DNA from: Candidatus Cloacimonadales bacterium
Lineage (GTDB): Bacteria; Cloacimonadota; Cloacimonadia; Cloacimonadales; JAIOQZ01
Length of the DNA: 64,000 bases
Assembly (NCBI GenBank): GCA_963674825.1
Contig: OY771587.1
Location: forward strand, 1,696,001 to 1,760,000
Reading direction: 5' to 3'
Shown here: positions 1 through 64,000 of the stretch, one piece after another
How the letters are laid out: every line of letters begins with the position of its first letter
Position numbering within the stretch: the stretch's first letter is position 1
The notes under the pieces: generated by a model
Seen by the model: the letters and a program-made list of their open reading frames with translations, nothing else
Databases searched by the model: none
What the model was told of the DNA's origin: nothing
Position numbers and translations under genes: made by a program

Positions 1-1057
1 CGTTTCCGATCAGCGCGCCAGCTTCTTTGAAGGTCTTCAGGAGGCCTTCATAGAGAGCCTGAGTCCAGATGTCGTTTGTGGCCGGGACGATCTTGAGAAC
101 GACGCCCGGAGCCACTTTGCGGCCCTCGAGGATCTTCGCGGCGATGCGAAGGTCTTCGATACGTCCGTTGGTGCAGCTACCGATAAAGGCGGAATCGATC
201 TTCTCCTGCTTGGCTTCGGAAACCATCACCGCGTCTTCCGGGTGTCCCGGGCGGGAAGTCATGGGTACAAACTTGGAGATATCGAGTGTCAGCTCATTGT
301 CATACTTCGCGTCCGCGTCAGCAAAGACGGGCTCGAACGGCGTTTCGGTACGTTCTCTGAAGTAGTCGATGATTTCCTGGCTCGGCGGGAAGAGCACAAT
401 AATTGCGCCCATCTCAGTGGCCATTGAGCTGATGGTGATACGCTCGTCGAGCGTCAGTTCATCAATTGCCTCGCCGTACAATTCGACGGAGTAACCCAGG
501 AGGGTGTTTGCGCCGAAGTGAGCGAGCAGGTTGAGGACGATGTCTTTGGCGTCGATATTATCGGGGCGTTCGCCCGTGAAGTTGAGCTTGATCGATGCGG
601 GAACCTTGAACCACACCTTTCCGTGTGCCCAGGCAGCCGCGATGTCGCGATCACCCATACCCTGGCCGAAAGCGCCGACAGCGCCGAGGATGTTGGCATG
701 GGAGTCGGTGGAAACGACGGTTGAACCCGGGTAGGCGAGTCCTTTCTCAATCACGAGGTGGGTACCGATACCTGCGTCGATATCATAGACCTTGATATCA
801 TTATCGCGTGCATAGAGGCGGCAATACTGCTGATTGGCGGCGTATTTCTGATCAGAACCGGTCGGGTTGCAGTCGAAGGTGAAGAAGGTCTTCTTGGGAT
901 CATCGACGGTGAGGCCGGCGCTTTCCAGATTCTTCACCACGTTAGCGCCACCGAAGTCGCGCGCGGCACGTACGTCGATCAGGATATCGACGATATCATT
1001 CGGCTTAACCACGTCTTTATCGGAGTGGTTTGCGAGAATCTTTTCTATTATGGTCAT
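1..1057 (-). CDS. Homoaconitase / 3-isopropylmalate dehydratase large subunit (LeuC/HacA family), runs off the left edge
   Basis: Not in the ORF track. Hand translation from ATG 1057 (RBS AAGGAG) gives MTIIEKILANHS...; the aconitase [4Fe-4S] motif IGSCTNGR lies near 160-185. Confidence 0.88.
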   Translation of the reverse strand, partial: MTIIEKILANHSDKDVVKPNDIVDILIDVRAARDFGGANVVKNLESAGLTVDDPKKTFFTFDCNPTGSDQKYAANQQYCRLYARDNDIKVYDIDAGIGTHLVIEKGLAYPGSTVVSTDSHANILGAVGAFGQGMGDRDIAAAWAHGKVWFKVPASIKLNFTGERPDNIDAKDIVLNLLAHFGANTLLGYSVELYGEAIDELTLDERITISSMATEMGAIIVLFPPSQEIIDYFRERTETPFEPVFADADAKYDNELTLDISKFVPMTSRPGHPEDAVMVSEAKQEKIDSAFIGSCTNGRIEDLRIAAKILEGRKVAPGVVLKIVPATNDIWTQALYEGLLKTFKEAGALIGN

Positions 1058-1081
1058 TGTAACTCCTTATGCAACTTGCGT

Positions 1082-1155
1082 TTCATCCTGAGCGGAGTAA
1101 AAGGATACCGCAAGTTAATTCATCCAGAGTGCCCTTCGACTCCGCTCAGGGTGAC
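1082..1155. repeat. REP-like inverted repeat
   Basis: TCATCCTGAGCGGAGTAAAAGG ... CCTTCGACTCCGCTCAGGGTGAC are imperfect inverted arms in an intergenic spacer. Confidence 0.7.
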
Positions 1156-1174
1156 ACTCTGAGTACAGACGCAA

Positions 1175-1744
1175 TTATTCTCCGATCAACAGACCTTTGG
1201 TCATCATGACCATGGGGTCGAATGTCGCGAAATCGGCCTGATGGATAAGAACCGTTTCGATGCGTTGCGGACGTCCATCACCTTCCTTGGCGTGATTGGC
1301 GATGATATTGACGATCTCTTCGGGAAGTCCTACGCGGTCAGCGAGGATAGCGCCTGAAATCGGATGACGTGTGCACTTGCCGTTATAGCTCTTGCGATAG
1401 GTGCCATCGACGCATTCGATCTCTTTGAGCTTGCCGACATCGTGCAGCAGTCCGCCAGCGAGCAGGAAATCCATGTTCAGGGTATAGGGCATCTTGCGGT
1501 AGTTCTCTGTAATGGCCTTTGCGAGCCCTACAGCGCCTTCAGTGACCGCCATGGTATGTTCGATAAAGTTGATTCCTTTCGTCTCTGTGAGCAGCGTAAA
1601 CGGGATTTTCTCGATATCTTCGGGTTTCTCCCAGCCGCCTTCCTTCGCTGCGATGACAAAGCACTCAACGGTCTTCTCGCGAATCTCTTCGCTTTCGATC
1701 TTTGAGAGCACTTTGTCGAACACTCTTCTGAAATATTGTTCCAT
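1175..1744 (-). CDS. HD-domain (HDIG-like) metal-dependent phosphohydrolase
   Basis: EHT...LLHDVGK...HPISG...NH...HQAD motifs; RBS GAAGGAG before ATG 1744. Confidence 0.85.
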   Translation of the reverse strand: MEQYFRRVFDKVLSKIESEEIREKTVECFVIAAKEGGWEKPEDIEKIPFTLLTETKGINFIEHTMAVTEGAVGLAKAITENYRKMPYTLNMDFLLAGGLLHDVGKLKEIECVDGTYRKSYNGKCTRHPISGAILADRVGLPEEIVNIIANHAKEGDGRPQRIETVLIHQADFATFDPMVMMTKGLLIGE

Positions 1745-1809
1745 GGTATGTTCTCCTTCTATTGTTCTCACCCCATTGATTTTCAGCAATTGGAAGCTTG
1801 TCTCCATAT

Positions 1810-1844
1810 GCACAGAGGGACTCTTCCGAGTCCCCCCTATGTGC
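1810..1844. terminator. Intergenic stem-loop (terminator or mRNA stabiliser)
   Basis: GCACAGAGGGACTC-TTCC-GAGTCCCCCCTATGTGC; no clear U tract. Confidence 0.45.
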
Positions 1845-1857
1845 TGTTATCAAAGAA

Positions 1858-3048
1858 CTATTTCAGTTTCTCGATGATGGCGTCGGTAACCTGCATGGTC
1901 GATGCGGCGCCGCGCTCTACGACTTCGGGCGTACCCTTCATCTTGAGCATATCGTATGTGCGAACCTTGCCCTCTTCCACTACTGCTGCCACAGCATTGC
2001 GAATGCGGGTGGCTTTTTCGGTTTCGCCGATGTGGTCGAGCATCATACATGCGGAAAGGACCATCGCGATCGGATTGACGATCGGGGTCTTGTATTCAGC
2101 GTATTTAGGAGCAGAACCATGGGTAGGTTCGAAAACCGCCACTTCCTTGCCGATGTTTGCGCTGCAAGCGAAGCCGAGTCCGCCAACCAGACCTGCGAAA
2201 CCGTCGGACACGATGTCGCCGAACATGTTTCCGGCTACGATTACACCGTAATCTTCCGGGTTCTTGGTCAGCCACATCATCTGAGCGTCGATGTTGGTGT
2301 TCCAGAGGGCGATATGCGGATATTCCTTCTGAATTTCTTTGCTGAGCGCGAGCATCATGCCGGATGTTTCACGTATTACATTCGGCTTTTCGCAGAGGGT
2401 AACCGACTTGTAACCAAATTTATCGGCGTGCTCGAAAGCAGCGCGGATGATGCGTTCGGAGTATTTCTTTGTGAAAATACGAGTGGAGACAGCCAGCTCT
2501 TCGCGTGGGCTCCAGCCGAAGTTCTTGCTGAATTTCGGGTGGGTCATCAGTGCGTCATAGACCTGGTCGCCGGGGTTGGTCCATTCTACGCCGCCGTAAA
2601 GGCCTTCGGTGTTCTGGCGGAAGATCGCCACATCTACTTCAGGCTCTTCGATGGTGTCGTTGGCACCCTTGCGGATGAAGTTGAGCGGATTACCCTTGAA
2701 GGTCTTGCACGGACGCAGACAGATATCCAGGTCGAAGTGCTGACGAAGACCGACGATGGGGCTATAATAGACGTAACCCTTATCCTGAAGCTCGGGAGCG
2801 AGTTCCTTTGCTGCATCTGATTTGGGCTTTGACGTGATTGCGCCGAAAAGGCTGATCTTGTGCTCTTTGAGCAGATCGATTGTACGCTGCGGAAGGGGAT
2901 TTCCTTCCTTGCACCAGAATTCCCAGCCGATGTCGGCGTGGACGTACGACGCGCGGAAATCAGCCGCTTCAAGTACGCGGATTGCTTCCGGAAGTACGAT
3001 TTTGCCGATGCCGTCGCCAGGCATCAGTACGATTGTCATATTCGCCAT
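1858..3048 (-). CDS. Isocitrate/isopropylmalate dehydrogenase family, probably homoisocitrate dehydrogenase
   Basis: PGDGIG, NTEGLY, NMFGDIVSD and FEPTHGSAP motifs. LFGAITS...YSPIVGLR resembles the fungal Lys12 segment LFGAVQS...YSSPIVALR. Confidence 0.85.
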   Translation of the reverse strand: MANMTIVLMPGDGIGKIVLPEAIRVLEAADFRASYVHADIGWEFWCKEGNPLPQRTIDLLKEHKISLFGAITSKPKSDAAKELAPELQDKGYVYYSPIVGLRQHFDLDICLRPCKTFKGNPLNFIRKGANDTIEEPEVDVAIFRQNTEGLYGGVEWTNPGDQVYDALMTHPKFSKNFGWSPREELAVSTRIFTKKYSERIIRAAFEHADKFGYKSVTLCEKPNVIRETSGMMLALSKEIQKEYPHIALWNTNIDAQMMWLTKNPEDYGVIVAGNMFGDIVSDGFAGLVGGLGFACSANIGKEVAVFEPTHGSAPKYAEYKTPIVNPIAMVLSACMMLDHIGETEKATRIRNAVAAVVEEGKVRTYDMLKMKGTPEVVERGAASTMQVTDAIIEKLK

Positions 3049-3095
3049 AGTTTCCTCCGAAGATTCTATATTTTTAGTGCTTTGAGTTCATAATC

Positions 3096-3133
3096 ACCCT
3101 CACCCGTATACGGTAGAGGGCCGGGGTGAGGGT
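3096..3133. repeat. REP-like hairpin
   Basis: ACCCTCACCC ... GGGTGAGGGT, a perfect 10-bp inverted repeat just past the citF stop. Confidence 0.6.
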
Positions 3134-3135
3134 CC

Positions 3136-4686
3136 CTACTTCACTTCTCTGACAACGTCGATCACGGTTCCATCGACCCACTTGATCGCCGCGACAACCT
3201 TCTGCCCGAGCGTTGGCATTTCGGCCTTACCGCAGATCGCCTCGGCTTCTTCCTTCAGTTCCTCAATGGTCTTGATGGGAAGGCCGGAATCCTTGGTCGC
3301 TTCGATGAGGTCTTTTCGGCGTGGATTGATCGCGATACCGCGTTCGGTAACGATGATATCGATCAGTTCGCCCGGACCGCAGATGGTGGTAACCTCGTCA
3401 CGAATGACGGGGATACGATCGCGGAAAAGCGGGATGGGAAGGATCACGTTCTTGCTGAAGAGGCAGTTCTGCCAACCACCTATACCATGCAGCAGATAGC
3501 CGTCGGAATGGGTCACGACGTTGGCGTTGAAATTAACGTCAACTTCGGTTGCGCCCAGGATGACGATATCCACCATGCTGGCGAAGTTGCCTTTGCCGTG
3601 GTAGTTATAGCTGGTGAATGGGCTTGTCCAGACGTGCGTCGGGTTCTCGCGCATGGAGCGGACGCCTTCGAGATCGAAAGTCTGGCCGTCCAGAATGTGC
3701 GTGATGAGCCCTTCTTCGAGCATCTGAACCAGGTATTTGTTGCTGCCGCCGCGTGCGAATCCACCTTTCATACCTTTCCGCTTGAGGATCTCGGAGAAGT
3801 AGATACCGATAGAAAGGGCGGTTCCACCAGCGCCAGCCTGGAAGCTGAAGCCGTCTTTGATCAGTCCGGCTGCTTCACAGAACTTCGCTGTCAGCTCGGC
3901 GATGTAGAGACGGTCAGGGCTACGGGTGATCTGGGTGGTGCCGGAGACGATCTTCTCCGGGATACCGACCTTGTCCATCTCAACTACGAAATCTACGTAG
4001 TTGCCCTGGATCTGCCACGGTGTGCAGGGGAAGGGAACGAGGTTGTCGGTAACCACTACAACGCGATCCGCATACTGTGAATCGGCCAGTGCGAATCCCA
4101 GCAGACCGCATGCCGAAGGGCCGGTAACAGCGTTTGCGTTACCGAAAAAATCAGCCGTCGGCGCAGCGATAAAAGCGATGTCGATATGAACTTCGCCGTC
4201 CTGAACTGCTTGGTAGCGTCCACCGTGAGAACGAAGAACGCCGGTTCCGCGCATCTTGCCTTGCGAGGTGAACTTACCCAACGGGCCGTTCATGCTGCCT
4301 TCGATGTGGTGAATGGTGCCGTCCTCCAGGTAGGGAAGTAGCTCACTGTGGCAGGGGAACGATGCGGACGGAAACCATACGAGGTCCTTGATGCCCAGTT
4401 CGTGTGCTGCGTGGAAGACCTGATTGGCCACCAGGTCGCCGTTGCGGAAGTGATGATGAGTGGAGATGGTCATGCCGTCTTTGATGCCTGACTTGACCAG
4501 CGCTTCTTTGATATCCTTCACGCGTTTGTCGCCATCTGCGGGGTAGTCCATGCAGGTAGCGATGGGTGGTGCGGCTTTGCGTCCGGTGGGGCGATACTTG
4601 CCTACGCCCATGAAAGGAACAACCGGCTTGCCGTTTATCTCTTCCGGAATCATCCTTCCGACTGCGTTTTTGACTTCTTTACTCAT
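3136..4686 (-). CDS. citF: Citrate lyase alpha subunit (citrate CoA/ACP transferase)-like
   Basis: GMTISTHHHFRNGD, RSHGGR, FQAGAGG, ILGATEVD, VTERGIAINP and DGTVID motifs; start MSKEV overlaps the upstream gene. Confidence 0.92.
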   Translation of the reverse strand: MSKEVKNAVGRMIPEEINGKPVVPFMGVGKYRPTGRKAAPPIATCMDYPADGDKRVKDIKEALVKSGIKDGMTISTHHHFRNGDLVANQVFHAAHELGIKDLVWFPSASFPCHSELLPYLEDGTIHHIEGSMNGPLGKFTSQGKMRGTGVLRSHGGRYQAVQDGEVHIDIAFIAAPTADFFGNANAVTGPSACGLLGFALADSQYADRVVVVTDNLVPFPCTPWQIQGNYVDFVVEMDKVGIPEKIVSGTTQITRSPDRLYIAELTAKFCEAAGLIKDGFSFQAGAGGTALSIGIYFSEILKRKGMKGGFARGGSNKYLVQMLEEGLITHILDGQTFDLEGVRSMRENPTHVWTSPFTSYNYHGKGNFASMVDIVILGATEVDVNFNANVVTHSDGYLLHGIGGWQNCLFSKNVILPIPLFRDRIPVIRDEVTTICGPGELIDIIVTERGIAINPRRKDLIEATKDSGLPIKTIEELKEEAEAICGKAEMPTLGQKVVAAIKWVDGTVIDVVREVK

Positions 4687-5890
4687 GGTCCCTCCAGTCC
4701 TCCGCGAGGAGGCCCGATTTGATCGCCAGCGTGATAGTTTTCTGAGCACGTTTGACGACCGGCGGATCGATCATCTTGGAACCGAGCGCGACAACGCCGA
4801 GTCCCTTCTCTTCCGCTTCGTGGAACGCCTTCACGATTCGTTTTGCTTTCGCGATTTCTTTCTCTTCTGGTGCGTAAGCAGCGTTGATCACCGGGATCTG
4901 GCGCGGATGGATACAGCCCATGCCTTCGAATCCGAGCGACTTGCCCTCGGTAGCGAAGTGGTTCAGGCCATCCATGTTATCGATATCGGAATAGACAGAA
5001 TCGATCGCCTGGATACCGGCTGCCCGGGCTGCGTTGACCAGCATGCAGCGTGCGAAGTAGGTCTCTTTTCCCTCTTCGGTGCGTTGCGTGCCGAGGTCGG
5101 CCGTGTAGTCTTCCAGTCCGATCGCCAGCGCGACCACCTGCGGTGACGCGGATGCGATCTGGTAAGCATTCATCACACCCTTCGCCGATTCGATGATGGG
5201 CATGATCCAGATATTCGATGCTTTTTCTTTATCCTTCTGGACGTCGTGAATCTTCGCGACCACATCATGGATCTGGCTCGCTTCCTCGCATTTGGGAAGC
5301 AGAATCAGGTTCACGCCGTGGGGTACGATGAGCTCGATGTCTTCCAACCCCATGGGAAGCTGGTTGATGCGCACCATACGCTCTGCGCCGTAGAAATCAA
5401 CATTACGCAGCGAATTGCGCACGACGAAACGTGCTTCGTATTTCTTGGGGGGCGCAACTGAATCTTCCAGGTCCAGGATGATGCCATCGGGCTGATGGAT
5501 TCCAGCGTTGATCGCCAGCTTGGGGGTGTTACCCGGAAGATAGAGACGAGCGCGGCGGAATTGATCCCGGCGGGTGAGGTTAGTATTTTGCGGAAGTGCG
5601 TCGAGCAGGAATTCTTCCTTCGTGTCGATGCATTTCTTGATTGCGGCTTCGATACGGGCGCTGATTACGTAATCGAGTGCGCCAGCGTCATCGATTTTGA
5701 GGTAGGCATTTTCGATCTTGTAGAAGTCCAGAATATCTTCTGTGAGCTTCTGGATCGATTTGCCAAAGAGCGCTTTGACCTTGCTTTCGATAACGATTTC
5801 CCGGCCACCGTTGTCTCTGATTTCGAGCGTAACGCGGCAGTCTGAGCGTACATCGTCACCGAAGTTTCCGATAGTGCATTGGCTTTGCAT
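4679..5890 (-). CDS. citE: Fusion of a CitD (gamma/ACP)-like domain with a citrate lyase beta subunit (citryl-CoA lyase)
   Basis: N-terminal ~90 aa are CitD-like (SD.RV, SKVKALFG, DAGALD..I.ARIEAA). The rest has LYLPGN, DLEDSV, VRIN, IIESAKG, CIHPRQI and MIDPPV. Confidence 0.9.
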   Translation of the reverse strand: MQSQCTIGNFGDDVRSDCRVTLEIRDNGGREIVIESKVKALFGKSIQKLTEDILDFYKIENAYLKIDDAGALDYVISARIEAAIKKCIDTKEEFLLDALPQNTNLTRRDQFRRARLYLPGNTPKLAINAGIHQPDGIILDLEDSVAPPKKYEARFVVRNSLRNVDFYGAERMVRINQLPMGLEDIELIVPHGVNLILLPKCEEASQIHDVVAKIHDVQKDKEKASNIWIMPIIESAKGVMNAYQIASASPQVVALAIGLEDYTADLGTQRTEEGKETYFARCMLVNAARAAGIQAIDSVYSDIDNMDGLNHFATEGKSLGFEGMGCIHPRQIPVINAAYAPEEKEIAKAKRIVKAFHEAEEKGLGVVALGSKMIDPPVVKRAQKTITLAIKSGLLAEDWRDHE

Positions 5891-5900
5891 GCGGAACTCC

Positions 5901-7196
5901 TTATTTCAGGAACTCGCCGATGTATTTGTATTCGGGTTCCAGTTTACCTTGATGTATGATGATCGATTTTTTTATCGGGTATGGCAGGTCTGATTCCTCG
6001 ATGGGCTTGGACCAATCGTTGTCCAGCATCGCCTTCATGAAAGGAAGCAGTGCTCTCGTGAAGCCATCGGAAGCCTCCATAGAGAATTCGCAGGGAAGGT
6101 TATCTACTGCGCAGATGGTAACACCGTTACCCATGTAGCCGTCTTCGAATTTGTCTTCGACAGCGTTGTACGTGTAGACAGGGTTATCTGGATAAGTGGC
6201 TTTCACGGTTGCTTCGATGGAACCTTCGATGTCGCAGGTGATATCGCCGATCGCGATCATCTTACCGCCACTCTTCTGGAGCTCGGCGATATCGGCCTTG
6301 GTCAGGAACACGGGGTATCCCGGAGCCCAGTAGATGGCGTTCATGTAGATCGAGCAATATGGCAGGTACGGCTTCATCTTCGATTCGTACTGGGGACCGT
6401 TCTTGAAATAGTCCATCAGATCGAATGAGCCGTCATCCTTGCGCTGCACCAAGTGTTTTTCCTTGAACACCGCGAGGTAGATACGGTCATTTTTGTAAGC
6501 TGTATCGAGCATGCCAAGATCATCAGGATCGATCTCTTCGATCGGCATTTCCGAGATGATTTCACGGCAGCCGGAGGCTACATGACCGTAACCGAGTTGG
6601 AAGATAACCAGAGGACCGATCTCTTTGGGAAGCCCGTCGCGCTTGATCTCTTCGCCAAGCTTACGAAGGTGCTCGACGGCATCGGACACACGCTCGTATT
6701 CGAATGCGCGTTTGACTTCAGACAGCGGGGTCTTCAGTCCGTAATGCTCTTCCAGGCGTCTACCGACAGCCCACAGCGTATCGACCATTCCGGCGTTACC
6801 GGCGAACTTGCCAAAGAATACCAGACGACGATTCTGCTCGTCGACGATGCGCTCGTAGTCCAGGATCGAGCATTTTGCGTCCATGAATTCGCGCAGCATG
6901 GGCATGTTGTAGTCCTGTCCCTTAATGGTGTGCGAGAAGAACATATGCGGTTTTCCGGGAACCATATCCGGGATCTTGATCTCTTTCACGCCAATGATCA
7001 GGTCACACAGGGAAAGATCATCGGAGATAGTTGCGCCAACGGCTTGATATTGATTGTCTTTGTAAATACGTAGTTCGGAGGGTTGCACAACGACTTGATA
7101 TCCTTGATCGATCAGCTCTTTGACTGCCTGCGGATTCAGGGGTACTCGTGCTTCCCATTGATTCTTGGTTTCTCTAAGTATTCCAAGTTTTTTCAT
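5901..7196 (-). CDS. Lysine-ketoglutarate reductase / saccharopine dehydrogenase (lysine-forming), AlaDh/PNT fold, AASS-LKR-like
   Basis: RETKNQWEARVPL, GVKE, FFSHTIKGQ.YN, DYE...RRLVFFG.FAG, DITCDIEGSIE and AVDNLP.E motifs. Confidence 0.88.
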   Translation of the reverse strand: MKKLGILRETKNQWEARVPLNPQAVKELIDQGYQVVVQPSELRIYKDNQYQAVGATISDDLSLCDLIIGVKEIKIPDMVPGKPHMFFSHTIKGQDYNMPMLREFMDAKCSILDYERIVDEQNRRLVFFGKFAGNAGMVDTLWAVGRRLEEHYGLKTPLSEVKRAFEYERVSDAVEHLRKLGEEIKRDGLPKEIGPLVIFQLGYGHVASGCREIISEMPIEEIDPDDLGMLDTAYKNDRIYLAVFKEKHLVQRKDDGSFDLMDYFKNGPQYESKMKPYLPYCSIYMNAIYWAPGYPVFLTKADIAELQKSGGKMIAIGDITCDIEGSIEATVKATYPDNPVYTYNAVEDKFEDGYMGNGVTICAVDNLPCEFSMEASDGFTRALLPFMKAMLDNDWSKPIEESDLPYPIKKSIIIHQGKLEPEYKYIGEFLK

Positions 7197-7234
7197 GTAC
7201 AGACTCCACTCACTTTGTTACGAATTTCACCCCA

Positions 7235-7283
7235 TGGACAACGTGCATCGCATGGCGAAAAACCACGCGATGCACCCTGTTCA
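7235..7283. other. Intergenic stem-loop
   Basis: GTGCATCGC (7243-7251) pairs with GCGATGCAC (7267-7275), with flanking and inner pairing. Confidence 0.55.
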
Positions 7284-7305
7284 GAAACTATATTGAGCGA
7301 ATCGA

Positions 7306-8628
7306 TCAATCATAAAATCGTTCGATCACCTTGATATCCAGATTGCCGAGTTCTTCCAGAACTGGAAGGTAGACTTCCGGCATTACGGGCATATGGACGC
7401 CCGGGACGAAGAACTTTCCTTCGAGAATGTAGCGCACCGCGATTGCTGCCGGAAGGGAGACTGTGCGGGACATGGAGCTGTCGCCGTTCTCGATACCGGT
7501 ATCGATCATCGTAGAGGTAATGCGCTGTTCTTTATCGCCAAATGCGGCCACGAATTCGTGGTGGAGCACCAGTAGATCGCGTTCGCCCTTATCGTAAGAC
7601 ATCTTTTCAAGCATCAGCGCGGTGAGAACATCAACCGCCGAGCCTTCTTTAATCGGCATCGGAGTATCGCCGATGATTCCGAGCCATTCGAATTTCTTCA
7701 GGATAACGCTGTTTTCGAGGATACCGTAGCGCTTGACGATTTCTTCTTTGAGGCATGCGTCTTTCGATGCGCCGAGGACTTTCTCGAGCACGAATTCCTG
7801 AACGGTGCCGCTCAGGTTGTTATAATAATCGTCATCGTTGAAGAATCCCATCTGCGAAAGGATGAACCATGTGTCGCAATGACTGACGTTACGCAGGGTA
7901 CCACGGTACATGGTGCGGACGTCTTTGAGACTGTAGAGGTCAATATAAGGAAGGGAATCGCGATTGACATACGCTTCGAACGTGCCGGCTCCCTCGACAT
8001 CGAGGAACCAGTAGTGGCTGAAGAGGTTCTTGCCGGGGACTTCGATAATCTTGCCGTCTTTCATATAACGTGCATTATTACCGGCAGCCTTGAGAACGCC
8101 CTTGGGCGCCCAGCTGAATTTGTATCCCCAGGGATTGGTGTTGTCTTGGTGTGCGGGAAGTCCGCCACAGTAGGACATGAAGGATACGATCTTGCCGCCC
8201 TTTTCTTCCACTTCGTGGAAAATCTTCATCGCGGACATGTGGTCGATGCCGGGATCCACGCCGATTTCGTTCAGGATCATAATGCCGGCTTCTTTTGCAG
8301 CGGCATCCAGTTCGCGCATCTGAGGGCTGATATACGAAGTAGTCACCATATTGGTCTTGAGTTCGATACACTTCTTCGCAACTTCCACGTGCAGTGTGGC
8401 AGGCAGAAGACTCACTACCAGATCACTTTCCTTGATCAGATCTGCCATCTGTTCCATGTCATTCGCAACAAATTGAATTGCAGTAGCCTTCTCGTGTGGT
8501 GCAGCCAGTTTTTCCGCTTTAGAAAGGGTTCTGCTTGCGATCACGACTTCAAAACCGTTTTTCGCGAGGTAATCGACCATAGGCTTTACGACCAGACCCG
8601 CTCCAAAAATGGTTACTTTCTTTGCCAT
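7306..8628 (-). CDS. Saccharopine dehydrogenase (glutamate-forming; Lys9/SDH type)
   Basis: GAGLV Rossmann motif, SLLP..H, TTSY, NEIGVDPGIDHM, SYCGGLP, YKFSWAP.G and RGTLR; RBS GGAGG before ATG 8628. Confidence 0.93.
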   Translation of the reverse strand: MAKKVTIFGAGLVVKPMVDYLAKNGFEVVIASRTLSKAEKLAAPHEKATAIQFVANDMEQMADLIKESDLVVSLLPATLHVEVAKKCIELKTNMVTTSYISPQMRELDAAAKEAGIMILNEIGVDPGIDHMSAMKIFHEVEEKGGKIVSFMSYCGGLPAHQDNTNPWGYKFSWAPKGVLKAAGNNARYMKDGKIIEVPGKNLFSHYWFLDVEGAGTFEAYVNRDSLPYIDLYSLKDVRTMYRGTLRNVSHCDTWFILSQMGFFNDDDYYNNLSGTVQEFVLEKVLGASKDACLKEEIVKRYGILENSVILKKFEWLGIIGDTPMPIKEGSAVDVLTALMLEKMSYDKGERDLLVLHHEFVAAFGDKEQRITSTMIDTGIENGDSSMSRTVSLPAAIAVRYILEGKFFVPGVHMPVMPEVYLPVLEELGNLDIKVIERFYD

Positions 8629-8777
8629 CGGTATCCTCCGTTCCGGGTAGATTTTACGATTTGCCGATGAGGAGCATAAGTCCATGCCGCATCGGGAAAT
8701 CGCTTGTCTTCACAATTTCCGGATTTTGGCTTTCAAACACCGCCGGTATTTGAATCCGGTAACTGTTTTGGTTGCAC

Positions 8778-8805
8778 AGTTTGGTGTTCGCTTTTTACGT
8801 GTCAA
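8778..8805 (-). promoter_or_regulatory. Putative sigma70 promoter of the saccharopine operon
   Basis: Minus strand TTGACA-N16-CAAACT; the -10 box is weak. Confidence 0.35.
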
Positions 8806-8901
8806 CCATTATCGAAAAAAAGACGGATTTTATCGAAGGTAAAAGTTGGAATTCTTTTGGGTTATGGTTAGGAATAGGGATAATTTATCATCAACACGCG
8901 G

Positions 8902-9951
8902 CTACTGGGCCATTTCCTTTTTGGGTGTCTTCAGCCCCGTCTCGAGCTTGTTTCGCACTTCTCGCTTTACCCGGGCTGCAAGCTTCATATCGTGATCCTT
9001 CAGGAACTTCTCCACAGCAGGGCGATCGTATTTGATCATCTTTCTGAGTACCCACGACAGCGCTTTGACGATCATGTCCTCATGATCCTCGACCATCATC
9101 TTACTGAATCGAAGCATCCGCTTAACATCACCATTGAGGTATATTGTACTCACCAATGCTACACGTCTGCGCCAGAAATCGCTCGACTTCGCCCAAGTCA
9201 GAAGCATCGAATCGGGGATTCGACGGTTCAGCCATGCCGGACCTACGATGTACTGAGCGTAGGTATCTGCAGCAGCCCAGTCGTCTATTCCTTTACCAAG
9301 GCGTTCAACCAGGCCGGGCTCGATTGTCTTCATCGAACTTTTATGATGGTGAATCAGCTCGTAGGCAAAGTTCCGTAGATTGTATTCGAACAGCAAGATG
9401 GCACCAAGGCTCGATAGCTTTTCCGCCGGTACATCCTTCCATATTTTCGTGTAATACTTGCGTATCTCACGTATGCTTTGCATATAACCGTCACTGAGAA
9501 GTTCCAAGTGTCGGGCGATTGTTCCTGCCTGGATTTTAGGTTCAAAGCTAACTTCCAGCTTCTTCAGCTTGAAGCGATCGCGATTTTCCGGGGTATCGTA
9601 GTAGAGATGCCAATGCTTGACTTTATTGCCTTCGACTTCGCAAAACCATATCAGAGATTGCTTGAACTCGCGATCTTCGGGAATACCTGTATGAGAGCCG
9701 GTCGTTCTGCCAATAATGATTACCTGATCACCGTTATGATAGATTTCCGAGACATAAATATGATATGCTGGCCAGTGCTCCATGTAGAATTTCCACCAAC
9801 TGACTAATGTATCATGCCGGTAAATTTCTTCGAGATCGATATCGACGAAGAGATGGTCGTCGGTCATCATTCGAGTAATTGTATCAAGATTATTTTCGTT
9901 GATTGCGGTGATGTAATCGAGAGCCGTTCGTACTGGTTTCGTGACTTTCAT
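8902..9951 (-). CDS. SnoaL/NTF2-like domain fused to an AlkD-like DNA alkylation repair (HEAT-like) domain
   Basis: N-terminal NTF2-like ~125 aa; C-terminal DDWAAAD, W.KS.DFWRRR and MIVKALSWVLR motifs. Confidence 0.75.
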   Translation of the reverse strand: MKVTKPVRTALDYITAINENNLDTITRMMTDDHLFVDIDLEEIYRHDTLVSWWKFYMEHWPAYHIYVSEIYHNGDQVIIIGRTTGSHTGIPEDREFKQSLIWFCEVEGNKVKHWHLYYDTPENRDRFKLKKLEVSFEPKIQAGTIARHLELLSDGYMQSIREIRKYYTKIWKDVPAEKLSSLGAILLFEYNLRNFAYELIHHHKSSMKTIEPGLVERLGKGIDDWAAADTYAQYIVGPAWLNRRIPDSMLLTWAKSSDFWRRRVALVSTIYLNGDVKRMLRFSKMMVEDHEDMIVKALSWVLRKMIKYDRPAVEKFLKDHDMKLAARVKREVRNKLETGLKTPKKEMAQ

Positions 9952-10050
9952 TCAGGTTTCCTTGCTGGAGTTTGTGACTAACACCCTTATCTTAAAGACA
10001 TGATACACTGTTTCTGGAATAAGTCAAGGGAAAGATTATTGTATCTTACG

Positions 10051-10090
10051 AAAAGAAACGTTGCGGCTATATATAAAGACAGCCGCAAGT
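10051..10090 (-). terminator. Intrinsic terminator
   Basis: TTGCGGCT/AGCCGCAA stem followed by a T-rich tract on the minus strand, after the YCF48-like gene. Confidence 0.55.
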
Positions 10091-10127
10091 TATGCCTTAA
10101 TAATGATTCATGTTCATCGCATCATTG

Positions 10128-11201
10128 TCAGTTATTTGCGCCGATGAAATGGATGTCCCAGAGACCGCCTTCGGTGCCGTAGCTCACCTGATTCCAGTTG
10201 GTACCGCCGTCGGTTGTATGCAGCATGATTCCTGTGCAGGGAGGAAACTGCTCCATGCCGCAGATCCAGGCGTCATTTTCATTGAATGCGCAGATTCGCA
10301 GCATGTAGTATCCCGAAGCATCGGAAACCTGCGACGTCCAGTTCTCGCCGTTATCGGTGGTTTTATTGATGTTGCCGTAATCGGATACGATCCAGACAGT
10401 GTTTTCATCTACTACTACGACGCCGTTTACATCGAAGATCACTTCACCGAATGGGCATTTTCGCTCCCAGGTTGTTCCACCGTCGATGGTCCGAAGAGAT
10501 GTCGCGTGACCAGCGATCCATGCGACATCTGCATTGAGGACGCTCATGGAGATGAGGTAATCTTCACTCACCATCGTCGTGTCGCTTTCGCAGACCCAGC
10601 TTGAACCGCCGTTGGTTGAGTGCAGGATCATGCCGTCGCCACTCGCAGTTGCTCCGCAGATCCAGATGTTGTCGTAATCGACTGCGACGATATCGCTGAG
10701 AATGCACATGCTGTAGTCCGGGTCAGAGCGATCATTCCAGGTCTCGCCGCCATCGTTGGAGACGAGTATGGTGCCTTCACTGCCTGCGACCCAAAGGGTG
10801 CTGTAGTCGAGTGGGCTTACTGCGCTGAGCTCGACATCAGGAAGCGCTCTGGAAGCACCGAGGTTGGTCCAGGAAGTACCGCCGTCAGTTGTCTTGAGGA
10901 TAACGGCGTGGCCATCCGCATTGCCGCCGACGACCCACACGTTCAGGGTGTCGATAGCCCGTACTTGATGTAGCGAGACATTCGGAATGGAGAGAGAATC
11001 CCCCTGACGAATCCATGTATCACCGCCATCGGTGGTGTGGACAATCGTGCCGTAGCCGTCAGTTTGGTCGCCCACGGCCCAGCCGTACAGGGTCGGATCG
11101 AAGTTTTCAGCGCCGTCATCGTTGCCGGTCGAGCTGTCGGAGCAAGATACGATCATTGCGATCAAAGCGAAAAAGAGTAGTGCTGATATGGTTGTTTTCA
11201 T
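10128..11201 (-). CDS. YCF48-like / BNR (Asp-box) repeat beta-propeller lipoprotein
   Basis: Lipobox IVSC and repeated T.DGG..W boxes. Confidence 0.85.
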   Translation of the reverse strand: MKTTISALLFFALIAMIVSCSDSSTGNDDGAENFDPTLYGWAVGDQTDGYGTIVHTTDGGDTWIRQGDSLSIPNVSLHQVRAIDTLNVWVVGGNADGHAVILKTTDGGTSWTNLGASRALPDVELSAVSPLDYSTLWVAGSEGTILVSNDGGETWNDRSDPDYSMCILSDIVAVDYDNIWICGATASGDGMILHSTNGGSSWVCESDTTMVSEDYLISMSVLNADVAWIAGHATSLRTIDGGTTWERKCPFGEVIFDVNGVVVVDENTVWIVSDYGNINKTTDNGENWTSQVSDASGYYMLRICAFNENDAWICGMEQFPPCTGIMLHTTDGGTNWNQVSYGTEGGLWDIHFIGANN

Positions 11202-11406
11202 AGATATCCCCCTCGTAATCCGGTTTTTTGCACCTGGTTTCAATGGAAATCGATATTCGCGCAGAAGCTATCTCATATAAAAAATATGGTCGAATCATAC
11301 CGAACGGGTAGTGAAAAATTAAACCTTGCCAAGCAATTGCCATTGGATAGTATTTGGCAAAGGGCAACTGTCCTTATACGTAAATAATAGTGTTTTATGG
11401 AGGTAG

Positions 11407-14298
11407 GTGATGCACAGAAAATTGCTGTTCTTTTTATTCATACTGATTTTCACCGCTACATTGTTCGCACGTCCAGCTTACGATATGAGTATGTATCGCA
11501 GTGTTCTGGATGATATACATTCCCGTGCCGATTCCGCGCACGGATTCGACGTCCTCTCATACGACGTAACAATCGATATCGATCAGCAGGAAGAGTACAT
11601 TGAAGGCATCGTCCTGGCTACGATCGACGCCGAAGAAAACCTTACCCAGATTACTTTCGAGCTGGAAGAGCTTACAGTCGATGAAGTGCTGGTCAACGGC
11701 GAAAGCACGACGTTTACCCATGATAACGGCGAAATCGATATTGCATTGACCGACATCGAGTCCGGCGACGAATTCGTGGTGCAAGTAAGCTATTACGGCT
11801 ATCCGCAGCTCAGTAACGATGTTTATCACATCGGTATGATCTTCAGTGGTTCCTATGTGTTCACGCTGTCCGACCCCAGCGGTTTGCGCTGGTGGATGCC
11901 ATCGTACGATCATCCGTGGGAAAAGGCAGAATACGATTTTCATATCACCATGCGTGATGATTGGCTGGTTGCCTGTAACGGCATTCGTACCAGTATCGAA
12001 GACAACGGTGATGGTACTCGCACCCATAACTGGGACGGCTCCTCACCTATGGCGGGGCATCTGGCTTGCATTACTGCCGCTAATTACCAGGAACTCAATG
12101 ACAACTATGGCGATCTTCCCATCCAGAACTTCGCCACCGCTTCTCTGTACGACGAAGCCGAAGAGGATTTCTCCAACCTGCCTTACATGATCGAGGTTTA
12201 CGAGAGTGTTTACGGAGAATATCCTTTCGAAAAATATGGCAACACCATCGTTCCCATGCAGACTTTCGGCGCTATGGAACATCAGACTATGACTACAATG
12301 GGAAGCAGCTTCATCGACGGAAACCACGGCGGCGAAATCACGATCGCACATGAGCTTTCCCATCAGTGGTTCGGAAACTGCGTCACACCGCTTACCTTCG
12401 ATCACGTGTGGCTCTCCGAAGGTTTTGCAGTCCTCTCGGAAGCGATCTACATGGAACACTGGCAGGGTTTCGACGCGATGGTTAATTATGTGGATACCAG
12501 CATCCATGGATACTATATCAACTGGGCCAATTCCAACGGTGCGCGCACCATCTATGCGCCTCCTTACAACGAAACCTTCTCACCGCCGGTCTATGAAAAG
12601 GCCGCGTCCGTGCTGCATATGCTCAGATTGATCATGGGTGACGACGCCTTCTTCACGGCTGTTCAGACCTATTTCCAGACCTATCACAACGGCTGGGCAG
12701 TCACTGATGAGCTGCGCGCGATAATGGAAAGCGAATCTGGCCTTGATCTTGGTCAATTCTTCGAGCAGTGGATTTACTCCCCAGGACTCCCTTCAACCGA
12801 GTACGCGCTTTTCTTCGCAGGGATCGGCTCCTACAGTCCGCAGATGCTTTCCGTTGTGGAAACGACATCCAATACCGACACCGATTTTCATATACAGATA
12901 CCCATCCATGTGCAGTGGGAAGAGCATTACGACTCGCTGCTGGTCAATGCGAATCCCGGCACACCGGCTATTCAGGTCAGCGACTTGACCGGCATTGGCG
13001 ATTTCGAAGCGCAGATGGACCCGCATCACTGGGTGATCACCCGTAGCAACACCGCACATGAAATGAACCTTATCGACGCCTCCGCCACCGATGGCGAGGT
13101 GATCGTCTTTTGGGAAGCGTTCTGGGAAGATGCGCAGGTCGATGGTTACAACATCTATCGTTCCGATCAACCCGACGAGGGTTTCGTGCTGCTCAATGAC
13201 GAGCCCGTTTCTGGTGTGACTTATGCCGATGATGCCGTAAACAACGGACAGACATACTACTACTACGTAACCGCGGTAAAAGACGGATTCGAGTCGCTTT
13301 CTTCCGATTCGATGGAAGCTACTCCGATCGATTTCCCCATGGATCAGGGTGTACTGGTCGTGGATGAGACACGCAATGGCTCCGGTACTGTTGGGAATCC
13401 TGACGATTACCAGGTCGATTCCTTCTACAACACCGTGATCAACAACAATTTCACCACCCACGATCTCGATTCCGACGGCGATCTCCAGATCATCGAGATA
13501 CGCAATTATTCGACTATCATCTGGCACGACGACGATGTGACTGAGCAGAATATCGGTGATTACGAAGGTGTTCTAACCAGCTATCTACTGGCGGGTGGCA
13601 ATCTTGTAATAAGCGGATGGAAAACGGCTTCCGAGCTTTCGGAATCGTTCTGTGAGACCTTCCTTGGTACGTCGGATATCACGTTTTCATCTACTTCAGA
13701 TTTCTCCAGTGCAGTATCAGGCAATTACCCCGGCTTGAATGTCGATGAAGACAAGGTGCTTTCCGTCTGGAACGGTATGCTGCCATATGTGAGTGTGTTC
13801 GGAAACAATGAAGCTGCGATATACAGCTTCCACAGCGATATCAACAGCAACCAGGAAGGGCTGCCCTGCGCGATCAAGTTGCAACCAAACGGCACCGTCT
13901 ATTTCCTCGGTTTTCCGCTTTATTACATGCTGCAAGAACAGGCCGAACTGCTCTGTAATCAGATACTGACAGAACTAGGCGAGACGGTTAGCATTGAGCC
14001 GGAACTACCGCAGCAGCCGATGATTCAGTTGTCGGTGTTCCCCAATCCTGCTCAGGCGACAGATGGACTCTCCATCAGCTTCTCTCTACCGCAACAGGAA
14101 AAGATCGATGCCGCGATTTACAACATTCGCGGACAGTTGGTTGCGAAAGTATCGTCAGGTGTCTTCACGGAAGGCATCCACAGCCTCTATTGGGATGGTA
14201 TGGACGATCAGCACCGGCTGGTTTCCAGCGGTGTTTATTTCCTGAGACTGGAGACTCCAAGCCAGAGTATGACGCGCAAGGTGTTGATTCTTCGCTAA
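11407..14298 (+). CDS. Secreted M1-family aminopeptidase with FN3-like domain and FlgD-Ig/T9SS-like C-terminal domain
   Basis: Signal peptide, GAMEH, HELSHQWFG-x-EG, VYEK, YNIYRS...YYYYVTAV and a PNP...YNIRGQ tail. Confidence 0.9.
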   Translation: MMHRKLLFFLFILIFTATLFARPAYDMSMYRSVLDDIHSRADSAHGFDVLSYDVTIDIDQQEEYIEGIVLATIDAEENLTQITFELEELTVDEVLVNGESTTFTHDNGEIDIALTDIESGDEFVVQVSYYGYPQLSNDVYHIGMIFSGSYVFTLSDPSGLRWWMPSYDHPWEKAEYDFHITMRDDWLVACNGIRTSIEDNGDGTRTHNWDGSSPMAGHLACITAANYQELNDNYGDLPIQNFATASLYDEAEEDFSNLPYMIEVYESVYGEYPFEKYGNTIVPMQTFGAMEHQTMTTMGSSFIDGNHGGEITIAHELSHQWFGNCVTPLTFDHVWLSEGFAVLSEAIYMEHWQGFDAMVNYVDTSIHGYYINWANSNGARTIYAPPYNETFSPPVYEKAASVLHMLRLIMGDDAFFTAVQTYFQTYHNGWAVTDELRAIMESESGLDLGQFFEQWIYSPGLPSTEYALFFAGIGSYSPQMLSVVETTSNTDTDFHIQIPIHVQWEEHYDSLLVNANPGTPAIQVSDLTGIGDFEAQMDPHHWVITRSNTAHEMNLIDASATDGEVIVFWEAFWEDAQVDGYNIYRSDQPDEGFVLLNDEPVSGVTYADDAVNNGQTYYYYVTAVKDGFESLSSDSMEATPIDFPMDQGVLVVDETRNGSGTVGNPDDYQVDSFYNTVINNNFTTHDLDSDGDLQIIEIRNYSTIIWHDDDVTEQNIGDYEGVLTSYLLAGGNLVISGWKTASELSESFCETFLGTSDITFSSTSDFSSAVSGNYPGLNVDEDKVLSVWNGMLPYVSVFGNNEAAIYSFHSDINSNQEGLPCAIKLQPNGTVYFLGFPLYYMLQEQAELLCNQILTELGETVSIEPELPQQPMIQLSVFPNPAQATDGLSISFSLPQQEKIDAAIYNIRGQLVAKVSSGVFTEGIHSLYWDGMDDQHRLVSSGVYFLRLETPSQSMTRKVLILR

Positions 14299-14301
14299 TC
14301 G

Positions 14302-14979
14302 ATGCGCAAACTCATCTTTCTGGGCTTCCTGGTACTCACAGTCGCGCTCAACAGCGCTGATCTGGTCGGGTTCGAGATGCTCAAGCTGGAAAAGCACGGG
14401 CTACAGGATCACTATTCGGCGCCTGAAGATATTTCATGGCAATACATTACACTTATAACAGATTTGAGTGATTTATACCGCGAGGATGTCGAGAATCCGC
14501 GCCACGCTTTTTTCAATCGATTCTGTGAAGTGCTTAAACCCCGCTACGCCACTGGCCGTCGAGCAGATTTGCTATCGCGTGATCTGGTGGATGGTCAGTA
14601 CGATTGCAGTACGCTTTCGACCATGTTTCTCGACGCGCTTTTCATGGCTTCGGGTAAGTTGCTGGAATTTGCGGTTACCGAGCACCATGTGCTGCTCACC
14701 GATGGCGAATACGATTACGACCCGATGAGGCGTAAGATAACACCGGTTTCCGGGCGAACGGAAGAGGTTCAGGTGGGTGTCGATCCATTGAGCCTTACCT
14801 GCCGCACGATTGCACTGTTGTACATCGAACTGGCCGGGATGCCATCGAACGCGTCCCATCGCGGTGCGTTTCTTACAGTCGCGCAGAGCTGGTTTGAAGC
14901 AGGTTTGAACTACGATACGCCGGATTTTATGATCCAGCGCGAATACGATGATTTTCTGGCCGAACAGGCAAAGGAGTGA
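14302..14979 (+). CDS. Secreted protein, possibly transglutaminase-like (Cys-His-Asp)
   Basis: Signal peptide; GQYDC...EHHV...YDP spacing resembles a transglutaminase-like triad. Confidence 0.5.
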   Translation: MRKLIFLGFLVLTVALNSADLVGFEMLKLEKHGLQDHYSAPEDISWQYITLITDLSDLYREDVENPRHAFFNRFCEVLKPRYATGRRADLLSRDLVDGQYDCSTLSTMFLDALFMASGKLLEFAVTEHHVLLTDGEYDYDPMRRKITPVSGRTEEVQVGVDPLSLTCRTIALLYIELAGMPSNASHRGAFLTVAQSWFEAGLNYDTPDFMIQREYDDFLAEQAKE

Positions 14980-14981
14980 CC

Positions 14982-15923
14982 ATGCGAAGACTTTCCATAC
15001 TTGTTCTCATACTTGCACTTTTCATATGCGCAGCGGAACACAAAGAGTACAAGCTTGGCACCGGTAGCGAGACCGGTGTATATTTTCAGCTTGGCAAGGG
15101 GCTTGCTGGCCTGTCGTCGAATGTGGTGATCAAACCGGTCATCTCTGAGGGTTCCGTGGAAAATATCAACATGGTGCTCAAGGGTGAGTTCGGATTCGGG
15201 ATTGCCCAGTCGGATCGGCAATATCAGGCATACTACGGGTTTGAGGATTGGCAGGAAGCCGGAGAACAGAAATCACTGCGATCCATTTGCTCCTTCTATC
15301 CGGAGACAGTCACGCTGATGGCATCGGAAGCAAGTGGAATTGTATCGGTCTATGACCTCAAGGACAAACGCATCAGCCTTGGCGAAAAAGGTTCAGGCCA
15401 GCATCAAAACGCGCTCGATGTGCTGAGCATCATCGGTTGCGACCTCTCGGATATCCAGCCGCGATTCCTCAGTCCGCAGGAAGCGAGTAAAGCGCTTGAG
15501 GATGGGAAGATTGACGCATTTTTTTATACCATTGGCCACCCGAATAACCTTGTGCAGCAGATAACTGAAAGCAAGACGAAGATGCGGTTTATCCCCATCG
15601 TGGGTTACGACGCCGAAAAGCTGCTGATGGATTATCCTTATTACTCGGAAGCGGATATTCCCGCCGGTTTGTATCCTGAAGCGCTCAATAAAGAAAGCGT
15701 GCAAAGCATTGGTGTTCGTGCTACGCTGGTGACTTCGGCGGATGTTCCGAATGAGGTTGTGAAGCAGTTTACCAAAAGCATTTTCGAGAACTTCGATCAG
15801 CTCAAGAAAATCCACCCGGCACTGCAAGATCTTACGAAAGAGGAGATGTTTCAAGCGCTTTCAGCACCGATGCACGATGGAGCGATGGAGTATTATCGCG
15901 AAGTTGATCTCAAACTGGAATAG
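14982..15923 (+). CDS. TAXI-family TRAP transporter solute-binding protein
   Basis: GTGSETGVY, GSVENI, AQSD, GEKGSG and P.H.GA..YY motifs. Confidence 0.92.
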   Translation: MRRLSILVLILALFICAAEHKEYKLGTGSETGVYFQLGKGLAGLSSNVVIKPVISEGSVENINMVLKGEFGFGIAQSDRQYQAYYGFEDWQEAGEQKSLRSICSFYPETVTLMASEASGIVSVYDLKDKRISLGEKGSGQHQNALDVLSIIGCDLSDIQPRFLSPQEASKALEDGKIDAFFYTIGHPNNLVQQITESKTKMRFIPIVGYDAEKLLMDYPYYSEADIPAGLYPEALNKESVQSIGVRATLVTSADVPNEVVKQFTKSIFENFDQLKKIHPALQDLTKEEMFQALSAPMHDGAMEYYREVDLKLE

Positions 15924-15924
15924 A

Positions 15925-18900
15925 CTATAACTTCTTTTCGATCAGGTAATTCAATACAGACGAGATTGCCTTGGACATCTCGGCAGACAGCCCATCCATT
16001 TCCTTCAGGATCGCTTTGCACTTCTTGATATCGGCAAGATTCAGTGTCAACGGGTCCAGCGAATACTGATTCACGAAGAACAGGAGGAAGTAGCGCGCAC
16101 GTTCGAAATCGATGAGACGTATCAGGATCGGCAGGCAACTGCTGCAACGCTTGTGGAACATTGAGTAGATCATCAGATCGACGAGATTGCGGTAATCGGT
16201 TGTGGCAACGATCTGCTCAAATATCTTCAGCCATTTTGGATCGTTCGACTTGACTGATGCGAACACGATAGCGCGAATGATGTCCTCATCCTTGGACTTC
16301 AATGCCTGCTCAAGGATATCCCAATCGCTTTGAGTCATGTTGTCTTCGGTGCATTTCAGAATCGATTCGATAAGCTTTTCGCGTGAGACGAGCCTGTCTT
16401 TTTTTGCCTGCGTTTCGCCCTTGGCTTCCATGATCTTCTCAACATCCATGCTACCTATCAGCTTTTCGGAGAGCTGCATATCCAGATCGTTTCGCTTGTC
16501 TTCCAGTTCATCCTCGTTCATGATGATCTTTTCGGAGAAATCACGCAATGGAATGGTTTCAAAGCGTTCGTATGGATCAGCAAAGTGATGCAGGGTCTTT
16601 TTATACCAGTTTTCGGAGAGACGCCAGTCCGTGGTTTCAAAGAGCGATCTGAACAACTCATAAGAATCGACAGGTTGAAGCTCAATGCCCTTATTAACCT
16701 TCTGAAGCGCGATGTCGGCAGAGACTCGTACGTATTCATCGCCATCTTTGGAGATTACCTGAAGCATGCGCAGCGATTCGTCGGAGTATATGTCGCCGAG
16801 TGCCTTGGAGAGGGCAATCTTGGTTTTGGATGAGGAGCTCATAACATATTTCTGGAGGATGGGAATGCTTTCACGGAGTTGCATGGTCCCAATCGCCTTG
16901 ATTACTTCCGATTGGATCGATTCGTTCGGATTCGCGAGTTGCTTCTCCAGCATCTTCAGCGCTTTTGTGCTTTTTACACGTGCGATTGCCTGAATGGGCG
17001 CTTTCATGGCGTGGGCTTTCGTCTCTTCCATCAGTTCGGCGAACATATCCCAGCCCGATTCGTCACCCTGCATGATCAGTGCATAGGCAAATTCTGACTT
17101 GATCTCAGGTGTGAGTGTAGCTTTGTTGCGATGAATGAATTCGATGATCCGGGCATGGCGAAGCTTGCCCAATACTCTTGCGATCGGGACTTTGGAGACC
17201 CAGTCCGCTTTGCGCCAGAGCATATTGATAAGCTGTAATGCCCGTTCGATGCTGTAATCAGAGAGCAGGCTCAAGAGGTCGTCCAGGATATCCAGGTCCT
17301 GTAAAAGAGCGATTTTACGGACAACGGCGAGACCAAGTTCGCTGGGATATACTTTGAGCGCATCAATAATTCTTTTATGGGCATATTGATCGAGGTTGAG
17401 TATCTCGCTTTCGATTTTCTGCAGGAAATTCATCCTTCCATTTTGAGCGAAGACCAGCGCTGCGATGGTTTTGCAGGCATAATCGTCACTCTTGTATAGC
17501 TCGTTCATGTATTTAGTGATGTTGCTGGATGGGATATGAGCAAGCAACTGCGCGAGCATGAATTTCATCTCGGCGTTACCGGTCTTGAGTAAGCGCTCGA
17601 CCGTTTCCCAGCCTTCATCTTCGCTGTACTGGAGGAGCTTTCCGGTAGCCAGTGTGGCGATAATCGGTGTTTGATCGAAACTAAATTCCCGCAGAACGGA
17701 GAGGTTTTCGCCTGTGCTAAGCTGCAGGAAACATAAGCGTGCATAATCACGGACGTTGTTCTGGCTGAAATCGGTGTAGAACTCGAGGGTCTGCCAGCCG
17801 TTAGGATCTCCCATAAGGATCATGGATTTTGCAGATTCCACTTCGAGGATAGGTCTCCGTTCGGTGTTGAGGCTTTTCAGGAACGAAAGCGATAGTGGAT
17901 GATAAATACTTGGTAATGCACGAATCACAGCGAAATATTCTTCGGAACCGCCTTCGCGGAGCAGTTCGGCGAGTAGCGGGAGTACTTTTACTGTGTGCAA
18001 TTGGCTGAGGGCCTGAGCGATATAGGGGCGATTCTTGTAATAGGCTGCCGGGATCAGGCGCGCAAGATAGTCCACCGCGGTATCCAGCGGAAGCAGGGTG
18101 ATGGTCTTGATGGCTTCCTGGCATACTTCGAGGTTTTCGTCCTGTGCGAGCTTCATGATCAGGTCTTCATCGACATTCTCGGACATGATCTTGAGCGAGG
18201 TCGCGATCTGCTTACGAACCATATAATTGGATGACTGTGCGAGGTCGTTCAATAGTTTTCCGACCGTCTCATTTTCAAGATTCTTCAATGCGATCGCAGC
18301 GTTCACGGCGATGTTGTAGTCATCATCTTTCACGAATTCGAGCAGCATGTTCTCATACTGCTGAAGCTTGAGCATACCGATGAAGCGGCAGAGGCGAACT
18401 TTGCCGTTCATGGTCGCTACGGAACTGTATTTCTCCAGATTGGGCAGGTTTCTCAGGATAGCGTCATGGACGTCGGGATGCAGTTCGGTGCTGGAAGTTA
18501 GAGTCTCGAAATACATGTTGGATATGATGTTGAATTTATCATCCGAGATCAAGCCTTCTTTCTCGGCCATCTCGTTCTTGACGAGCTCTTCCATCTCCTT
18601 CTGCGTGTTGATTCGTCTCTTCAATTCGAGGTAGTTCTGCTCAATATCGAGTATTGTACGCTGTGGGTCGTTGACAACCCGGCGATTCATAAGCTTAGCG
18701 AAGAAGGCGAAGTTCTCCTCTCCGCCTACCAGCAGGAGTGGTTTGAGTAAATTGGAGATTGGGAACGAATCAAGATGCAGATTATCCAGGATTTCTTTCT
18801 GGATGGGCTTGCAACTTTCGATAAGCTTCTGCCGTATATTTTCCTGCGGGATAATTTCGTTGAGTCTGTAACCGTATTTCGATGTGAGGTAGTAGGAAAC

Positions 18901-19845
18901 ATTGATGCTGTTGAGGCTTGTTTTTTGTATGATTCCGATCGTGTTCAGGTAGCTTTCAAGCCACTGGAACTGGTCGTAATACTGATACAGGTATATCAGG
19001 TCGATAACAAAGTGGGTTTGCAGGAATGTCTTGATCCATTCGCTGATCGTGGTCATGGAGAAGAAAGATTTAAACGTCTCGAACGGAATTTCGTAGGAAT
19101 CGGTGATGAGCTGGAAGTTCTCTGGATAAAGCAGCTCATCTTTGTTGATGTCCTTGATCAGCTTGAGTTTGTCCTGAGAACTGAGTCGAGAGAGATTGAT
19201 CAGCGACAGAACAAAGGAGAGGTTGAAGCGCTTCTGGCTGGACCAGAATAGCATTTCCTGCTTGATGAGCTGATACTCTTCGATAGGTGTGATCGTTTTG
19301 CGGATACTGAGATAGTGCTTGAGTCGGTCCATTTCCGAGTACTGTTGTTCGATGGAAGATTCTTCACCACTTTCTTCAACGATCTGATCGACGTCCGCTT
19401 CTTCGAGGAGCATGCGGAGTTTGAGGTAATCCTCGCGGACTTTCTTAGGTGCATTGGGATTATCAGGATCGATACCAAGGCGTTTGAGGAGGTTGCGGCG
19501 GACGATGCGGTCGATCTTCGGCTTTTTAGCCAGCTTGATCAGGTCTTTTTCTTTGAAGTTGCGTACAAGATAGGGAATGATGGTTTTCTGGGCAAAGCTC
19601 AGGTTGACGAATGACATGATGTCCTGAAAATCTGTAAGCTCCAGCGCTGTTTTCTCCAGAAGGCTTTCAATGATCATGGCGCGATTTCCGGGATCTTTTT
19701 GAGCGAGCTTCAGCAGTACTTTGAATTCTTCCAGCTCGAACAGACGCTCGATGATCTGTTCCCGTAAGGGCTTGGAGGCAATATAGAGCTCTTCAAGTTT
19801 GGCGGGATCGTTTTTCGCCATCATCCATCGAAGATTGTTCAGCAT
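15925..19845 (-). CDS. Large HEAT/ARM-repeat protein (~1300 aa)
   Basis: Many helical repeats such as D.D..VR..A..AL; RBS GGAG before ATG 19845. Confidence 0.8.
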   Translation of the reverse strand: MLNNLRWMMAKNDPAKLEELYIASKPLREQIIERLFELEEFKVLLKLAQKDPGNRAMIIESLLEKTALELTDFQDIMSFVNLSFAQKTIIPYLVRNFKEKDLIKLAKKPKIDRIVRRNLLKRLGIDPDNPNAPKKVREDYLKLRMLLEEADVDQIVEESGEESSIEQQYSEMDRLKHYLSIRKTITPIEEYQLIKQEMLFWSSQKRFNLSFVLSLINLSRLSSQDKLKLIKDINKDELLYPENFQLITDSYEIPFETFKSFFSMTTISEWIKTFLQTHFVIDLIYLYQYYDQFQWLESYLNTIGIIQKTSLNSINVSYYLTSKYGYRLNEIIPQENIRQKLIESCKPIQKEILDNLHLDSFPISNLLKPLLLVGGEENFAFFAKLMNRRVVNDPQRTILDIEQNYLELKRRINTQKEMEELVKNEMAEKEGLISDDKFNIISNMYFETLTSSTELHPDVHDAILRNLPNLEKYSSVATMNGKVRLCRFIGMLKLQQYENMLLEFVKDDDYNIAVNAAIALKNLENETVGKLLNDLAQSSNYMVRKQIATSLKIMSENVDEDLIMKLAQDENLEVCQEAIKTITLLPLDTAVDYLARLIPAAYYKNRPYIAQALSQLHTVKVLPLLAELLREGGSEEYFAVIRALPSIYHPLSLSFLKSLNTERRPILEVESAKSMILMGDPNGWQTLEFYTDFSQNNVRDYARLCFLQLSTGENLSVLREFSFDQTPIIATLATGKLLQYSEDEGWETVERLLKTGNAEMKFMLAQLLAHIPSSNITKYMNELYKSDDYACKTIAALVFAQNGRMNFLQKIESEILNLDQYAHKRIIDALKVYPSELGLAVVRKIALLQDLDILDDLLSLLSDYSIERALQLINMLWRKADWVSKVPIARVLGKLRHARIIEFIHRNKATLTPEIKSEFAYALIMQGDESGWDMFAELMEETKAHAMKAPIQAIARVKSTKALKMLEKQLANPNESIQSEVIKAIGTMQLRESIPILQKYVMSSSSKTKIALSKALGDIYSDESLRMLQVISKDGDEYVRVSADIALQKVNKGIELQPVDSYELFRSLFETTDWRLSENWYKKTLHHFADPYERFETIPLRDFSEKIIMNEDELEDKRNDLDMQLSEKLIGSMDVEKIMEAKGETQAKKDRLVSREKLIESILKCTEDNMTQSDWDILEQALKSKDEDIIRAIVFASVKSNDPKWLKIFEQIVATTDYRNLVDLMIYSMFHKRCSSCLPILIRLIDFERARYFLLFFVNQYSLDPLTLNLADIKKCKAILKEMDGLSAEMSKAISSVLNYLIEKKL

Positions 19846-19926
19846 CGTATAGACTCCCAATTCTAAGGATTCATGTCATTTTCGACAGATAGCCATCAAT
19901 ATGTAAATAAATTATTTCCGTCAGGA

Positions 19927-20544
19927 TCAAAGGACAAGTTTTTCAATCCAGCCGATAATCTGATCGACTCCCTTCTTCTTCAGAGATGAAACGGCAGTAA
20001 AGGATTTGCGATCGATACCAAACTGCTTGGATAATACGTCTAGATAGCTTCCGGCCTTTGTGACCGGAACTTTATCCGATTTTGTGGCTGCAACCAGATA
20101 CCGGATATTGAATTCCTCCAGCATCTGGGCCATCATGATGTCTTTTTCGTCAGCCTTATGTCGGATATCGACCAGCAGGATAACGCCACGTAGCTGTACG
20201 CGTTCGCTGAAGTAGCTGCGCATCATCTTTTTCCACGATTCTCTTTCGCCTTTACTGACCTTTGCGTAGCCGTAACCGGGAAGGTCAACGAAGTTGATGA
20301 AGCCTTCCAACTCATCATTTTCGGTGTGCTTGAACCGAACGAGGAAGAAATTGACCAGGCGCGTTTTGCCTGGTTTTCCGCTGGTTTTGGCGATCGATTT
20401 ACGGCCAAGGATGCTGTTCAGGAGCGATGATTTCCCAACGTTTGAGCGGCCAACAAATGCGACGTCAGCAAATTCAGATGAGGGGTAGTCCTTCGGATTA
20501 ACTGCGCTGGTGAGGAAATTACTCTCAACGATTCGAATGCCCAT
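19927..20544 (-). CDS. engB: Ribosome biogenesis GTPase YsxC/EngB (YihA)
   Basis: GRSNVGKSS, PGKT, DLPGYGYAKVS and TKSDK motifs. Confidence 0.95.
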   Translation of the reverse strand: MGIRIVESNFLTSAVNPKDYPSSEFADVAFVGRSNVGKSSLLNSILGRKSIAKTSGKPGKTRLVNFFLVRFKHTENDELEGFINFVDLPGYGYAKVSKGERESWKKMMRSYFSERVQLRGVILLVDIRHKADEKDIMMAQMLEEFNIRYLVAATKSDKVPVTKAGSYLDVLSKQFGIDRKSFTAVSSLKKKGVDQIIGWIEKLVL

Positions 20545-20551
20545 GCCGTTC

Positions 20552-20920
20552 CTATTCCCAATAAACAACTGAACTTGTGTCGGATTCCCAGACCTCTATA
20601 TCTGCGATCCGGCAATGATCGTGTTTGAGCTCTTCTTTAAGGCGATCGTAAAAATATTTTGCGATGTTCTCGGATGTCGGGTTACACTCCTTGAAAGCGG
20701 GGTGCTCGTTGAGCATGGTGTGGTCAAGCTCGCCGAGGATCGCGTTCAAGTGAAGCTTGATATCTTTAAAATCGATAGCAAGTCCGATCTCATCTGTTCG
20801 GTCGCATTCGATTCCAACTCGGATTTTCCAGTTATGTCCATGCAGCCGCTTGCAAGCTCCGTCGTATCCCTTCAGAAGATGCGCTCCGCTGAAATGAGAC
20901 GTCACATTTAATTTGTACAT
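20552..20920 (-). CDS. queD: 6-carboxytetrahydropterin synthase
   Basis: FSGAH, C.RLHGHNW, LDH..LN, PTSENIA and VWES motifs. Confidence 0.93.
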   Translation of the reverse strand: MYKLNVTSHFSGAHLLKGYDGACKRLHGHNWKIRVGIECDRTDEIGLAIDFKDIKLHLNAILGELDHTMLNEHPAFKECNPTSENIAKYFYDRLKEELKHDHCRIADIEVWESDTSSVVYWE

Positions 20921-21023
20921 ATTGTTCTCCATCTTGTTGATTTTATCTTAGATACACAGCTACACGATCCATACTTTCCCGTCAAACATATTTCCCACAT
21001 GATTTCGGGGAGCTCCGTTTCTC

Positions 21024-21232
21024 CCTCGTCCCGAATGGCGATCAAACTGTTGTCCGAAGTTACCCGAAGAGTGCCGGGGCGGCGTAGGAAGCTATTTCGT
21101 AGCACTGCAATGCTACGAAATGGCTTCCTGGGCAGTTCTGAATTCGAACTGCCCGTGTGCGAAGCACACACGCCGCCCCGACACGTGAGCAAGGTGAAGT
21201 CGTCGGTGGTCATTGTGGGATTCGGGACGAGG
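21024..21232 (+). ncRNA. Unassigned highly structured element (candidate ncRNA or MITE) with a perfect four-way junction
   Basis: 13-bp perfect terminal inverted repeat, a long interrupted stem and three contiguous hairpins; see findings. Strand is inferred from G-U and tandem G-A pairs. Confidence 0.55.
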
Positions 21233-21344
21233 AATCGAGTGTGCGTGGCGTGAAAATGTTTGACAATATACCCGAGGTTTATGATTGACTACGCGAATGT
21301 AACCATATCGATCTTGAAGCGTTGAGGTTACAGTGGAGAAACTC

Positions 21345-22085
21345 ATGAAATGTAAGAATTGCTCTTCGTCGCTCGAACAAAACGCGATCTTCTGTCCCAG
21401 TTGTGGCTGGCAGACAGAATTCATCCGCGAGAACCTTTCGGCCAAGCTGGTTTTGAAAGGAGCCTGGCAGGACTATAAAGGTGTTCGGGGTAAGAATTAC
21501 CCATTTGCGATCTTCTTCGTACTGTTGATCATGGTTCCGGTTGGGCTCGCGGCCTTCTTCACACGAGACAATTACTGGATCAACAACCTCGCGATGCTGC
21601 TTTTAGCTCCGCTGGCGATGGTTCCGCTTACGTTCGAGGGTAGCCAGTACTCGGTGAAGCAATACTTTACGCAGCTGAAAAACTATCCTAAGCTCCTGGG
21701 AATCTCCTTCTTTACGGTGCTATTCTTCTTCGTTATCAACGTAATCTGCACCGGAAATCCGTTGTTCTACTATGCAACAGACCCGATTCTTCACCCGGTT
21801 CGATTTGTGTTGGTGCTTTACTGGCTGGCGATTATCGTTCCGTCGTTTTATATCCTCACAGAGCTGAAACTTCCGCCCTGCAAGTCAATCTACTGGGCCT
21901 ATAAATGGGGACGAGAAACGCGCTGGCAGCAATTCTTTCTGATCGTCGTGCTTGCTTTTTTAAATGTGATCGCTGTGATACCGGTTGGCCTTGGTCTGCT
22001 TGTAAGTGTACCGTTTACAGCTTTTGCCGTTCGTCGATTCTCCCGTCAGTTGCATCAGCATGGAATTTTTGAGCGGAAAGGTTGA
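21345..22085 (+). CDS. Zinc-ribbon membrane protein
   Basis: CKNC...FCPSCG followed by about six hydrophobic helices. Confidence 0.8.
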   Translation: MKCKNCSSSLEQNAIFCPSCGWQTEFIRENLSAKLVLKGAWQDYKGVRGKNYPFAIFFVLLIMVPVGLAAFFTRDNYWINNLAMLLLAPLAMVPLTFEGSQYSVKQYFTQLKNYPKLLGISFFTVLFFFVINVICTGNPLFYYATDPILHPVRFVLVLYWLAIIVPSFYILTELKLPPCKSIYWAYKWGRETRWQQFFLIVVLAFLNVIAVIPVGLGLLVSVPFTAFAVRRFSRQLHQHGIFERKG

Positions 22086-22177
22086 TAAAAGATAAAAATA
22101 GTCTGCGTACTTGACAATCTGAAGCCCTGCTGTAATTCACACCCATTCATAATATAGGATTCATGAAAGGAAATGGG

Positions 22178-23920
22178 ATGAATACGTTCCGATATGTTAT
22201 ACCGATTCTGAAGAAGAATATCAAGCGTATTGCGCTGGGTATCGGCATTTTGATATTTGTCGATTCTCTTCAGCTCATCATCCCAAAAATTATCCAGCAC
22301 GCCATTAATAATCTGGAAAAACCCGGTTTCACGCATGTAAATCTCCTCTACAGCGCTCTTTTCATACTGCTGTTGGCGGTCCTGACTACGATCTTCAAAT
22401 ACGTCTGGCGAATCCTGCTGATCGGTAACGCATGGCAGTTCCAGAGAAGTCTCAGGCAAAGCTATTATAATCACCTGATGAAGCTATCTCAGACTTTCTA
22501 TAACAAGCAGAAGACCGGTGAGCTGATGGCGAGAGCCACAAACGATATTCAGGCCGTCCGCATGATGTTCGGCTTTGGGTTCGTAATGGCTTCGGACACC
22601 CTTTTCCTCTCCGTCGCTTCGTTCCTGCTCATGATCCAGATCAATCCGAAACTTACCTTGCTCTCTATCCTGCCGCTTCCCATTATGACCGTTTTCATTA
22701 TCTTTATGGGCAAGCGCATCCACGTCGCGTTCAAGCGCGTTCAAACCTCGTTTGCAGACCTCTCCGGCATGGTTCAGGAAAATATATCTGGTATCCGAGT
22801 TGTGAAGGCATTCGTGCAGGAAGAGAGCGAAGTGGATAAAATGGCCGATTACGCCGGCGACTACGTGAAGAAAAACCTCAAGCTGGTCAGTCTGCAAGCG
22901 GCTTTCCACCCCTTTATGGGTATGATCATCAGCATCAGTATGGGCATGGTGCTTGTATTCGGTGGCGCGGCAACCATCAAAGGCGATATGAACATCGGCG
23001 AATACGTGGCTTTCTACTCCTACCTGGGAACCCTCGTATGGCCCATGATCGCCATCGGCTGGATCGTTAACCTCTACCAGAACGGTACTGCGTCGCTCAA
23101 GCGACTCAACGAGATCCTCGATGTCGAGCCGGATATCACCGACGAAAAGGCAGATCCGGAACTGAAGAGCATTGAAGGCGAGATCGAAATTAAAAATCTC
23201 GTTTTCCGCTACCGCGATGATCTGCCAAATGTCTTCGACGATATCTCCATACAGCTCAAGAAAGGCGATACTCTCGCAATCGTGGGCAGGACAGGCTGTG
23301 GTAAATCCACACTGGTCAACCAGTTACTGCGCGTATATAATCCCCCGGAAGGCGCATTCTTCATCGATGGCAAAGAGCTTTACAGGTATCCACTCGAAGT
23401 ACTGCGAAACAATATCGCGATCGTACCGCAGGAGATTTTCCTCTTCTCCGATACAATCGCGAACAATATCGCGTTCGGGAGGCCAGGCGCTACCCGAGCA
23501 GATATCGAGCGTGTTGCAAAGCTTGCCAGCGTCCATGATGACATCGTTGGCTTCAAAGAAGGCTACGAGACTACCGTCGGCGAACGTGGTGTAACCCTCT
23601 CCGGAGGCCAGAAACAGCGCATCGCCATGGCGAGAGCTTTCCTATGCGATCCCGCCGTGCTGATCCTCGACGACTCTCTTTCAGCTGTTGATACGCGCAC
23701 TGAGAAGGAAATACTCGAGCAGATCATTGAACTCCGTAAAGAACGTACCACGATCATTATCGCGCATCGTATCTCATCGATACAGCACGCAGAGCAGACG
23801 GTTGTGCTTGAAAATGGCAAAATCGCCGAGCGCGGCAACCACGAAGAGCTGATGAAACTCGGCGGTATCTACGCCGAACTGTATGAGAAACAGCAGATCG
23901 AAGAGAAGCTGAAGGGATAA
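22178..23920 (+). CDS. ABC exporter, fused permease and ATPase (YheI/MdlA-like half)
   Basis: TM domain, GRTGCGKST, LSGGQKQR and LDD motifs. Confidence 0.93.
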   Translation: MNTFRYVIPILKKNIKRIALGIGILIFVDSLQLIIPKIIQHAINNLEKPGFTHVNLLYSALFILLLAVLTTIFKYVWRILLIGNAWQFQRSLRQSYYNHLMKLSQTFYNKQKTGELMARATNDIQAVRMMFGFGFVMASDTLFLSVASFLLMIQINPKLTLLSILPLPIMTVFIIFMGKRIHVAFKRVQTSFADLSGMVQENISGIRVVKAFVQEESEVDKMADYAGDYVKKNLKLVSLQAAFHPFMGMIISISMGMVLVFGGAATIKGDMNIGEYVAFYSYLGTLVWPMIAIGWIVNLYQNGTASLKRLNEILDVEPDITDEKADPELKSIEGEIEIKNLVFRYRDDLPNVFDDISIQLKKGDTLAIVGRTGCGKSTLVNQLLRVYNPPEGAFFIDGKELYRYPLEVLRNNIAIVPQEIFLFSDTIANNIAFGRPGATRADIERVAKLASVHDDIVGFKEGYETTVGERGVTLSGGQKQRIAMARAFLCDPAVLILDDSLSAVDTRTEKEILEQIIELRKERTTIIIAHRISSIQHAEQTVVLENGKIAERGNHEELMKLGGIYAELYEKQQIEEKLKG

Positions 23921-23922
23921 CC

Positions 23923-26052
23923 ATGAAAGGTCAAATCTACACGGACGATATCGGCGGAAAGATCTACGACGGCAAGATGCTGGCCAAGCTGGTTCGCTAT
24001 CTCAAGCCCTATATGGGCCACGTCGCCGTGTCTATGGTTTTTCTGCTATTGTTAACCGCGATTCAGCTCTACATGCCGATTCTGACCATGATCGCCGTCG
24101 ATCGCTATATTGTCTCCGATATCAACCTCATCTCGTTTAACCAACAGAGTGACTATGACGCTTTTGCCGATAAATATGCTCGCTTGAAGCTCGAATCATA
24201 CGAACACGATGGAAGATTGTATGTGTTGCTACCGGTTAAAAAGCTGAACCGCATCTTCAAGGACGACATTAAAAAACTCGAGGAACAGAATCGTTACCAC
24301 AGAGGTCAGTATGTGCTCTGCAAGGTAAATGATAAAACAACTGCGATTCTGCAGAAACTCGAAGACCCTACTCTTTACACACAGATTTCCGATAGCAAGT
24401 ACGCGGTCCAGCAGAAAGTCTTCGCATTGGTGGGAAAAGAAAAATACCTGACCAGGGATGAGATCATCGACATGCGTAGCGATGCTCTTCACAGCCTCGT
24501 ATTAATCGGTATCGTATATCTGGTGCTGGTGATATTCCGCTTCATCTTCCAATACTTGCAGGTCTATTTCATCAACTACGCGGCGCAGTATGCAATGCTC
24601 GATCTACGCAAGGAAGCCTTCGCCTACCTGCAAAAGCTTCCGCTTCCCTTCTTCGACCGCAATCCCGTCGGAAGGCTTGTTACACGCGTTACGAACGATA
24701 TCCGAGCCCTCGACGAAATGCTGAGTGCTGGTCTGATCGATCTTATACAGAACGTTCTGATGCTGATCGGTATCATGATCGCGATGCTGATTCTGGATCT
24801 GAAATTCGCATTGGTTACACTCACGATCCTGCCGTTTGTGGTGCTTCATCTCAAGCTGTTCAAGGATCGAGTGCGCGTAGCCTTCCGCGTTGTTCGCAAG
24901 AAGCTCGCAGCATTGAACGCCACCCTCTCCGAGGATATGTCCGGATTCAGGATCATTCAGCTTTTCAATCAGTATTCACGTAAAGTGAACTACTTTGCCG
25001 GTATCAATCAGGAGTATTACGACGCCGGCTTCAGCCAGACGAAGATTTTTGCCGTATTCCGTCCCCTTATCTTCACGATGCGATTTGTGGTAGTAGCCGT
25101 GGTATTGTGGTACGGTGGAAGCCTCATTCTGAAGCATGCCATTACGGTAGGACTTCTGATCGCTTTCCTCCAGTATATGGAACGCTTCTTCGATCCATTG
25201 CAGCACATCAGCGAGAAATTCAACGTCCTTCAAGCTGCGATGTCTGGAGCAGAACGTGTGTTTGCGTTAATGGAAGAGCCAGCGAAAGACTATCGCCAAG
25301 AGCAGGATGAGAAGGTGCTTGTATCGGGTGAAATCGAGTTCCGAGATGTGTGGCTCAGCTATCTTAAAAACGACGAATACGCGCTCAAGGGTATCAGCTT
25401 CAAGGTAGAGCCGGGCGAGAGCGTTGCGCTCGTTGGTCACACCGGGTCAGGCAAGACTTCGATCGTCAATCTGCTGACTGATATGTACGAGTACCAGCAG
25501 GGCGATATTTTGCTTGATGGAACGAGTTTGAACGAATTCAGACTGGAGGATATCCGGCGCAACATCGGTATCGTTCAACAGGACGTATTTCTTTTCTCCG
25601 GCAATATTCGCGACAATATCGTTCTGAACGACACATCCATCGACGATGAGACACTGGAGAAGGTCGCACGGTATGTGAATGTGGATGCCTTTATCGATAG
25701 TCTTCCCATGAAATACGAGGAAGAGGTGACCGAACGTGGCTCCACTTTCTCCGTCGGCCAGCGACAGCTTATCGCGTTTGCGCGCGTACTGGCATACGAT
25801 CCGGCCATATTTATCCTTGACGAAGCGACTTCCAACATCGACACCGAAACCGAGACCATGATTCAGGAAGCGATCAAGGTGGTCATGAAGGGCCGAACCT
25901 CCATCATCATCGCGCATCGCCTCTCGACCATCAAGCACGTAGATCGTATCATCGTGCTGCACAAGGGTAAGATCGTCGAACAGGGGAGTCACGACCAACT
26001 AATAGCCAATCGCGGCGTATATTATGACCTATACCGTCTTCAATTCGAATAG
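23923..26052 (+). CDS. ABC exporter, fused permease and ATPase (YheH/MdlB-like half) with a long insert after the first TM helix
   Basis: GHTGSGKT, FSVGQRQL and LDEATS motifs. Confidence 0.93.
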   Translation: MKGQIYTDDIGGKIYDGKMLAKLVRYLKPYMGHVAVSMVFLLLLTAIQLYMPILTMIAVDRYIVSDINLISFNQQSDYDAFADKYARLKLESYEHDGRLYVLLPVKKLNRIFKDDIKKLEEQNRYHRGQYVLCKVNDKTTAILQKLEDPTLYTQISDSKYAVQQKVFALVGKEKYLTRDEIIDMRSDALHSLVLIGIVYLVLVIFRFIFQYLQVYFINYAAQYAMLDLRKEAFAYLQKLPLPFFDRNPVGRLVTRVTNDIRALDEMLSAGLIDLIQNVLMLIGIMIAMLILDLKFALVTLTILPFVVLHLKLFKDRVRVAFRVVRKKLAALNATLSEDMSGFRIIQLFNQYSRKVNYFAGINQEYYDAGFSQTKIFAVFRPLIFTMRFVVVAVVLWYGGSLILKHAITVGLLIAFLQYMERFFDPLQHISEKFNVLQAAMSGAERVFALMEEPAKDYRQEQDEKVLVSGEIEFRDVWLSYLKNDEYALKGISFKVEPGESVALVGHTGSGKTSIVNLLTDMYEYQQGDILLDGTSLNEFRLEDIRRNIGIVQQDVFLFSGNIRDNIVLNDTSIDDETLEKVARYVNVDAFIDSLPMKYEEEVTERGSTFSVGQRQLIAFARVLAYDPAIFILDEATSNIDTETETMIQEAIKVVMKGRTSIIIAHRLSTIKHVDRIIVLHKGKIVEQGSHDQLIANRGVYYDLYRLQFE

Positions 26053-27400
26053 AATTCTTGTTCTGTTTGCCCTTTTTATAGCGCTGATCTCCTGCCAGGT
26101 GGAACGTGCCCCTGCCGGAGACGCGATCGACTCCACAGCGACCGATACGACCGTTTTCGTCGAAATCAATCAGAAGCCAATGATTATCGACGAGCCGGAT
26201 GTCACATCAGATTCACTTCCGGCAGTCAAACAGCGTACCTGGAGCGATCCTTCGTTTGTCGAGGGAATCTATCTCAACGCTTACACCGTTTTCAATTCAC
26301 GCTTCGATACGATCCTGGCTGCCGCGGAAGAGGCAGGTATCAACGCTGTGGTATTCGACGTAAAGAATATGGAAGGAAAGATATTTACACCGCTTCCGGA
26401 TGACCGCTATTTCCTTCCCTACAAATACGTTTCCGATATCAATATTCGTGGCGTGGTTAAAAAACTGCACGATCATGGCATGTACGCCATAGCTCGTGTT
26501 GTGATGTTCCACGACCAGAATCTTGCCCGGCGAGACAGTACACTCCGACCGCAACGTGAGCCAGGTGTTCCCTGGACCGAAAACAATCGTAACGGGCCAT
26601 CATGGCTTGATTCCTCCAATCCATACGTTCAGCGAAGCCTCTTCAACTTTATCGACGTGGTCGCATTGCAAGGTGTGGACGAGATACAGATGGATTATAT
26701 CCGTTTCCCCACGCAGGGCAGAGCCGATTCAGCGCTATTTGCATTCCAGATAGAAGATATGGAGAAGTTGCAGCAGGATTCGACCTACGTAATGCGCGAG
26801 AAGGAAGATGTGATCGAAGACGTGGTGTCAAATTGCCGCAAGGTGTGTGAACGGCACGGTGTCAAGCTGAGCGCGGATGTTTTCGCAATTGTCGCATGGC
26901 AGGGAAGCGTGGATATCGCCAATACCGGACAACGCTTCACCCGAATGACCAAGCATCTGAATAAAATCCATCCGATGCTTTATTCCTCGCACTTCTACTC
27001 GGGTTTCAATTTCCGTAAAAACGTGGAAAACGAGCCATATCAAATTATGTTCCAGGGTACGGAAAAGGCGGTGGCGTTTTCCGATCGAAGTTGCCGTGTG
27101 ATTCCGTATATTCAGGCGAATGCCTGGAAGGTAAACTACACACCGGAATACGTTCGCTCGCAGATCGTGGGTGCACGTGATGCCGGAGCGGACGGATACA
27201 TGCTGTGGCACGCGTCCAATCACTACTATACGACGCTGGCATGGATCAAGGATTTTCGCAAGCAACATCCCGAGATGTTTGAGAAGAAAAAGTTGGATCT
27301 ACCTGCAAAATCACAGGTTTCACGTGAAACGGTGGTGGAAGAGGCTGTTGAACCAGCTGATTCGTTACAAAAAAACGATCAGACATCCGAAGAAATCTGA
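26024..27400 (+). CDS. Putative glycoside hydrolase lipoprotein (DUF4015-like TIM barrel)
   Basis: Lipobox LISC; NAVVFDVK, IARVV.F.D, DEIQ.DYIRFP, S.DVF and PMLY.SH motifs. Confidence 0.8.
   Translation: MTYTVFNSNRILVLFALFIALISCQVERAPAGDAIDSTATDTTVFVEINQKPMIIDEPDVTSDSLPAVKQRTWSDPSFVEGIYLNAYTVFNSRFDTILAAAEEAGINAVVFDVKNMEGKIFTPLPDDRYFLPYKYVSDINIRGVVKKLHDHGMYAIARVVMFHDQNLARRDSTLRPQREPGVPWTENNRNGPSWLDSSNPYVQRSLFNFIDVVALQGVDEIQMDYIRFPTQGRADSALFAFQIEDMEKLQQDSTYVMREKEDVIEDVVSNCRKVCERHGVKLSADVFAIVAWQGSVDIANTGQRFTRMTKHLNKIHPMLYSSHFYSGFNFRKNVENEPYQIMFQGTEKAVAFSDRSCRVIPYIQANAWKVNYTPEYVRSQIVGARDAGADGYMLWHASNHYYTTLAWIKDFRKQHPEMFEKKKLDLPAKSQVSRETVVEEAVEPADSLQKNDQTSEEI
27316..27331. promoter_or_regulatory. 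parS-like site
   Basis: GGTTTCACGTGAAACG, 14/16 match to TGTTTCACGTGAAACA. Confidence 0.65.
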
Positions 27401-27428
27401 TCGTCAAACTGAGTGAAATAGTAAACGA

Positions 27429-27881
27429 TTACCCTTCCGCGAGTTCCTTCTTGAAATCGATCATCTTCTGCTTGTAGCTGTCATCGCTGAGTGCGAGCAT
27501 CTGAAGAGCCAGAATTGCGGCATTCTTGCCACCATCAATGGCAACCGTCGCAACCGGCACACCCGTCGGCATCTGTACGACAGAATGAAGCGCGTCCTCG
27601 CCGGAGAGTGCGGCACCTTTAAGTGGTACACCGATAACCGGCAGGATTGTGTGTGAGGCTACCACGCCCGGAAGGTGCGCAGCCATACCGGCAGCGGCGA
27701 TAATGATCTTCACACCGTCTGATTCCGCGTTTTTTGCAAGAAGTGCTGTTTCATCCGGTTTACGGTGCGCGGATGAATAATAGAAGTCGTATTCAATCCC
27801 GAATTTCTCGAGATATTCCTTGATTTTGTCGCCCTGTACCTTGTCCGATTTACTACCCAGAATTACTCTGACCTGTGGCAC
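27429..27881 (-). CDS. purE: N5-CAIR mutase
   Basis: GSKSD, SAHR.P, AGMAAHLPG and VQMP.GVPVATV motifs. Confidence 0.96.
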   Translation of the reverse strand: MPQVRVILGSKSDKVQGDKIKEYLEKFGIEYDFYYSSAHRKPDETALLAKNAESDGVKIIIAAAGMAAHLPGVVASHTILPVIGVPLKGAALSGEDALHSVVQMPTGVPVATVAIDGGKNAAILALQMLALSDDSYKQKMIDFKKELAEG

Positions 27882-27974
27882 GTTTCCTCCCAGAATTTAC
27901 GGATGTTCGTTATCGATTATTTGACGGGGTGTAATAGTTTGATAAAATAAGATGCAGCTACACCCATAATGAGC

Positions 27975-28640
27975 TTATTTCTTTGCGTTCATCGTCAGAA
28001 CTTCGTAGATTTCTTCCTTCGTTTTGGCTTGTGTGAGCTTCTCGATATTTTCATCCTGCAACATGAACCGTGAGAGGTATGAGAGGCTGAAAAGGTGCTG
28101 CTTGTCATTGTGCAGCAGAAGCATAAAGCAGATGTCCACCGGTTTATTATCCGGTGCATCGAACTCCACACCTTCTTTGGGCCGGCCAACCAGTATACAA
28201 GGTTTCTTGATCTTGGTAGGATGCATATGCCGCGGATGAAGGAATGCTACTCCCTTACCCATCGCGGTGGAGACGAGTTCTTCGCGAGCTACGACGACTT
28301 CGTAGAGCCAGCGGTGATCGCGGACGATTTTAAGTTCACGTGCGAATTTCGACATCTCGGCAATTGCTTCATATTTATTTTCTGCCTCAAAATCGAGAAA
28401 GATGTATTCAGAATTAAAATAATCGATGAAACGGCACACAGTGCGCTTCAGGGCGAGATGCTCTTCCTCACTTTCGGTAAGGTTGGCAAGCCACTCTTCT
28501 ATCTCGAGTTTATCAATCTTATTTGTCTTTCCTGATTTTACCAGGTTAAACGTGCCTGACTTTGCCATTTCGAGGACAACGTCTTCAGAAATTTTTAAAA
28601 ATTTTGCCGCGTCACTCATGGTGATCAGCTTTGTTGCCAT
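27975..28640 (-). CDS. Excisionase-type HTH fused to PTS EIIA (Ntr/fructose type)
   Basis: N-terminal DAAKFLKIS HTH; ARE..STA.GKGVAFLH and FDAPD.KPV motifs. Confidence 0.85.
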   Translation of the reverse strand: MATKLITMSDAAKFLKISEDVVLEMAKSGTFNLVKSGKTNKIDKLEIEEWLANLTESEEEHLALKRTVCRFIDYFNSEYIFLDFEAENKYEAIAEMSKFARELKIVRDHRWLYEVVVAREELVSTAMGKGVAFLHPRHMHPTKIKKPCILVGRPKEGVEFDAPDNKPVDICFMLLLHNDKQHLFSLSYLSRFMLQDENIEKLTQAKTKEEIYEVLTMNAKK

Positions 28641-28760
28641 GGATCCTCCTGATATATGCTAATATGCACACTTTCGCACTAATTTGGCAAAAGCAATCAA
28701 AATCTGTCAAGCAGAACAGTAATTTCTTGACACCGGCATCTGATCATTTATACGGACTGC

Positions 28761-29267
28761 ATGAGAAATATAATGATGATAATGGTTGTAGTAGTTATTA
28801 TAACTTCATGCAGCTACTCAGTTTATCAAACAGCATATCCCTATCTGAAGTCCATCAGGATCGAGACTTTCGAGAATAGAACGGTGGAATATACGATAGA
28901 ACAAGAATTGCTTGATCAACTGACAAAATCGTTCCAAAGCGACGGACAGCTTAACATCGTCGAGATATCTCCGCACTGCCAGCTCGAGGGAGTCATACTA
29001 GATTACCAGAACGACGTTTACAGCTACGATGCGAGTGGCAATGTGAAGGAATATATGGTAAAAATTCTCTTTAGCGTTAAGCTTACAGACTTCGTGAAAA
29101 ACCAGGTATTATGGGAGAACGAAGCGCTCTTGCTAAAGGAACCGTACCTGACACAGGAGAACTCGACATCATCAGGTTCTGAAGCATTAACAGAGGAAGG
29201 TGCGCGCGTAGAAATATACAAAGACTTATACGACGCTGTACTCGAGAACACTTTCCAGGCATGGTAA
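28761..29267 (+). CDS. lptE: LptE-family lipoprotein
   Basis: Lipobox ITSC; FENRT.EY, L.G.I..Y and V.L.D...VLW pattern. Confidence 0.7.
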   Translation: MRNIMMIMVVVVIITSCSYSVYQTAYPYLKSIRIETFENRTVEYTIEQELLDQLTKSFQSDGQLNIVEISPHCQLEGVILDYQNDVYSYDASGNVKEYMVKILFSVKLTDFVKNQVLWENEALLLKEPYLTQENSTSSGSEALTEEGARVEIYKDLYDAVLENTFQAW

Positions 29268-29307
29268 GCAATCGGAATGAAAATAAACACAACGGAATGG
29301 AAATACT

Positions 29308-30042
29308 ATGAGAATAAATAAATATCTATCGCAGAGCGGTTTCGGATCGCGGCGAAAAGTCGAAGAACTCATCACGCAGGGTATGGTGTCAGTGAACGGC
29401 ACGATTTGCATGGATCTCGCTACAGATATCGATGTGGAGAAAGACCAGGTAACCGTTCGAGGAAAGAAAGCTGTTGTGGAGAATGATTACTTCTACATCC
29501 TTCTGAACAAACCCAAACACTACCTTGTGACGGCCGATGATCCCTTCGATCGCCGTACTGTCTTTGACTTGCTTCCCGAATTCAAGGGTCGCCTCTTCCC
29601 CGTGGGAAGGCTCGACTACGATTCCGAGGGCTTACTTCTTCTAACCAACGACGGAGAATTCTCTCAGATGATCCTGCATCCCTCGAAGAAGATCCCTAAA
29701 ACGTATCACGTAAAAATCAAGGGAAGGCTTGAAGAAAAGCAGATCTTGCGTCTGCGTAAGGGACTCGAACTCGAAGACGGGATGACCATGCCGGCGAAGG
29801 TGTTTGTACGTGAAACAAACGATGGCAGTATGACACTCAAAATGGTCATCGTGGAAGGGCGTAATCGCCAGATCAGAAGGATGATCGAGGCTGTCGGTGG
29901 TGAAGTAACCGGACTGAAAAGAACACAGATTGGAAATGTAAAGCTCGGAAAGATACCAAAGGGAATGTGGCGCTTCCTTGAACCGAATGAGATACGCTCC
30001 CTTCGCTTCCAGGCTCGAGCCAATGAAAGGAAGAAATCATGA
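29308..30042 (+). CDS. rRNA pseudouridine synthase (RsuA/RluB family)
   Basis: S4 domain with SRRK.EE, PVGRLDYDSEGLLL and EGRNRQIRRM motifs. Confidence 0.93.
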   Translation: MRINKYLSQSGFGSRRKVEELITQGMVSVNGTICMDLATDIDVEKDQVTVRGKKAVVENDYFYILLNKPKHYLVTADDPFDRRTVFDLLPEFKGRLFPVGRLDYDSEGLLLLTNDGEFSQMILHPSKKIPKTYHVKIKGRLEEKQILRLRKGLELEDGMTMPAKVFVRETNDGSMTLKMVIVEGRNRQIRRMIEAVGGEVTGLKRTQIGNVKLGKIPKGMWRFLEPNEIRSLRFQARANERKKS

Positions 30043-31118
30043 TACTCGGATTGATCGGACTAACGAACTCTGGAAAAACTACTCTCTTCAACGCACTCAC
30101 CGGCGCTGAGATTGAGGTCACGCCCTACGCATCCATGAAGTCGGAACCACACATCGGAGTGGTGAACGTCATGGATCCACGGGTGGATATTCTGGTTAAT
30201 ATGTACAATCCCAAGAAGACCGTTTACGCGCAGATCGAATACATGGATTTCGCGGGAATGTCGGAAGGCGGAGCGAAGCAAGGCACCTTTAGTGCGAACA
30301 CGATGGCGGAGATTAAAACCGCCGACGCGTTGGCACTCGTACTGAGAAATTTCCAGGACGAAGGCGTCGATGATGCTCAAGATGAGCCTAATCCGCTCAG
30401 AGACTACGAAACGATACAGGCAGAACTTGTGATATCAGACCTGATTACAATCGAGAACCGTCTGGAGCGTATCGAGCTCAGTTTCAAACGCGGCATCAAG
30501 ACTCCTGTATTACAACAAGAACAGAAGATTCTGCTGTTATTCAAAGAGAAGCTTGAAGCTGATATTCCCTTACGCGAAGTCGAGCTCGAGCCTGAAGATA
30601 TCAAGCTCATTCGCGGATTCCAGTTCCTCAGCCGTAAGCCGCTGATGATCATCCTAAATTCAGATGAAGATCGATTCGGAAAATCGCAGGATGTAATCGA
30701 CAAGCTTTCAAAGCACGTAATGACAATCGAAGCTTGTGGAAAGTTCGAGATGGAACTCGCAACCCTTTCCGACGAGGATGCTGAGTTGTTCATGCAAGAT
30801 TTTGGTATCGATGAATCAGTTTGCAATCGTCTCACCAAGTATTCATACGATCTACTGGGATACATAAGCTTCTTCACTGTTGGGTCACCAGAGGTGCACG
30901 CATGGACGATCACGCGTGGAATGCGTGCTCAGGAAGCTGCCGGTAAGATCCATAGTGATCTCGAACGTGGATTCATTCGTGCTGAGTGTTTCACGTACGA
31001 CGATCTCATCGAACTCGGTTCCGAGAAGGCAATAAAAGAAAAAGGGCTTTTCCGCCTTGAGGGTAAAGAATATATTGTGCAGGATGGAGACATCTTGATG
31101 ATCCGCTTCAACGTGTAA
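30039..31118 (+). CDS. ychF: Obg-like ATPase YchF
   Basis: GLTNSGKTTLFNALT, AAGKIHSD.ERGFIRAE and LEGKEY.V.DGD...RFNV. Confidence 0.92.
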   Translation: MILGLIGLTNSGKTTLFNALTGAEIEVTPYASMKSEPHIGVVNVMDPRVDILVNMYNPKKTVYAQIEYMDFAGMSEGGAKQGTFSANTMAEIKTADALALVLRNFQDEGVDDAQDEPNPLRDYETIQAELVISDLITIENRLERIELSFKRGIKTPVLQQEQKILLLFKEKLEADIPLREVELEPEDIKLIRGFQFLSRKPLMIILNSDEDRFGKSQDVIDKLSKHVMTIEACGKFEMELATLSDEDAELFMQDFGIDESVCNRLTKYSYDLLGYISFFTVGSPEVHAWTITRGMRAQEAAGKIHSDLERGFIRAECFTYDDLIELGSEKAIKEKGLFRLEGKEYIVQDGDILMIRFNV

Positions 31119-31132
31119 TTCAAGGAGCAAGA

Positions 31133-33448
31133 ATGCCCCGAAACAACAAGCCTGACTTTCATCCGACGACTTGGGGAATTGTCATAGCCGCAGTATTAAT
31201 GATCATAAGTACATTGGTCGTGCTAGCTTCCGCAGGAAGCCAGGAAACCCTGATGAACGATGTGAGAATTCTGCAACAGCATGGCTTGACGTTCATGAAT
31301 ATCATAAAACTCAATCTGCCGGCTGTAAGTAACCCTATCGGGGCTTTCGGTGTGCTCATGGGCTATGTATTTGTGTCGTCGCTTGGGAAATGGGTGACAA
31401 TCGCGCTTTTTCTATCGGTGTTTATATTCTGCATCAACTACCTCTTCCTTCGTGAAAACCGCAATTACATCAACCAGCGCGTAATCGGGTTATTCATTCT
31501 TTTCTCCTTCATTAATATCATTTTGCTTAGATACCCAGAGTATTACGCGTCCAACGCAAACTCAATACCCGTTTTCATATTCAGAGTTATGAAACGTGTT
31601 TTCAAAGATACTGGTACGTTGGTAATCGCGATATTTGGATCATTCTTCTCTTTGTTGCTTATTACGGGGTTGGATTTCTTCAAGCAGATCATTGTTGGAA
31701 TTTTCAAAGGAATCGTGACAATGATTAGAAGCTTTTTGGGACTTTTCAAGCGAACCGGTGAAAGAAAACCCAAGGTTAAGCCTGTAAAGGAAAAGAAAAT
31801 AAAAGAGATTCCTGAAAAGAAGAAGATAGATACTAAATTGATCGAAGAACAAGGATATAAAAAAGCTTTCGAAGACGAAGAAGATTTACAGATTTTCGAC
31901 CATGCTTATACGCCAGAACCTGAAGAGGAATACAGTCCTGAAACAGGCGTAAAGCCCAAGAAAAAAGTCAAAAAGCCGAATTTGGATATCGAGCCGGAAT
32001 TCGATCATTACATCGTTCCCGACATCGATGAGTTCCTGGAAAGTCCTGGCAAATCAACGCGCAGAGACCGCGATGAAATGGAAGAAGAGATTCGCAGTAC
32101 AAGCCAGATATTGAAGGACAAACTCGCGGAATTCGGAATCGAAGCGCAGGTAATCAACGTCAATATCGGACCGATAATTACTCAGTATGAGCTCAAACCA
32201 GCTCCTGGTGTAAAAGTCAGCCGCTTCCTATCTCTTACAGATGACCTGGCACTGGCAATTAAAGCAAAGAGCATCAGAATACAAGCGCCGATACCAGGAC
32301 GCGGCTTGATTGGTATCGAGATTCCTAACGTTCAACGTGACACGATCTATCTCAAAGATGTTCTGCTTTCCGATGAAATCAAAAAGGACAAGTTCATCCT
32401 ACCGATTGGATTGGGTAAGGATATATCCGGAAATCCGGTCATGGCTGACATGACAAAGATGCCACATCTTCTCATTGCTGGTGCCACAGGTGCCGGTAAA
32501 AGCGTGTGCGTAAACACGATAATAAACAGTATTCTACTCCATCTCACTCCGGATCAGGTGAGGCTTGTTCTTGTTGATCCGAAAAGAATCGAACTTTCCG
32601 GATACGAAGGTATCCCCCACCTTATACAGAATGTCGTAACTGACCCCGACGATGCGCTCATAGCACTGAACTGGGGTGTTTCGGAAATGGAAAGACGCTA
32701 CGAACTGCTTCAGAAGTACAATGTACGTGATATCGCTACTTATAACGCTAAAATACGCAACATGATGGGCGGTGAAGAGGAAATCGAGGATCGAGAACTC
32801 CCATACATTGTTATCGTAGTAGACGAATTTGCCGATCTGATCATGACGGCAGGACGCGATATCGAGCAACCCATTGCCAGACTTGCGCAAATGGCACGGG
32901 CGATTGGTATGCACCTCATACTTGCTACACAGAGACCTTCGACGAAAGTCATCACGGGTATTATAAAGGCGAACTTCCCCGCTCGGATAGCTTTCAAAGT
33001 GTCATCCAAGGTCGATTCACGTGTAATTATCGATATGAACGGTGCCGAACGCCTACTTGGACGCGGAGATATGCTCTTCCTTCCACCGGGGAAAGCCATC
33101 TGTGAGCGTATTCACGGCGCTTTCATGTCGGATGGTGAAATCGAGAATCTTGTCGACTACCTCAGAAGAATGCCAAAACCCGATTACCAGATCGAGATGA
33201 TCGAAGAGCATATAACGGATATTGGTTCGTTTGAGTATGATGATGACCTTTTCCCAGACGCTGCTCGTGCTGTTGTGTCAGCAGGAACGGCATCGGTATC
33301 GATGCTGCAAAGACATTTCAAGATCGGCTACGCAAGAGCTGGAAGGCTTGTAGACCTGCTTGAGCAGGCTGGTGTAATTGGGCCGCATGTAGGAAGTAAA
33401 TCACGCGAAGTGCTTGCGACGGAGGAAGAGCTTGAAAGCCTTATTTAG
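31133..33448 (+). CDS. ftsK: DNA translocase FtsK/SpoIIIE
   Basis: N-terminal TM helices, PHLLIAGATGAGKS, DEFADL, LATQRPS and gamma domain IGYARAGRL. Confidence 0.96.
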   Translation: MPRNNKPDFHPTTWGIVIAAVLMIISTLVVLASAGSQETLMNDVRILQQHGLTFMNIIKLNLPAVSNPIGAFGVLMGYVFVSSLGKWVTIALFLSVFIFCINYLFLRENRNYINQRVIGLFILFSFINIILLRYPEYYASNANSIPVFIFRVMKRVFKDTGTLVIAIFGSFFSLLLITGLDFFKQIIVGIFKGIVTMIRSFLGLFKRTGERKPKVKPVKEKKIKEIPEKKKIDTKLIEEQGYKKAFEDEEDLQIFDHAYTPEPEEEYSPETGVKPKKKVKKPNLDIEPEFDHYIVPDIDEFLESPGKSTRRDRDEMEEEIRSTSQILKDKLAEFGIEAQVINVNIGPIITQYELKPAPGVKVSRFLSLTDDLALAIKAKSIRIQAPIPGRGLIGIEIPNVQRDTIYLKDVLLSDEIKKDKFILPIGLGKDISGNPVMADMTKMPHLLIAGATGAGKSVCVNTIINSILLHLTPDQVRLVLVDPKRIELSGYEGIPHLIQNVVTDPDDALIALNWGVSEMERRYELLQKYNVRDIATYNAKIRNMMGGEEEIEDRELPYIVIVVDEFADLIMTAGRDIEQPIARLAQMARAIGMHLILATQRPSTKVITGIIKANFPARIAFKVSSKVDSRVIIDMNGAERLLGRGDMLFLPPGKAICERIHGAFMSDGEIENLVDYLRRMPKPDYQIEMIEEHITDIGSFEYDDDLFPDAARAVVSAGTASVSMLQRHFKIGYARAGRLVDLLEQAGVIGPHVGSKSREVLATEEELESLI

Positions 33449-34061
33449 CACGATTTTTCTATTGATAATAGTATTATCCAGTCTGTCAGCTCAAGATGCC
33501 CATGAATGGATAAAACGAATCAATGATAGGTATGGAAGCGCAGAAACGTTCTCGGCTGATTTTACACAGAAAAACACATGGTCAGAGCTTGACGTGATGA
33601 AGGTTTCACGTGGAACAATGTACTTCATGGACGAACGATTCTGCATGAGATACACAGAACCCGATGGACAGTTTCTTATGGTAGACGCTGATTCCATGCT
33701 TGTGTATGATGCAGCATCCCATCAGATGATTATCACCATTCCCGATACAGAAAACACAGGACTACGGCCCGATAAAATTCTCTCACACTTCGCAGGTGAC
33801 GATGCGTCTCTATCTGTAAAGAATGAGGAAAATGGTGAAATCACAATCCGTATTGTGACGAATAATGATCAGGATATAAAGCACATATCTGCGTTGATCG
33901 ATACAGACAAGCTCCTTATAGAGAGTATCAGTTATACGGATGTTGAAGAAAATACTGTGCAGTATCAGTTCGAAAACATTCAGCTCAACAAGACAATCAA
34001 TCCAGCGGTATTTGAATTCGAGGTGCCGGCCTTTACGGCCATTATCGATCAGAGACCGTAA
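33432..34061 (+). CDS. lolA: Outer-membrane lipoprotein carrier LolA family
   Basis: Follows ftsK; signal peptide, SADFTQ...G...RY..P and F.F.VP motifs. Start codon uncertain. Confidence 0.8.
   Translation: MKALFSTIFLLIIVLSSLSAQDAHEWIKRINDRYGSAETFSADFTQKNTWSELDVMKVSRGTMYFMDERFCMRYTEPDGQFLMVDADSMLVYDAASHQMIITIPDTENTGLRPDKILSHFAGDDASLSVKNEENGEITIRIVTNNDQDIKHISALIDTDKLLIESISYTDVEENTVQYQFENIQLNKTINPAVFEFEVPAFTAIIDQRP
33602..33617. promoter_or_regulatory. parS-like site
   Basis: GGTTTCACGTGGAACA. Confidence 0.65.
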
Positions 34062-34073
34062 CAGGAGTACCAT

Positions 34074-35123
34074 ATGATCGCCCTCATCATGGCTGGAGGA
34101 ATCGGATCGAGATTCTGGCCGCTCAGTAGAAAAACTCTTCCAAAGCAATATTTGAATATCACCAGCGATAAATCGATGATTCGCACGACCGCAGAACGCC
34201 TTCTCCCTCGTATTGATTGGGAAGACATCCATGTGGTTACGTCAGCCGATCAAGTCAGGCTCGTGAAGAATAATCTTCCAGAATTGCCCCTGAACAATAT
34301 TATCGTAGAGCCATTCGGGAGGAATACGGCTCCCTGTATCGCGCTCAGTACATATTGTCTGGAAAAACGATATGCAGGTGATGAAGTGATGATCGTTTTA
34401 CCCGCCGACCACGATATTAGCGATCAAAAGAGTTTCCTCGATAGTCTGGATGTTGCTGAGAGCGCAGCAAAGAAGGAAAATCTCGTGACTTTTGGTATCG
34501 AACCGGATTATCCTGCAACTGGGTATGGTTACATCGAGAAGGGTGAGTTGTACGAAACGGGTATGTTTCACGTGAAACAATTCAAGGAAAAACCTGATCG
34601 TGAAACAGCGGAGAATTTCATAGCCTCGGGGCAATACCTCTGGAATAGCGGTATGTTTGCCTGGCGAATTGATACAATACGAAAGCAGTTCAGAGCGCTT
34701 CTCCCCCGCATCGATGAACTTCTGCACATGATACAGGAGCGCAGAGATAACGGCTGTTTTAACATCGATGAAATCTACGAGCAAATGCCTAAAATCCCGA
34801 TCGATATCGGCATCATGGAGCAAGCGCAAAATCGTATCGTTATTCCGATCAGTATTGGCTGGAGCGATGTCGGAGGCTGGCGCGCTTTATTTGAGATCTC
34901 TGATAAAGACGAAAACGGGAATGTGATTATCGGTGAAAATGTGATGCTTGACACGAATGATTGCTATATACGATCGAAGAAACTGGTAGCGACGATCGAT
35001 CTCTCGGGTCTCGCAATTATCGACACGGATGATGTTATCCTGATCTCAAAGATGGATTCAACAGAGCGAGTGAAGGAACTGAGAGAGAAACTCGATCATG
35101 GCGCGAGCTCGAAATATCTGTGA
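34074..35123 (+). CDS. manC: Mannose-1-phosphate guanylyltransferase
   Basis: MAGGIGSRFWPLSR..PKQ, EP.GRNTAP, PADH, F.EKPD and WSDVG motifs. Confidence 0.93.
   Translation: MIALIMAGGIGSRFWPLSRKTLPKQYLNITSDKSMIRTTAERLLPRIDWEDIHVVTSADQVRLVKNNLPELPLNNIIVEPFGRNTAPCIALSTYCLEKRYAGDEVMIVLPADHDISDQKSFLDSLDVAESAAKKENLVTFGIEPDYPATGYGYIEKGELYETGMFHVKQFKEKPDRETAENFIASGQYLWNSGMFAWRIDTIRKQFRALLPRIDELLHMIQERRDNGCFNIDEIYEQMPKIPIDIGIMEQAQNRIVIPISIGWSDVGGWRALFEISDKDENGNVIIGENVMLDTNDCYIRSKKLVATIDLSGLAIIDTDDVILISKMDSTERVKELREKLDHGASSKYL
34564..34579. promoter_or_regulatory. parS site, perfect consensus
   Basis: TGTTTCACGTGAAACA, exact 16-bp palindrome. Confidence 0.8.
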
Positions 35124-35322
35124 AATTCGCGCGATCTCGCCTTGGGTAATATCTTTTCATTGCTGGCATGGAAAAGGCTTGAATACAGCCCTAAATGGAG
35201 CCTGTGGGTTATCACCGAATATGGAATGATCCAAATATTAAAGAGAGTCCATGATTCTGGCATGGATTTAAGATATGGTAATTATAGGAACTCTAATGTA
35301 TATGTGCTAGTGTAATAAAGTG

Positions 35323-35775
35323 TTAATGTGTGTGCTTCGCTCGTTTTTCAATCTTCTTCTCAAGCACTTTCTTGAAATCCACCTTTGTCTGAAGTGAATA
35401 TCCGCATGTCGAGTCCAGCTCTCCCCCAAACCTGAACATCCAGAGATCCGGAAAATTTCTGCAAATTGCAGGTCGCTCATCGTATTTCGTGCATCGTCCG
35501 TCTTCTCCGACAAGTTTGCAATTGAATACCAGGACGCTGTTTTGGTCGGTTCCTACGATCTCGAGATTGCGATAAAATTGGTCACGTTGTTGAAGTTTTC
35601 TGAAGTAACGTCTGGATCTGACGATCCCTCTTGAATCGATCAGCATAAGGCTGCGGCAACAATCGCCGCATTGTTTGCAGTGACCGACTACCTCCAGTTT
35701 ACCAGTTGCGAAGCGATACAGATATTCTCTGTGAAGCCTGAGCAAGATATACCGGAGGTAATCGGACAATTTCAT
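35323..35775 (-). CDS. YkgJ/CxxCxxCC cysteine-cluster protein
   Basis: CKQCGDCC...C...GRCTKYDERPAICRNFP...CG. Confidence 0.85.
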   Translation of the reverse strand: MKLSDYLRYILLRLHREYLYRFATGKLEVVGHCKQCGDCCRSLMLIDSRGIVRSRRYFRKLQQRDQFYRNLEIVGTDQNSVLVFNCKLVGEDGRCTKYDERPAICRNFPDLWMFRFGGELDSTCGYSLQTKVDFKKVLEKKIEKRAKHTH

Positions 35776-35779
35776 AGTT

Positions 35780-38296
35780 TTATCGCAGCAGAATGACCTT
35801 CTTGATCACCGTATTCTTACTGCTCTGTACACGTGTAAGATAGATGCCACTTGCTACGGTTTTACCCGATTGATCGTCGCCATTCCATCGGATCATGTAT
35901 CTACCGGATACGTCTTTGGTTGGAGTCCATGAGCGGATCTTCTGTCCCTTGACGTTGTAGATGCTGACGGTCGGCGCTTGTTGTGACGCGATGCTGAAAG
36001 ACATTCCACTTGCAGATGAAAGGTTCAGCGGATTCGGATAGATATCGAGTGAAAGTTGTTGGACTGGTTCCGGATCGTTGCCGATATCCTGGAGATCGAT
36101 AACGACTAAGTTGGAGGGAGAGCTCTCCCCTGTTTCGTGGACTGCGGTGACATAGTATTCGTGAGTTCCGCCTGGAACTTCGTAATCCAACATCGGTTCA
36201 CCGAAAGCGATTATCTCTGCAACGACGCCATCCTCATACAGCTTGTATGACAGCCAGTTCTGGTTGCCTGTTCCTGATGGTGGATCCCATATGAAACGGT
36301 AAACGTTGTCATATTGATGGAAGTAAACCAGATTCTCCGGATTTTGTGGCAGTGGATCATCAGTGTAGTACCATCTATTACCTTCCTGGAGCGGCATGTA
36401 GCCATCTCCTCCATATACCTCGCTGTTATAAAGCTGGTTGTAGAGATCCAGTGTCCAATCGTCATACATTTTCTGCCAGCTCATGCCTGTGCCGAGAAAG
36501 AAGCAGCGTTCTGCTACAAGGATGTTTTCGACACGGTAATCTACAATCAGGAATTCATCGTTTCCATAGGGAGTAACGGTTGCTTCTGTAATCACGATAT
36601 CATCGCCAATCAGCTCTGCCGACGGCCAGGTATCCCCTACTTGCGGATTATCGTTACGCACGAACCATGCAGCTTGCTCAATCCACAATGTATCGACAAT
36701 ATTGTTTTCATATGTTACAAATCCAGCCATTCTAATACCCTCACCCCCCAATACTGTAAGTACGCGGTGATGGTACATGAAGTTTCGTGATACTTCGACA
36801 GGGTATATCTCATCACCTTCATAGGTGAACGGAGCGAGGACTTCGATCTCAAACGAAAGGTTATTAACATATTCTTCGATGTCGATGTGCGGCGTAATAG
36901 TCTCTTCCTCAATCGAAAGTATGGTTGGATCGAGATGTCCACCATAAATGCCATAGCTTGTTTCACCGTTGAGAGTCTCGAAGAGAACAACCAGGAAGTC
37001 TCCTGCGTAAGGTACCTGCAGGAAATATCCACCATCGTCCATCAATTGCCCCTCTGCTACTGTGAAAAGCGTCTCGGGATCAAGTAGTTTCGGAACGACA
37101 GTGCCCGTTGTTTCAGGCACGCTTCCCATGATAAACGCTACAGCGGTATCACCGTAAAGAGGATCGTAGATTACCTCACCGGAGCTTCCTTCGATGATGG
37201 TGCTTTCGATCTCTGAAGCAATATCGGAATCCCACAGGTTATTCTGCGCCATGATGTCCTGCGTTGAGCCGGAATAGACGCTGTATGTAGTTCCTGATTC
37301 ATCGATGTTACCGTAGATGAAATTCCGTCCGTCGTTTTCGGGATCACCGTCCTGTATGTTGCCAAGATCGGCGGATGCGCCAGAGATGATATAGAATCCG
37401 CAGAAATTTCCAGTGATGATATTGCGTGTAAAAGTTGGTGCAGTTGTGGGCCCATACAGCATTACGCCTGCTCCTGAATTGGAGTTACCGGGCACGAAAT
37501 TGTTCCGGATCACGTTGTCGGCAAAGAAGCCTGAGGCATCGTAAAGATATACGCCGGTTAGGTTTTCCTCGATCAGGTTTCCGATAACTGTAGGTGCGAT
37601 TGTACCTGACTGGAATACATCCCATGCGGTGATACCTTGCCAGACGTTGTTGTGGATGTGGTTGTTCTCGATTGTCGGAGCGCATAAACCGCCGGTGCTC
37701 TGGTTGCTAAGCTGAATACCCGCCCTTGCAGTTCCGTCCAGTGCACATTGGGTGATCTCGTTTTGGGCGATATATGGGTTGCTCTCAACGATGAGGATAC
37801 CGTTTTGCTGGCAGTTCTCGATAAAATTATTCGTGATTGTCGCGGTGGGTGGGTTGTTGTTCCCTAAAGCTATTACCTGAATCGCTTTTTCATTGTTGTT
37901 GAAGTGACAGTAGGTGACCGATACCTGTGTTTCGGAGATGTTCAGGCCATATTCGGCATGCTGAATCTCGCAGTAGGTGAACTGGTTGTCGGTCTGGTCG
38001 TTATCCAGACGGATGCCGCCCCAAATGCTCTGAGTGGCTGATGAGAAAGTTATCGGACTGGATTCCGTACCGATGGCGATCATGCTGCCTTCGGCTGTTA
38101 TCTGGTAGTCGCCCATCGCTTGAACGATGACGCCTTCTTCGATTTCGAGTGTGGTTCCGGATTGTACCGTAATATCACCAACGATCTGGTAAGGATTGTT
38201 GGCAGTCGTCCAGGTTCCGCTCTGATTGCCGGATACTTCGATTCCGAACAGAGCAGTGATAAGCAAGGAAAAAACGATCGCAGTCAGCTTCTTCAT
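35780..38296 (-). CDS. Secreted right-handed beta-helix protein with FN3-like and FlgD-Ig/T9SS-like C-terminal domains
   Basis: Signal peptide, SGTW...PY.I.GDI.V, repeated I.NN.I..N and an IYPNP...IYNVKGQ tail. Confidence 0.82.
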   Translation of the reverse strand: MKKLTAIVFSLLITALFGIEVSGNQSGTWTTANNPYQIVGDITVQSGTTLEIEEGVIVQAMGDYQITAEGSMIAIGTESSPITFSSATQSIWGGIRLDNDQTDNQFTYCEIQHAEYGLNISETQVSVTYCHFNNNEKAIQVIALGNNNPPTATITNNFIENCQQNGILIVESNPYIAQNEITQCALDGTARAGIQLSNQSTGGLCAPTIENNHIHNNVWQGITAWDVFQSGTIAPTVIGNLIEENLTGVYLYDASGFFADNVIRNNFVPGNSNSGAGVMLYGPTTAPTFTRNIITGNFCGFYIISGASADLGNIQDGDPENDGRNFIYGNIDESGTTYSVYSGSTQDIMAQNNLWDSDIASEIESTIIEGSSGEVIYDPLYGDTAVAFIMGSVPETTGTVVPKLLDPETLFTVAEGQLMDDGGYFLQVPYAGDFLVVLFETLNGETSYGIYGGHLDPTILSIEEETITPHIDIEEYVNNLSFEIEVLAPFTYEGDEIYPVEVSRNFMYHHRVLTVLGGEGIRMAGFVTYENNIVDTLWIEQAAWFVRNDNPQVGDTWPSAELIGDDIVITEATVTPYGNDEFLIVDYRVENILVAERCFFLGTGMSWQKMYDDWTLDLYNQLYNSEVYGGDGYMPLQEGNRWYYTDDPLPQNPENLVYFHQYDNVYRFIWDPPSGTGNQNWLSYKLYEDGVVAEIIAFGEPMLDYEVPGGTHEYYVTAVHETGESSPSNLVVIDLQDIGNDPEPVQQLSLDIYPNPLNLSSASGMSFSIASQQAPTVSIYNVKGQKIRSWTPTKDVSGRYMIRWNGDDQSGKTVASGIYLTRVQSSKNTVIKKVILLR

Positions 38297-38325
38297 GAAT
38301 CCTCCTTTTTCAGGTACAGTTTGAT

Positions 38326-39036
38326 TTATTTGATCGTGTCTTCGAAAAGGTACTCGATCTTGGAAAGGTTATCCCGGATAAACGATTGCGCGATGAATTC
38401 CGCGAAGATATCCAGAATGATAAGCGCGTTGATATGGGTATCTTTGGCGCGTTGATTCTTTATACGTTTCAATAGGGTCGTATTCACTTCATGGATCTGC
38501 TCGAGGTCGGTTGTAAGTTCTTTCAGATCCCAGTCCGGCTCATGTCCGTTCTTCTTACGAAAGAACTGACGCACCAGATACATGGATATCCAGCGGTACA
38601 TAGTCTCTTCAAGAGATGCAAACGGTAGATGAAATCGAACCATTGGGCGCAGTGTCGAAAGCACCGGGCAGCCACACGTGACGGTGAAGATCCCCATCAT
38701 GGAGCTGACGCCCTTCTGCAGATCGATACGTTGCAGATAGGTTCGTTCCTTGGCTTCCACGCGTACCTCGGCTTTCTCGAATGAGACCAGGTGCTTGAAA
38801 TAATCGATAATATCAACCAGGCTGGCTGCGACTGGGCAATAGGGGTGTTGTTCCTTGTTCAGGGTGCAGTTCGGGCATTTACAGTAGTCGAGTTTTGTCC
38901 AGGCTGGAAGGTCGTCATACGGCTCGCGTATCAGGTCAAGCGTATCAGGTTTGAGCGATATATTGATACTCTGCGTATCGCCGCTTCCGAATATAAACGT
39001 GTACGTAAACTGGATCGGTTGTTTGATTTTCTCCAT
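38326..39036 (-). CDS. Conserved Cys-containing hypothetical protein
   Basis: W..L...KCPNC.L...CP and GCP....RPM.RFHLPFA motifs; function unknown. Confidence 0.7.
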   Translation of the reverse strand: MEKIKQPIQFTYTFIFGSGDTQSINISLKPDTLDLIREPYDDLPAWTKLDYCKCPNCTLNKEQHPYCPVAASLVDIIDYFKHLVSFEKAEVRVEAKERTYLQRIDLQKGVSSMMGIFTVTCGCPVLSTLRPMVRFHLPFASLEETMYRWISMYLVRQFFRKKNGHEPDWDLKELTTDLEQIHEVNTTLLKRIKNQRAKDTHINALIILDIFAEFIAQSFIRDNLSKIEYLFEDTIK

Positions 39037-39184
39037 TCTAACACCTCACGCCATTGTTTACGTAGTAAATATGGGGATGTCAAGAAAGAATTGTGTTCAT
39101 CAGCTTTTCAACGTTATTCGTACGGCTTTTGTTCGATTCTGAACGTAGGAAGGTCAAAAATACCAGGATAACGCTCTTGACAGA

Positions 39185-39200
39185 TGGCATACATATTGCA
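39185..39200 (+). promoter_or_regulatory. Sigma54 -24/-12 promoter
   Basis: TGGCAT-ACATA-TTGCA (GG-N10-GC), 36 nt before the permease ATG. Confidence 0.7.
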
Positions 39201-39236
39201 TTCTTATAACCGTTTAAATTTCTCGCTGGAGGTCGG

Positions 39237-41603
39237 ATGTTCCGAAACTTCTTCATCATTGCTATCAGGAATATCTTTCGTAACAAGCTTCATTCTGCGA
39301 TCAGCATCCTGGGGCTCGCGATCAGCTTCGCGGTCACGATTTTGATTACCTTCTGGGTGCAGCACGAGTATTCGTACGACCAATTCCATGAGCATATAGA
39401 CGATATCTACATGGTTTCTTCGTATGTCTATTATGGTCCGCAGAAGAGCTTTAGCCTCGGCTCGCCGCCTGCGCTTGGTCCGGCGATCGAATCCGAATAT
39501 CCGCAGATTCTGCATACCGGCAGAATCAGTACAGGCAGCCATCGTGTGCTGATACAGGCCGGTGATAAGGCGTTCAAAGAAGTGCTTGATATGATCGATC
39601 CGTCGATCTTCGATATCTTCTCTTTTCCGTTCATAGAAGGTGATTTCAAGGCGGGGGAGACCAATACCCATGTAGTGGTGATGTCGGAAACCACAGCGAA
39701 AAAGCTATTCGGTGACGAGAATCCGATAGGCAGAAATATCATGGTGGATGAGCATTACAGCTTTGAAGTGGTCGGCGTTTTCAAGGACATCCCTACGAAT
39801 TCGCATGAAAGCTTCAGGATTGCGGCTCCGCTCAAATTCATCGATGAATACTACGACCTGGAGAATTACACGGATACCTGGTACAATTGCAGCTTCCGAA
39901 CCTACGCGTTACTGAAAAGCGGAACCGATATCGCCCGGCTCGACAGCATGCTCGCCGGACGCTGCCGGAGGTCGTATCCTGAGAGCGATCTCGAACCAAC
40001 GCTTTATCCGTACAAGGACATCCATATGGTATTGTACGGATACACACGCTATGCAATGGTCTTCATCTATATCTGCATCTTCATCATCCTGATAGCTGCG
40101 ATCAATTTCACGAACCTTTCCACCGCTGCAGCGCTGAAACGCTCCCGAGAGATCGGTATCCGCAAGGTACATGGAAGCAGCCGGAAACTTCTCGTGACGC
40201 AGTTCATGGGTGAATCGATTCTGATTGCCTTTATCGCGCTGCTTATCAGCTTGCTGATGGTGGAGCTATCGCTACCGATTTTCAACGGCCTGACGGGCGA
40301 GTCGTTCTCGTTCAGCGGTTTTTTCTCGTTCAAGTTAGGTGCTATAATATTCGGTGTTATGTTGCTTTCCGGCCTTCTTGCTGGAATATATCCATCGTTT
40401 CTATTATCCAGCTTCAATCCCGTTCAGGTGCTGAACAATCCCGATTTCAAAATTGGCGGGAAGTCGATGCTGCGTAAGCTGCTGGTGATTATCCAGTATG
40501 TCATCAGCTCGATCCTGTTTATTTGCCTGATTATCCTCATGCAGCAGACTCGCTTTATGATTCGTAAAAATCTTGGTTTCGACAAAGAAAACCTGATCTG
40601 TGTGTCGGTGGAGGGAAACCTCGTTGAGCATGCCGATGCCTGGAAAGATGAGCTGCTGGCATCGCCGAATATTGTGGATGCAACCCTGACATCGCATCTA
40701 CCGACGGGCGTTTGGGCAAACAGCACCGGTTGGGACTGGGAAGGTCGTCAGGAGGATGACGTATTTCTGGTCACATTCCTGAACACCGATTACGATTACC
40801 TGCGAACGATGCATATAAAGCTGCTATCGGGTGATTTCTTCTCAGACGAGAAATACCCCAGGAATCGAGAGTCCGTCGTGATAAACGAGGAATTTGCTCG
40901 CAGAATCGGTGCCGAGAATCCAATCGGGATGATTCTGACCATGGGGAATATGACGGTTCGGGTTATCGGTATCGTGGAGAATTTCAACTACAAGTCGCTG
41001 GAGCACGAATTGGAGCCTTTGATGATCATGTGCTTCGACGACCAGATGATCTTCAAGTTTGCGCCGTACAAGTACCTGACTTTACGTGTTCTGCCGAATA
41101 AGATACCGGAAACGATCGCATATATCGAGAAGGTAACCACGAAACTCAACCCGAGCTATCCGTTCAGCTACGAATTTCTGGATGACAAGCTCCGGAACCT
41201 GTATAGTTCCAGCCAGCGATTCATGAATCTGGTGGGTGTTTTTGCGATTCTGGCGCTGTTCATTTCAAGCCTGGGATTGTTTGGTCTGGCATCCTATATA
41301 ACCGCGCAAAAACGACGTGAGATCAGTATTCGAAAGGTGCTTGGCGCATCGGTGACGAGGCTGAGCATGAGCATGGTGCTGGACTTCTGCAAATGGGTAT
41401 TGATATCAAATCTTTTTGCCTGGCCGATCTCCTTCTACTTGATGCGGCAATTCCTTTCTTCGTATCCGTATCAGGTACATATAACCTTCATGCCCTTCCT
41501 GCTCACGACAGCAGTGACCTTCCTCATCGCGGTACTCACGGTAAGCTGGCACACGCTCGGAGTGGCGTTCTCAACTCCAACCAAGACACTCAAATACGAG
41601 TAA
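39237..41603 (+). CDS. MacB/FtsX-type ABC permease (duplicated domain)
   Basis: RN..R.K.., INF.NL..A...R.REIGIRK..G, REI.IRKVLGAS and L.YE end. Confidence 0.92.
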   Translation: MFRNFFIIAIRNIFRNKLHSAISILGLAISFAVTILITFWVQHEYSYDQFHEHIDDIYMVSSYVYYGPQKSFSLGSPPALGPAIESEYPQILHTGRISTGSHRVLIQAGDKAFKEVLDMIDPSIFDIFSFPFIEGDFKAGETNTHVVVMSETTAKKLFGDENPIGRNIMVDEHYSFEVVGVFKDIPTNSHESFRIAAPLKFIDEYYDLENYTDTWYNCSFRTYALLKSGTDIARLDSMLAGRCRRSYPESDLEPTLYPYKDIHMVLYGYTRYAMVFIYICIFIILIAAINFTNLSTAAALKRSREIGIRKVHGSSRKLLVTQFMGESILIAFIALLISLLMVELSLPIFNGLTGESFSFSGFFSFKLGAIIFGVMLLSGLLAGIYPSFLLSSFNPVQVLNNPDFKIGGKSMLRKLLVIIQYVISSILFICLIILMQQTRFMIRKNLGFDKENLICVSVEGNLVEHADAWKDELLASPNIVDATLTSHLPTGVWANSTGWDWEGRQEDDVFLVTFLNTDYDYLRTMHIKLLSGDFFSDEKYPRNRESVVINEEFARRIGAENPIGMILTMGNMTVRVIGIVENFNYKSLEHELEPLMIMCFDDQMIFKFAPYKYLTLRVLPNKIPETIAYIEKVTTKLNPSYPFSYEFLDDKLRNLYSSSQRFMNLVGVFAILALFISSLGLFGLASYITAQKRREISIRKVLGASVTRLSMSMVLDFCKWVLISNLFAWPISFYLMRQFLSSYPYQVHITFMPFLLTTAVTFLIAVLTVSWHTLGVAFSTPTKTLKYE

Positions 41604-41640
41604 AAGCTAGTCAATCACAACATTCAGAAGTTATGATTCC

Positions 41641-43725
41641 CTACGCCGCCTTCGGGTCGAGATCGACCTGGATGCGCGATTGTAGCGGGATGTGCGTCGG
41701 GATCTCGTTGAAGGAGATTACCGGCAGGGTCGCGATCGCTGGCTCTATAAGCCGTTTCACGTAGCGTCTGATCACCGGAGCCACCATCAGAACCGGCTGT
41801 AATCCGGTACGATTCATCTGCTTCACAGCCTCAGCGAGATCGTCGTACATCGAATTGATGATCATGGGGGGGATGCTTGCCTGACCCGGTTTCTGCTTAT
41901 TGCGCTGCACAACGTCCGTAAAGAGCTGCTCGAGCTGCGGTGAGAGCGTGATACCGTAAACGGTTCCGTCACTTGCGATAAATTTCCGTGCGATAGTGCG
42001 TGCAAGTGCGAAGCGAACGTACTCGGTGAGCGATTCGACATCCTTCACAAATGGAGCGTAGTCCGCGAGTGTCTCCAGGATGGTGATCATGTCGCGGATG
42101 GGAACACCTTCATGAAGCAAGTTCTTCAGCACCTGTTCCACAGCGCCGAGTGAAAGCATGCCCGGAACCAGTTCACCAACCACTGCCGAGTTGTCTTTCT
42201 TCACGTTATCAAGCAACTTCTGGACATCCTGGCGCGTGATAATCTGGTCCGCGCCGGACTTGACGATCTCGGAGATGTGGGTCGCGATCATTGCGGCAGG
42301 TTCGATCACCGTGTAGCCGTGCATCTCGGCGATATCCTTCTTGTCCTCGGAGATCCAGATCGCGGGTAGTCCAAAGGCGGGTTCGCGGGTTTCGATGCCC
42401 TTGATCGGCTTTTCTACAGTGCCGGGATCGAGCGCGAGGAAATGATTTACAAGGCAATCTCCGGAAGCGACCTGTTCGCCGCGGATTTTAATCAGATACT
42501 GGTTTGGCACCAGTGATATGTTGTCGCGAACGCGGATCGGCGGTACGATGATGCCGATCTCCAGTGCGATCTGTTTTCTGAGGCTCGTTATGCGATCCAG
42601 GAGGTCGCCCTTCTGGTTTTCATCCACAAGCGAGATCAAGCTGTAACCGATTTCGAGTTCAAGTGCATCCACCTGAAGGTATTCGCTCATGTCGGGTGGA
42701 CCTTGCGGTTCTTCCACGACTTGCTCAACGATCTTCTCATCTTCCAATGTCTTCTCTTTTATCGACTTCTGCAGGAACCATGCGAAAGCTCCCAAGCCGA
42801 GGCCCATCGGTCCAAAGAGGTACCACGGCATGCCGGGCACGAATCCGAATAGTACGATCACCGCACCGGAAACGAAGAGCGCTTTGGGTTCGTTAAAAAC
42901 CTGCGTGATAAGCTCTTCACCGAGGTTTGATTTTGTTCCGGCACGTGTAACGATGATACCTGTAGCAGACGATATGAGGATCGCGGGGATCTGTGATACC
43001 AGACCGTCACCGACGGTGAGGATGGTATAGGTCTGAAGCGCTTTGACAAGCGGCATCTTGAGCTGAACCATGCCGATGATGATTCCGCCGATGATATTGA
43101 GGAATGTGATTATCAGACCTGCCGTGGCGTCACCTTTAACAAACTTGGCGGCACCGTCCATTGCTCCATAGAAATCGCCGTCACGACGGATATCGTCACG
43201 CATCTTACGTGCTTCGGCTTCGGTGATTACGCCGTTGTTCAAGTCGGCATCGACAGCCATCTGCTTACCGGGCATCGCGTCCAATGTGAAACGTGCTGCA
43301 ACTTCTGCGACACGGCTTGAACCAGCTGTGATCACCTTGAAGTTGATGATGAACAGAATCAGGAAGATGATCAGACCGACGATGTAGTTCCCCCGGATCA
43401 GGAATGATCCGAAGGCGTTGATGATTGCGCCGGCGTCTCCCTCGCCGAGGATCAGACGCGTGGTTGCGACGTTCAGCGAGAGCCTGAACAACGTGATGAC
43501 CAGCAGTAAGCCGGGAAACACGGAGAATTCACTGGGTCTGAGGATGTAGATGGGCGCCAGCAGAATGATGAACGCCATCATGAAGTTCAGAACCAGCAGG
43601 ATATCGATCAGGAGCTTGGGCATCGGCACCATCATGACCAGAAGGATCAAGACGATACCGGAACCGACCATGAAATCGCTCTTGCGAGCGAGGGCATCCT
43701 GAAGCCGGGATTTTGTTTCTAACAT
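41641..43725 (-). CDS. flhA: Flagellar export apparatus protein FlhA
   Basis: RVAEVAARFTLDAMPGKQMA.DADL, FYGAMDGAAKFVKGD, LTVGDGLV.QIP and EPAFGLPA.WI. Confidence 0.95.
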   Translation of the reverse strand: MLETKSRLQDALARKSDFMVGSGIVLILLVMMVPMPKLLIDILLVLNFMMAFIILLAPIYILRPSEFSVFPGLLLVITLFRLSLNVATTRLILGEGDAGAIINAFGSFLIRGNYIVGLIIFLILFIINFKVITAGSSRVAEVAARFTLDAMPGKQMAVDADLNNGVITEAEARKMRDDIRRDGDFYGAMDGAAKFVKGDATAGLIITFLNIIGGIIIGMVQLKMPLVKALQTYTILTVGDGLVSQIPAILISSATGIIVTRAGTKSNLGEELITQVFNEPKALFVSGAVIVLFGFVPGMPWYLFGPMGLGLGAFAWFLQKSIKEKTLEDEKIVEQVVEEPQGPPDMSEYLQVDALELEIGYSLISLVDENQKGDLLDRITSLRKQIALEIGIIVPPIRVRDNISLVPNQYLIKIRGEQVASGDCLVNHFLALDPGTVEKPIKGIETREPAFGLPAIWISEDKKDIAEMHGYTVIEPAAMIATHISEIVKSGADQIITRQDVQKLLDNVKKDNSAVVGELVPGMLSLGAVEQVLKNLLHEGVPIRDMITILETLADYAPFVKDVESLTEYVRFALARTIARKFIASDGTVYGITLSPQLEQLFTDVVQRNKQKPGQASIPPMIINSMYDDLAEAVKQMNRTGLQPVLMVAPVIRRYVKRLIEPAIATLPVISFNEIPTHIPLQSRIQVDLDPKAA

Positions 43726-43726
43726 A

Positions 43727-44794
43727 TCACATAACTCTTCTGTTTTTCAGGTTATAAACATACGCCAGGATTTCCGCCACAGCGCTGTACAGCTCGACAC
43801 TGATCTGCTGACCTATCTCGGTCGTTTTATAGAGCAGGCGAGCCAGAGGCTTGTCTTCGACAATCGGAATATCGTTTTCGCGCGCCAGTTCCTTGATGCG
43901 TTCCGCGATCAGGCGTTTACCCTTCGCGACAACGATCGGCGCGTCGTCCAAATTCATGTCATATCGTATCGCTACAGCCAGGTGAATCGGGTTGGTGATA
44001 ACCACGTCTGCCTTGGGAACATCCTGCATCATGCGCTTGAGCGTCGCAGCGAACATCAGCTGACGAAGCTTGCTTTTCACTTGGGGATCACCTTCCATTT
44101 GCCGTCTTTCGTCTTTCACTTCGGACTTGGACATCTTGAGTTTCTTGACATGAAGGTAGTGGGTGATGGCAAAGTCGGCAATGGCAATGAATACATAGGC
44201 GATCAGGATGTTCAGGAGCAGCTTGATCACCAGGCTACCTACGAACGAAAAAATTTCCTGCACTTCCAGGCCGGGAAGTCCCATGAAGTCACTCAGCCTC
44301 GAGCGAACCGTCATCCAGGCTATCATAAGCAGGATGATCAGCTTGACGATGCTCTTGACAAGTCGCTGAAGAGCTTCCATGGAGAAAATGTTATTCAACG
44401 GATTCTTGATTTTAAAAGCTTGGCTCCAGTTCATTTTGAATGCCTTTGGAGCGAACAACCAGCCAAATTGAACGAACGAACTGGCAAAAGTAGAAACCAA
44501 CAGCACAGCAGCAATAGGCCCGAATACCACCATAAGATACTTGAGCGATTCGATGTAAGTGTTCTGGATGCTCAGGAATGTGATCGGTTGGGCAATATTG
44601 CGGATCTGAATCTCCGTATGTAGAAGGAACTTGGACATCATCCAGCTGCCGAGAATGCTGAAATAGAGCACCATGAGCAGCAGGAAGAACGCAGTGTGTA
44701 CTTCCGGGCTTTGGGCTACGTTACCATCCTTCCGGGCTTTGCTTTTTCGCCGCGGGGTTGGTTTCTCAGTTTTCTCTTGTGCTTCGTCCGCCAT
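43727..44794 (-). CDS. flhB: Flagellar export switch protein FlhB
   Basis: EKTEKPTPRR, KMSK.EVKDE...EGDP.VK, VITNPIH.AVA and LAR.LY motifs. Confidence 0.95.
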   Translation of the reverse strand: MADEAQEKTEKPTPRRKSKARKDGNVAQSPEVHTAFFLLLMVLYFSILGSWMMSKFLLHTEIQIRNIAQPITFLSIQNTYIESLKYLMVVFGPIAAVLLVSTFASSFVQFGWLFAPKAFKMNWSQAFKIKNPLNNIFSMEALQRLVKSIVKLIILLMIAWMTVRSRLSDFMGLPGLEVQEIFSFVGSLVIKLLLNILIAYVFIAIADFAITHYLHVKKLKMSKSEVKDERRQMEGDPQVKSKLRQLMFAATLKRMMQDVPKADVVITNPIHLAVAIRYDMNLDDAPIVVAKGKRLIAERIKELARENDIPIVEDKPLARLLYKTTEIGQQISVELYSAVAEILAYVYNLKNRRVM

Positions 44795-44861
44795 GATAGA
44801 TCCTTACATACGGCCTTTCAGGCCATTACCTCTTCCATGTGGAAGATTATTCAGATGTAAA

Positions 44862-44877
44862 TGCAATTCTCAGACCA
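44862..44877 (-). promoter_or_regulatory. Possible sigma54 promoter for flhB-flhA
   Basis: Minus strand TGGTCT-GAGAA-TTGCA (GG-N10-GC); the -24 box is imperfect. Confidence 0.5.
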
Positions 44878-44890
44878 TTTGCGAGATAGC

Positions 44891-45376
44891 TTATTTGAGG
44901 ATCCGATTGAGGAAATTTCTGGTTTCGGTGATGTTTTTAAAAAGGTACCTGTAATCTTTTGTATTATCGATAGTTATGCGATTAACGCGAAGTGTTCGGT
45001 CAACATTGGTTTCACCCCAGTTATATGCTGCTAACGCTATGCTCCAGTTATTGTTATAGCGCTTCAGAAGGTATCGCATATACATTGCAGAGATTTGAAG
45101 GTTTGCGGGTGGCAACCACAAAAGGAATCGTGGGAAACCCGGAAACATATACCGGGCAGTTTCTTCCTTTATCTGGCCGAGTCCAATTGCGTCTTTGTGA
45201 GAATGTGCCCAGAACAAGAAGGAACTCTCAGCCCCAATCAACCTGTAGAAATTGCCTGGATCGAGCTTGTAGAGCAGTGCAAATCCGAGCGTCATCAGCC
45301 GTGTGGAGATCGGATTGACAATCAATACCACGATCAGCAGGAGTGCCAGGAGAAACTTTACCAGGGGACGTTTCAT
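44891..45376 (-). CDS. Lytic transglycosylase (SLT domain)
   Basis: AESSF, AIGLGQI, ALAAYNWG and ETRNF motifs. Confidence 0.88.
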   Translation of the reverse strand: MKRPLVKFLLALLLIVVLIVNPISTRLMTLGFALLYKLDPGNFYRLIGAESSFLFWAHSHKDAIGLGQIKEETARYMFPGFPRFLLWLPPANLQISAMYMRYLLKRYNNNWSIALAAYNWGETNVDRTLRVNRITIDNTKDYRYLFKNITETRNFLNRILK

Positions 45377-45383
45377 TGGACTG

Positions 45384-46034
45384 TTATTGCTTGCGTTTCA
45401 GGTGTTTCAGGTTCTCTTGGAAGCGAGGGTTGTCGGGTTCGAGAGCCAGCGCTTTTTCAAACCATTCCAACGCCTGGCTTGCCGGCTGCCTCATCAACAG
45501 CATCACCGAGCCGATATTGTTCACTACCGTTGCGTTTTCCGGGTCGATCTCATGAGCTTTCATTAGGTGATCAAGTGCTTCCTGATAGCGTTTTTCCTCG
45601 ACTTCCAGCTGCGCCTTGGCGTAGTACTCGCGGGAGATCACGAAGCGATCCCGTTTAACCGGATCGCGCACCATGTCGAGATAGTTCTTGTAACCCAGAT
45701 AGTCAGGTTGCAGCCTGGTAAGCTGTGCGAAAACCACTTCGGCAGCGTCCCATTTACGCAGCATGGCAAGGCATTCGGCGTATGAAAGCAGTACGATCTC
45801 GTTTTTATCGTATGAGTTATAGACGGTTTCCAAATGCTTCTCGGCCTCTTGGTAGCGGTTCAGTGCTACCAGAGCCAGCGCCAGCAGGAAAAGGTTGCCG
45901 TCAGAGTTGTTTTGCATGACGGCTTTCTCGAAAAGCGTGAGCGCTTTCTTTGCCTGCCCCTTCATCAGGAGCCTGCGACCCCGGGTTTGCCGGTATTTTT
46001 CCAAAAAAGAATTCCACATTTCCAACATAACCAC
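45384..46034 (-). CDS. Tetratricopeptide repeat protein
   Basis: Repeats such as A...FEKA..L.PDN. Confidence 0.82.
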   Translation of the reverse strand: MVMLEMWNSFLEKYRQTRGRRLLMKGQAKKALTLFEKAVMQNNSDGNLFLLALALVALNRYQEAEKHLETVYNSYDKNEIVLLSYAECLAMLRKWDAAEVVFAQLTRLQPDYLGYKNYLDMVRDPVKRDRFVISREYYAKAQLEVEEKRYQEALDHLMKAHEIDPENATVVNNIGSVMLLMRQPASQALEWFEKALALEPDNPRFQENLKHLKRKQ

Positions 46035-46117
46035 ATTTTCGGACTCGCATTTTTTTCGGCAATGTTTTTTATTCAGGTTTTAGAACAGGTTGAGCTATGT
46101 AATATACTGCAACGATT

Positions 46118-46942
46118 CTATTCGTACCAGTCACCCAAATTCCAACCGGTGAAAGATTCGAGCTTCATGATGTCCGGCATCAATTTCTCCAGGAGCTTTT
46201 CCCTGATCTCTGGTGTGACGGTGGGTTTCTTGACGGGTTGGTAGAGATATTGTTGAGGATGTTGCAACACTTCGTCTCGAAGCAGTCTTTGATAGGCTGC
46301 ATTTTGCGCGACGGCTCTGCCTAATGGATTGAGTACCATGCGATCTTTTGACTGGTTATGAGCGAGCTCGAAGTCTTCATGATAGAATGTGTCGTTAACG
46401 CCCACAAAGCGAAACACACGTTGGATCGTGTCGGTTCGTTGCCTGACCAGATTCTTGAAACGGAGTATCAGGATGCGGCTTTCGGGGAAATGCTTCAGAT
46501 ATTGTTCCAACTGCTGGTAATAGCTGCTTACCATGACATACCAGCGCGGAGCTTTCATCACCTCATTGAAGCTTCGTGTCTCACCCATGTGATAAACCTG
46601 CCAGCGATAGTGTGATACGATGCGATCGATGGGATTACGGACCAGGTAAACCAGCTTCACATCCGGTACAATCCGTCTAATTCGCTCCGGTGCGCCTTTA
46701 TATGCGGGGAATTTCGTGTAGTTTGCTGTGGATTCTCCGCGTACTCTGAAGCTGCCATCGAAAAGCCCTTTGTACCAGTTTAGCCCCCTTTTCCAGGTGT
46801 GTCCCTTGCCTTCAAGGAAGAAGCTCGGTTCCTTGGGGGTTGACATGTATATATCGGGATGAAGCTTTAGATATTCATGCAGACTTGTTGTACCGCAGTT
46901 CATTCCTCCAATCGTGATAAAATTGGGTAGAGCGGTGTCCAT
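46118..46942 (-). CDS. Sulfotransferase family protein
   Basis: IGGMNCGTTSL (PSB loop), KEP.FF and RNPIDR..S motifs. Confidence 0.88.
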   Translation of the reverse strand: MDTALPNFITIGGMNCGTTSLHEYLKLHPDIYMSTPKEPSFFLEGKGHTWKRGLNWYKGLFDGSFRVRGESTANYTKFPAYKGAPERIRRIVPDVKLVYLVRNPIDRIVSHYRWQVYHMGETRSFNEVMKAPRWYVMVSSYYQQLEQYLKHFPESRILILRFKNLVRQRTDTIQRVFRFVGVNDTFYHEDFELAHNQSKDRMVLNPLGRAVAQNAAYQRLLRDEVLQHPQQYLYQPVKKPTVTPEIREKLLEKLMPDIMKLESFTGWNLGDWYE

Positions 46943-47234
46943 AATAACTCCTTATTGCTTATGCAATAATAGTATCGGTGTTTATTAACTGAGCATAAGT
47001 CATAAATTTCTGTCGCCTCCGAGAATTGCATCAATCGACTTTATATCTGCATATAATGGGTGAATCTATGTTGTGAAATTACTGAGAGATAATTTTTTTC
47101 TTTACATTAATTTGATAATTGTTGTATTTTATCTTTGATTAAACATTCATGCAAGATAGGCGTGAGGGCAGGCAATTAAAAACGAAACAAAGCGAACTGA
47201 CAGGCTGTGCTTTGCGCATTTGCGAGGAGAGGCT

Positions 47235-49394
47235 ATGAAAAGTGGACTGCATTTCATCGTATTGATCACAATCTTGCTGATGGTGTTCAGTTGTTCACGA
47301 ACCCCAACCGGTACCAGCCAGAACAACGAATTCCGCATCTTGCCATTCACTGGTGTGAGAATCGAGAATGGCAGTGAGTTCGACTATGTTCTTACCGCGC
47401 GTTGGCTCACGCGAGAAGAAGATGATCAGGTCGCCGTACGCGTACGAACCACAGACGGTGTACAGCCTGAAGGAATCGAAACGGACGCAGACGGGTGGAT
47501 ATTGTTCGGCGAATCGATCTGGACCGCCGAGAAGGCAATCAACTTCACATTTACCTCCAGCGAGGGCACGCTGGATCACATCATTCTTGAAATCGACGTC
47601 CAGAATGAGGATGGTAGCATCCTGACGCGCAGTATCTTCGACGACCGTTTGCTGGGAACCAACCTTTTCTGCGAACAGGGTGACATCGACGGTATGGATA
47701 CCGGTACCGCGCTCGATCTGATTCTATCCGAGCAGACTGACATCTTTGTCGATGGTATGTATGCGCATCACTTCATGTACAGGCTGATCAAGCTCGACGA
47801 AAATGGCGAAGAGATATCCGCATCCGACTGGTATAGCACCCTCTACTGCACAGACATTCGAAGAATCAGTTTGACCAGCGAGACTGAGCCGGCTCTTTCA
47901 CCGGACGGTGAAGGCTGCTCGACCAGAATCGAAGCCTATGTCGTAACTCGCAACGGTATCAGCGACGAAGCCAATCCGGCATCGCTGGAGTTTCATGTCA
48001 TAGAGGGGATGCACCCGGCAACATTGATCTACAGTTATATGACGTTCGCTCTCGGTGAAAATCATTTCTCGCGCCTGGAAGATAACATGCTGTTCAATCC
48101 ATCGATTGACTATCCGGTTGAAATGACGGAAGATGGCTACAACTACGCAATGCACTTCTTCATTGATTCAAATGGTGAATATGGAGCTCTGTGGAGCGAG
48201 GATTTCAAGCTCTATCTGAATGTCGGCTACGCCGGTGAATACTACTGCAACAATCCATCGGCCGAATACATGGGCGAGGTATACAACGAAGAAACCGGGC
48301 TGAACTACTTCGCCTCGATCGAATACTATGACATCTCGATCAATGGGGAAGACCTGACGCAATACGGCATCGAGGCTCCCATTGTAACGGACGATGGCGT
48401 AAGCTATTCGCGTATTTCATACGATCCCTCGCTGGATTTCGATGTTATCCTGCAAAATCTACCGGCTTCGGTGCAGGGATCACCACATCAGTTGATTGTT
48501 CGCGCGATCGATAATCAGGGCAATGTCGATCCAACACCGGCGATTCTCCTGTTCAACCTGTTCGAGCCTGTTCCTCACGAAGATAAAACGGGTGTCGTCG
48601 TGATCGATGATGATATCGATAATACCTTCTCGCCGGATGATTCCGTCGATCCGCTCTACACCAATGGATTCCTGCAGGCGGACCTGGAGCTTGACTACAA
48701 TGACCTGAAAAACTCGGTGTGGGACAGCCAGTTGAATTACTCTCGGACGGTTCTATCCGCGACGGATCTTCAGCATTACAAATTCATGGTGTGGCATGTC
48801 GATAATCCGCCAAGAAGTGTGAAATACAATCTTGCTTTGGAAATCGACAACCTGAATCTCATTATGCCGCAGAAGACCAACCTGCTCCTGAGCGGAGGTG
48901 CGAATCTTTGGAATGCATATTCCAGGTCCTGCCAGAGTGATTTTCATATCTTCGATCGCTGGCTGGGATTGCAGGAGACATCGGACGAAGCGGCAGTTGG
49001 GTACATGGCTGGTTCAGCGATAGAGTTTCCGTGGTTTATCGGCGCTGAGTCTCAGGTTGACGAGTATCCGGATATCGATTTCGATCCCGAACAGCTTTGG
49101 GGATATCTGCCGAGCTTGTTTGTACCTCGCGGTGGAATGGGCAGTATCGCTTACTTCCCGGAGGATTATCATACGGATGGGGCTGAAGTCATCTACCGGT
49201 TTATCTGCAAGGAACCCGGAACGGACAACTATTCGCCCAGCCAGGAAGAATACGATCTGCTGAACGGTCAGCCGGTTGCGCTGCGAGTAGTTCACGATGG
49301 CTTCACGACCTGGATGTTTGGCTTCCCGCTGAGCTGGATGCCACAGGATACGGTAACTCAGCTGCTTGATCAGATCCAGCTGGAATTACAATGA
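47235..49394 (+). CDS. Large acidic lipoprotein, unknown function
   Basis: Lipobox VFSC; VRAID.QGNVDPTPA Ig-like motif. Confidence 0.75.
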   Translation: MKSGLHFIVLITILLMVFSCSRTPTGTSQNNEFRILPFTGVRIENGSEFDYVLTARWLTREEDDQVAVRVRTTDGVQPEGIETDADGWILFGESIWTAEKAINFTFTSSEGTLDHIILEIDVQNEDGSILTRSIFDDRLLGTNLFCEQGDIDGMDTGTALDLILSEQTDIFVDGMYAHHFMYRLIKLDENGEEISASDWYSTLYCTDIRRISLTSETEPALSPDGEGCSTRIEAYVVTRNGISDEANPASLEFHVIEGMHPATLIYSYMTFALGENHFSRLEDNMLFNPSIDYPVEMTEDGYNYAMHFFIDSNGEYGALWSEDFKLYLNVGYAGEYYCNNPSAEYMGEVYNEETGLNYFASIEYYDISINGEDLTQYGIEAPIVTDDGVSYSRISYDPSLDFDVILQNLPASVQGSPHQLIVRAIDNQGNVDPTPAILLFNLFEPVPHEDKTGVVVIDDDIDNTFSPDDSVDPLYTNGFLQADLELDYNDLKNSVWDSQLNYSRTVLSATDLQHYKFMVWHVDNPPRSVKYNLALEIDNLNLIMPQKTNLLLSGGANLWNAYSRSCQSDFHIFDRWLGLQETSDEAAVGYMAGSAIEFPWFIGAESQVDEYPDIDFDPEQLWGYLPSLFVPRGGMGSIAYFPEDYHTDGAEVIYRFICKEPGTDNYSPSQEEYDLLNGQPVALRVVHDGFTTWMFGFPLSWMPQDTVTQLLDQIQLELQ

Positions 49395-49404
49395 GGAGGG
49401 GATT

Positions 49405-51396
49405 ATGAAAGGGCTTACAATCGTAGCAATCCTGGTCGCGATCTGCATTTCTACGCTGATCGCAAATGACCGGGCACTCGACGCGGACAATATCACGACC
49501 TTCGGGCGGGTCGCGCTGCGTTATTCGAATTACGGCATGGCCGGTGGAGACGATGCGGACGGACCAGCATTGGAATGGCCGCGCGGTAGTGGAATCAACT
49601 ACCTCTATCAGAGTGCGCTCTGGATTGGTGGCAAGGTACATCGCACAAACGAAGATGGTGAGCATCTTTACTGGCTGAACTGGCCGCCCATTGACGAAGA
49701 CGACTATGTCTCCGAAAGCGATGACCAGTGGAACGAAAACCTTCAGCCGGTGATCGACACGCTGACCTCGGTCGGTTTCGATGGCGATGCAGATGTCATG
49801 GAACTTCTCCCCGCGTACAACCCACTGGAGCAATCGTCGATGATAGAACTTTGGGTTACCAATAACCCGTACGATCACACGACCGTAAGCTATCTCGACA
49901 TCGCGAACTACGATGACGACGGCGATGGCGCGATCGACGAAGATCCTCCCGGAGCGCTGTTTCAATGGCCGGATCCACGAGGAATCTACTGCTTCAACCT
50001 TCCGTTTGACGATGATGGCGACGGCGAAGTGGATGAGGATGGTGGTTGCTACGGACTGGAAACAGGTCTCGGTTTCTACTATGACATAAGCCCTTTTGGT
50101 ACTGACGTAGATCGCGATTGGGGTAGCAGCAATTATACGAACCATCATTACCCGCTTGGTGTCGCGGTGGAACAGCGCGTTTATGCGTGGAATGTCAGGA
50201 GCTTGGCCGACGCTATCGTGATGCATTTCCGAATCACCAACGTGACCGACGATCCTATCAACGACTGCGCGTTCAGCTATTTCGTCGATCCTGATATCGG
50301 GCCTGTTGAATGGGGAGCCGATGCGGTACTCGACGATATAAGCAGCTACAACACCGATTACGACTTCGCGTTTGCCTATGATGATGATCAAGATAGCGGC
50401 ATCACACCGGGCTATTTTGCTGTAAAAGCGCTGGGTGAATCAGATGCAAACTCGGCTTGTTTCACGTGGAACCGGGGTCATGGCCCAAACGATGACGATC
50501 CCCGCGATCTTACCCACTCCGGGAGCTCGACCGCCAACCAGAAATACTGGCTGCAAACGGGAATGAACCCAGACGAAAGCAGGTATGTGTCGCTGATCGA
50601 GAATCCGGACTACGTGGTCAACGATCCATGTGAAACACGCTTCATGTACAGCGTTTACGGCGATGATTTCGACATCGAGCCCGGCGAGACGCGCGATTTC
50701 TACCTGGCATTCTTCCTCGCGAATTCCGAGTTCGGTCTGATCGAGATCCTCGATGATCTGGAATCCTTCTACGAGAGCGGTTTCGACCTCAGCATTTTCG
50801 ACGGTGATCCGTCCATTCCGGGGATCATCGCGACCCAGCCGCAGCAGGACGGGCAGTCGATCTTCGTGGACTGGTATATCCCAACCATGCCGGATAGCCT
50901 CTATCTCTGCTACAAAGAGGCGAACGCGCCGGCGATTGATTACCAGGTTCTCAATCTCGATACGGACACCGGGAGCTTCATGCTGGAAAACCTCGCCGAA
51001 GAGACCGATTACAACATCAAGGTCGCGGTCGTGTATGGCGATGTGTACCTCGAAAGTCCGGTTGTGACCCAGAATACGACAGAGGATAACGACGCGGAGG
51101 ATGGCGATATCCCTCCAATCGAAGTGGGGGAGATGAGCGTGTATCCCAACCCATTCAACCCCGAGACGACCATCGGTTATTCGCTGCAGGAGAAGGGACA
51201 CGTCATCGTCGAGGTGTTCAACATCCGCGGACAGAAGGTTGCGACGCTGCTTGACGCGGTGCAGGAATCTGGACAGCACTCCGTTGTGTGGGATGGATCA
51301 GACCAAGCAGGAAAGAGCTGCACATCAGGTATCTATTTCTGTCGCCTGAAGGCATCCAGTAACGTTTTGACACGGAAGATGCTGCTCTTGAAATAG
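49405..51396 (+). CDS. Secreted acidic protein with Ca-binding-like DxDGDG repeats and FlgD-Ig/T9SS-like C-terminal domain
   Basis: Signal peptide, EWPRGSG..YLY, two DDDGDGxxDED motifs and a YPNPFNP tail. Confidence 0.8.
   Translation: MKGLTIVAILVAICISTLIANDRALDADNITTFGRVALRYSNYGMAGGDDADGPALEWPRGSGINYLYQSALWIGGKVHRTNEDGEHLYWLNWPPIDEDDYVSESDDQWNENLQPVIDTLTSVGFDGDADVMELLPAYNPLEQSSMIELWVTNNPYDHTTVSYLDIANYDDDGDGAIDEDPPGALFQWPDPRGIYCFNLPFDDDGDGEVDEDGGCYGLETGLGFYYDISPFGTDVDRDWGSSNYTNHHYPLGVAVEQRVYAWNVRSLADAIVMHFRITNVTDDPINDCAFSYFVDPDIGPVEWGADAVLDDISSYNTDYDFAFAYDDDQDSGITPGYFAVKALGESDANSACFTWNRGHGPNDDDPRDLTHSGSSTANQKYWLQTGMNPDESRYVSLIENPDYVVNDPCETRFMYSVYGDDFDIEPGETRDFYLAFFLANSEFGLIEILDDLESFYESGFDLSIFDGDPSIPGIIATQPQQDGQSIFVDWYIPTMPDSLYLCYKEANAPAIDYQVLNLDTDTGSFMLENLAEETDYNIKVAVVYGDVYLESPVVTQNTTEDNDAEDGDIPPIEVGEMSVYPNPFNPETTIGYSLQEKGHVIVEVFNIRGQKVATLLDAVQESGQHSVVWDGSDQAGKSCTSGIYFCRLKASSNVLTRKMLLLK
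50458..50473. promoter_or_regulatory. parS-like site
   Basis: TGTTTCACGTGGAACC. Confidence 0.6.
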
Positions 51397-51614
51397 CGAC
51401 ATCGAGTCACAAGTGCGACACAACATGAATGAACGTACTATGGTTGATTTTGCAAAATATGAACACTGGGATATAATCGTCCAAAATTCCTAAATAAAGA
51501 TTATAGTGGCCTGTAACTTAACTATCTGATTGCGTTATACAGATAGATTTCCTCTTTTCTAGATATGGACAGATCGGGAGTAGGCTTTTCTTGCTCCCGA
51601 TTTTTGGAGACCTC

Positions 51615-53984
51615 ATGCGAACCCGAATAACCTTGCCTCTGTTGTTGCTGACTCCGATGCTCTTTTCCACCACACTCACCGTCTCTCTCGACGGCAGCCA
51701 GGACTATACAACGGTTCAGGCCGCTGTTGATGCCGCAACCCATGGCGATACAGTTCTGGTATATCCAGGCACCTACTATGAGAATATAGTAGTCAATGAC
51801 AAATTCATCACCCTCGGCAGTCTGAACCTCAAGACCGGCGACGAATCCTATATCCACAACACCATCCTGGACGGTAATTTCAGCGGATCTGTAATCCGCA
51901 TGGTTCTGGAAACATTGCCCCAACCTGCCGATGCCGTCATCCAGGGATTCACAATCATTCACGGAAGTGGAGAAATTCGCGTTTGGACCTGGCCCGAGTA
52001 TGGCGGCGGTGGAATATGGGTAGAATGTGATAATAACTCTGGTTGGATGAATGTATATATTACGAACTGTCAGATCAAGTACAATTTTACCGATTTTGCA
52101 GCCGGAGTAGGATTAGCTTATTATGGAAACTACCACATGAAGAACGTCAGTGTCCATCACAACATTGCTCGTTTTGGCCCCGCCGGCGTGTTTGGGAACG
52201 GAGGTCCTATAATTCATTATCCAGATTACCCTTGCAGTTATTATGCAAATATTGGAACCCCAGGCCATGACTTTGATATTGTAAATGCACCTTATAATGA
52301 GACCATTTATGCGGATACACTTACCTGTTCCGAGTATGATCAGGGATTTATTCGAATAACTCCACGACCGGGTCATGATGAACTCGAACTTACAGTCTAC
52401 CACGAGCATTCCATTATGGATGTGATCGATCATGATCTGTACGTCTCACCGGATGGTGATGACGATAACAGCGGATTGTCCGCAGATGATCCCCTCAATA
52501 CGATTCGCCAGGCTGCCTACCTGATCCGGTCCAATCCGGATAACCCAAGGACGATCTATCTTGCTCCCGGCGAATATACTGAAGAGGAAGGTCCACTGCA
52601 ATTCACGGTTGGTCTAAAGGACCATGTCTCTCTGATCGGAAGTGGTATGGATGAGACATTTCTCGAATGCAGTCAATCAAGAGTGATCATCTATATGAAC
52701 AACAACGAGGATATCCAGATATCCGGCATGACTTTGAAATCCAGTTATCCTATCAATAATGGAGAATGGTCGCCTTGTTTGATTCTTGGTGTATATATTG
52801 ACGATCTCACCATTAAGGATATCCGAGCACATGATTCAGAATTTGGGAAATCTGCTGCGATTTCGGTCTGGCATGTTGACCATCTGGATATGGACAATAT
52901 TATCATCGAGGATAATATTGGTGAAGCCTATTGCGGTTTATATGTGATCGCTGAGGATGTTACGCTGACCGACTGTATTATCCGGAACAATCGTGTTGTC
53001 GGCTATACCGACTGGTACTCGGCTTCCTCTGCTTTCAATATTGATACGAAAGGAAACTGTCTGATCGACGATCTTGTCGTGATGAATAATGTTAACGAAT
53101 GCGGATCTGAAGGCCAGATGACGGGCTTACTAGGACATGGAAGTGGCTATCCGGGCTCGAGCCTGAAGATAACCAACAGCCTTTTCAGCGGTAATAATTC
53201 GGAGGGTCAGGAGTGCTTCCAATTCCAATTGTTTCGAGGGAACCTGGATTTGATAAACTGTACATTCATCGGCAATGAAGCCGAGGAGATGGTATTGAAG
53301 TTCCTGAGAACCAACACGGAAGCAGAGGTAGATCCCTTTCAGGTGATCAACACGGTATTCTGGGATCATGTGCCTTATGAAATTTCGAACTGGAGTTACC
53401 GGCGTTGCGCGATCGAGGTCAATCACAGCCTGATACGCAACGGCATCGATGGCATCGATTCACCTTACGACGAAATCATCTGGGGTGAGGGCAACCTCGA
53501 TCTCAACCCATTACTGACCAATGCCGAGCAATTGTATTACCCGCAGGAAGGCTCTCCGATCATCAACGCCGGTACACCGGATACAACAGGTTTGGGATTA
53601 CCGCCGCTCGATATCTGCAACCGTGCTCGCGTATGGGATGGCTGCGTCGATATCGGCTGCCATGAATACGGTTCCGTTGGCGTCGAACCGGGAGATCAAG
53701 CGCCGGTTTATGAAGTATCACTCGGCAACTATCCCAACCCATTCAATCCATGGACGATCATCAGCTATAGTTTGCCGGAAGCCGCGTATGTGGAGTTGAA
53801 CGTGTACAATATCCGCGGTCAGCGTGTCAGGACGCTGGTGCATGAGCACCGGGAAGCCGGTAGTCATGAAGTCGTATGGGATGGACGGAATGAGCAGAAT
53901 GATATCGTTGGTTCGGGTGTCTATCTCTGCCGAATGATCTATTCAGGTAAATCGCACACCCATAAAATGTTACTCTTGCAATAA
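51615..53984 (+). CDS. Secreted pectin-lyase-like beta-helix protein with FlgD-Ig/T9SS-like C-terminal domain
   Basis: YTTVQAAVD...GDTV.V.PGTY.E, YVSP.GDD.NSG, SP.I.AG...D.G..E and a YPNPFNP tail. Confidence 0.82.
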   Translation: MRTRITLPLLLLTPMLFSTTLTVSLDGSQDYTTVQAAVDAATHGDTVLVYPGTYYENIVVNDKFITLGSLNLKTGDESYIHNTILDGNFSGSVIRMVLETLPQPADAVIQGFTIIHGSGEIRVWTWPEYGGGGIWVECDNNSGWMNVYITNCQIKYNFTDFAAGVGLAYYGNYHMKNVSVHHNIARFGPAGVFGNGGPIIHYPDYPCSYYANIGTPGHDFDIVNAPYNETIYADTLTCSEYDQGFIRITPRPGHDELELTVYHEHSIMDVIDHDLYVSPDGDDDNSGLSADDPLNTIRQAAYLIRSNPDNPRTIYLAPGEYTEEEGPLQFTVGLKDHVSLIGSGMDETFLECSQSRVIIYMNNNEDIQISGMTLKSSYPINNGEWSPCLILGVYIDDLTIKDIRAHDSEFGKSAAISVWHVDHLDMDNIIIEDNIGEAYCGLYVIAEDVTLTDCIIRNNRVVGYTDWYSASSAFNIDTKGNCLIDDLVVMNNVNECGSEGQMTGLLGHGSGYPGSSLKITNSLFSGNNSEGQECFQFQLFRGNLDLINCTFIGNEAEEMVLKFLRTNTEAEVDPFQVINTVFWDHVPYEISNWSYRRCAIEVNHSLIRNGIDGIDSPYDEIIWGEGNLDLNPLLTNAEQLYYPQEGSPIINAGTPDTTGLGLPPLDICNRARVWDGCVDIGCHEYGSVGVEPGDQAPVYEVSLGNYPNPFNPWTIISYSLPEAAYVELNVYNIRGQRVRTLVHEHREAGSHEVVWDGRNEQNDIVGSGVYLCRMIYSGKSHTHKMLLLQ

Positions 53985-53986
53985 CG

Positions 53987-56317
53987 CTACTCGTACTTCA
54001 GGGAATTGATCGGGCTGGACATCGCTGCGGCGATGGAATGGAAGCTGACCGTGGCAACTGCGATAAGCATGGACATCAGCCCTGACAGAATAAAGATATT
54101 GATGCCGATGGGCGTCTTGTAGGCGAAGTTTTCCAGCCATTTCTGCATCAGAAACCATGCTGCTGGCCATGCGATGACAATCGAAACCACAACCCATTTG
54201 CTGAAGTTCTTCGTCAGCAGGTACGTTATACCACTGATGCTGGCGCCGAGTACTTTGCGGATGCCGATTTCACGGGTGCGTTGCTGTGTGATGAACGATG
54301 CCATGCCGAACAATCCCAGGCACGAGATGATAATCGCGAGAAACGTAAAGCTCCGCAGTAACTTACCAAGCTGAGCATCCGTTTTATACGCCGTCTCGTA
54401 ATCATCATTCAGGAAGCTGTATTCGAAAGGGAAATCCGGTGCGAATTTGCTGCTGACAGTCTCGACGCTGGCAAGAACACTCTCGAGGTTGTGCGAATTG
54501 AATTTTATAGCGATATAGTTATCCCAGTCAGGGTAAACGAGGATCGCCAGCGGTTGCAACGCATGATGGATCGACCAGTATTGGAAGTCTTTGACCACGC
54601 CGACAATAATGCCATCGGAGAATTGCTTGCCGATAGGATCTTCTATTCCGGTGAGTCGGATCGCGGTTTCATTGAGCACGTAGCCGAAGGGTTCATCGTC
54701 GGAATACTTGTTCTTCAGATGAAATTCACCCTTTAAGATGGTCAGGCCGAAGGTTTTCATGAAATCTTTGTCGCCGGTGATGATCGGCAGGGACATCTCA
54801 CCATCCTCATTTCCATCCCAGCTTCGGACGCCGATGGACCACTTCGGACCCAGCCCCAGTTTGCTGGAGGTGGTTGATACGCTGGTAACTTCCGGAATCT
54901 GGAGGAGTTCGTCTTTCATCGATTCCAGCTTCGCCGCGTAGCTGTTATTCAAGGGAAGGTAGAGAATGTCTTCGCGATTGAAGCCGAGATCATAGTCTCT
55001 GGCAAAGCGGAGCTGTTTTGCGATAACGATAGAGCAGAAAACCAGAATCGTCGCCAGCGTAAACTGGAAGATGACCAGCGCTGTGCGCATGAATGTCGTA
55101 CCGCGCTTCAGATTTCCTTTGATCGCTTGAAGCGGTTCGAACGACGACAGTAGAAAGGCGGGATAGATTCCGGCGATGAGCCCCGTGAGTGCTGTGATAC
55201 CGATGATAAGCAATATCAGCGAGTTTGACAGCATCGAAAGACTGAGCTGCTTGCCGGTGATGTCGTTGAATGCCGGTGTCAGCACTTCTGCGATTGCAAC
55301 GGCAATAACGAGAGACAGAAAGGCCATAAGGAGCGATTCGCCGATAAACTGCACGCGCAACTGACGCTTGTCTGCCCCCGATAGTTTTCGTACGCCGATC
55401 TCTCGGGCTCGTTTCACGGAGCGCACGGTAGAGAGATTCATGAAGTTGATGCATGCCATCAGGAGAATGAAAACCGCAATCGAAGAGAAGATATACACAT
55501 AGAGCATCGATCCAATACTGCCATCGAGCTCATAGAGATGGATGTTTACCAGCGGTTGGAGATAAAACTTCCTGCCGAGTTCCGGTATGATTTCATCGAC
55601 CAGTGCGTTGATATCAGCTTCGATCTGCGGTATATTCGCGTCTGGCTTGAGCAGCACAAAGGTGTTGTATCCGAAATCGCCCCAATCGTCTGCAGGATAG
55701 CCGGTTATTTCATCCATGGCAGACAGCGGGATCAGAAAATCGAATTGCAGGTGGCTGTTGGTGGGTAGGTCGTCGATAACGCCGGTAACTGTCATCTCGA
55801 GTTGCCGATCTACATCCAGCACCTTTCCCATAGGGTTTTCATCACCAAAGAGTGTTTGAGCTGTTTCACGTGAAAGCACGATCGATTCAGGACTGCTAAG
55901 GGCAGTAGATGCGTCGCCATGCAGGAATTTGAACGTGAATATCTCGAAGAGTTCCGGAGTCGAGTAGGCGGGTTTGAATTTGATTGCATCATCATCTCTT
56001 GCGATCAGCACGTTGCCTTCGCTGTAGAAGCATACAGCGTTCTCGATATCGGCGTATTTATCTCGTAGAGCTGGAGCGAGTGGAGTTGGAGTGCGCCAAT
56101 GCTGCTTTCCTTCGCCATTGGAGACGTAGTTGAAATCAACGCGATAGATACGGTCTGCGTTTTCGTGGAAACGATCGTAGTTGTATTCATCTTGAATCCA
56201 CAGTAAAATCAAGATGCAGACCGCAAGCCCGGCAGCGAGCCCCGTGATGTTAATGAATGAAAAAAGCTTCTGGCGCATGATGTTTCGGAAAGCAATCTTG
56301 AGGTAATTATAAAACAT
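53987..56317 (-). CDS. MacB/FtsX-type ABC permease (duplicated domain)
   Basis: Paralogous to 39237-41603; NYLKIAFRN, REIGVRK and LKYE motifs. Confidence 0.92.
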   Translation of the reverse strand: MFYNYLKIAFRNIMRQKLFSFINITGLAAGLAVCILILLWIQDEYNYDRFHENADRIYRVDFNYVSNGEGKQHWRTPTPLAPALRDKYADIENAVCFYSEGNVLIARDDDAIKFKPAYSTPELFEIFTFKFLHGDASTALSSPESIVLSRETAQTLFGDENPMGKVLDVDRQLEMTVTGVIDDLPTNSHLQFDFLIPLSAMDEITGYPADDWGDFGYNTFVLLKPDANIPQIEADINALVDEIIPELGRKFYLQPLVNIHLYELDGSIGSMLYVYIFSSIAVFILLMACINFMNLSTVRSVKRAREIGVRKLSGADKRQLRVQFIGESLLMAFLSLVIAVAIAEVLTPAFNDITGKQLSLSMLSNSLILLIIGITALTGLIAGIYPAFLLSSFEPLQAIKGNLKRGTTFMRTALVIFQFTLATILVFCSIVIAKQLRFARDYDLGFNREDILYLPLNNSYAAKLESMKDELLQIPEVTSVSTTSSKLGLGPKWSIGVRSWDGNEDGEMSLPIITGDKDFMKTFGLTILKGEFHLKNKYSDDEPFGYVLNETAIRLTGIEDPIGKQFSDGIIVGVVKDFQYWSIHHALQPLAILVYPDWDNYIAIKFNSHNLESVLASVETVSSKFAPDFPFEYSFLNDDYETAYKTDAQLGKLLRSFTFLAIIISCLGLFGMASFITQQRTREIGIRKVLGASISGITYLLTKNFSKWVVVSIVIAWPAAWFLMQKWLENFAYKTPIGINIFILSGLMSMLIAVATVSFHSIAAAMSSPINSLKYE
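55862..55877. promoter_or_regulatory. Degenerate parS-like site
   Basis: TGTTTCACGTGAAAGC, 14/16 match. Confidence 0.45.
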
Positions 56318-56376
56318 ACGATCTCCCTCGGCGATTATTTACACAGATGAACCGGAGCGTTCAGCTAACATTAAAA

Positions 56377-56392
56377 TGCATTTCGTGTGCCA
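56377..56392 (-). promoter_or_regulatory. Sigma54 -24/-12 promoter
   Basis: Minus strand TGGCAC-ACGAA-ATGCA (GG-N10-GC), ~60 nt before the permease ATG. Confidence 0.65.
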
Positions 56393-56474
56393 GTGAGAAT
56401 GGGGATATTGCGGAGGTTAACTGCTTCTGTGTGTACGGTTAGGCGGGCTTTCAGTACGTAGCCGGACAGTATGG

Positions 56475-56503
56475 AAAAACCTCCCCACCTTGGCGAGGAG
56501 GTT
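56475..56503 (-). terminator. Intrinsic terminator
   Basis: Minus strand AACCTCC...GGAGGTTTTT hairpin after the 56528-57631 gene. Confidence 0.65.
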
Positions 56504-56527
56504 ACGCAATCTTATATGATCATGATT

Positions 56528-57631
56528 TTATTTCAGTAGAAGCATCTTTTTATATGACGTTTTATCCGGAGTTTGAAGCCGATACAGATAGACACCACTT
56601 GCGCAATCATTGCCATTATCGTCATCACCGTGCCACGTAACCTCATGCTCTCCGGTGGCGATTGCTTTCTCTATCAGTGTTCGCACTAATTGGCCACGCA
56701 AATTGTAGATGCATATGCTGATAGGCGAATTGTCCGCGACCGAATACCGGATTGTCGTATCAGGGTTGAATGGATTGGGGTGATTGGAGAGGTTGAAATC
56801 GTGTTGGGGAGTGGTTTCGTCGTTGATGGCAGTATCAAGGTAAATTCGTTCCCAGTCATCATCCATGTAATAGGTGACGAGGAGGGAGTTGTTGGATGGA
56901 TCGTATGTAGGATACACCATGTGGCTGCCCTGGAAGAAGAGCTCCGGAGGATTGGCGAAGCCGGCATCGACACGGTAGAGGCCGTCGAGGTAATATCCAC
57001 CGATGTAGTACGTTCCCTGGTTGTCTCGCACGATACCGTCAGGGTAGTTCAGATTGGTGGTTGTCAGCGTACTTACGGTGGAATCGGAGAGGCTGATTGC
57101 GTGGATGATCGATGTTCCCGGTGAGTCGTCGATTACCACGAGACGATCATTTTCTGGCTCGTACAAGATGCCGTTCGGGCGATTCAGGCCATTACCTTCC
57201 GCAAAGGTCCAATATGCCGTGTCTGAGGTGCGGAATTTATAGATTGCGTGCGCTGGTGGACTCGAGATGTAAAGATACCCGTTATCATCGGCTGTGACGC
57301 TCGACAAGTATTGATTGCTTGGTCCATCGAATGACAACGACATCATCTCCCATCCAGTATCCAGATCGTATGCGATCAAAGTCCGGTTACTGCCTGCGCC
57401 ATACACGTAGTTGCCAGAAATTGCCATCCCATCGATGAAGCCGGCGTCTTCTGCGAAATAGCTTTGGTTTCCTCCTATATCGATCTGAACTAAGGCTCCG
57501 TTACCATAATTGGATACGAGCAGACGGTTGTGTTCTGTATCGATGACGATCTTTTGCGGTTGATTCAACAGATTCTGTGAAAACAATATCGATGTAACGG
57601 CAAGCAAGTCAATGATTAACGCATTTCTCAT
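56528..57631 (-). CDS. Secreted beta-propeller (SMP-30/NHL-like) with FlgD-Ig/T9SS-like C-terminal domain
   Basis: L..PNGI and L.YPDGI repeats; NHPNPFNP tail. Confidence 0.8.
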   Translation of the reverse strand: MRNALIIDLLAVTSILFSQNLLNQPQKIVIDTEHNRLLVSNYGNGALVQIDIGGNQSYFAEDAGFIDGMAISGNYVYGAGSNRTLIAYDLDTGWEMMSLSFDGPSNQYLSSVTADDNGYLYISSPPAHAIYKFRTSDTAYWTFAEGNGLNRPNGILYEPENDRLVVIDDSPGTSIIHAISLSDSTVSTLTTTNLNYPDGIVRDNQGTYYIGGYYLDGLYRVDAGFANPPELFFQGSHMVYPTYDPSNNSLLVTYYMDDDWERIYLDTAINDETTPQHDFNLSNHPNPFNPDTTIRYSVADNSPISICIYNLRGQLVRTLIEKAIATGEHEVTWHGDDDNGNDCASGVYLYRLQTPDKTSYKKMLLLK

Positions 57632-57719
57632 ATCAAACCTCCATGTTGGGTTATTAATGAAATCGAACTCACGGTACGATTACCATAATATGAGTATTGT
57701 TGTCAAGAATGAAATGCGT

Positions 57720-58008
57720 TCAGGAATAAAATCGCTCCGCAAATAAGGCTCGAATTGTATCAACGCTGTACAACTGGGTGTCCGGCACGATGTCGAGGTT
57801 AATTTCAGCCATGTCGATCTCCGCATTTAGCCGTTGCGATATCATCAAACAAAGTGTACTCTTCAGGATTCTCGAAAATGTCTTTCGGCAAGTACCGATG
57901 GTTTCCATCAACATCGAAGTATGGATAGTAGTATAAATCAATCGTTTTCTCTGCAAAGACCAACCCAGCAAACAATGAAAGAGTCAAACACAGCAGGTAT
58001 CGTTTCAT
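57720..58008 (-). pseudogene. Frameshifted or truncated secreted-protein gene
   Basis: The signal-peptide ORF 58008-57805 stops after 67 aa. A protein-like continuation (NAEIDMAEINLDIVP...) lies in another frame after GCTAAATGCG near 57830. Confidence 0.45.
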
Positions 58009-59267
58009 TTTTCGCTCCCGATTCTGTATTTACGGACAAGGCCGTTGTGGAAAACGCAGACTATTTGTCCGTTTCCGGATTTACTGACCATGGATTCGCG
58101 GTTATCAATATTCCCTTTTCTGTTGAAAAAATGATCTTTAGCGGGTAGATTGTCGCTGATGATAACCTGCCTTGTTATATAATTCTGCACAGAAATGCTT
58201 CCAGTTCCGTCTTTGTCGTTAGCTCCGGAGATTACTTGATAGGGCGGATATAAACCAGATACATATCCAACGTTTCCTTTTTTATAAAATGTCAAATCCT
58301 TCGTGTACAATGAAACGTATCCAATGCTTTTATCTTGCGAAATTAAATGGCAGAAATCATCCTGTGGCGACCAACCAACACATGTCAGATACTCGAATTT
58401 CTGAACAACGTTGCCCTGTCCATCAATAAGCCACGATTCATTTGTGTCTTGAATAGATAGCCAGCAATAAGCTCCTGTCGTGCTGGGCTTCATCTCGAAA
58501 TCACCTGGCATTTCCAGCGAGTTGATCAGGTTACCGTTTCTATCATGGATGAAAAGGTGGAATCGATCGTCTGTAACTTCCTCCCAGTAAAGAGGTTCTT
58601 CTGCTAAGCATGAAACGGCTTTGATAAAAATCCGATCACCGTTTAAGCTTGACCTTGTTGTGAATCCGACATTTGGATATTTGCTAAAAAAGGTACTATG
58701 ATATTTCACATTCATCTCGAAATCAATAAGGGCATAATCGTGGCTTTTCGTGTCATCAATCACCATTAGGTCACAATTAGTCACCATGGGTATTCCATCG
58801 TAATCTTGCCAGCTAAGGTTTTCATGGGTATAAAGTTCCATGTCGTGATTGTTCAACTTCGCAATGTGTAGTGTGAACTCTTCGGTACCGTCACTTCTTT
58901 TACCAGGAATAAAGTGTGTGTCTACCGATAGTACGTATCCTGAATTGGTAGATACATATAAATTGATCACAGAAAACGGAACCAGCTCCATCTCTCCATC
59001 ATGGATATGATATGCACGGTTCTTGCCCTCTTCCATAATGATCTTCGGCTCGCCGCTGTCGGTTTCGGATGCGGGTGAGAAAAGCACGTACTGCCCGGGT
59101 TTGAGGTCAACTTCCCATTCGTCGATGATCTCGAAGTTATGCGATGGCGTCTTCCAGGTGGCTGGGCGTTCGGTTGGGCCCCTGTAGATGTTTTTAATGC
59201 TACTAAACTCCAACGCGAACAGCATGGATATGCAAACGGCTATCAGCAGGAAAAGATGCTTCTTCAT
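58005..59267 (-). CDS. Secreted hypothetical protein, beta-rich
   Basis: 420-aa ORF with signal peptide and RBS GGGAG; AT-richer than neighbours. Confidence 0.7.
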   Translation of the reverse strand: MKKHLFLLIAVCISMLFALEFSSIKNIYRGPTERPATWKTPSHNFEIIDEWEVDLKPGQYVLFSPASETDSGEPKIIMEEGKNRAYHIHDGEMELVPFSVINLYVSTNSGYVLSVDTHFIPGKRSDGTEEFTLHIAKLNNHDMELYTHENLSWQDYDGIPMVTNCDLMVIDDTKSHDYALIDFEMNVKYHSTFFSKYPNVGFTTRSSLNGDRIFIKAVSCLAEEPLYWEEVTDDRFHLFIHDRNGNLINSLEMPGDFEMKPSTTGAYCWLSIQDTNESWLIDGQGNVVQKFEYLTCVGWSPQDDFCHLISQDKSIGYVSLYTKDLTFYKKGNVGYVSGLYPPYQVISGANDKDGTGSISVQNYITRQVIISDNLPAKDHFFNRKGNIDNRESMVSKSGNGQIVCVFHNGLVRKYRIGSEK

Positions 59268-59341
59268 GGATATCTCCCGTGAATTGAGATAAACATGAAG
59301 CTAAGATTGCTTATACTTGTGTCAATAGATTTTGTCGGACG

Positions 59342-60439
59342 CTATCTGGGATCGTCGAGTCGATAGGCGCGGTAGAGGTAGCTTTCGGTCATGGTCTTGA
59401 TGGAAAACTCGGTGAGGATGCGGTCTCTTCCATTCTGGCCCAGCTTCTTGCGGAGCTCGGGTTGGTCGATGAGACGCAGCGTCTTTTCGAAGAGATCGTC
59501 ATCGTCGTCACCCATGAGGTAGCCGGTCTCGCCGTCGATGACCAGCTCCGAGGTGCCTCCGCGATTGGTGGCGATTACCGGCATGCCGTACGCCATGTAT
59601 TCCATGATGGAGTTGGAAAGCCCTTCGGCGGCGCCTGAAGAGAAGTTCAGCAGGATGCCGATATCGCATGCGGATAGGAACGACTCCACGTCGTGGATTC
59701 TGCCGGGAAACTCGATCCCGTTGCCGAGTAAATCCTGCGACTGCTGCATGTAGTACTCGCGTTTGCTACCGTCTCCGGCGCAGATGAAGGTGACGTTCGG
59801 GCGGATCGCGCGAATCTTCCGGGCAAGCTCGATGTAGCGCGGGATATCCTTGGGATCGTCAATGCGCGAGAGGAATACGACGCGTATCTCGTCCGAGTTT
59901 GACTCGGAGGGCTTGATGCGGCTGGAATCGAATCCGTTGTGAATGAAGAGAGTCTTGGGCGACCGGTCTTTGCCGTGAAACTGCAGCGCTGCCTCGGTAT
60001 TGCTGACCACCACATTCGCGATCCGGTGCACGAGCTGCTGACTGAGCCACTCCTTGCTCGGGAACTTGATGGGCCGCACGGTGCGATAGAAATCGGCGAC
60101 ATACCACGAGTGACGACTGACCGACAGCGCCGTAAGCATGCTGGGAAACGGCAGATAGGAATGGACGATATCGGGCTTGATCTGCCGCAGGAGGCGACGT
60201 ATCTGCCGGATGGAGCGGAAGAAATCGCCTGGCTTGCGCTGGACGCGATGGAGAGTGATTCGAGCATCATCAGGCAGGTAATCGGTCCGGTCGTTATAGA
60301 TGATGACGTGGATGTCGAAGGTGTAGTGTCTGGTCAGGTACTTCATGAAGTTCACGCACTGACGCTCCGCGCCTCCACCGCCGAGTGAGCTGATTACGAT
60401 CGCCAGTTTGATCGGCTGGAGTGCATTACCCTTTTTCAT
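59342..60439 (-). CDS. Glycosyltransferase family 4
   Basis: GGGAER, I.NG and EGLSNSIMEYMA.G.PVIAT..GG motifs. Confidence 0.92.
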   Translation of the reverse strand: MKKGNALQPIKLAIVISSLGGGGAERQCVNFMKYLTRHYTFDIHVIIYNDRTDYLPDDARITLHRVQRKPGDFFRSIRQIRRLLRQIKPDIVHSYLPFPSMLTALSVSRHSWYVADFYRTVRPIKFPSKEWLSQQLVHRIANVVVSNTEAALQFHGKDRSPKTLFIHNGFDSSRIKPSESNSDEIRVVFLSRIDDPKDIPRYIELARKIRAIRPNVTFICAGDGSKREYYMQQSQDLLGNGIEFPGRIHDVESFLSACDIGILLNFSSGAAEGLSNSIMEYMAYGMPVIATNRGGTSELVIDGETGYLMGDDDDDLFEKTLRLIDQPELRKKLGQNGRDRILTEFSIKTMTESYLYRAYRLDDPR

Positions 60440-61680
60440 GTGCGGTCCTGCTTGAAGATAAATTCCGAGAGCGAAGGAATGAAGTTCTGGTAGGAAAAGC
60501 TTTTCTGCGCCACTTCGCGGCCCTTGAGTCCGATGCAGGAGAGCTTATCGCGATGTTCGAAGCACCACTTAAGCTTCAGGTAAAGCTGCTCGATATCCCC
60601 GGGTGGCACGATCAGCGCGCTTTCGCCGTCCTTGAGATAGAGAGTGTTGTCGCTGATATCTGTGAGCAGCACCGGCACGCCGGAGGCCAGGTAGCTGCCG
60701 AGCTTGGTCGCGAAGCCGTATTCGGTCTGGACATTCGACGGCCTCGGAAGCAGCAGCAGGTGCTGGCTTCGGAGGATTTCGGGGATCTCGGACATTGGAA
60801 CCAGTCCGTGGAATACGATACGATCCTGAAGCTGACGTTTCTTCATGAAATCGGTGAGAATCGCCTGCGATTTGCGGTCGCCATAGCCGTAGAGGTTGAG
60901 TCGGAAGGGGTATTGCTTCAGCTTGTCGAGCGCCTTGAAGAGGTTCAGAAGCCCTTCTTTCCTGACGCTGATCGCGCCGGTAAATCCCAGTTCCAGCGGA
61001 CCGTCCTGTGGAACGGTTATCGGCGGTTCGTCCTGGATCTCGTCACTAAGGATGGGAACGCGTATCGACGGGCATTTGAGCCGGTCGGCGATGCGCTTGA
61101 TGCGGGTCGAGATGGCGATTGCGCCGTCGAACCGGTAGTTGCTGAAGTCGTTCAGGAGCGCTTCGAGGAAAATCGCCGGATACATGGCAAAGAAGAGGAC
61201 GCGCTTGGGCAGTCCTGCGGGAATCGGGCGGTTGAACGCGATACCGAGCTGGACTTCGTTCGCTTCCACGATCACGCGATAGCCCCATTTCTTGAACGCG
61301 GTACGATAGACCGTGTGGTTGATGACGTACGCCGAAGACCAGATAAGGATGGTTGTCTCGCCTTCGAGTTGGTCGAGGAAACCTTTGAAGCTGCTCATGA
61401 AGCGCTTTGCGGGACGGGGGTCGAAGGTGGCCAGGAGTGTTCGTTCCAGGAAGCCACGCTTGCGGCTCGCATCGTTGGCCGGTATGCCCACAACGTAGAT
61501 CGAGGGTTCGATCTCACGGGCCTTACTAAGCTCCAGGTCGAGCGGCATGTGGACCGATGTGAGGAATACGCGTGTATCGCCGTCCGCAATGACCGCTTTG
61601 GCGTATTTCAGCGCACGGTCGTACGGTGCGCCCGACGGCTTTTCGAAGTGTTCCTTGCCCAGAACAATCAGGTTTTTCAT
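60436..61680 (-). CDS. Glycosyltransferase family 4
   Basis: FTG.I...KEG and GFATKL.SYLASG.PV motifs. Confidence 0.85.
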   Translation of the reverse strand: MKNLIVLGKEHFEKPSGAPYDRALKYAKAVIADGDTRVFLTSVHMPLDLELSKAREIEPSIYVVGIPANDASRKRGFLERTLLATFDPRPAKRFMSSFKGFLDQLEGETTILIWSSAYVINHTVYRTAFKKWGYRVIVEANEVQLGIAFNRPIPAGLPKRVLFFAMYPAIFLEALLNDFSNYRFDGAIAISTRIKRIADRLKCPSIRVPILSDEIQDEPPITVPQDGPLELGFTGAISVRKEGLLNLFKALDKLKQYPFRLNLYGYGDRKSQAILTDFMKKRQLQDRIVFHGLVPMSEIPEILRSQHLLLLPRPSNVQTEYGFATKLGSYLASGVPVLLTDISDNTLYLKDGESALIVPPGDIEQLYLKLKWCFEHRDKLSCIGLKGREVAQKSFSYQNFIPSLSEFIFKQDRT

Positions 61681-61895
61681 CTGGTGTGACTCCACGGGAA
61701 ATTCATTATCACGAGTTTGTTTCAAACACGAGCGAATGACGAAACTGTCAAGGCTTTTCAGGGAACCGATTGCGGGGTGTTCGTTTATCTGATGCGCTTC
61801 ACTCCACGAAGCTGAACAAAATTCTTGTGGACAGAAATCCGGTTATCATGAAAAAGATATCCAGAATATGCCGTCATGAACGGTCGGAGGATTTA

Positions 61896-62150
61896 ATGGA
61901 CGATATGAAAGAACTCAAGCAGATTATCATCGACGATCTGAAACTGGAAGGAATGGAACCGGAAGATATCCAGGACGACGAAGCGCTCTTCGGAGAAGGC
62001 CTCGGGCTGGATTCGCTCGACGCGGTAGAACTTGTGGTGATCCTTCAGAAGCACTACGGAATCGAGCTGAAGGATATGGACAAGGCTCGCGAGGTGTTTT
62101 CGACCATGAATACACTTGCCGAATACGTCAGGGTAAACCGGACAAAATAA
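61896..62150 (+). CDS. Acyl carrier protein (aryl-polyene/type II PKS-like)
   Basis: DDEALFGEGLGLDSLDAVEL; RBS GGAGG. Confidence 0.92.
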   Translation: MDDMKELKQIIIDDLKLEGMEPEDIQDDEALFGEGLGLDSLDAVELVVILQKHYGIELKDMDKAREVFSTMNTLAEYVRVNRTK

Positions 62151-63328
62151 TGAATCCCCTCGTTACAGGAATGGGCTGCATCTGTGCGGCCGGGAACGAC
62201 GTCGAATCAACCGTTACAAGCCTGTACAGCGGTGTCCGCAATCCGGTCCCACCCTCACGGCTGGAAGTCAATCTGGATAAGGTCTATCCGGTATTCGAAA
62301 TTGAAGACGACCTCGATGACTTCGCTCCCGACGCGAACCGAACCACCAAGCTTGCCTTGATCGCCGCGGAAGAAGCTCTAAGCCAGGCGGGTATTACTGC
62401 GGATGTGATCAAGAACAAGCGCATCGGCGTCTGTATGGGAACAACGGTTGGCTGCACGCTCAGCAACGAACCCTTTTATCGCGCATTCAAAGATGGCAGC
62501 AAGCCCGAGCTTGGCCCCATCCATCGCTATCTTGCCAATAACCCCGCCGAGTATCTCATGCGCTACTACGGCTTTCAGGGGCCTGTTGCAACCATCGCCA
62601 ATGCCTGTTCGTCCGGTACGGACGCGATCGGAATGGCAAAAGGCTGGATCCAGAGCGGACGTTGCGATATTGCCATCGCCGGCGGTGTCGATGCCCTTTC
62701 TCGAATCACGTACCTCGGTTTCATCTCCCTGCTGATCACCTCGACACAGGCTTGCAGGCCATTCGATGTTGATCGCACCGGATTGAATCTCGGCGAAGGC
62801 GCCGGTATAGTGGTTCTGGAACATTCCGACAGCGCTAAAGAGCGAGGCGTCGACTCCTACGCAGAATGCGCAGGATTTGGCTGCAACGCCGATTCCTATC
62901 ATCCCACCGCACCACACCCGGACGGAGTAGGACTGATCAACGCCATTCATCGCGCTCTTGAGGAAGCGAAGATCGGCTCGGATCAGATCGGCTTCATCAA
63001 CGCACACGGAACTTCCACTCCCGATAACGACAAGACCGAAGGCAAGGTCATCGCAAAGCTATACAAACCGGGGATCCCGGCTGTCTCGACAAAGGCCTAC
63101 ACCGGCCACACGCTGGGCGCAGCAGGCGGGTTGGAAGCGATCTTCACCATTCGCTCGCTGATCGACGGTAAGCTTCCAGCAACCGCGGGATTCGAGAATG
63201 TCGATCCCGAGTGCGTTATCGCGCCCACAACCGAGCTCACAACCATCGACGCAGAATATGCCATCTCGCACTCGCTGGCGTTTGGCGGTAACAACTCCGC
63301 ACTCATCTTCAAAAGGAGCCGATCATGA
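62150..63328 (+). CDS. Beta-ketoacyl-ACP synthase (FabF-like / type II PKS KS)
   Basis: NACSSG catalytic Cys, NAHGTST, GHTLGAAG and AFGGNN motifs. Confidence 0.93.
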   Translation: MNPLVTGMGCICAAGNDVESTVTSLYSGVRNPVPPSRLEVNLDKVYPVFEIEDDLDDFAPDANRTTKLALIAAEEALSQAGITADVIKNKRIGVCMGTTVGCTLSNEPFYRAFKDGSKPELGPIHRYLANNPAEYLMRYYGFQGPVATIANACSSGTDAIGMAKGWIQSGRCDIAIAGGVDALSRITYLGFISLLITSTQACRPFDVDRTGLNLGEGAGIVVLEHSDSAKERGVDSYAECAGFGCNADSYHPTAPHPDGVGLINAIHRALEEAKIGSDQIGFINAHGTSTPDNDKTEGKVIAKLYKPGIPAVSTKAYTGHTLGAAGGLEAIFTIRSLIDGKLPATAGFENVDPECVIAPTTELTTIDAEYAISHSLAFGGNNSALIFKRSRS

Positions 63329-64000
63329 GATTATCCATACTCGGCATAGGCCCCGTATGCGCGCTTGGCTCCGGCATGGCGTCATTCGAAGCCGGCATGA
63401 AGGGCGAACGCGAGCCGCGCATCGAAATGGAAACCGTCGAATCGGCGCAGGGTACCATCGAACTGCCGGTTTACAAGCCAGTGGTGGAACGCATGGCGGA
63501 GTTCATCAAGCCGCGCGCGCTTCGCAGGTTGGACGACTTCTCAAGAATCGCGCTACTCTCCGCCTATCTGGCGGTCGAAGACGCTGGTATCGACTTCCCT
63601 GACCGCTCACGCGTCGGCATTATCTTCGGTTCAGGGCATGGCCCGGTGCGAACCACGTTCCGATTCCTCGACAGCTATATTGAGGATGGCGATAAGGTTG
63701 CCTCCCCCATGCACTTCGTTAATTCGGTGCACAACGCCGTCTCCTCGCAGACATCCATCTTCATGGGCATCCAGGGTCCCTGCCAGACAATTTCCTGCTT
63801 TGGGCACACTGCTTCAGCCGTGCTTTCCGCTGCTTCAGACTGGCTCGAAACCGGACTCGTCGATTACGTTCTGGCTGGCCTGGGCGACGAATATTGCGAC
63901 CTGATGGGCTACTCACTCGGTTCCATGAAAGCGCATCCCGCAAAGGCGATGCACCCCGAAATCTTCGACAAATGCAGCTTCCTGCCAGGAGAAGGCCACG
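63325..64000 (+). CDS. Ketosynthase chain-length-factor-like subunit, runs off the right edge
   Basis: Hand translation from ATG 63325: MRLSILGIGPV...LRRLDDFSRIAL...SPMHFVNSVHNA; no canonical ACSS motif. Confidence 0.8.
   Translation, partial: MRLSILGIGPVCALGSGMASFEAGMKGEREPRIEMETVESAQGTIELPVYKPVVERMAEFIKPRALRRLDDFSRIALLSAYLAVEDAGIDFPDRSRVGIIFGSGHGPVRTTFRFLDSYIEDGDKVASPMHFVNSVHNAVSSQTSIFMGIQGPCQTISCFGHTASAVLSAASDWLETGLVDYVLAGLGDEYCDLMGYSLGSMKAHPAKAMHPEIFDKCSFLPGEGH

Follow-up and report, generated by a model that had tools for sequence, protein, structure and literature searches.

An operon joining lysine-ketoglutarate reductase to a citrate-lyase-like module suggests a reversed aminoadipate route of lysine degradation in Cloacimonadota

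Why would a bacterium keep the two enzymes of the saccharopine pathway in one gene run with relatives of citrate lyase, isocitrate dehydrogenase and aconitase? The run lies at the left end of a 64,000-nucleotide stretch (the window) of a Candidatus Cloacimonadales genome (G000, 99.6% complete). A first-pass annotation had interpreted it as an aminoadipate pathway working backwards, in which lysine is degraded via 2-oxoadipate, which is then carboxylated, isomerised and cleaved to acetate and 2-oxoglutarate. We judge this to be probably correct. The absence of homocitrate synthase, the gene linkage and the distribution support it, with substrates and direction inferred from sequence. Our refinements to the route are a pair of hydratases, a non-canonical lyase and, probably, (S)-homocitrate as the cleaved isomer.

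The seven genes first described were confirmed as co-oriented and closely spaced, all on the minus strand within positions 1–8628, and Pfam and NCBIfam profiles back each family call. The first is a saccharopine dehydrogenase (SDH) of the Lys9/AASS-SDH family (7306–8628, 440 aa), with PF16653 and PF03435 above cut-off. It is followed by lysine-ketoglutarate reductase (LKR; 5901–7196, 431 aa), a CitD-like domain fused to a CitE-type acyl-CoA lyase (4679–5890, 403 aa), a CitF-type CoA-transferase (3136–4686, 516 aa), a beta-decarboxylating dehydrogenase resembling homoisocitrate dehydrogenase (HICDH) and bearing an NADP-type motif (1858–3048, 396 aa), an HD-fold protein (1175–1744, 189 aa; PF01966) and the 5' part of an aconitase-family hydratase gene, Acn1 (1–1057), which runs 739 bp off the left window edge. 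The aconitase family assignment stood, but the lone large subunit did not: the whole gene (G000 C1:1695261-1697057) encodes a 598-aa fusion of large and small subunits, and 30 bp after it, outside the window, comes a second fused homoaconitase-family gene, Acn2 (C1:1693461-1695230, 589 aa). The operon is one of eight genes, the last two both such fusions. Gaps from SDH to Acn1 are, in order, 109, 10, −8, 87, 113 and 117 bp, and a GGAG-type ribosome-binding sequence precedes each chosen start. Promoter and terminator scans of the region gave chance-level results only, and an Rfam scan of positions 1–12000 at E 0.1 had no match, hence no lysine riboswitch was found. A plasmid search gave one distant match.

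Saccharopine lysine catabolism has bacterial examples, and the upper half of the proposed route shares its enzymes (AASS, ALDH7A1/P6C dehydrogenase, aminotransferase). LKR matches the human AASS LKR domain at E 6e-78 over residues 4–427, versus E 1e-14 over residues 8–138 only for yeast Lys1, which bears out an earlier impression from its motifs; the operon reductase is thus of the AASS type, not a Lys1-type lysine-forming dehydrogenase. SDH is uninformative on direction because its PDB matches are similar for fungal and AASS enzymes (yeast enzyme E 6e-91, fungal saccharopine reductase 6e-89, human AASS SDH 4e-78); its slight lean towards the fungal biosynthetic enzymes counts against a catabolic reading. 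Candidates for the aldehyde dehydrogenase and aminotransferase, which were out of view in the first pass, lie elsewhere in G000. One is a piperideine-6-carboxylate (P6C) dehydrogenase, unlinked to the operon, alongside which the genome has an NADH-linked aldehyde:ferredoxin oxidoreductase. The others are LysN/KAT-II-like genes, putatively for aminoadipate, whose best matches are multi-substrate enzymes (Thermus aminoadipate aminotransferase at E 2e-89). With these the predicted set of four catabolic activities is complete in G000. In known saccharopine routes 2-oxoadipate is oxidised to glutaryl-CoA or passes to the O2-dependent enzyme HglS. G000 had no match to HglS and no glutaryl-CoA dehydrogenase over cut-off (one acyl-CoA dehydrogenase reached 304 bits against 470), so neither alternative outlet was found; instead the genome links the upper half to a carboxylating, lyase-ended module.

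In the proposed pathway LKR would condense lysine and 2-oxoglutarate to saccharopine, SDH would split this into glutamate and aminoadipate semialdehyde, and P6C dehydrogenase would oxidise the semialdehyde to aminoadipate, a step that a tungsten-type aldehyde oxidoreductase would take in kin without P6C dehydrogenase. Transamination by the LysN-like enzyme would then produce 2-oxoadipate together with another glutamate. With CO2, 2-oxoadipate would be carboxylated to homoisocitrate by the NADP-type dehydrogenase. Acn2 would dehydrate this to cis-homoaconitate, from which Acn1, or PrpD in other lineages, would form homocitrate by hydration, probably as the (S) isomer. CitF would transfer the CoA of acetyl-CoA to homocitrate and set acetate free, and CitE would cleave homocitryl-CoA to acetyl-CoA and 2-oxoglutarate. 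The net reaction would be lysine + 2-oxoglutarate + CO2 to two glutamate and acetate, with two NADPH used and two NADH made. Each reaction has a one-carbon-shorter precedent. The whole pathway was not found in print: the first-pass annotation knew of no description of it, and our literature searches for a reversed homocitrate route of lysine likewise found none.

Homocitrate synthase was not seen in the first-pass annotation but might have lain just beyond the window. None was found to the left of the window or anywhere in G000, where pyruvate carboxylase subunit B alone gave an HMGL-like match. The module thus lacks the entry enzyme of the fungal/Thermus upper aminoadipate pathway, with which it has in common an HICDH-like dehydrogenase and, as in fungi, two hydratases. 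G000 also has no citrate synthase and, by the queries used, no second isocitrate-dehydrogenase-family gene or other aconitase gene. These absences lend themselves to another reading, in which the lower six genes form a branch of citrate/isocitrate metabolism, joined to LKR and SDH only through their common 2-oxoglutarate and serving either to cleave 2-oxoglutarate reductively via citrate or to make glutamate without citrate synthase. The reductive TCA branch runs from 2-oxoglutarate through isocitrate and citrate to oxaloacetate and an acetyl unit, with the identical order of three reaction types; the substrates proposed for the module are one carbon longer and amino-acid-derived.

The dehydrogenase bears on this choice. 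It passes no family cut-off, curated HICDH models included (best NCBIfam model AksF, 277 bits against 500; archaeal IPM/HIC subfamily model, 258 against 410), and its top PDB match is an NAD-isocitrate dehydrogenase (5e-58, versus 5e-54 for HICDH), two points against our reading. Its Lys315-Tyr316 is as in E. coli NADP-Icd, and this NADP motif, kept in 80/80 aligned dehydrogenases, also accords with a citrate branch; Thermus HICDH has Asp-Ile at the position. The catalytic motifs are conserved. By contrast, the Ser-x-Asn that isocitrate dehydrogenases carry before the first catalytic Arg occurs in none of the 80. All 80 have Ser-Pro-Ile and the whole SPIV..R segment, the Lys12-like stretch picked out in the first pass, and Ile98, where isocitrate dehydrogenases have Asn, aligns with the Ile of Thermus HICDH. 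We infer from the missing isocitrate motif a homo-series substrate.

Two hydratases also fit a citrate branch poorly, since citrate needs one aconitase and yet two, or one with PrpD, are kept. Acn1 (396 bits) and Acn2 (468) both pass the TIGR01343 hacA_fam cut-off of 385.7, score nearly as high on the archaeal isopropylmalate (IPM)-isomerase model (394 and 459 bits, cut-off 410), match small-subunit models as well, and keep all three cluster cysteines; in a quick aconitase tree they fall in separate, fully supported groups. One variant locus, L058, has an aconitase that scores 864 bits on the fungal homoaconitase model, above its cut-off of 530. Two hydratases for this stretch of the pathway are reported for fungi in PMC3556520; the fungal/Thermus pathway has an aconitase and a homoaconitase. 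In nine loci, none with Acn1, the PrpD family takes one hydratase slot, with proteins far below PrpD cut-offs (74–104 bits). The methylcitrate cycle offers a parallel for a slot filled by either family, as PMC5690661 describes PrpD and AcnD/PrpF as interchangeable there; PrpF was not found in G000.

The lyase is close to citrate lyase (CitCDEFXG) in parts and unlike it as a whole. CitF, CitE and a CitD-like domain are shared, with 38% identity to E. coli CitF and 40% to E. coli CitE. CitF lies barely above the citrate-lyase alpha cut-off (TIGR01584, 506.8 bits against 501.45), a point for the citrate reading. The fusion falls below that for CitE (TIGR01588, 287 against 443), and 24 module CitFs form one group separate from E. 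coli CitF and from the canonical CitF of G191, a genome that carries a separate citE-citF-citXG-citC operon as well as the module. The CitD-like domain (NF009726, 64.7 bits against 65) has Arg15 aligned with E. coli CitD Ser14, which we take to be the carrier serine, and the next residue is Ser in 21 of the 22 rows covering the region. G000 has no CitG, CitX or CitC, which rules out that its enzyme is a citrate lyase of the canonical acyl-carrier kind; CitG is present in 0/161 genomes of the phylum and in one of five outside genomes examined, there within a separate canonical operon. PMC10798043 lists three maturation proteins as needed for citrate lyase. The module enzyme probably works with free CoA and acts on (S)-homocitrate. 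The route would then be no exact mirror of the fungal one, a CitE-type lyase implying the (S) isomer where the fungal/Thermus pathway has (R)-homocitrate. Two loci, in genomes without CitF, carry an ATP-citrate-lyase-like pair (ATP-grasp plus citryl-CoA lyase) in place of CitDEF; such part swaps, like PrpD for a hydratase, would keep the chemistry. Taken with the distribution below, where 103 of 104 kamD-bearing relatives lack a dehydrogenase match at E 1e-20, the case leaves the citrate branch very improbable.

The linkage of the upper and lower halves, which synteny was to decide, recurs in other genomes. The complete eight-gene order of G000 is seen again in G001 and G020, and of the 47 phylum genomes where both LKR and CitF were placed, 29 have them no more than 6 kb apart. 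In Bacteroidota, a Carboxylicivirga operon (L056) has the rearranged order CitDE-CitF-dehydrogenase-HD-Acn1-Acn2-P6C dehydrogenase-LKR-SDH, with LKR and SDH only 33–35% identical to the G000 proteins. An Anaerolineales run (L069) includes a domain that scores 758 bits as P6C dehydrogenase against a cut-off of 730, and HglS-family genes occur in 6/80 dehydrogenase loci. Against tight coupling, LKR falls inside the fetched flanks at only 5/80 dehydrogenase loci, and in families f13–f15 dehydrogenase, CitDEF and LKR-SDH are unlinked.

Distribution also points to lysine catabolism. Among 161 Cloacimonadota genomes we found LKR in 50, CitF in 49 and the dehydrogenase orthologue in 47 (a count that leaves out seven weak matches at 37–42% identity, in six f12 genomes and G151); 45 have all three and 52 any of them. 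Lysine 5,6-aminomutase (kamD), absent from G000 by a search whose control was its 104 positives in the phylum, coincides with module genes in a single genome (G091). The other 103 kamD genomes lack the module, and 103 of 104 lack lysA over cut-off; the six genomes with neither kamD nor module are small and all have true lysA. As related genomes are not independent, the kamD-versus-module pattern amounts to a handful of lineage switches. P6C dehydrogenase was found in 21 of the 161 genomes, every one module-bearing. Three genomes (G054, G154, G155) have LKR without CitF or dehydrogenase, and two Labilibaculum genomes, besides G091, carry kamD with the module, all points against.

A rival reading has the same enzymes making lysine without a synthase, either in the forward direction only or in both directions. 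CitE and CitF would condense acetate and 2-oxoglutarate, the dehydrogenase would decarboxylate, an aldehyde:ferredoxin oxidoreductase would reduce aminoadipate, and lysine would be completed by SDH and LKR. Thermodynamically the steps lie close to equilibrium, the best matches of SDH are fungal enzymes of the Lys9 type, and G000 has no lysA, which together with the oxidoreductase beside P6C dehydrogenase leaves the synthetic direction chemically open. As for a separate lysine route in G000, DapB and a DapF-like gene are present, which we did not count as lysine synthesis, lysA being missing. Within the phylum, lysA is over cut-off in only 1/52 module genomes; lysA counts exclude sub-cut-off matches (53 of 61 lysA-like matches), of which the two examined matched another decarboxylase model at least as strongly and had no diaminopimelate context. 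The oxidoreductase occurs in 31/52 module genomes, but also in 77/104 kamD genomes (107/161 in all) and in 0/15 f13–f15 genomes, and we rejected the idea that it belongs specifically to the module. It is the catabolic marker kamD, not lysA, that the module complements. Outside Cloacimonadota 34 genomes have both LKR and CitF, and 16 of them, that of L056 included, also carry lysA over cut-off, so making lysine does not call for the module. The NAD-linked P6C dehydrogenase, a practically irreversible enzyme, lies inside the L056 and L069 operons, and LKR is of the AASS type. The near-exclusive kamD distribution and the lysA co-occurrence in other phyla favour catabolism, and we regard the forward reading as unlikely. 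In genomes with the oxidoreductase instead of P6C dehydrogenase, the lysine-to-glutamate line could be reversible.

Alternatively, the lower module might shorten other or broader 2-oxoacids, branched-chain or longer, or 2-oxoadipate not derived from lysine, with lysine one input of several. Among 50 outside carriers LKR was not found in 11 (nor CitF in five), a point against our reading; 2-oxoacid:ferredoxin oxidoreductase-like genes lie next to the dehydrogenase in several loci, and the hydratases score nearly equally on homoaconitase and archaeal IPM-isomerase models. Yet the neighbours that name a substrate name lysine or 2-oxoadipate (LKR, SDH, P6C dehydrogenase, HglS), L069 keeps P6C dehydrogenase though its genome had no LKR match, and the dehydrogenase scores 181 bits on leuB versus 277 on AksF. 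We hold this option to be quite unlikely.

Returning to lysine degradation, the reading can be widened. We give about an even chance to a widespread anaerobic route that fixes one CO2 per lysine, converts 2-oxoadipate to 2-oxoglutarate by reversed 2-oxoacid chain elongation, replaces Kam in about one-third of sampled Cloacimonadota and is present also in Bacteroidota, Ignavibacteriota, Chloroflexota and other phyla. Its homoisocitrate dehydrogenase would be driven by NADPH, Acn1 or PrpD would serve as (S)-homocitrate hydratase, and the (S)-homocitrate lyase would work without a carrier, its CitD domain being vestigial. The role of the route would be that of classical lysine fermentation (KamA, KamDE; the 3,6-diaminohexanoate route), lysine fermented without oxygen, but with no enzymes in common. 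If true, it would explain Kam-free lysine fermentation in those Cloacimonadota, many Bacteroidales and Anaerolineae, bring heterotrophic CO2 fixation into the way anaerobes break down protein, and give a cell without citrate synthase a route to glutamate carbon. Oxygen-free lysine catabolism would gain three activities not so far assigned, those of a homocitrate lyase, a reductive homoisocitrate dehydrogenase and an (S)-homocitrate hydratase, and the annotation of many genes now called citrate lyase, isocitrate/isopropylmalate dehydrogenase and isopropylmalate isomerase would be corrected. The pathway is open to direct testing, its enzymes being soluble and named carrier species existing; Labilibaculum euxinus, for one, carries LKR, CitF and dehydrogenase.

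The HD gene has no assigned step in the proposed pathway. A role in editing a carrier protein was set aside because both loci that have the ATP-citrate-lyase-like pair retain the gene too. Most homologues do not keep the HD-motif His, the best fold match is a weak one to YhaM (E 6e-4, TM 0.62), and Atlas matches are to generic HD clusters only. The gene is present at 57/80 dehydrogenase loci.

All seven genes of the run described in the first-pass annotation lie where it had placed them; they share the minus strand, are separated by -8 to 117 bp and have ribosome-binding sequences, and the annotation's family calls agreed with Pfam and NCBIfam. The gene called an aconitase large subunit does belong to the aconitase family, but is not a lone subunit; it encodes a 598-aa large+small fusion (Acn1). 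Acn1 is completed to the left of the window, and a second fusion (Acn2, 589 aa) follows 30 bp further on. Both scored above the hacA-family cut-off, and each retains the three cluster cysteines. With two fused hydratase genes, the operon order is thus saccharopine dehydrogenase (SDH), lysine-ketoglutarate reductase (LKR), CitD-CitE fusion, CitF, dehydrogenase, HD protein, Acn1 and Acn2. The source genome (G000) is a single contig (C1), 99.57% complete, and its operon proteins cluster with named Cloacimonadota records, the ground for its assignment to that phylum. The operon is real and conserved. Directly upstream on the same strand, window:8902-9951 encodes a protein that combines a SnoaL-like with a DNA-alkylation-repair (AlkD-like) domain, a combination not seen in related loci. 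The HD protein (window:1175-1744) is of a subtype sharing 60–71% identity with those of genomes G001 and G020 and loci L071 and L075; HD proteins of most other loci are 33–41% identical to it and have the His of the HD motif substituted.

Lysine degradation is the best fit to the operon's function, a reading that sequence comparison makes reasonably probable. Lysine would pass through saccharopine, aminoadipate semialdehyde and aminoadipate to 2-oxoadipate, whose NADPH-dependent carboxylation would give homoisocitrate. Acn2 would dehydrate homoisocitrate and Acn1 or PrpD would rehydrate the product; CitF would then transfer CoA from acetyl-CoA, and cleavage by CitE would yield acetyl-CoA and 2-oxoglutarate. 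The sum, lysine + 2-oxoglutarate + CO2 to 2 glutamate + acetate, would be redox-balanced, with NADPH converted into NADH. Going by citrate-series values, the lower steps would be near equilibrium at standard state, with the one-to-two cleavage pulling at cellular concentrations. The genome has genes resembling 2-oxoacid:ferredoxin oxidoreductase and succinyl-CoA synthetase, which could oxidise 2-oxoglutarate for energy. The LKR had been described as AASS-like, and searches bear this out (E 6e-78 against AASS, 1e-14 against Lys1). The SDH is marginally nearer to fungal enzymes than to AASS, a similarity that does not tell the direction of the pathway.

Family searches of the source genome, run with controls that gave matches, found no citrate synthase, lysA (a lysine synthesis marker), PrpF, CitG, CitX or CitC. 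Nor does it have kamD (lysine 5,6-aminomutase), the marker of classical lysine fermentation. Its sole HMGL-like gene encodes pyruvate carboxylase subunit B, which leaves no gene for a homocitrate, isopropylmalate or Re-citrate synthase; the lack of a homocitrate synthase first remarked in the window extends to the whole genome. In tblastn, the families of the operon's dehydrogenase and two hydratases had no other members in this genome. Candidates for the two steps that had been out of view, aldehyde dehydrogenase and aminotransferase, were located elsewhere: a piperideine-6-carboxylate (P6C) dehydrogenase above its curated cut-off (C1:2631934-2633457), which may oxidise the semialdehyde, and a class I aminotransferase (C1:2789055) whose matches are multi-substrate aminotransferases and, at E 2e-89, the aminoadipate aminotransferase of Thermus, with a second class I candidate at C1:219683. 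The single acyl-CoA dehydrogenase falls far short of the cut-off for glutaryl-CoA dehydrogenase, and no HglS match was found in this genome.

The P6C dehydrogenase gene closes a stretch (L087:9808-17457; C1:2625808-2633457) in which an aldehyde:ferredoxin oxidoreductase is encoded in two parts. One part carries the N-terminal domain joined to a thioredoxin-like 2Fe-2S domain; in the other, the C-terminal domains are joined to an Fe-S module. A NuoF-like gene separates the two, and a ThiF-family gene stands between this set and the P6C dehydrogenase gene. The arrangement resembles an electron-bifurcating enzyme whose domains have been rearranged, and the full-length C-terminal fusion occurs in 18 of 161 phylum genomes. 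A second, shorter saccharopine-dehydrogenase-family gene (C1:1453757-1454902, 382 aa), with a 53% identical gene near the operon in locus L011, may by its likeness encode a lysine 6-dehydrogenase. A second CitE-like gene (C1:2699459-2700806), 29% identical to the operon's CitE, overlaps a putative MaoC-type dehydratase gene and adjoins sugar-modification genes.

A genome scan for relatives gave at least 598 confirmed stretches, of which the best 80 loci were studied; these came from Cloacimonadota, Bacteroidota, Ignavibacteriota, Chloroflexota, Aminicenantes and others. HD was present in 57 of the 80, CitF in 23, CitDE in 22, LKR in five and SDH in four, many contigs being short. Conservation of the linkage, a check proposed at first pass, was found in Carboxylicivirga (L056), where the six lower genes are followed by P6C dehydrogenase, LKR and SDH. 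Because this LKR and SDH are only 33–35% identical to those of the source genome and in opposite order, they suggest independent joining. HglS-family genes occurred in six of the 80 loci, and genes with 2-hydroxyglutarate dehydrogenase YdiJ as best model, below cut-off, in six. In L069:14584-17226 P6C dehydrogenase and the C-terminal half of FtsH share a single open frame, probably an assembly join.

Across 161 phylum genomes at least 80% complete, in raw counts without a statistic and with kin that are not independent, kamD was found in 104, LKR in 50, CitF in 49 and a dehydrogenase orthologue in 47 (leaving out seven weak matches). All three module markers occurred in 45 and at least one in 52; a single genome (G091) had both module and kamD. 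The remaining six, which have neither, are small genomes belonging to a single family, and each has true lysA. Family f4 included 30 genomes with module genes only, four with kamD only and one with both, a mixed pattern indicating that the module/kamD swap reaches beyond the deepest split. P6C dehydrogenase was found in 21 genomes, every one module-bearing. Among the 52 module genomes, 16 had only P6C dehydrogenase, 26 only aldehyde:ferredoxin oxidoreductase, five both and five neither; the oxidoreductase was tested as a module-specific gene and rejected, as it proved not to be so.

Fifty of the 80 loci were taken from outside Cloacimonadota for searches of their whole genomes, which had CitF in 45 cases, LKR in 39, lysA above cut-off in 19 and kamD in two; where LKR and CitF occurred together (34 genomes), lysA was present in 16. 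The same enzymes might run forward or two-way as lysine synthesis, an unlikely alternative that we keep because lysA is missing from the source genome, where an NADH-linked aldehyde oxidoreductase adjoins the P6C dehydrogenase; neither the kamD pattern nor the presence of lysA in other carriers agrees well with it. Counting against the lysine reading, LKR had no match in 11 of the 50 outside genomes, module genes are scattered in families f13–f15, and LKR occurs in three f4 genomes that have no lower module. That the enzymes act on a broader or different set of 2-oxoacids we consider improbable. In family f13 (L099:7332-11219, L102:11418-15380) the gene immediately before LKR and SDH encodes an ornithine aminotransferase. 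Two kamD-bearing genomes share a conserved run (L095:5061-9671, L096:5241-9825) with a sub-cut-off lysA-like decarboxylase between 355-aa and 720-aa genes; 53 phylum genomes have comparable matches below the cut-off.

Ile98 of the dehydrogenase is Asn in three aligned isocitrate dehydrogenases and Ile in Thermus homoisocitrate dehydrogenase, while Lys315-Tyr316 is as in E. coli NADP-Icd, with Asp-Ile in NAD-labelled isocitrate dehydrogenase and Thermus homoisocitrate dehydrogenase chains. Each feature is kept in 80/80 aligned sequences; we take the first to set substrate and the second cofactor. The best PDB match is NAD-isocitrate dehydrogenase and no curated cut-off was reached, which counts against a simple label. 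In the CitD-like domain an Arg aligns with E. coli Ser14, presumably the carrier serine, and an adjacent Ser is conserved in 21 of 22 rows. CitG, CitX and CitC build and activate the citrate lyase prosthetic group, according to PMC10798043; unlike a lyase that on this account requires these maturation proteins, the source-genome module is accompanied by none of the three. Since CitG was also found in 0 of 161 phylum genomes, the operon lyase is not a canonical citrate lyase. Genome G191 is a natural control: besides a module CitF with 77% identity, it has at another site a canonical citE-citF-citXG-citC operon, and the CitF of that operon groups with E. coli CitF. This control, the dehydrogenase motif and the paired hydratases all oppose a citrate/isocitrate branch as the role of the lower genes, which is very unlikely. 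Module-type citF genes are paired, adjacent or nearly so, in L010:4587-7831 and in G032, G139, G161 and G177; the two copies in L010 belong to different subgroups.

The curated name of the CitE-type model is a pro-S lyase, a specificity generally seen among CitE-family lyases. Under the lysine degradation reading, this and the priority rules predict (S)-homocitrate as the homologous substrate, of opposite configuration to the (R)-homocitrate produced by homocitrate synthase. An ordinary aconitase would not interconvert (S)-homocitrate and cis-homoaconitate. For (2S,3S)-methylcitrate, PMC3556520 describes syn-elimination by a dedicated dehydratase, aconitases being limited to trans-eliminations. 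Such syn-elimination is the task of PrpD, which would explain PrpD in the hydratase slot: a PrpD-family gene occurs in nine of the best 80 loci, and Acn1 in none of those nine. The aconitase of one (L058) scores 864 bits with the fungal homoaconitase model, over its cut-off. By analogy Acn1 would parallel AcnD; AcnD, however, depends on the isomerase PrpF (PMC5690661), whereas the genome with Acn1 is without PrpF. In L071 and L075 the hydratases are followed by an ATP-grasp subunit and a ligase-citryl-CoA-lyase fusion, and CitF had no match in either genome.

The name 'homocitrate lyase' was not found in the literature searched, which covered a minority of subscription journals, and none of the papers listed there described this route by its title or abstract beginning. 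It is probably an undescribed lysine-fermentation route assembled from known enzyme families. New by direct test are the near-exclusion between module and kamD, the co-occurrence with lysA, the G191 control and the Acn1/PrpD and CitDEF/ATP-lyase swaps, to which the (S)-homocitrate prediction is added. Among the retrieved neighbourhoods, L001:1-6964 covers the 3' part of a gene for a very large protein (>2300 aa) that carries many near-identical repeats of ~90 residues and, at its C-terminus, a sorting-type domain.
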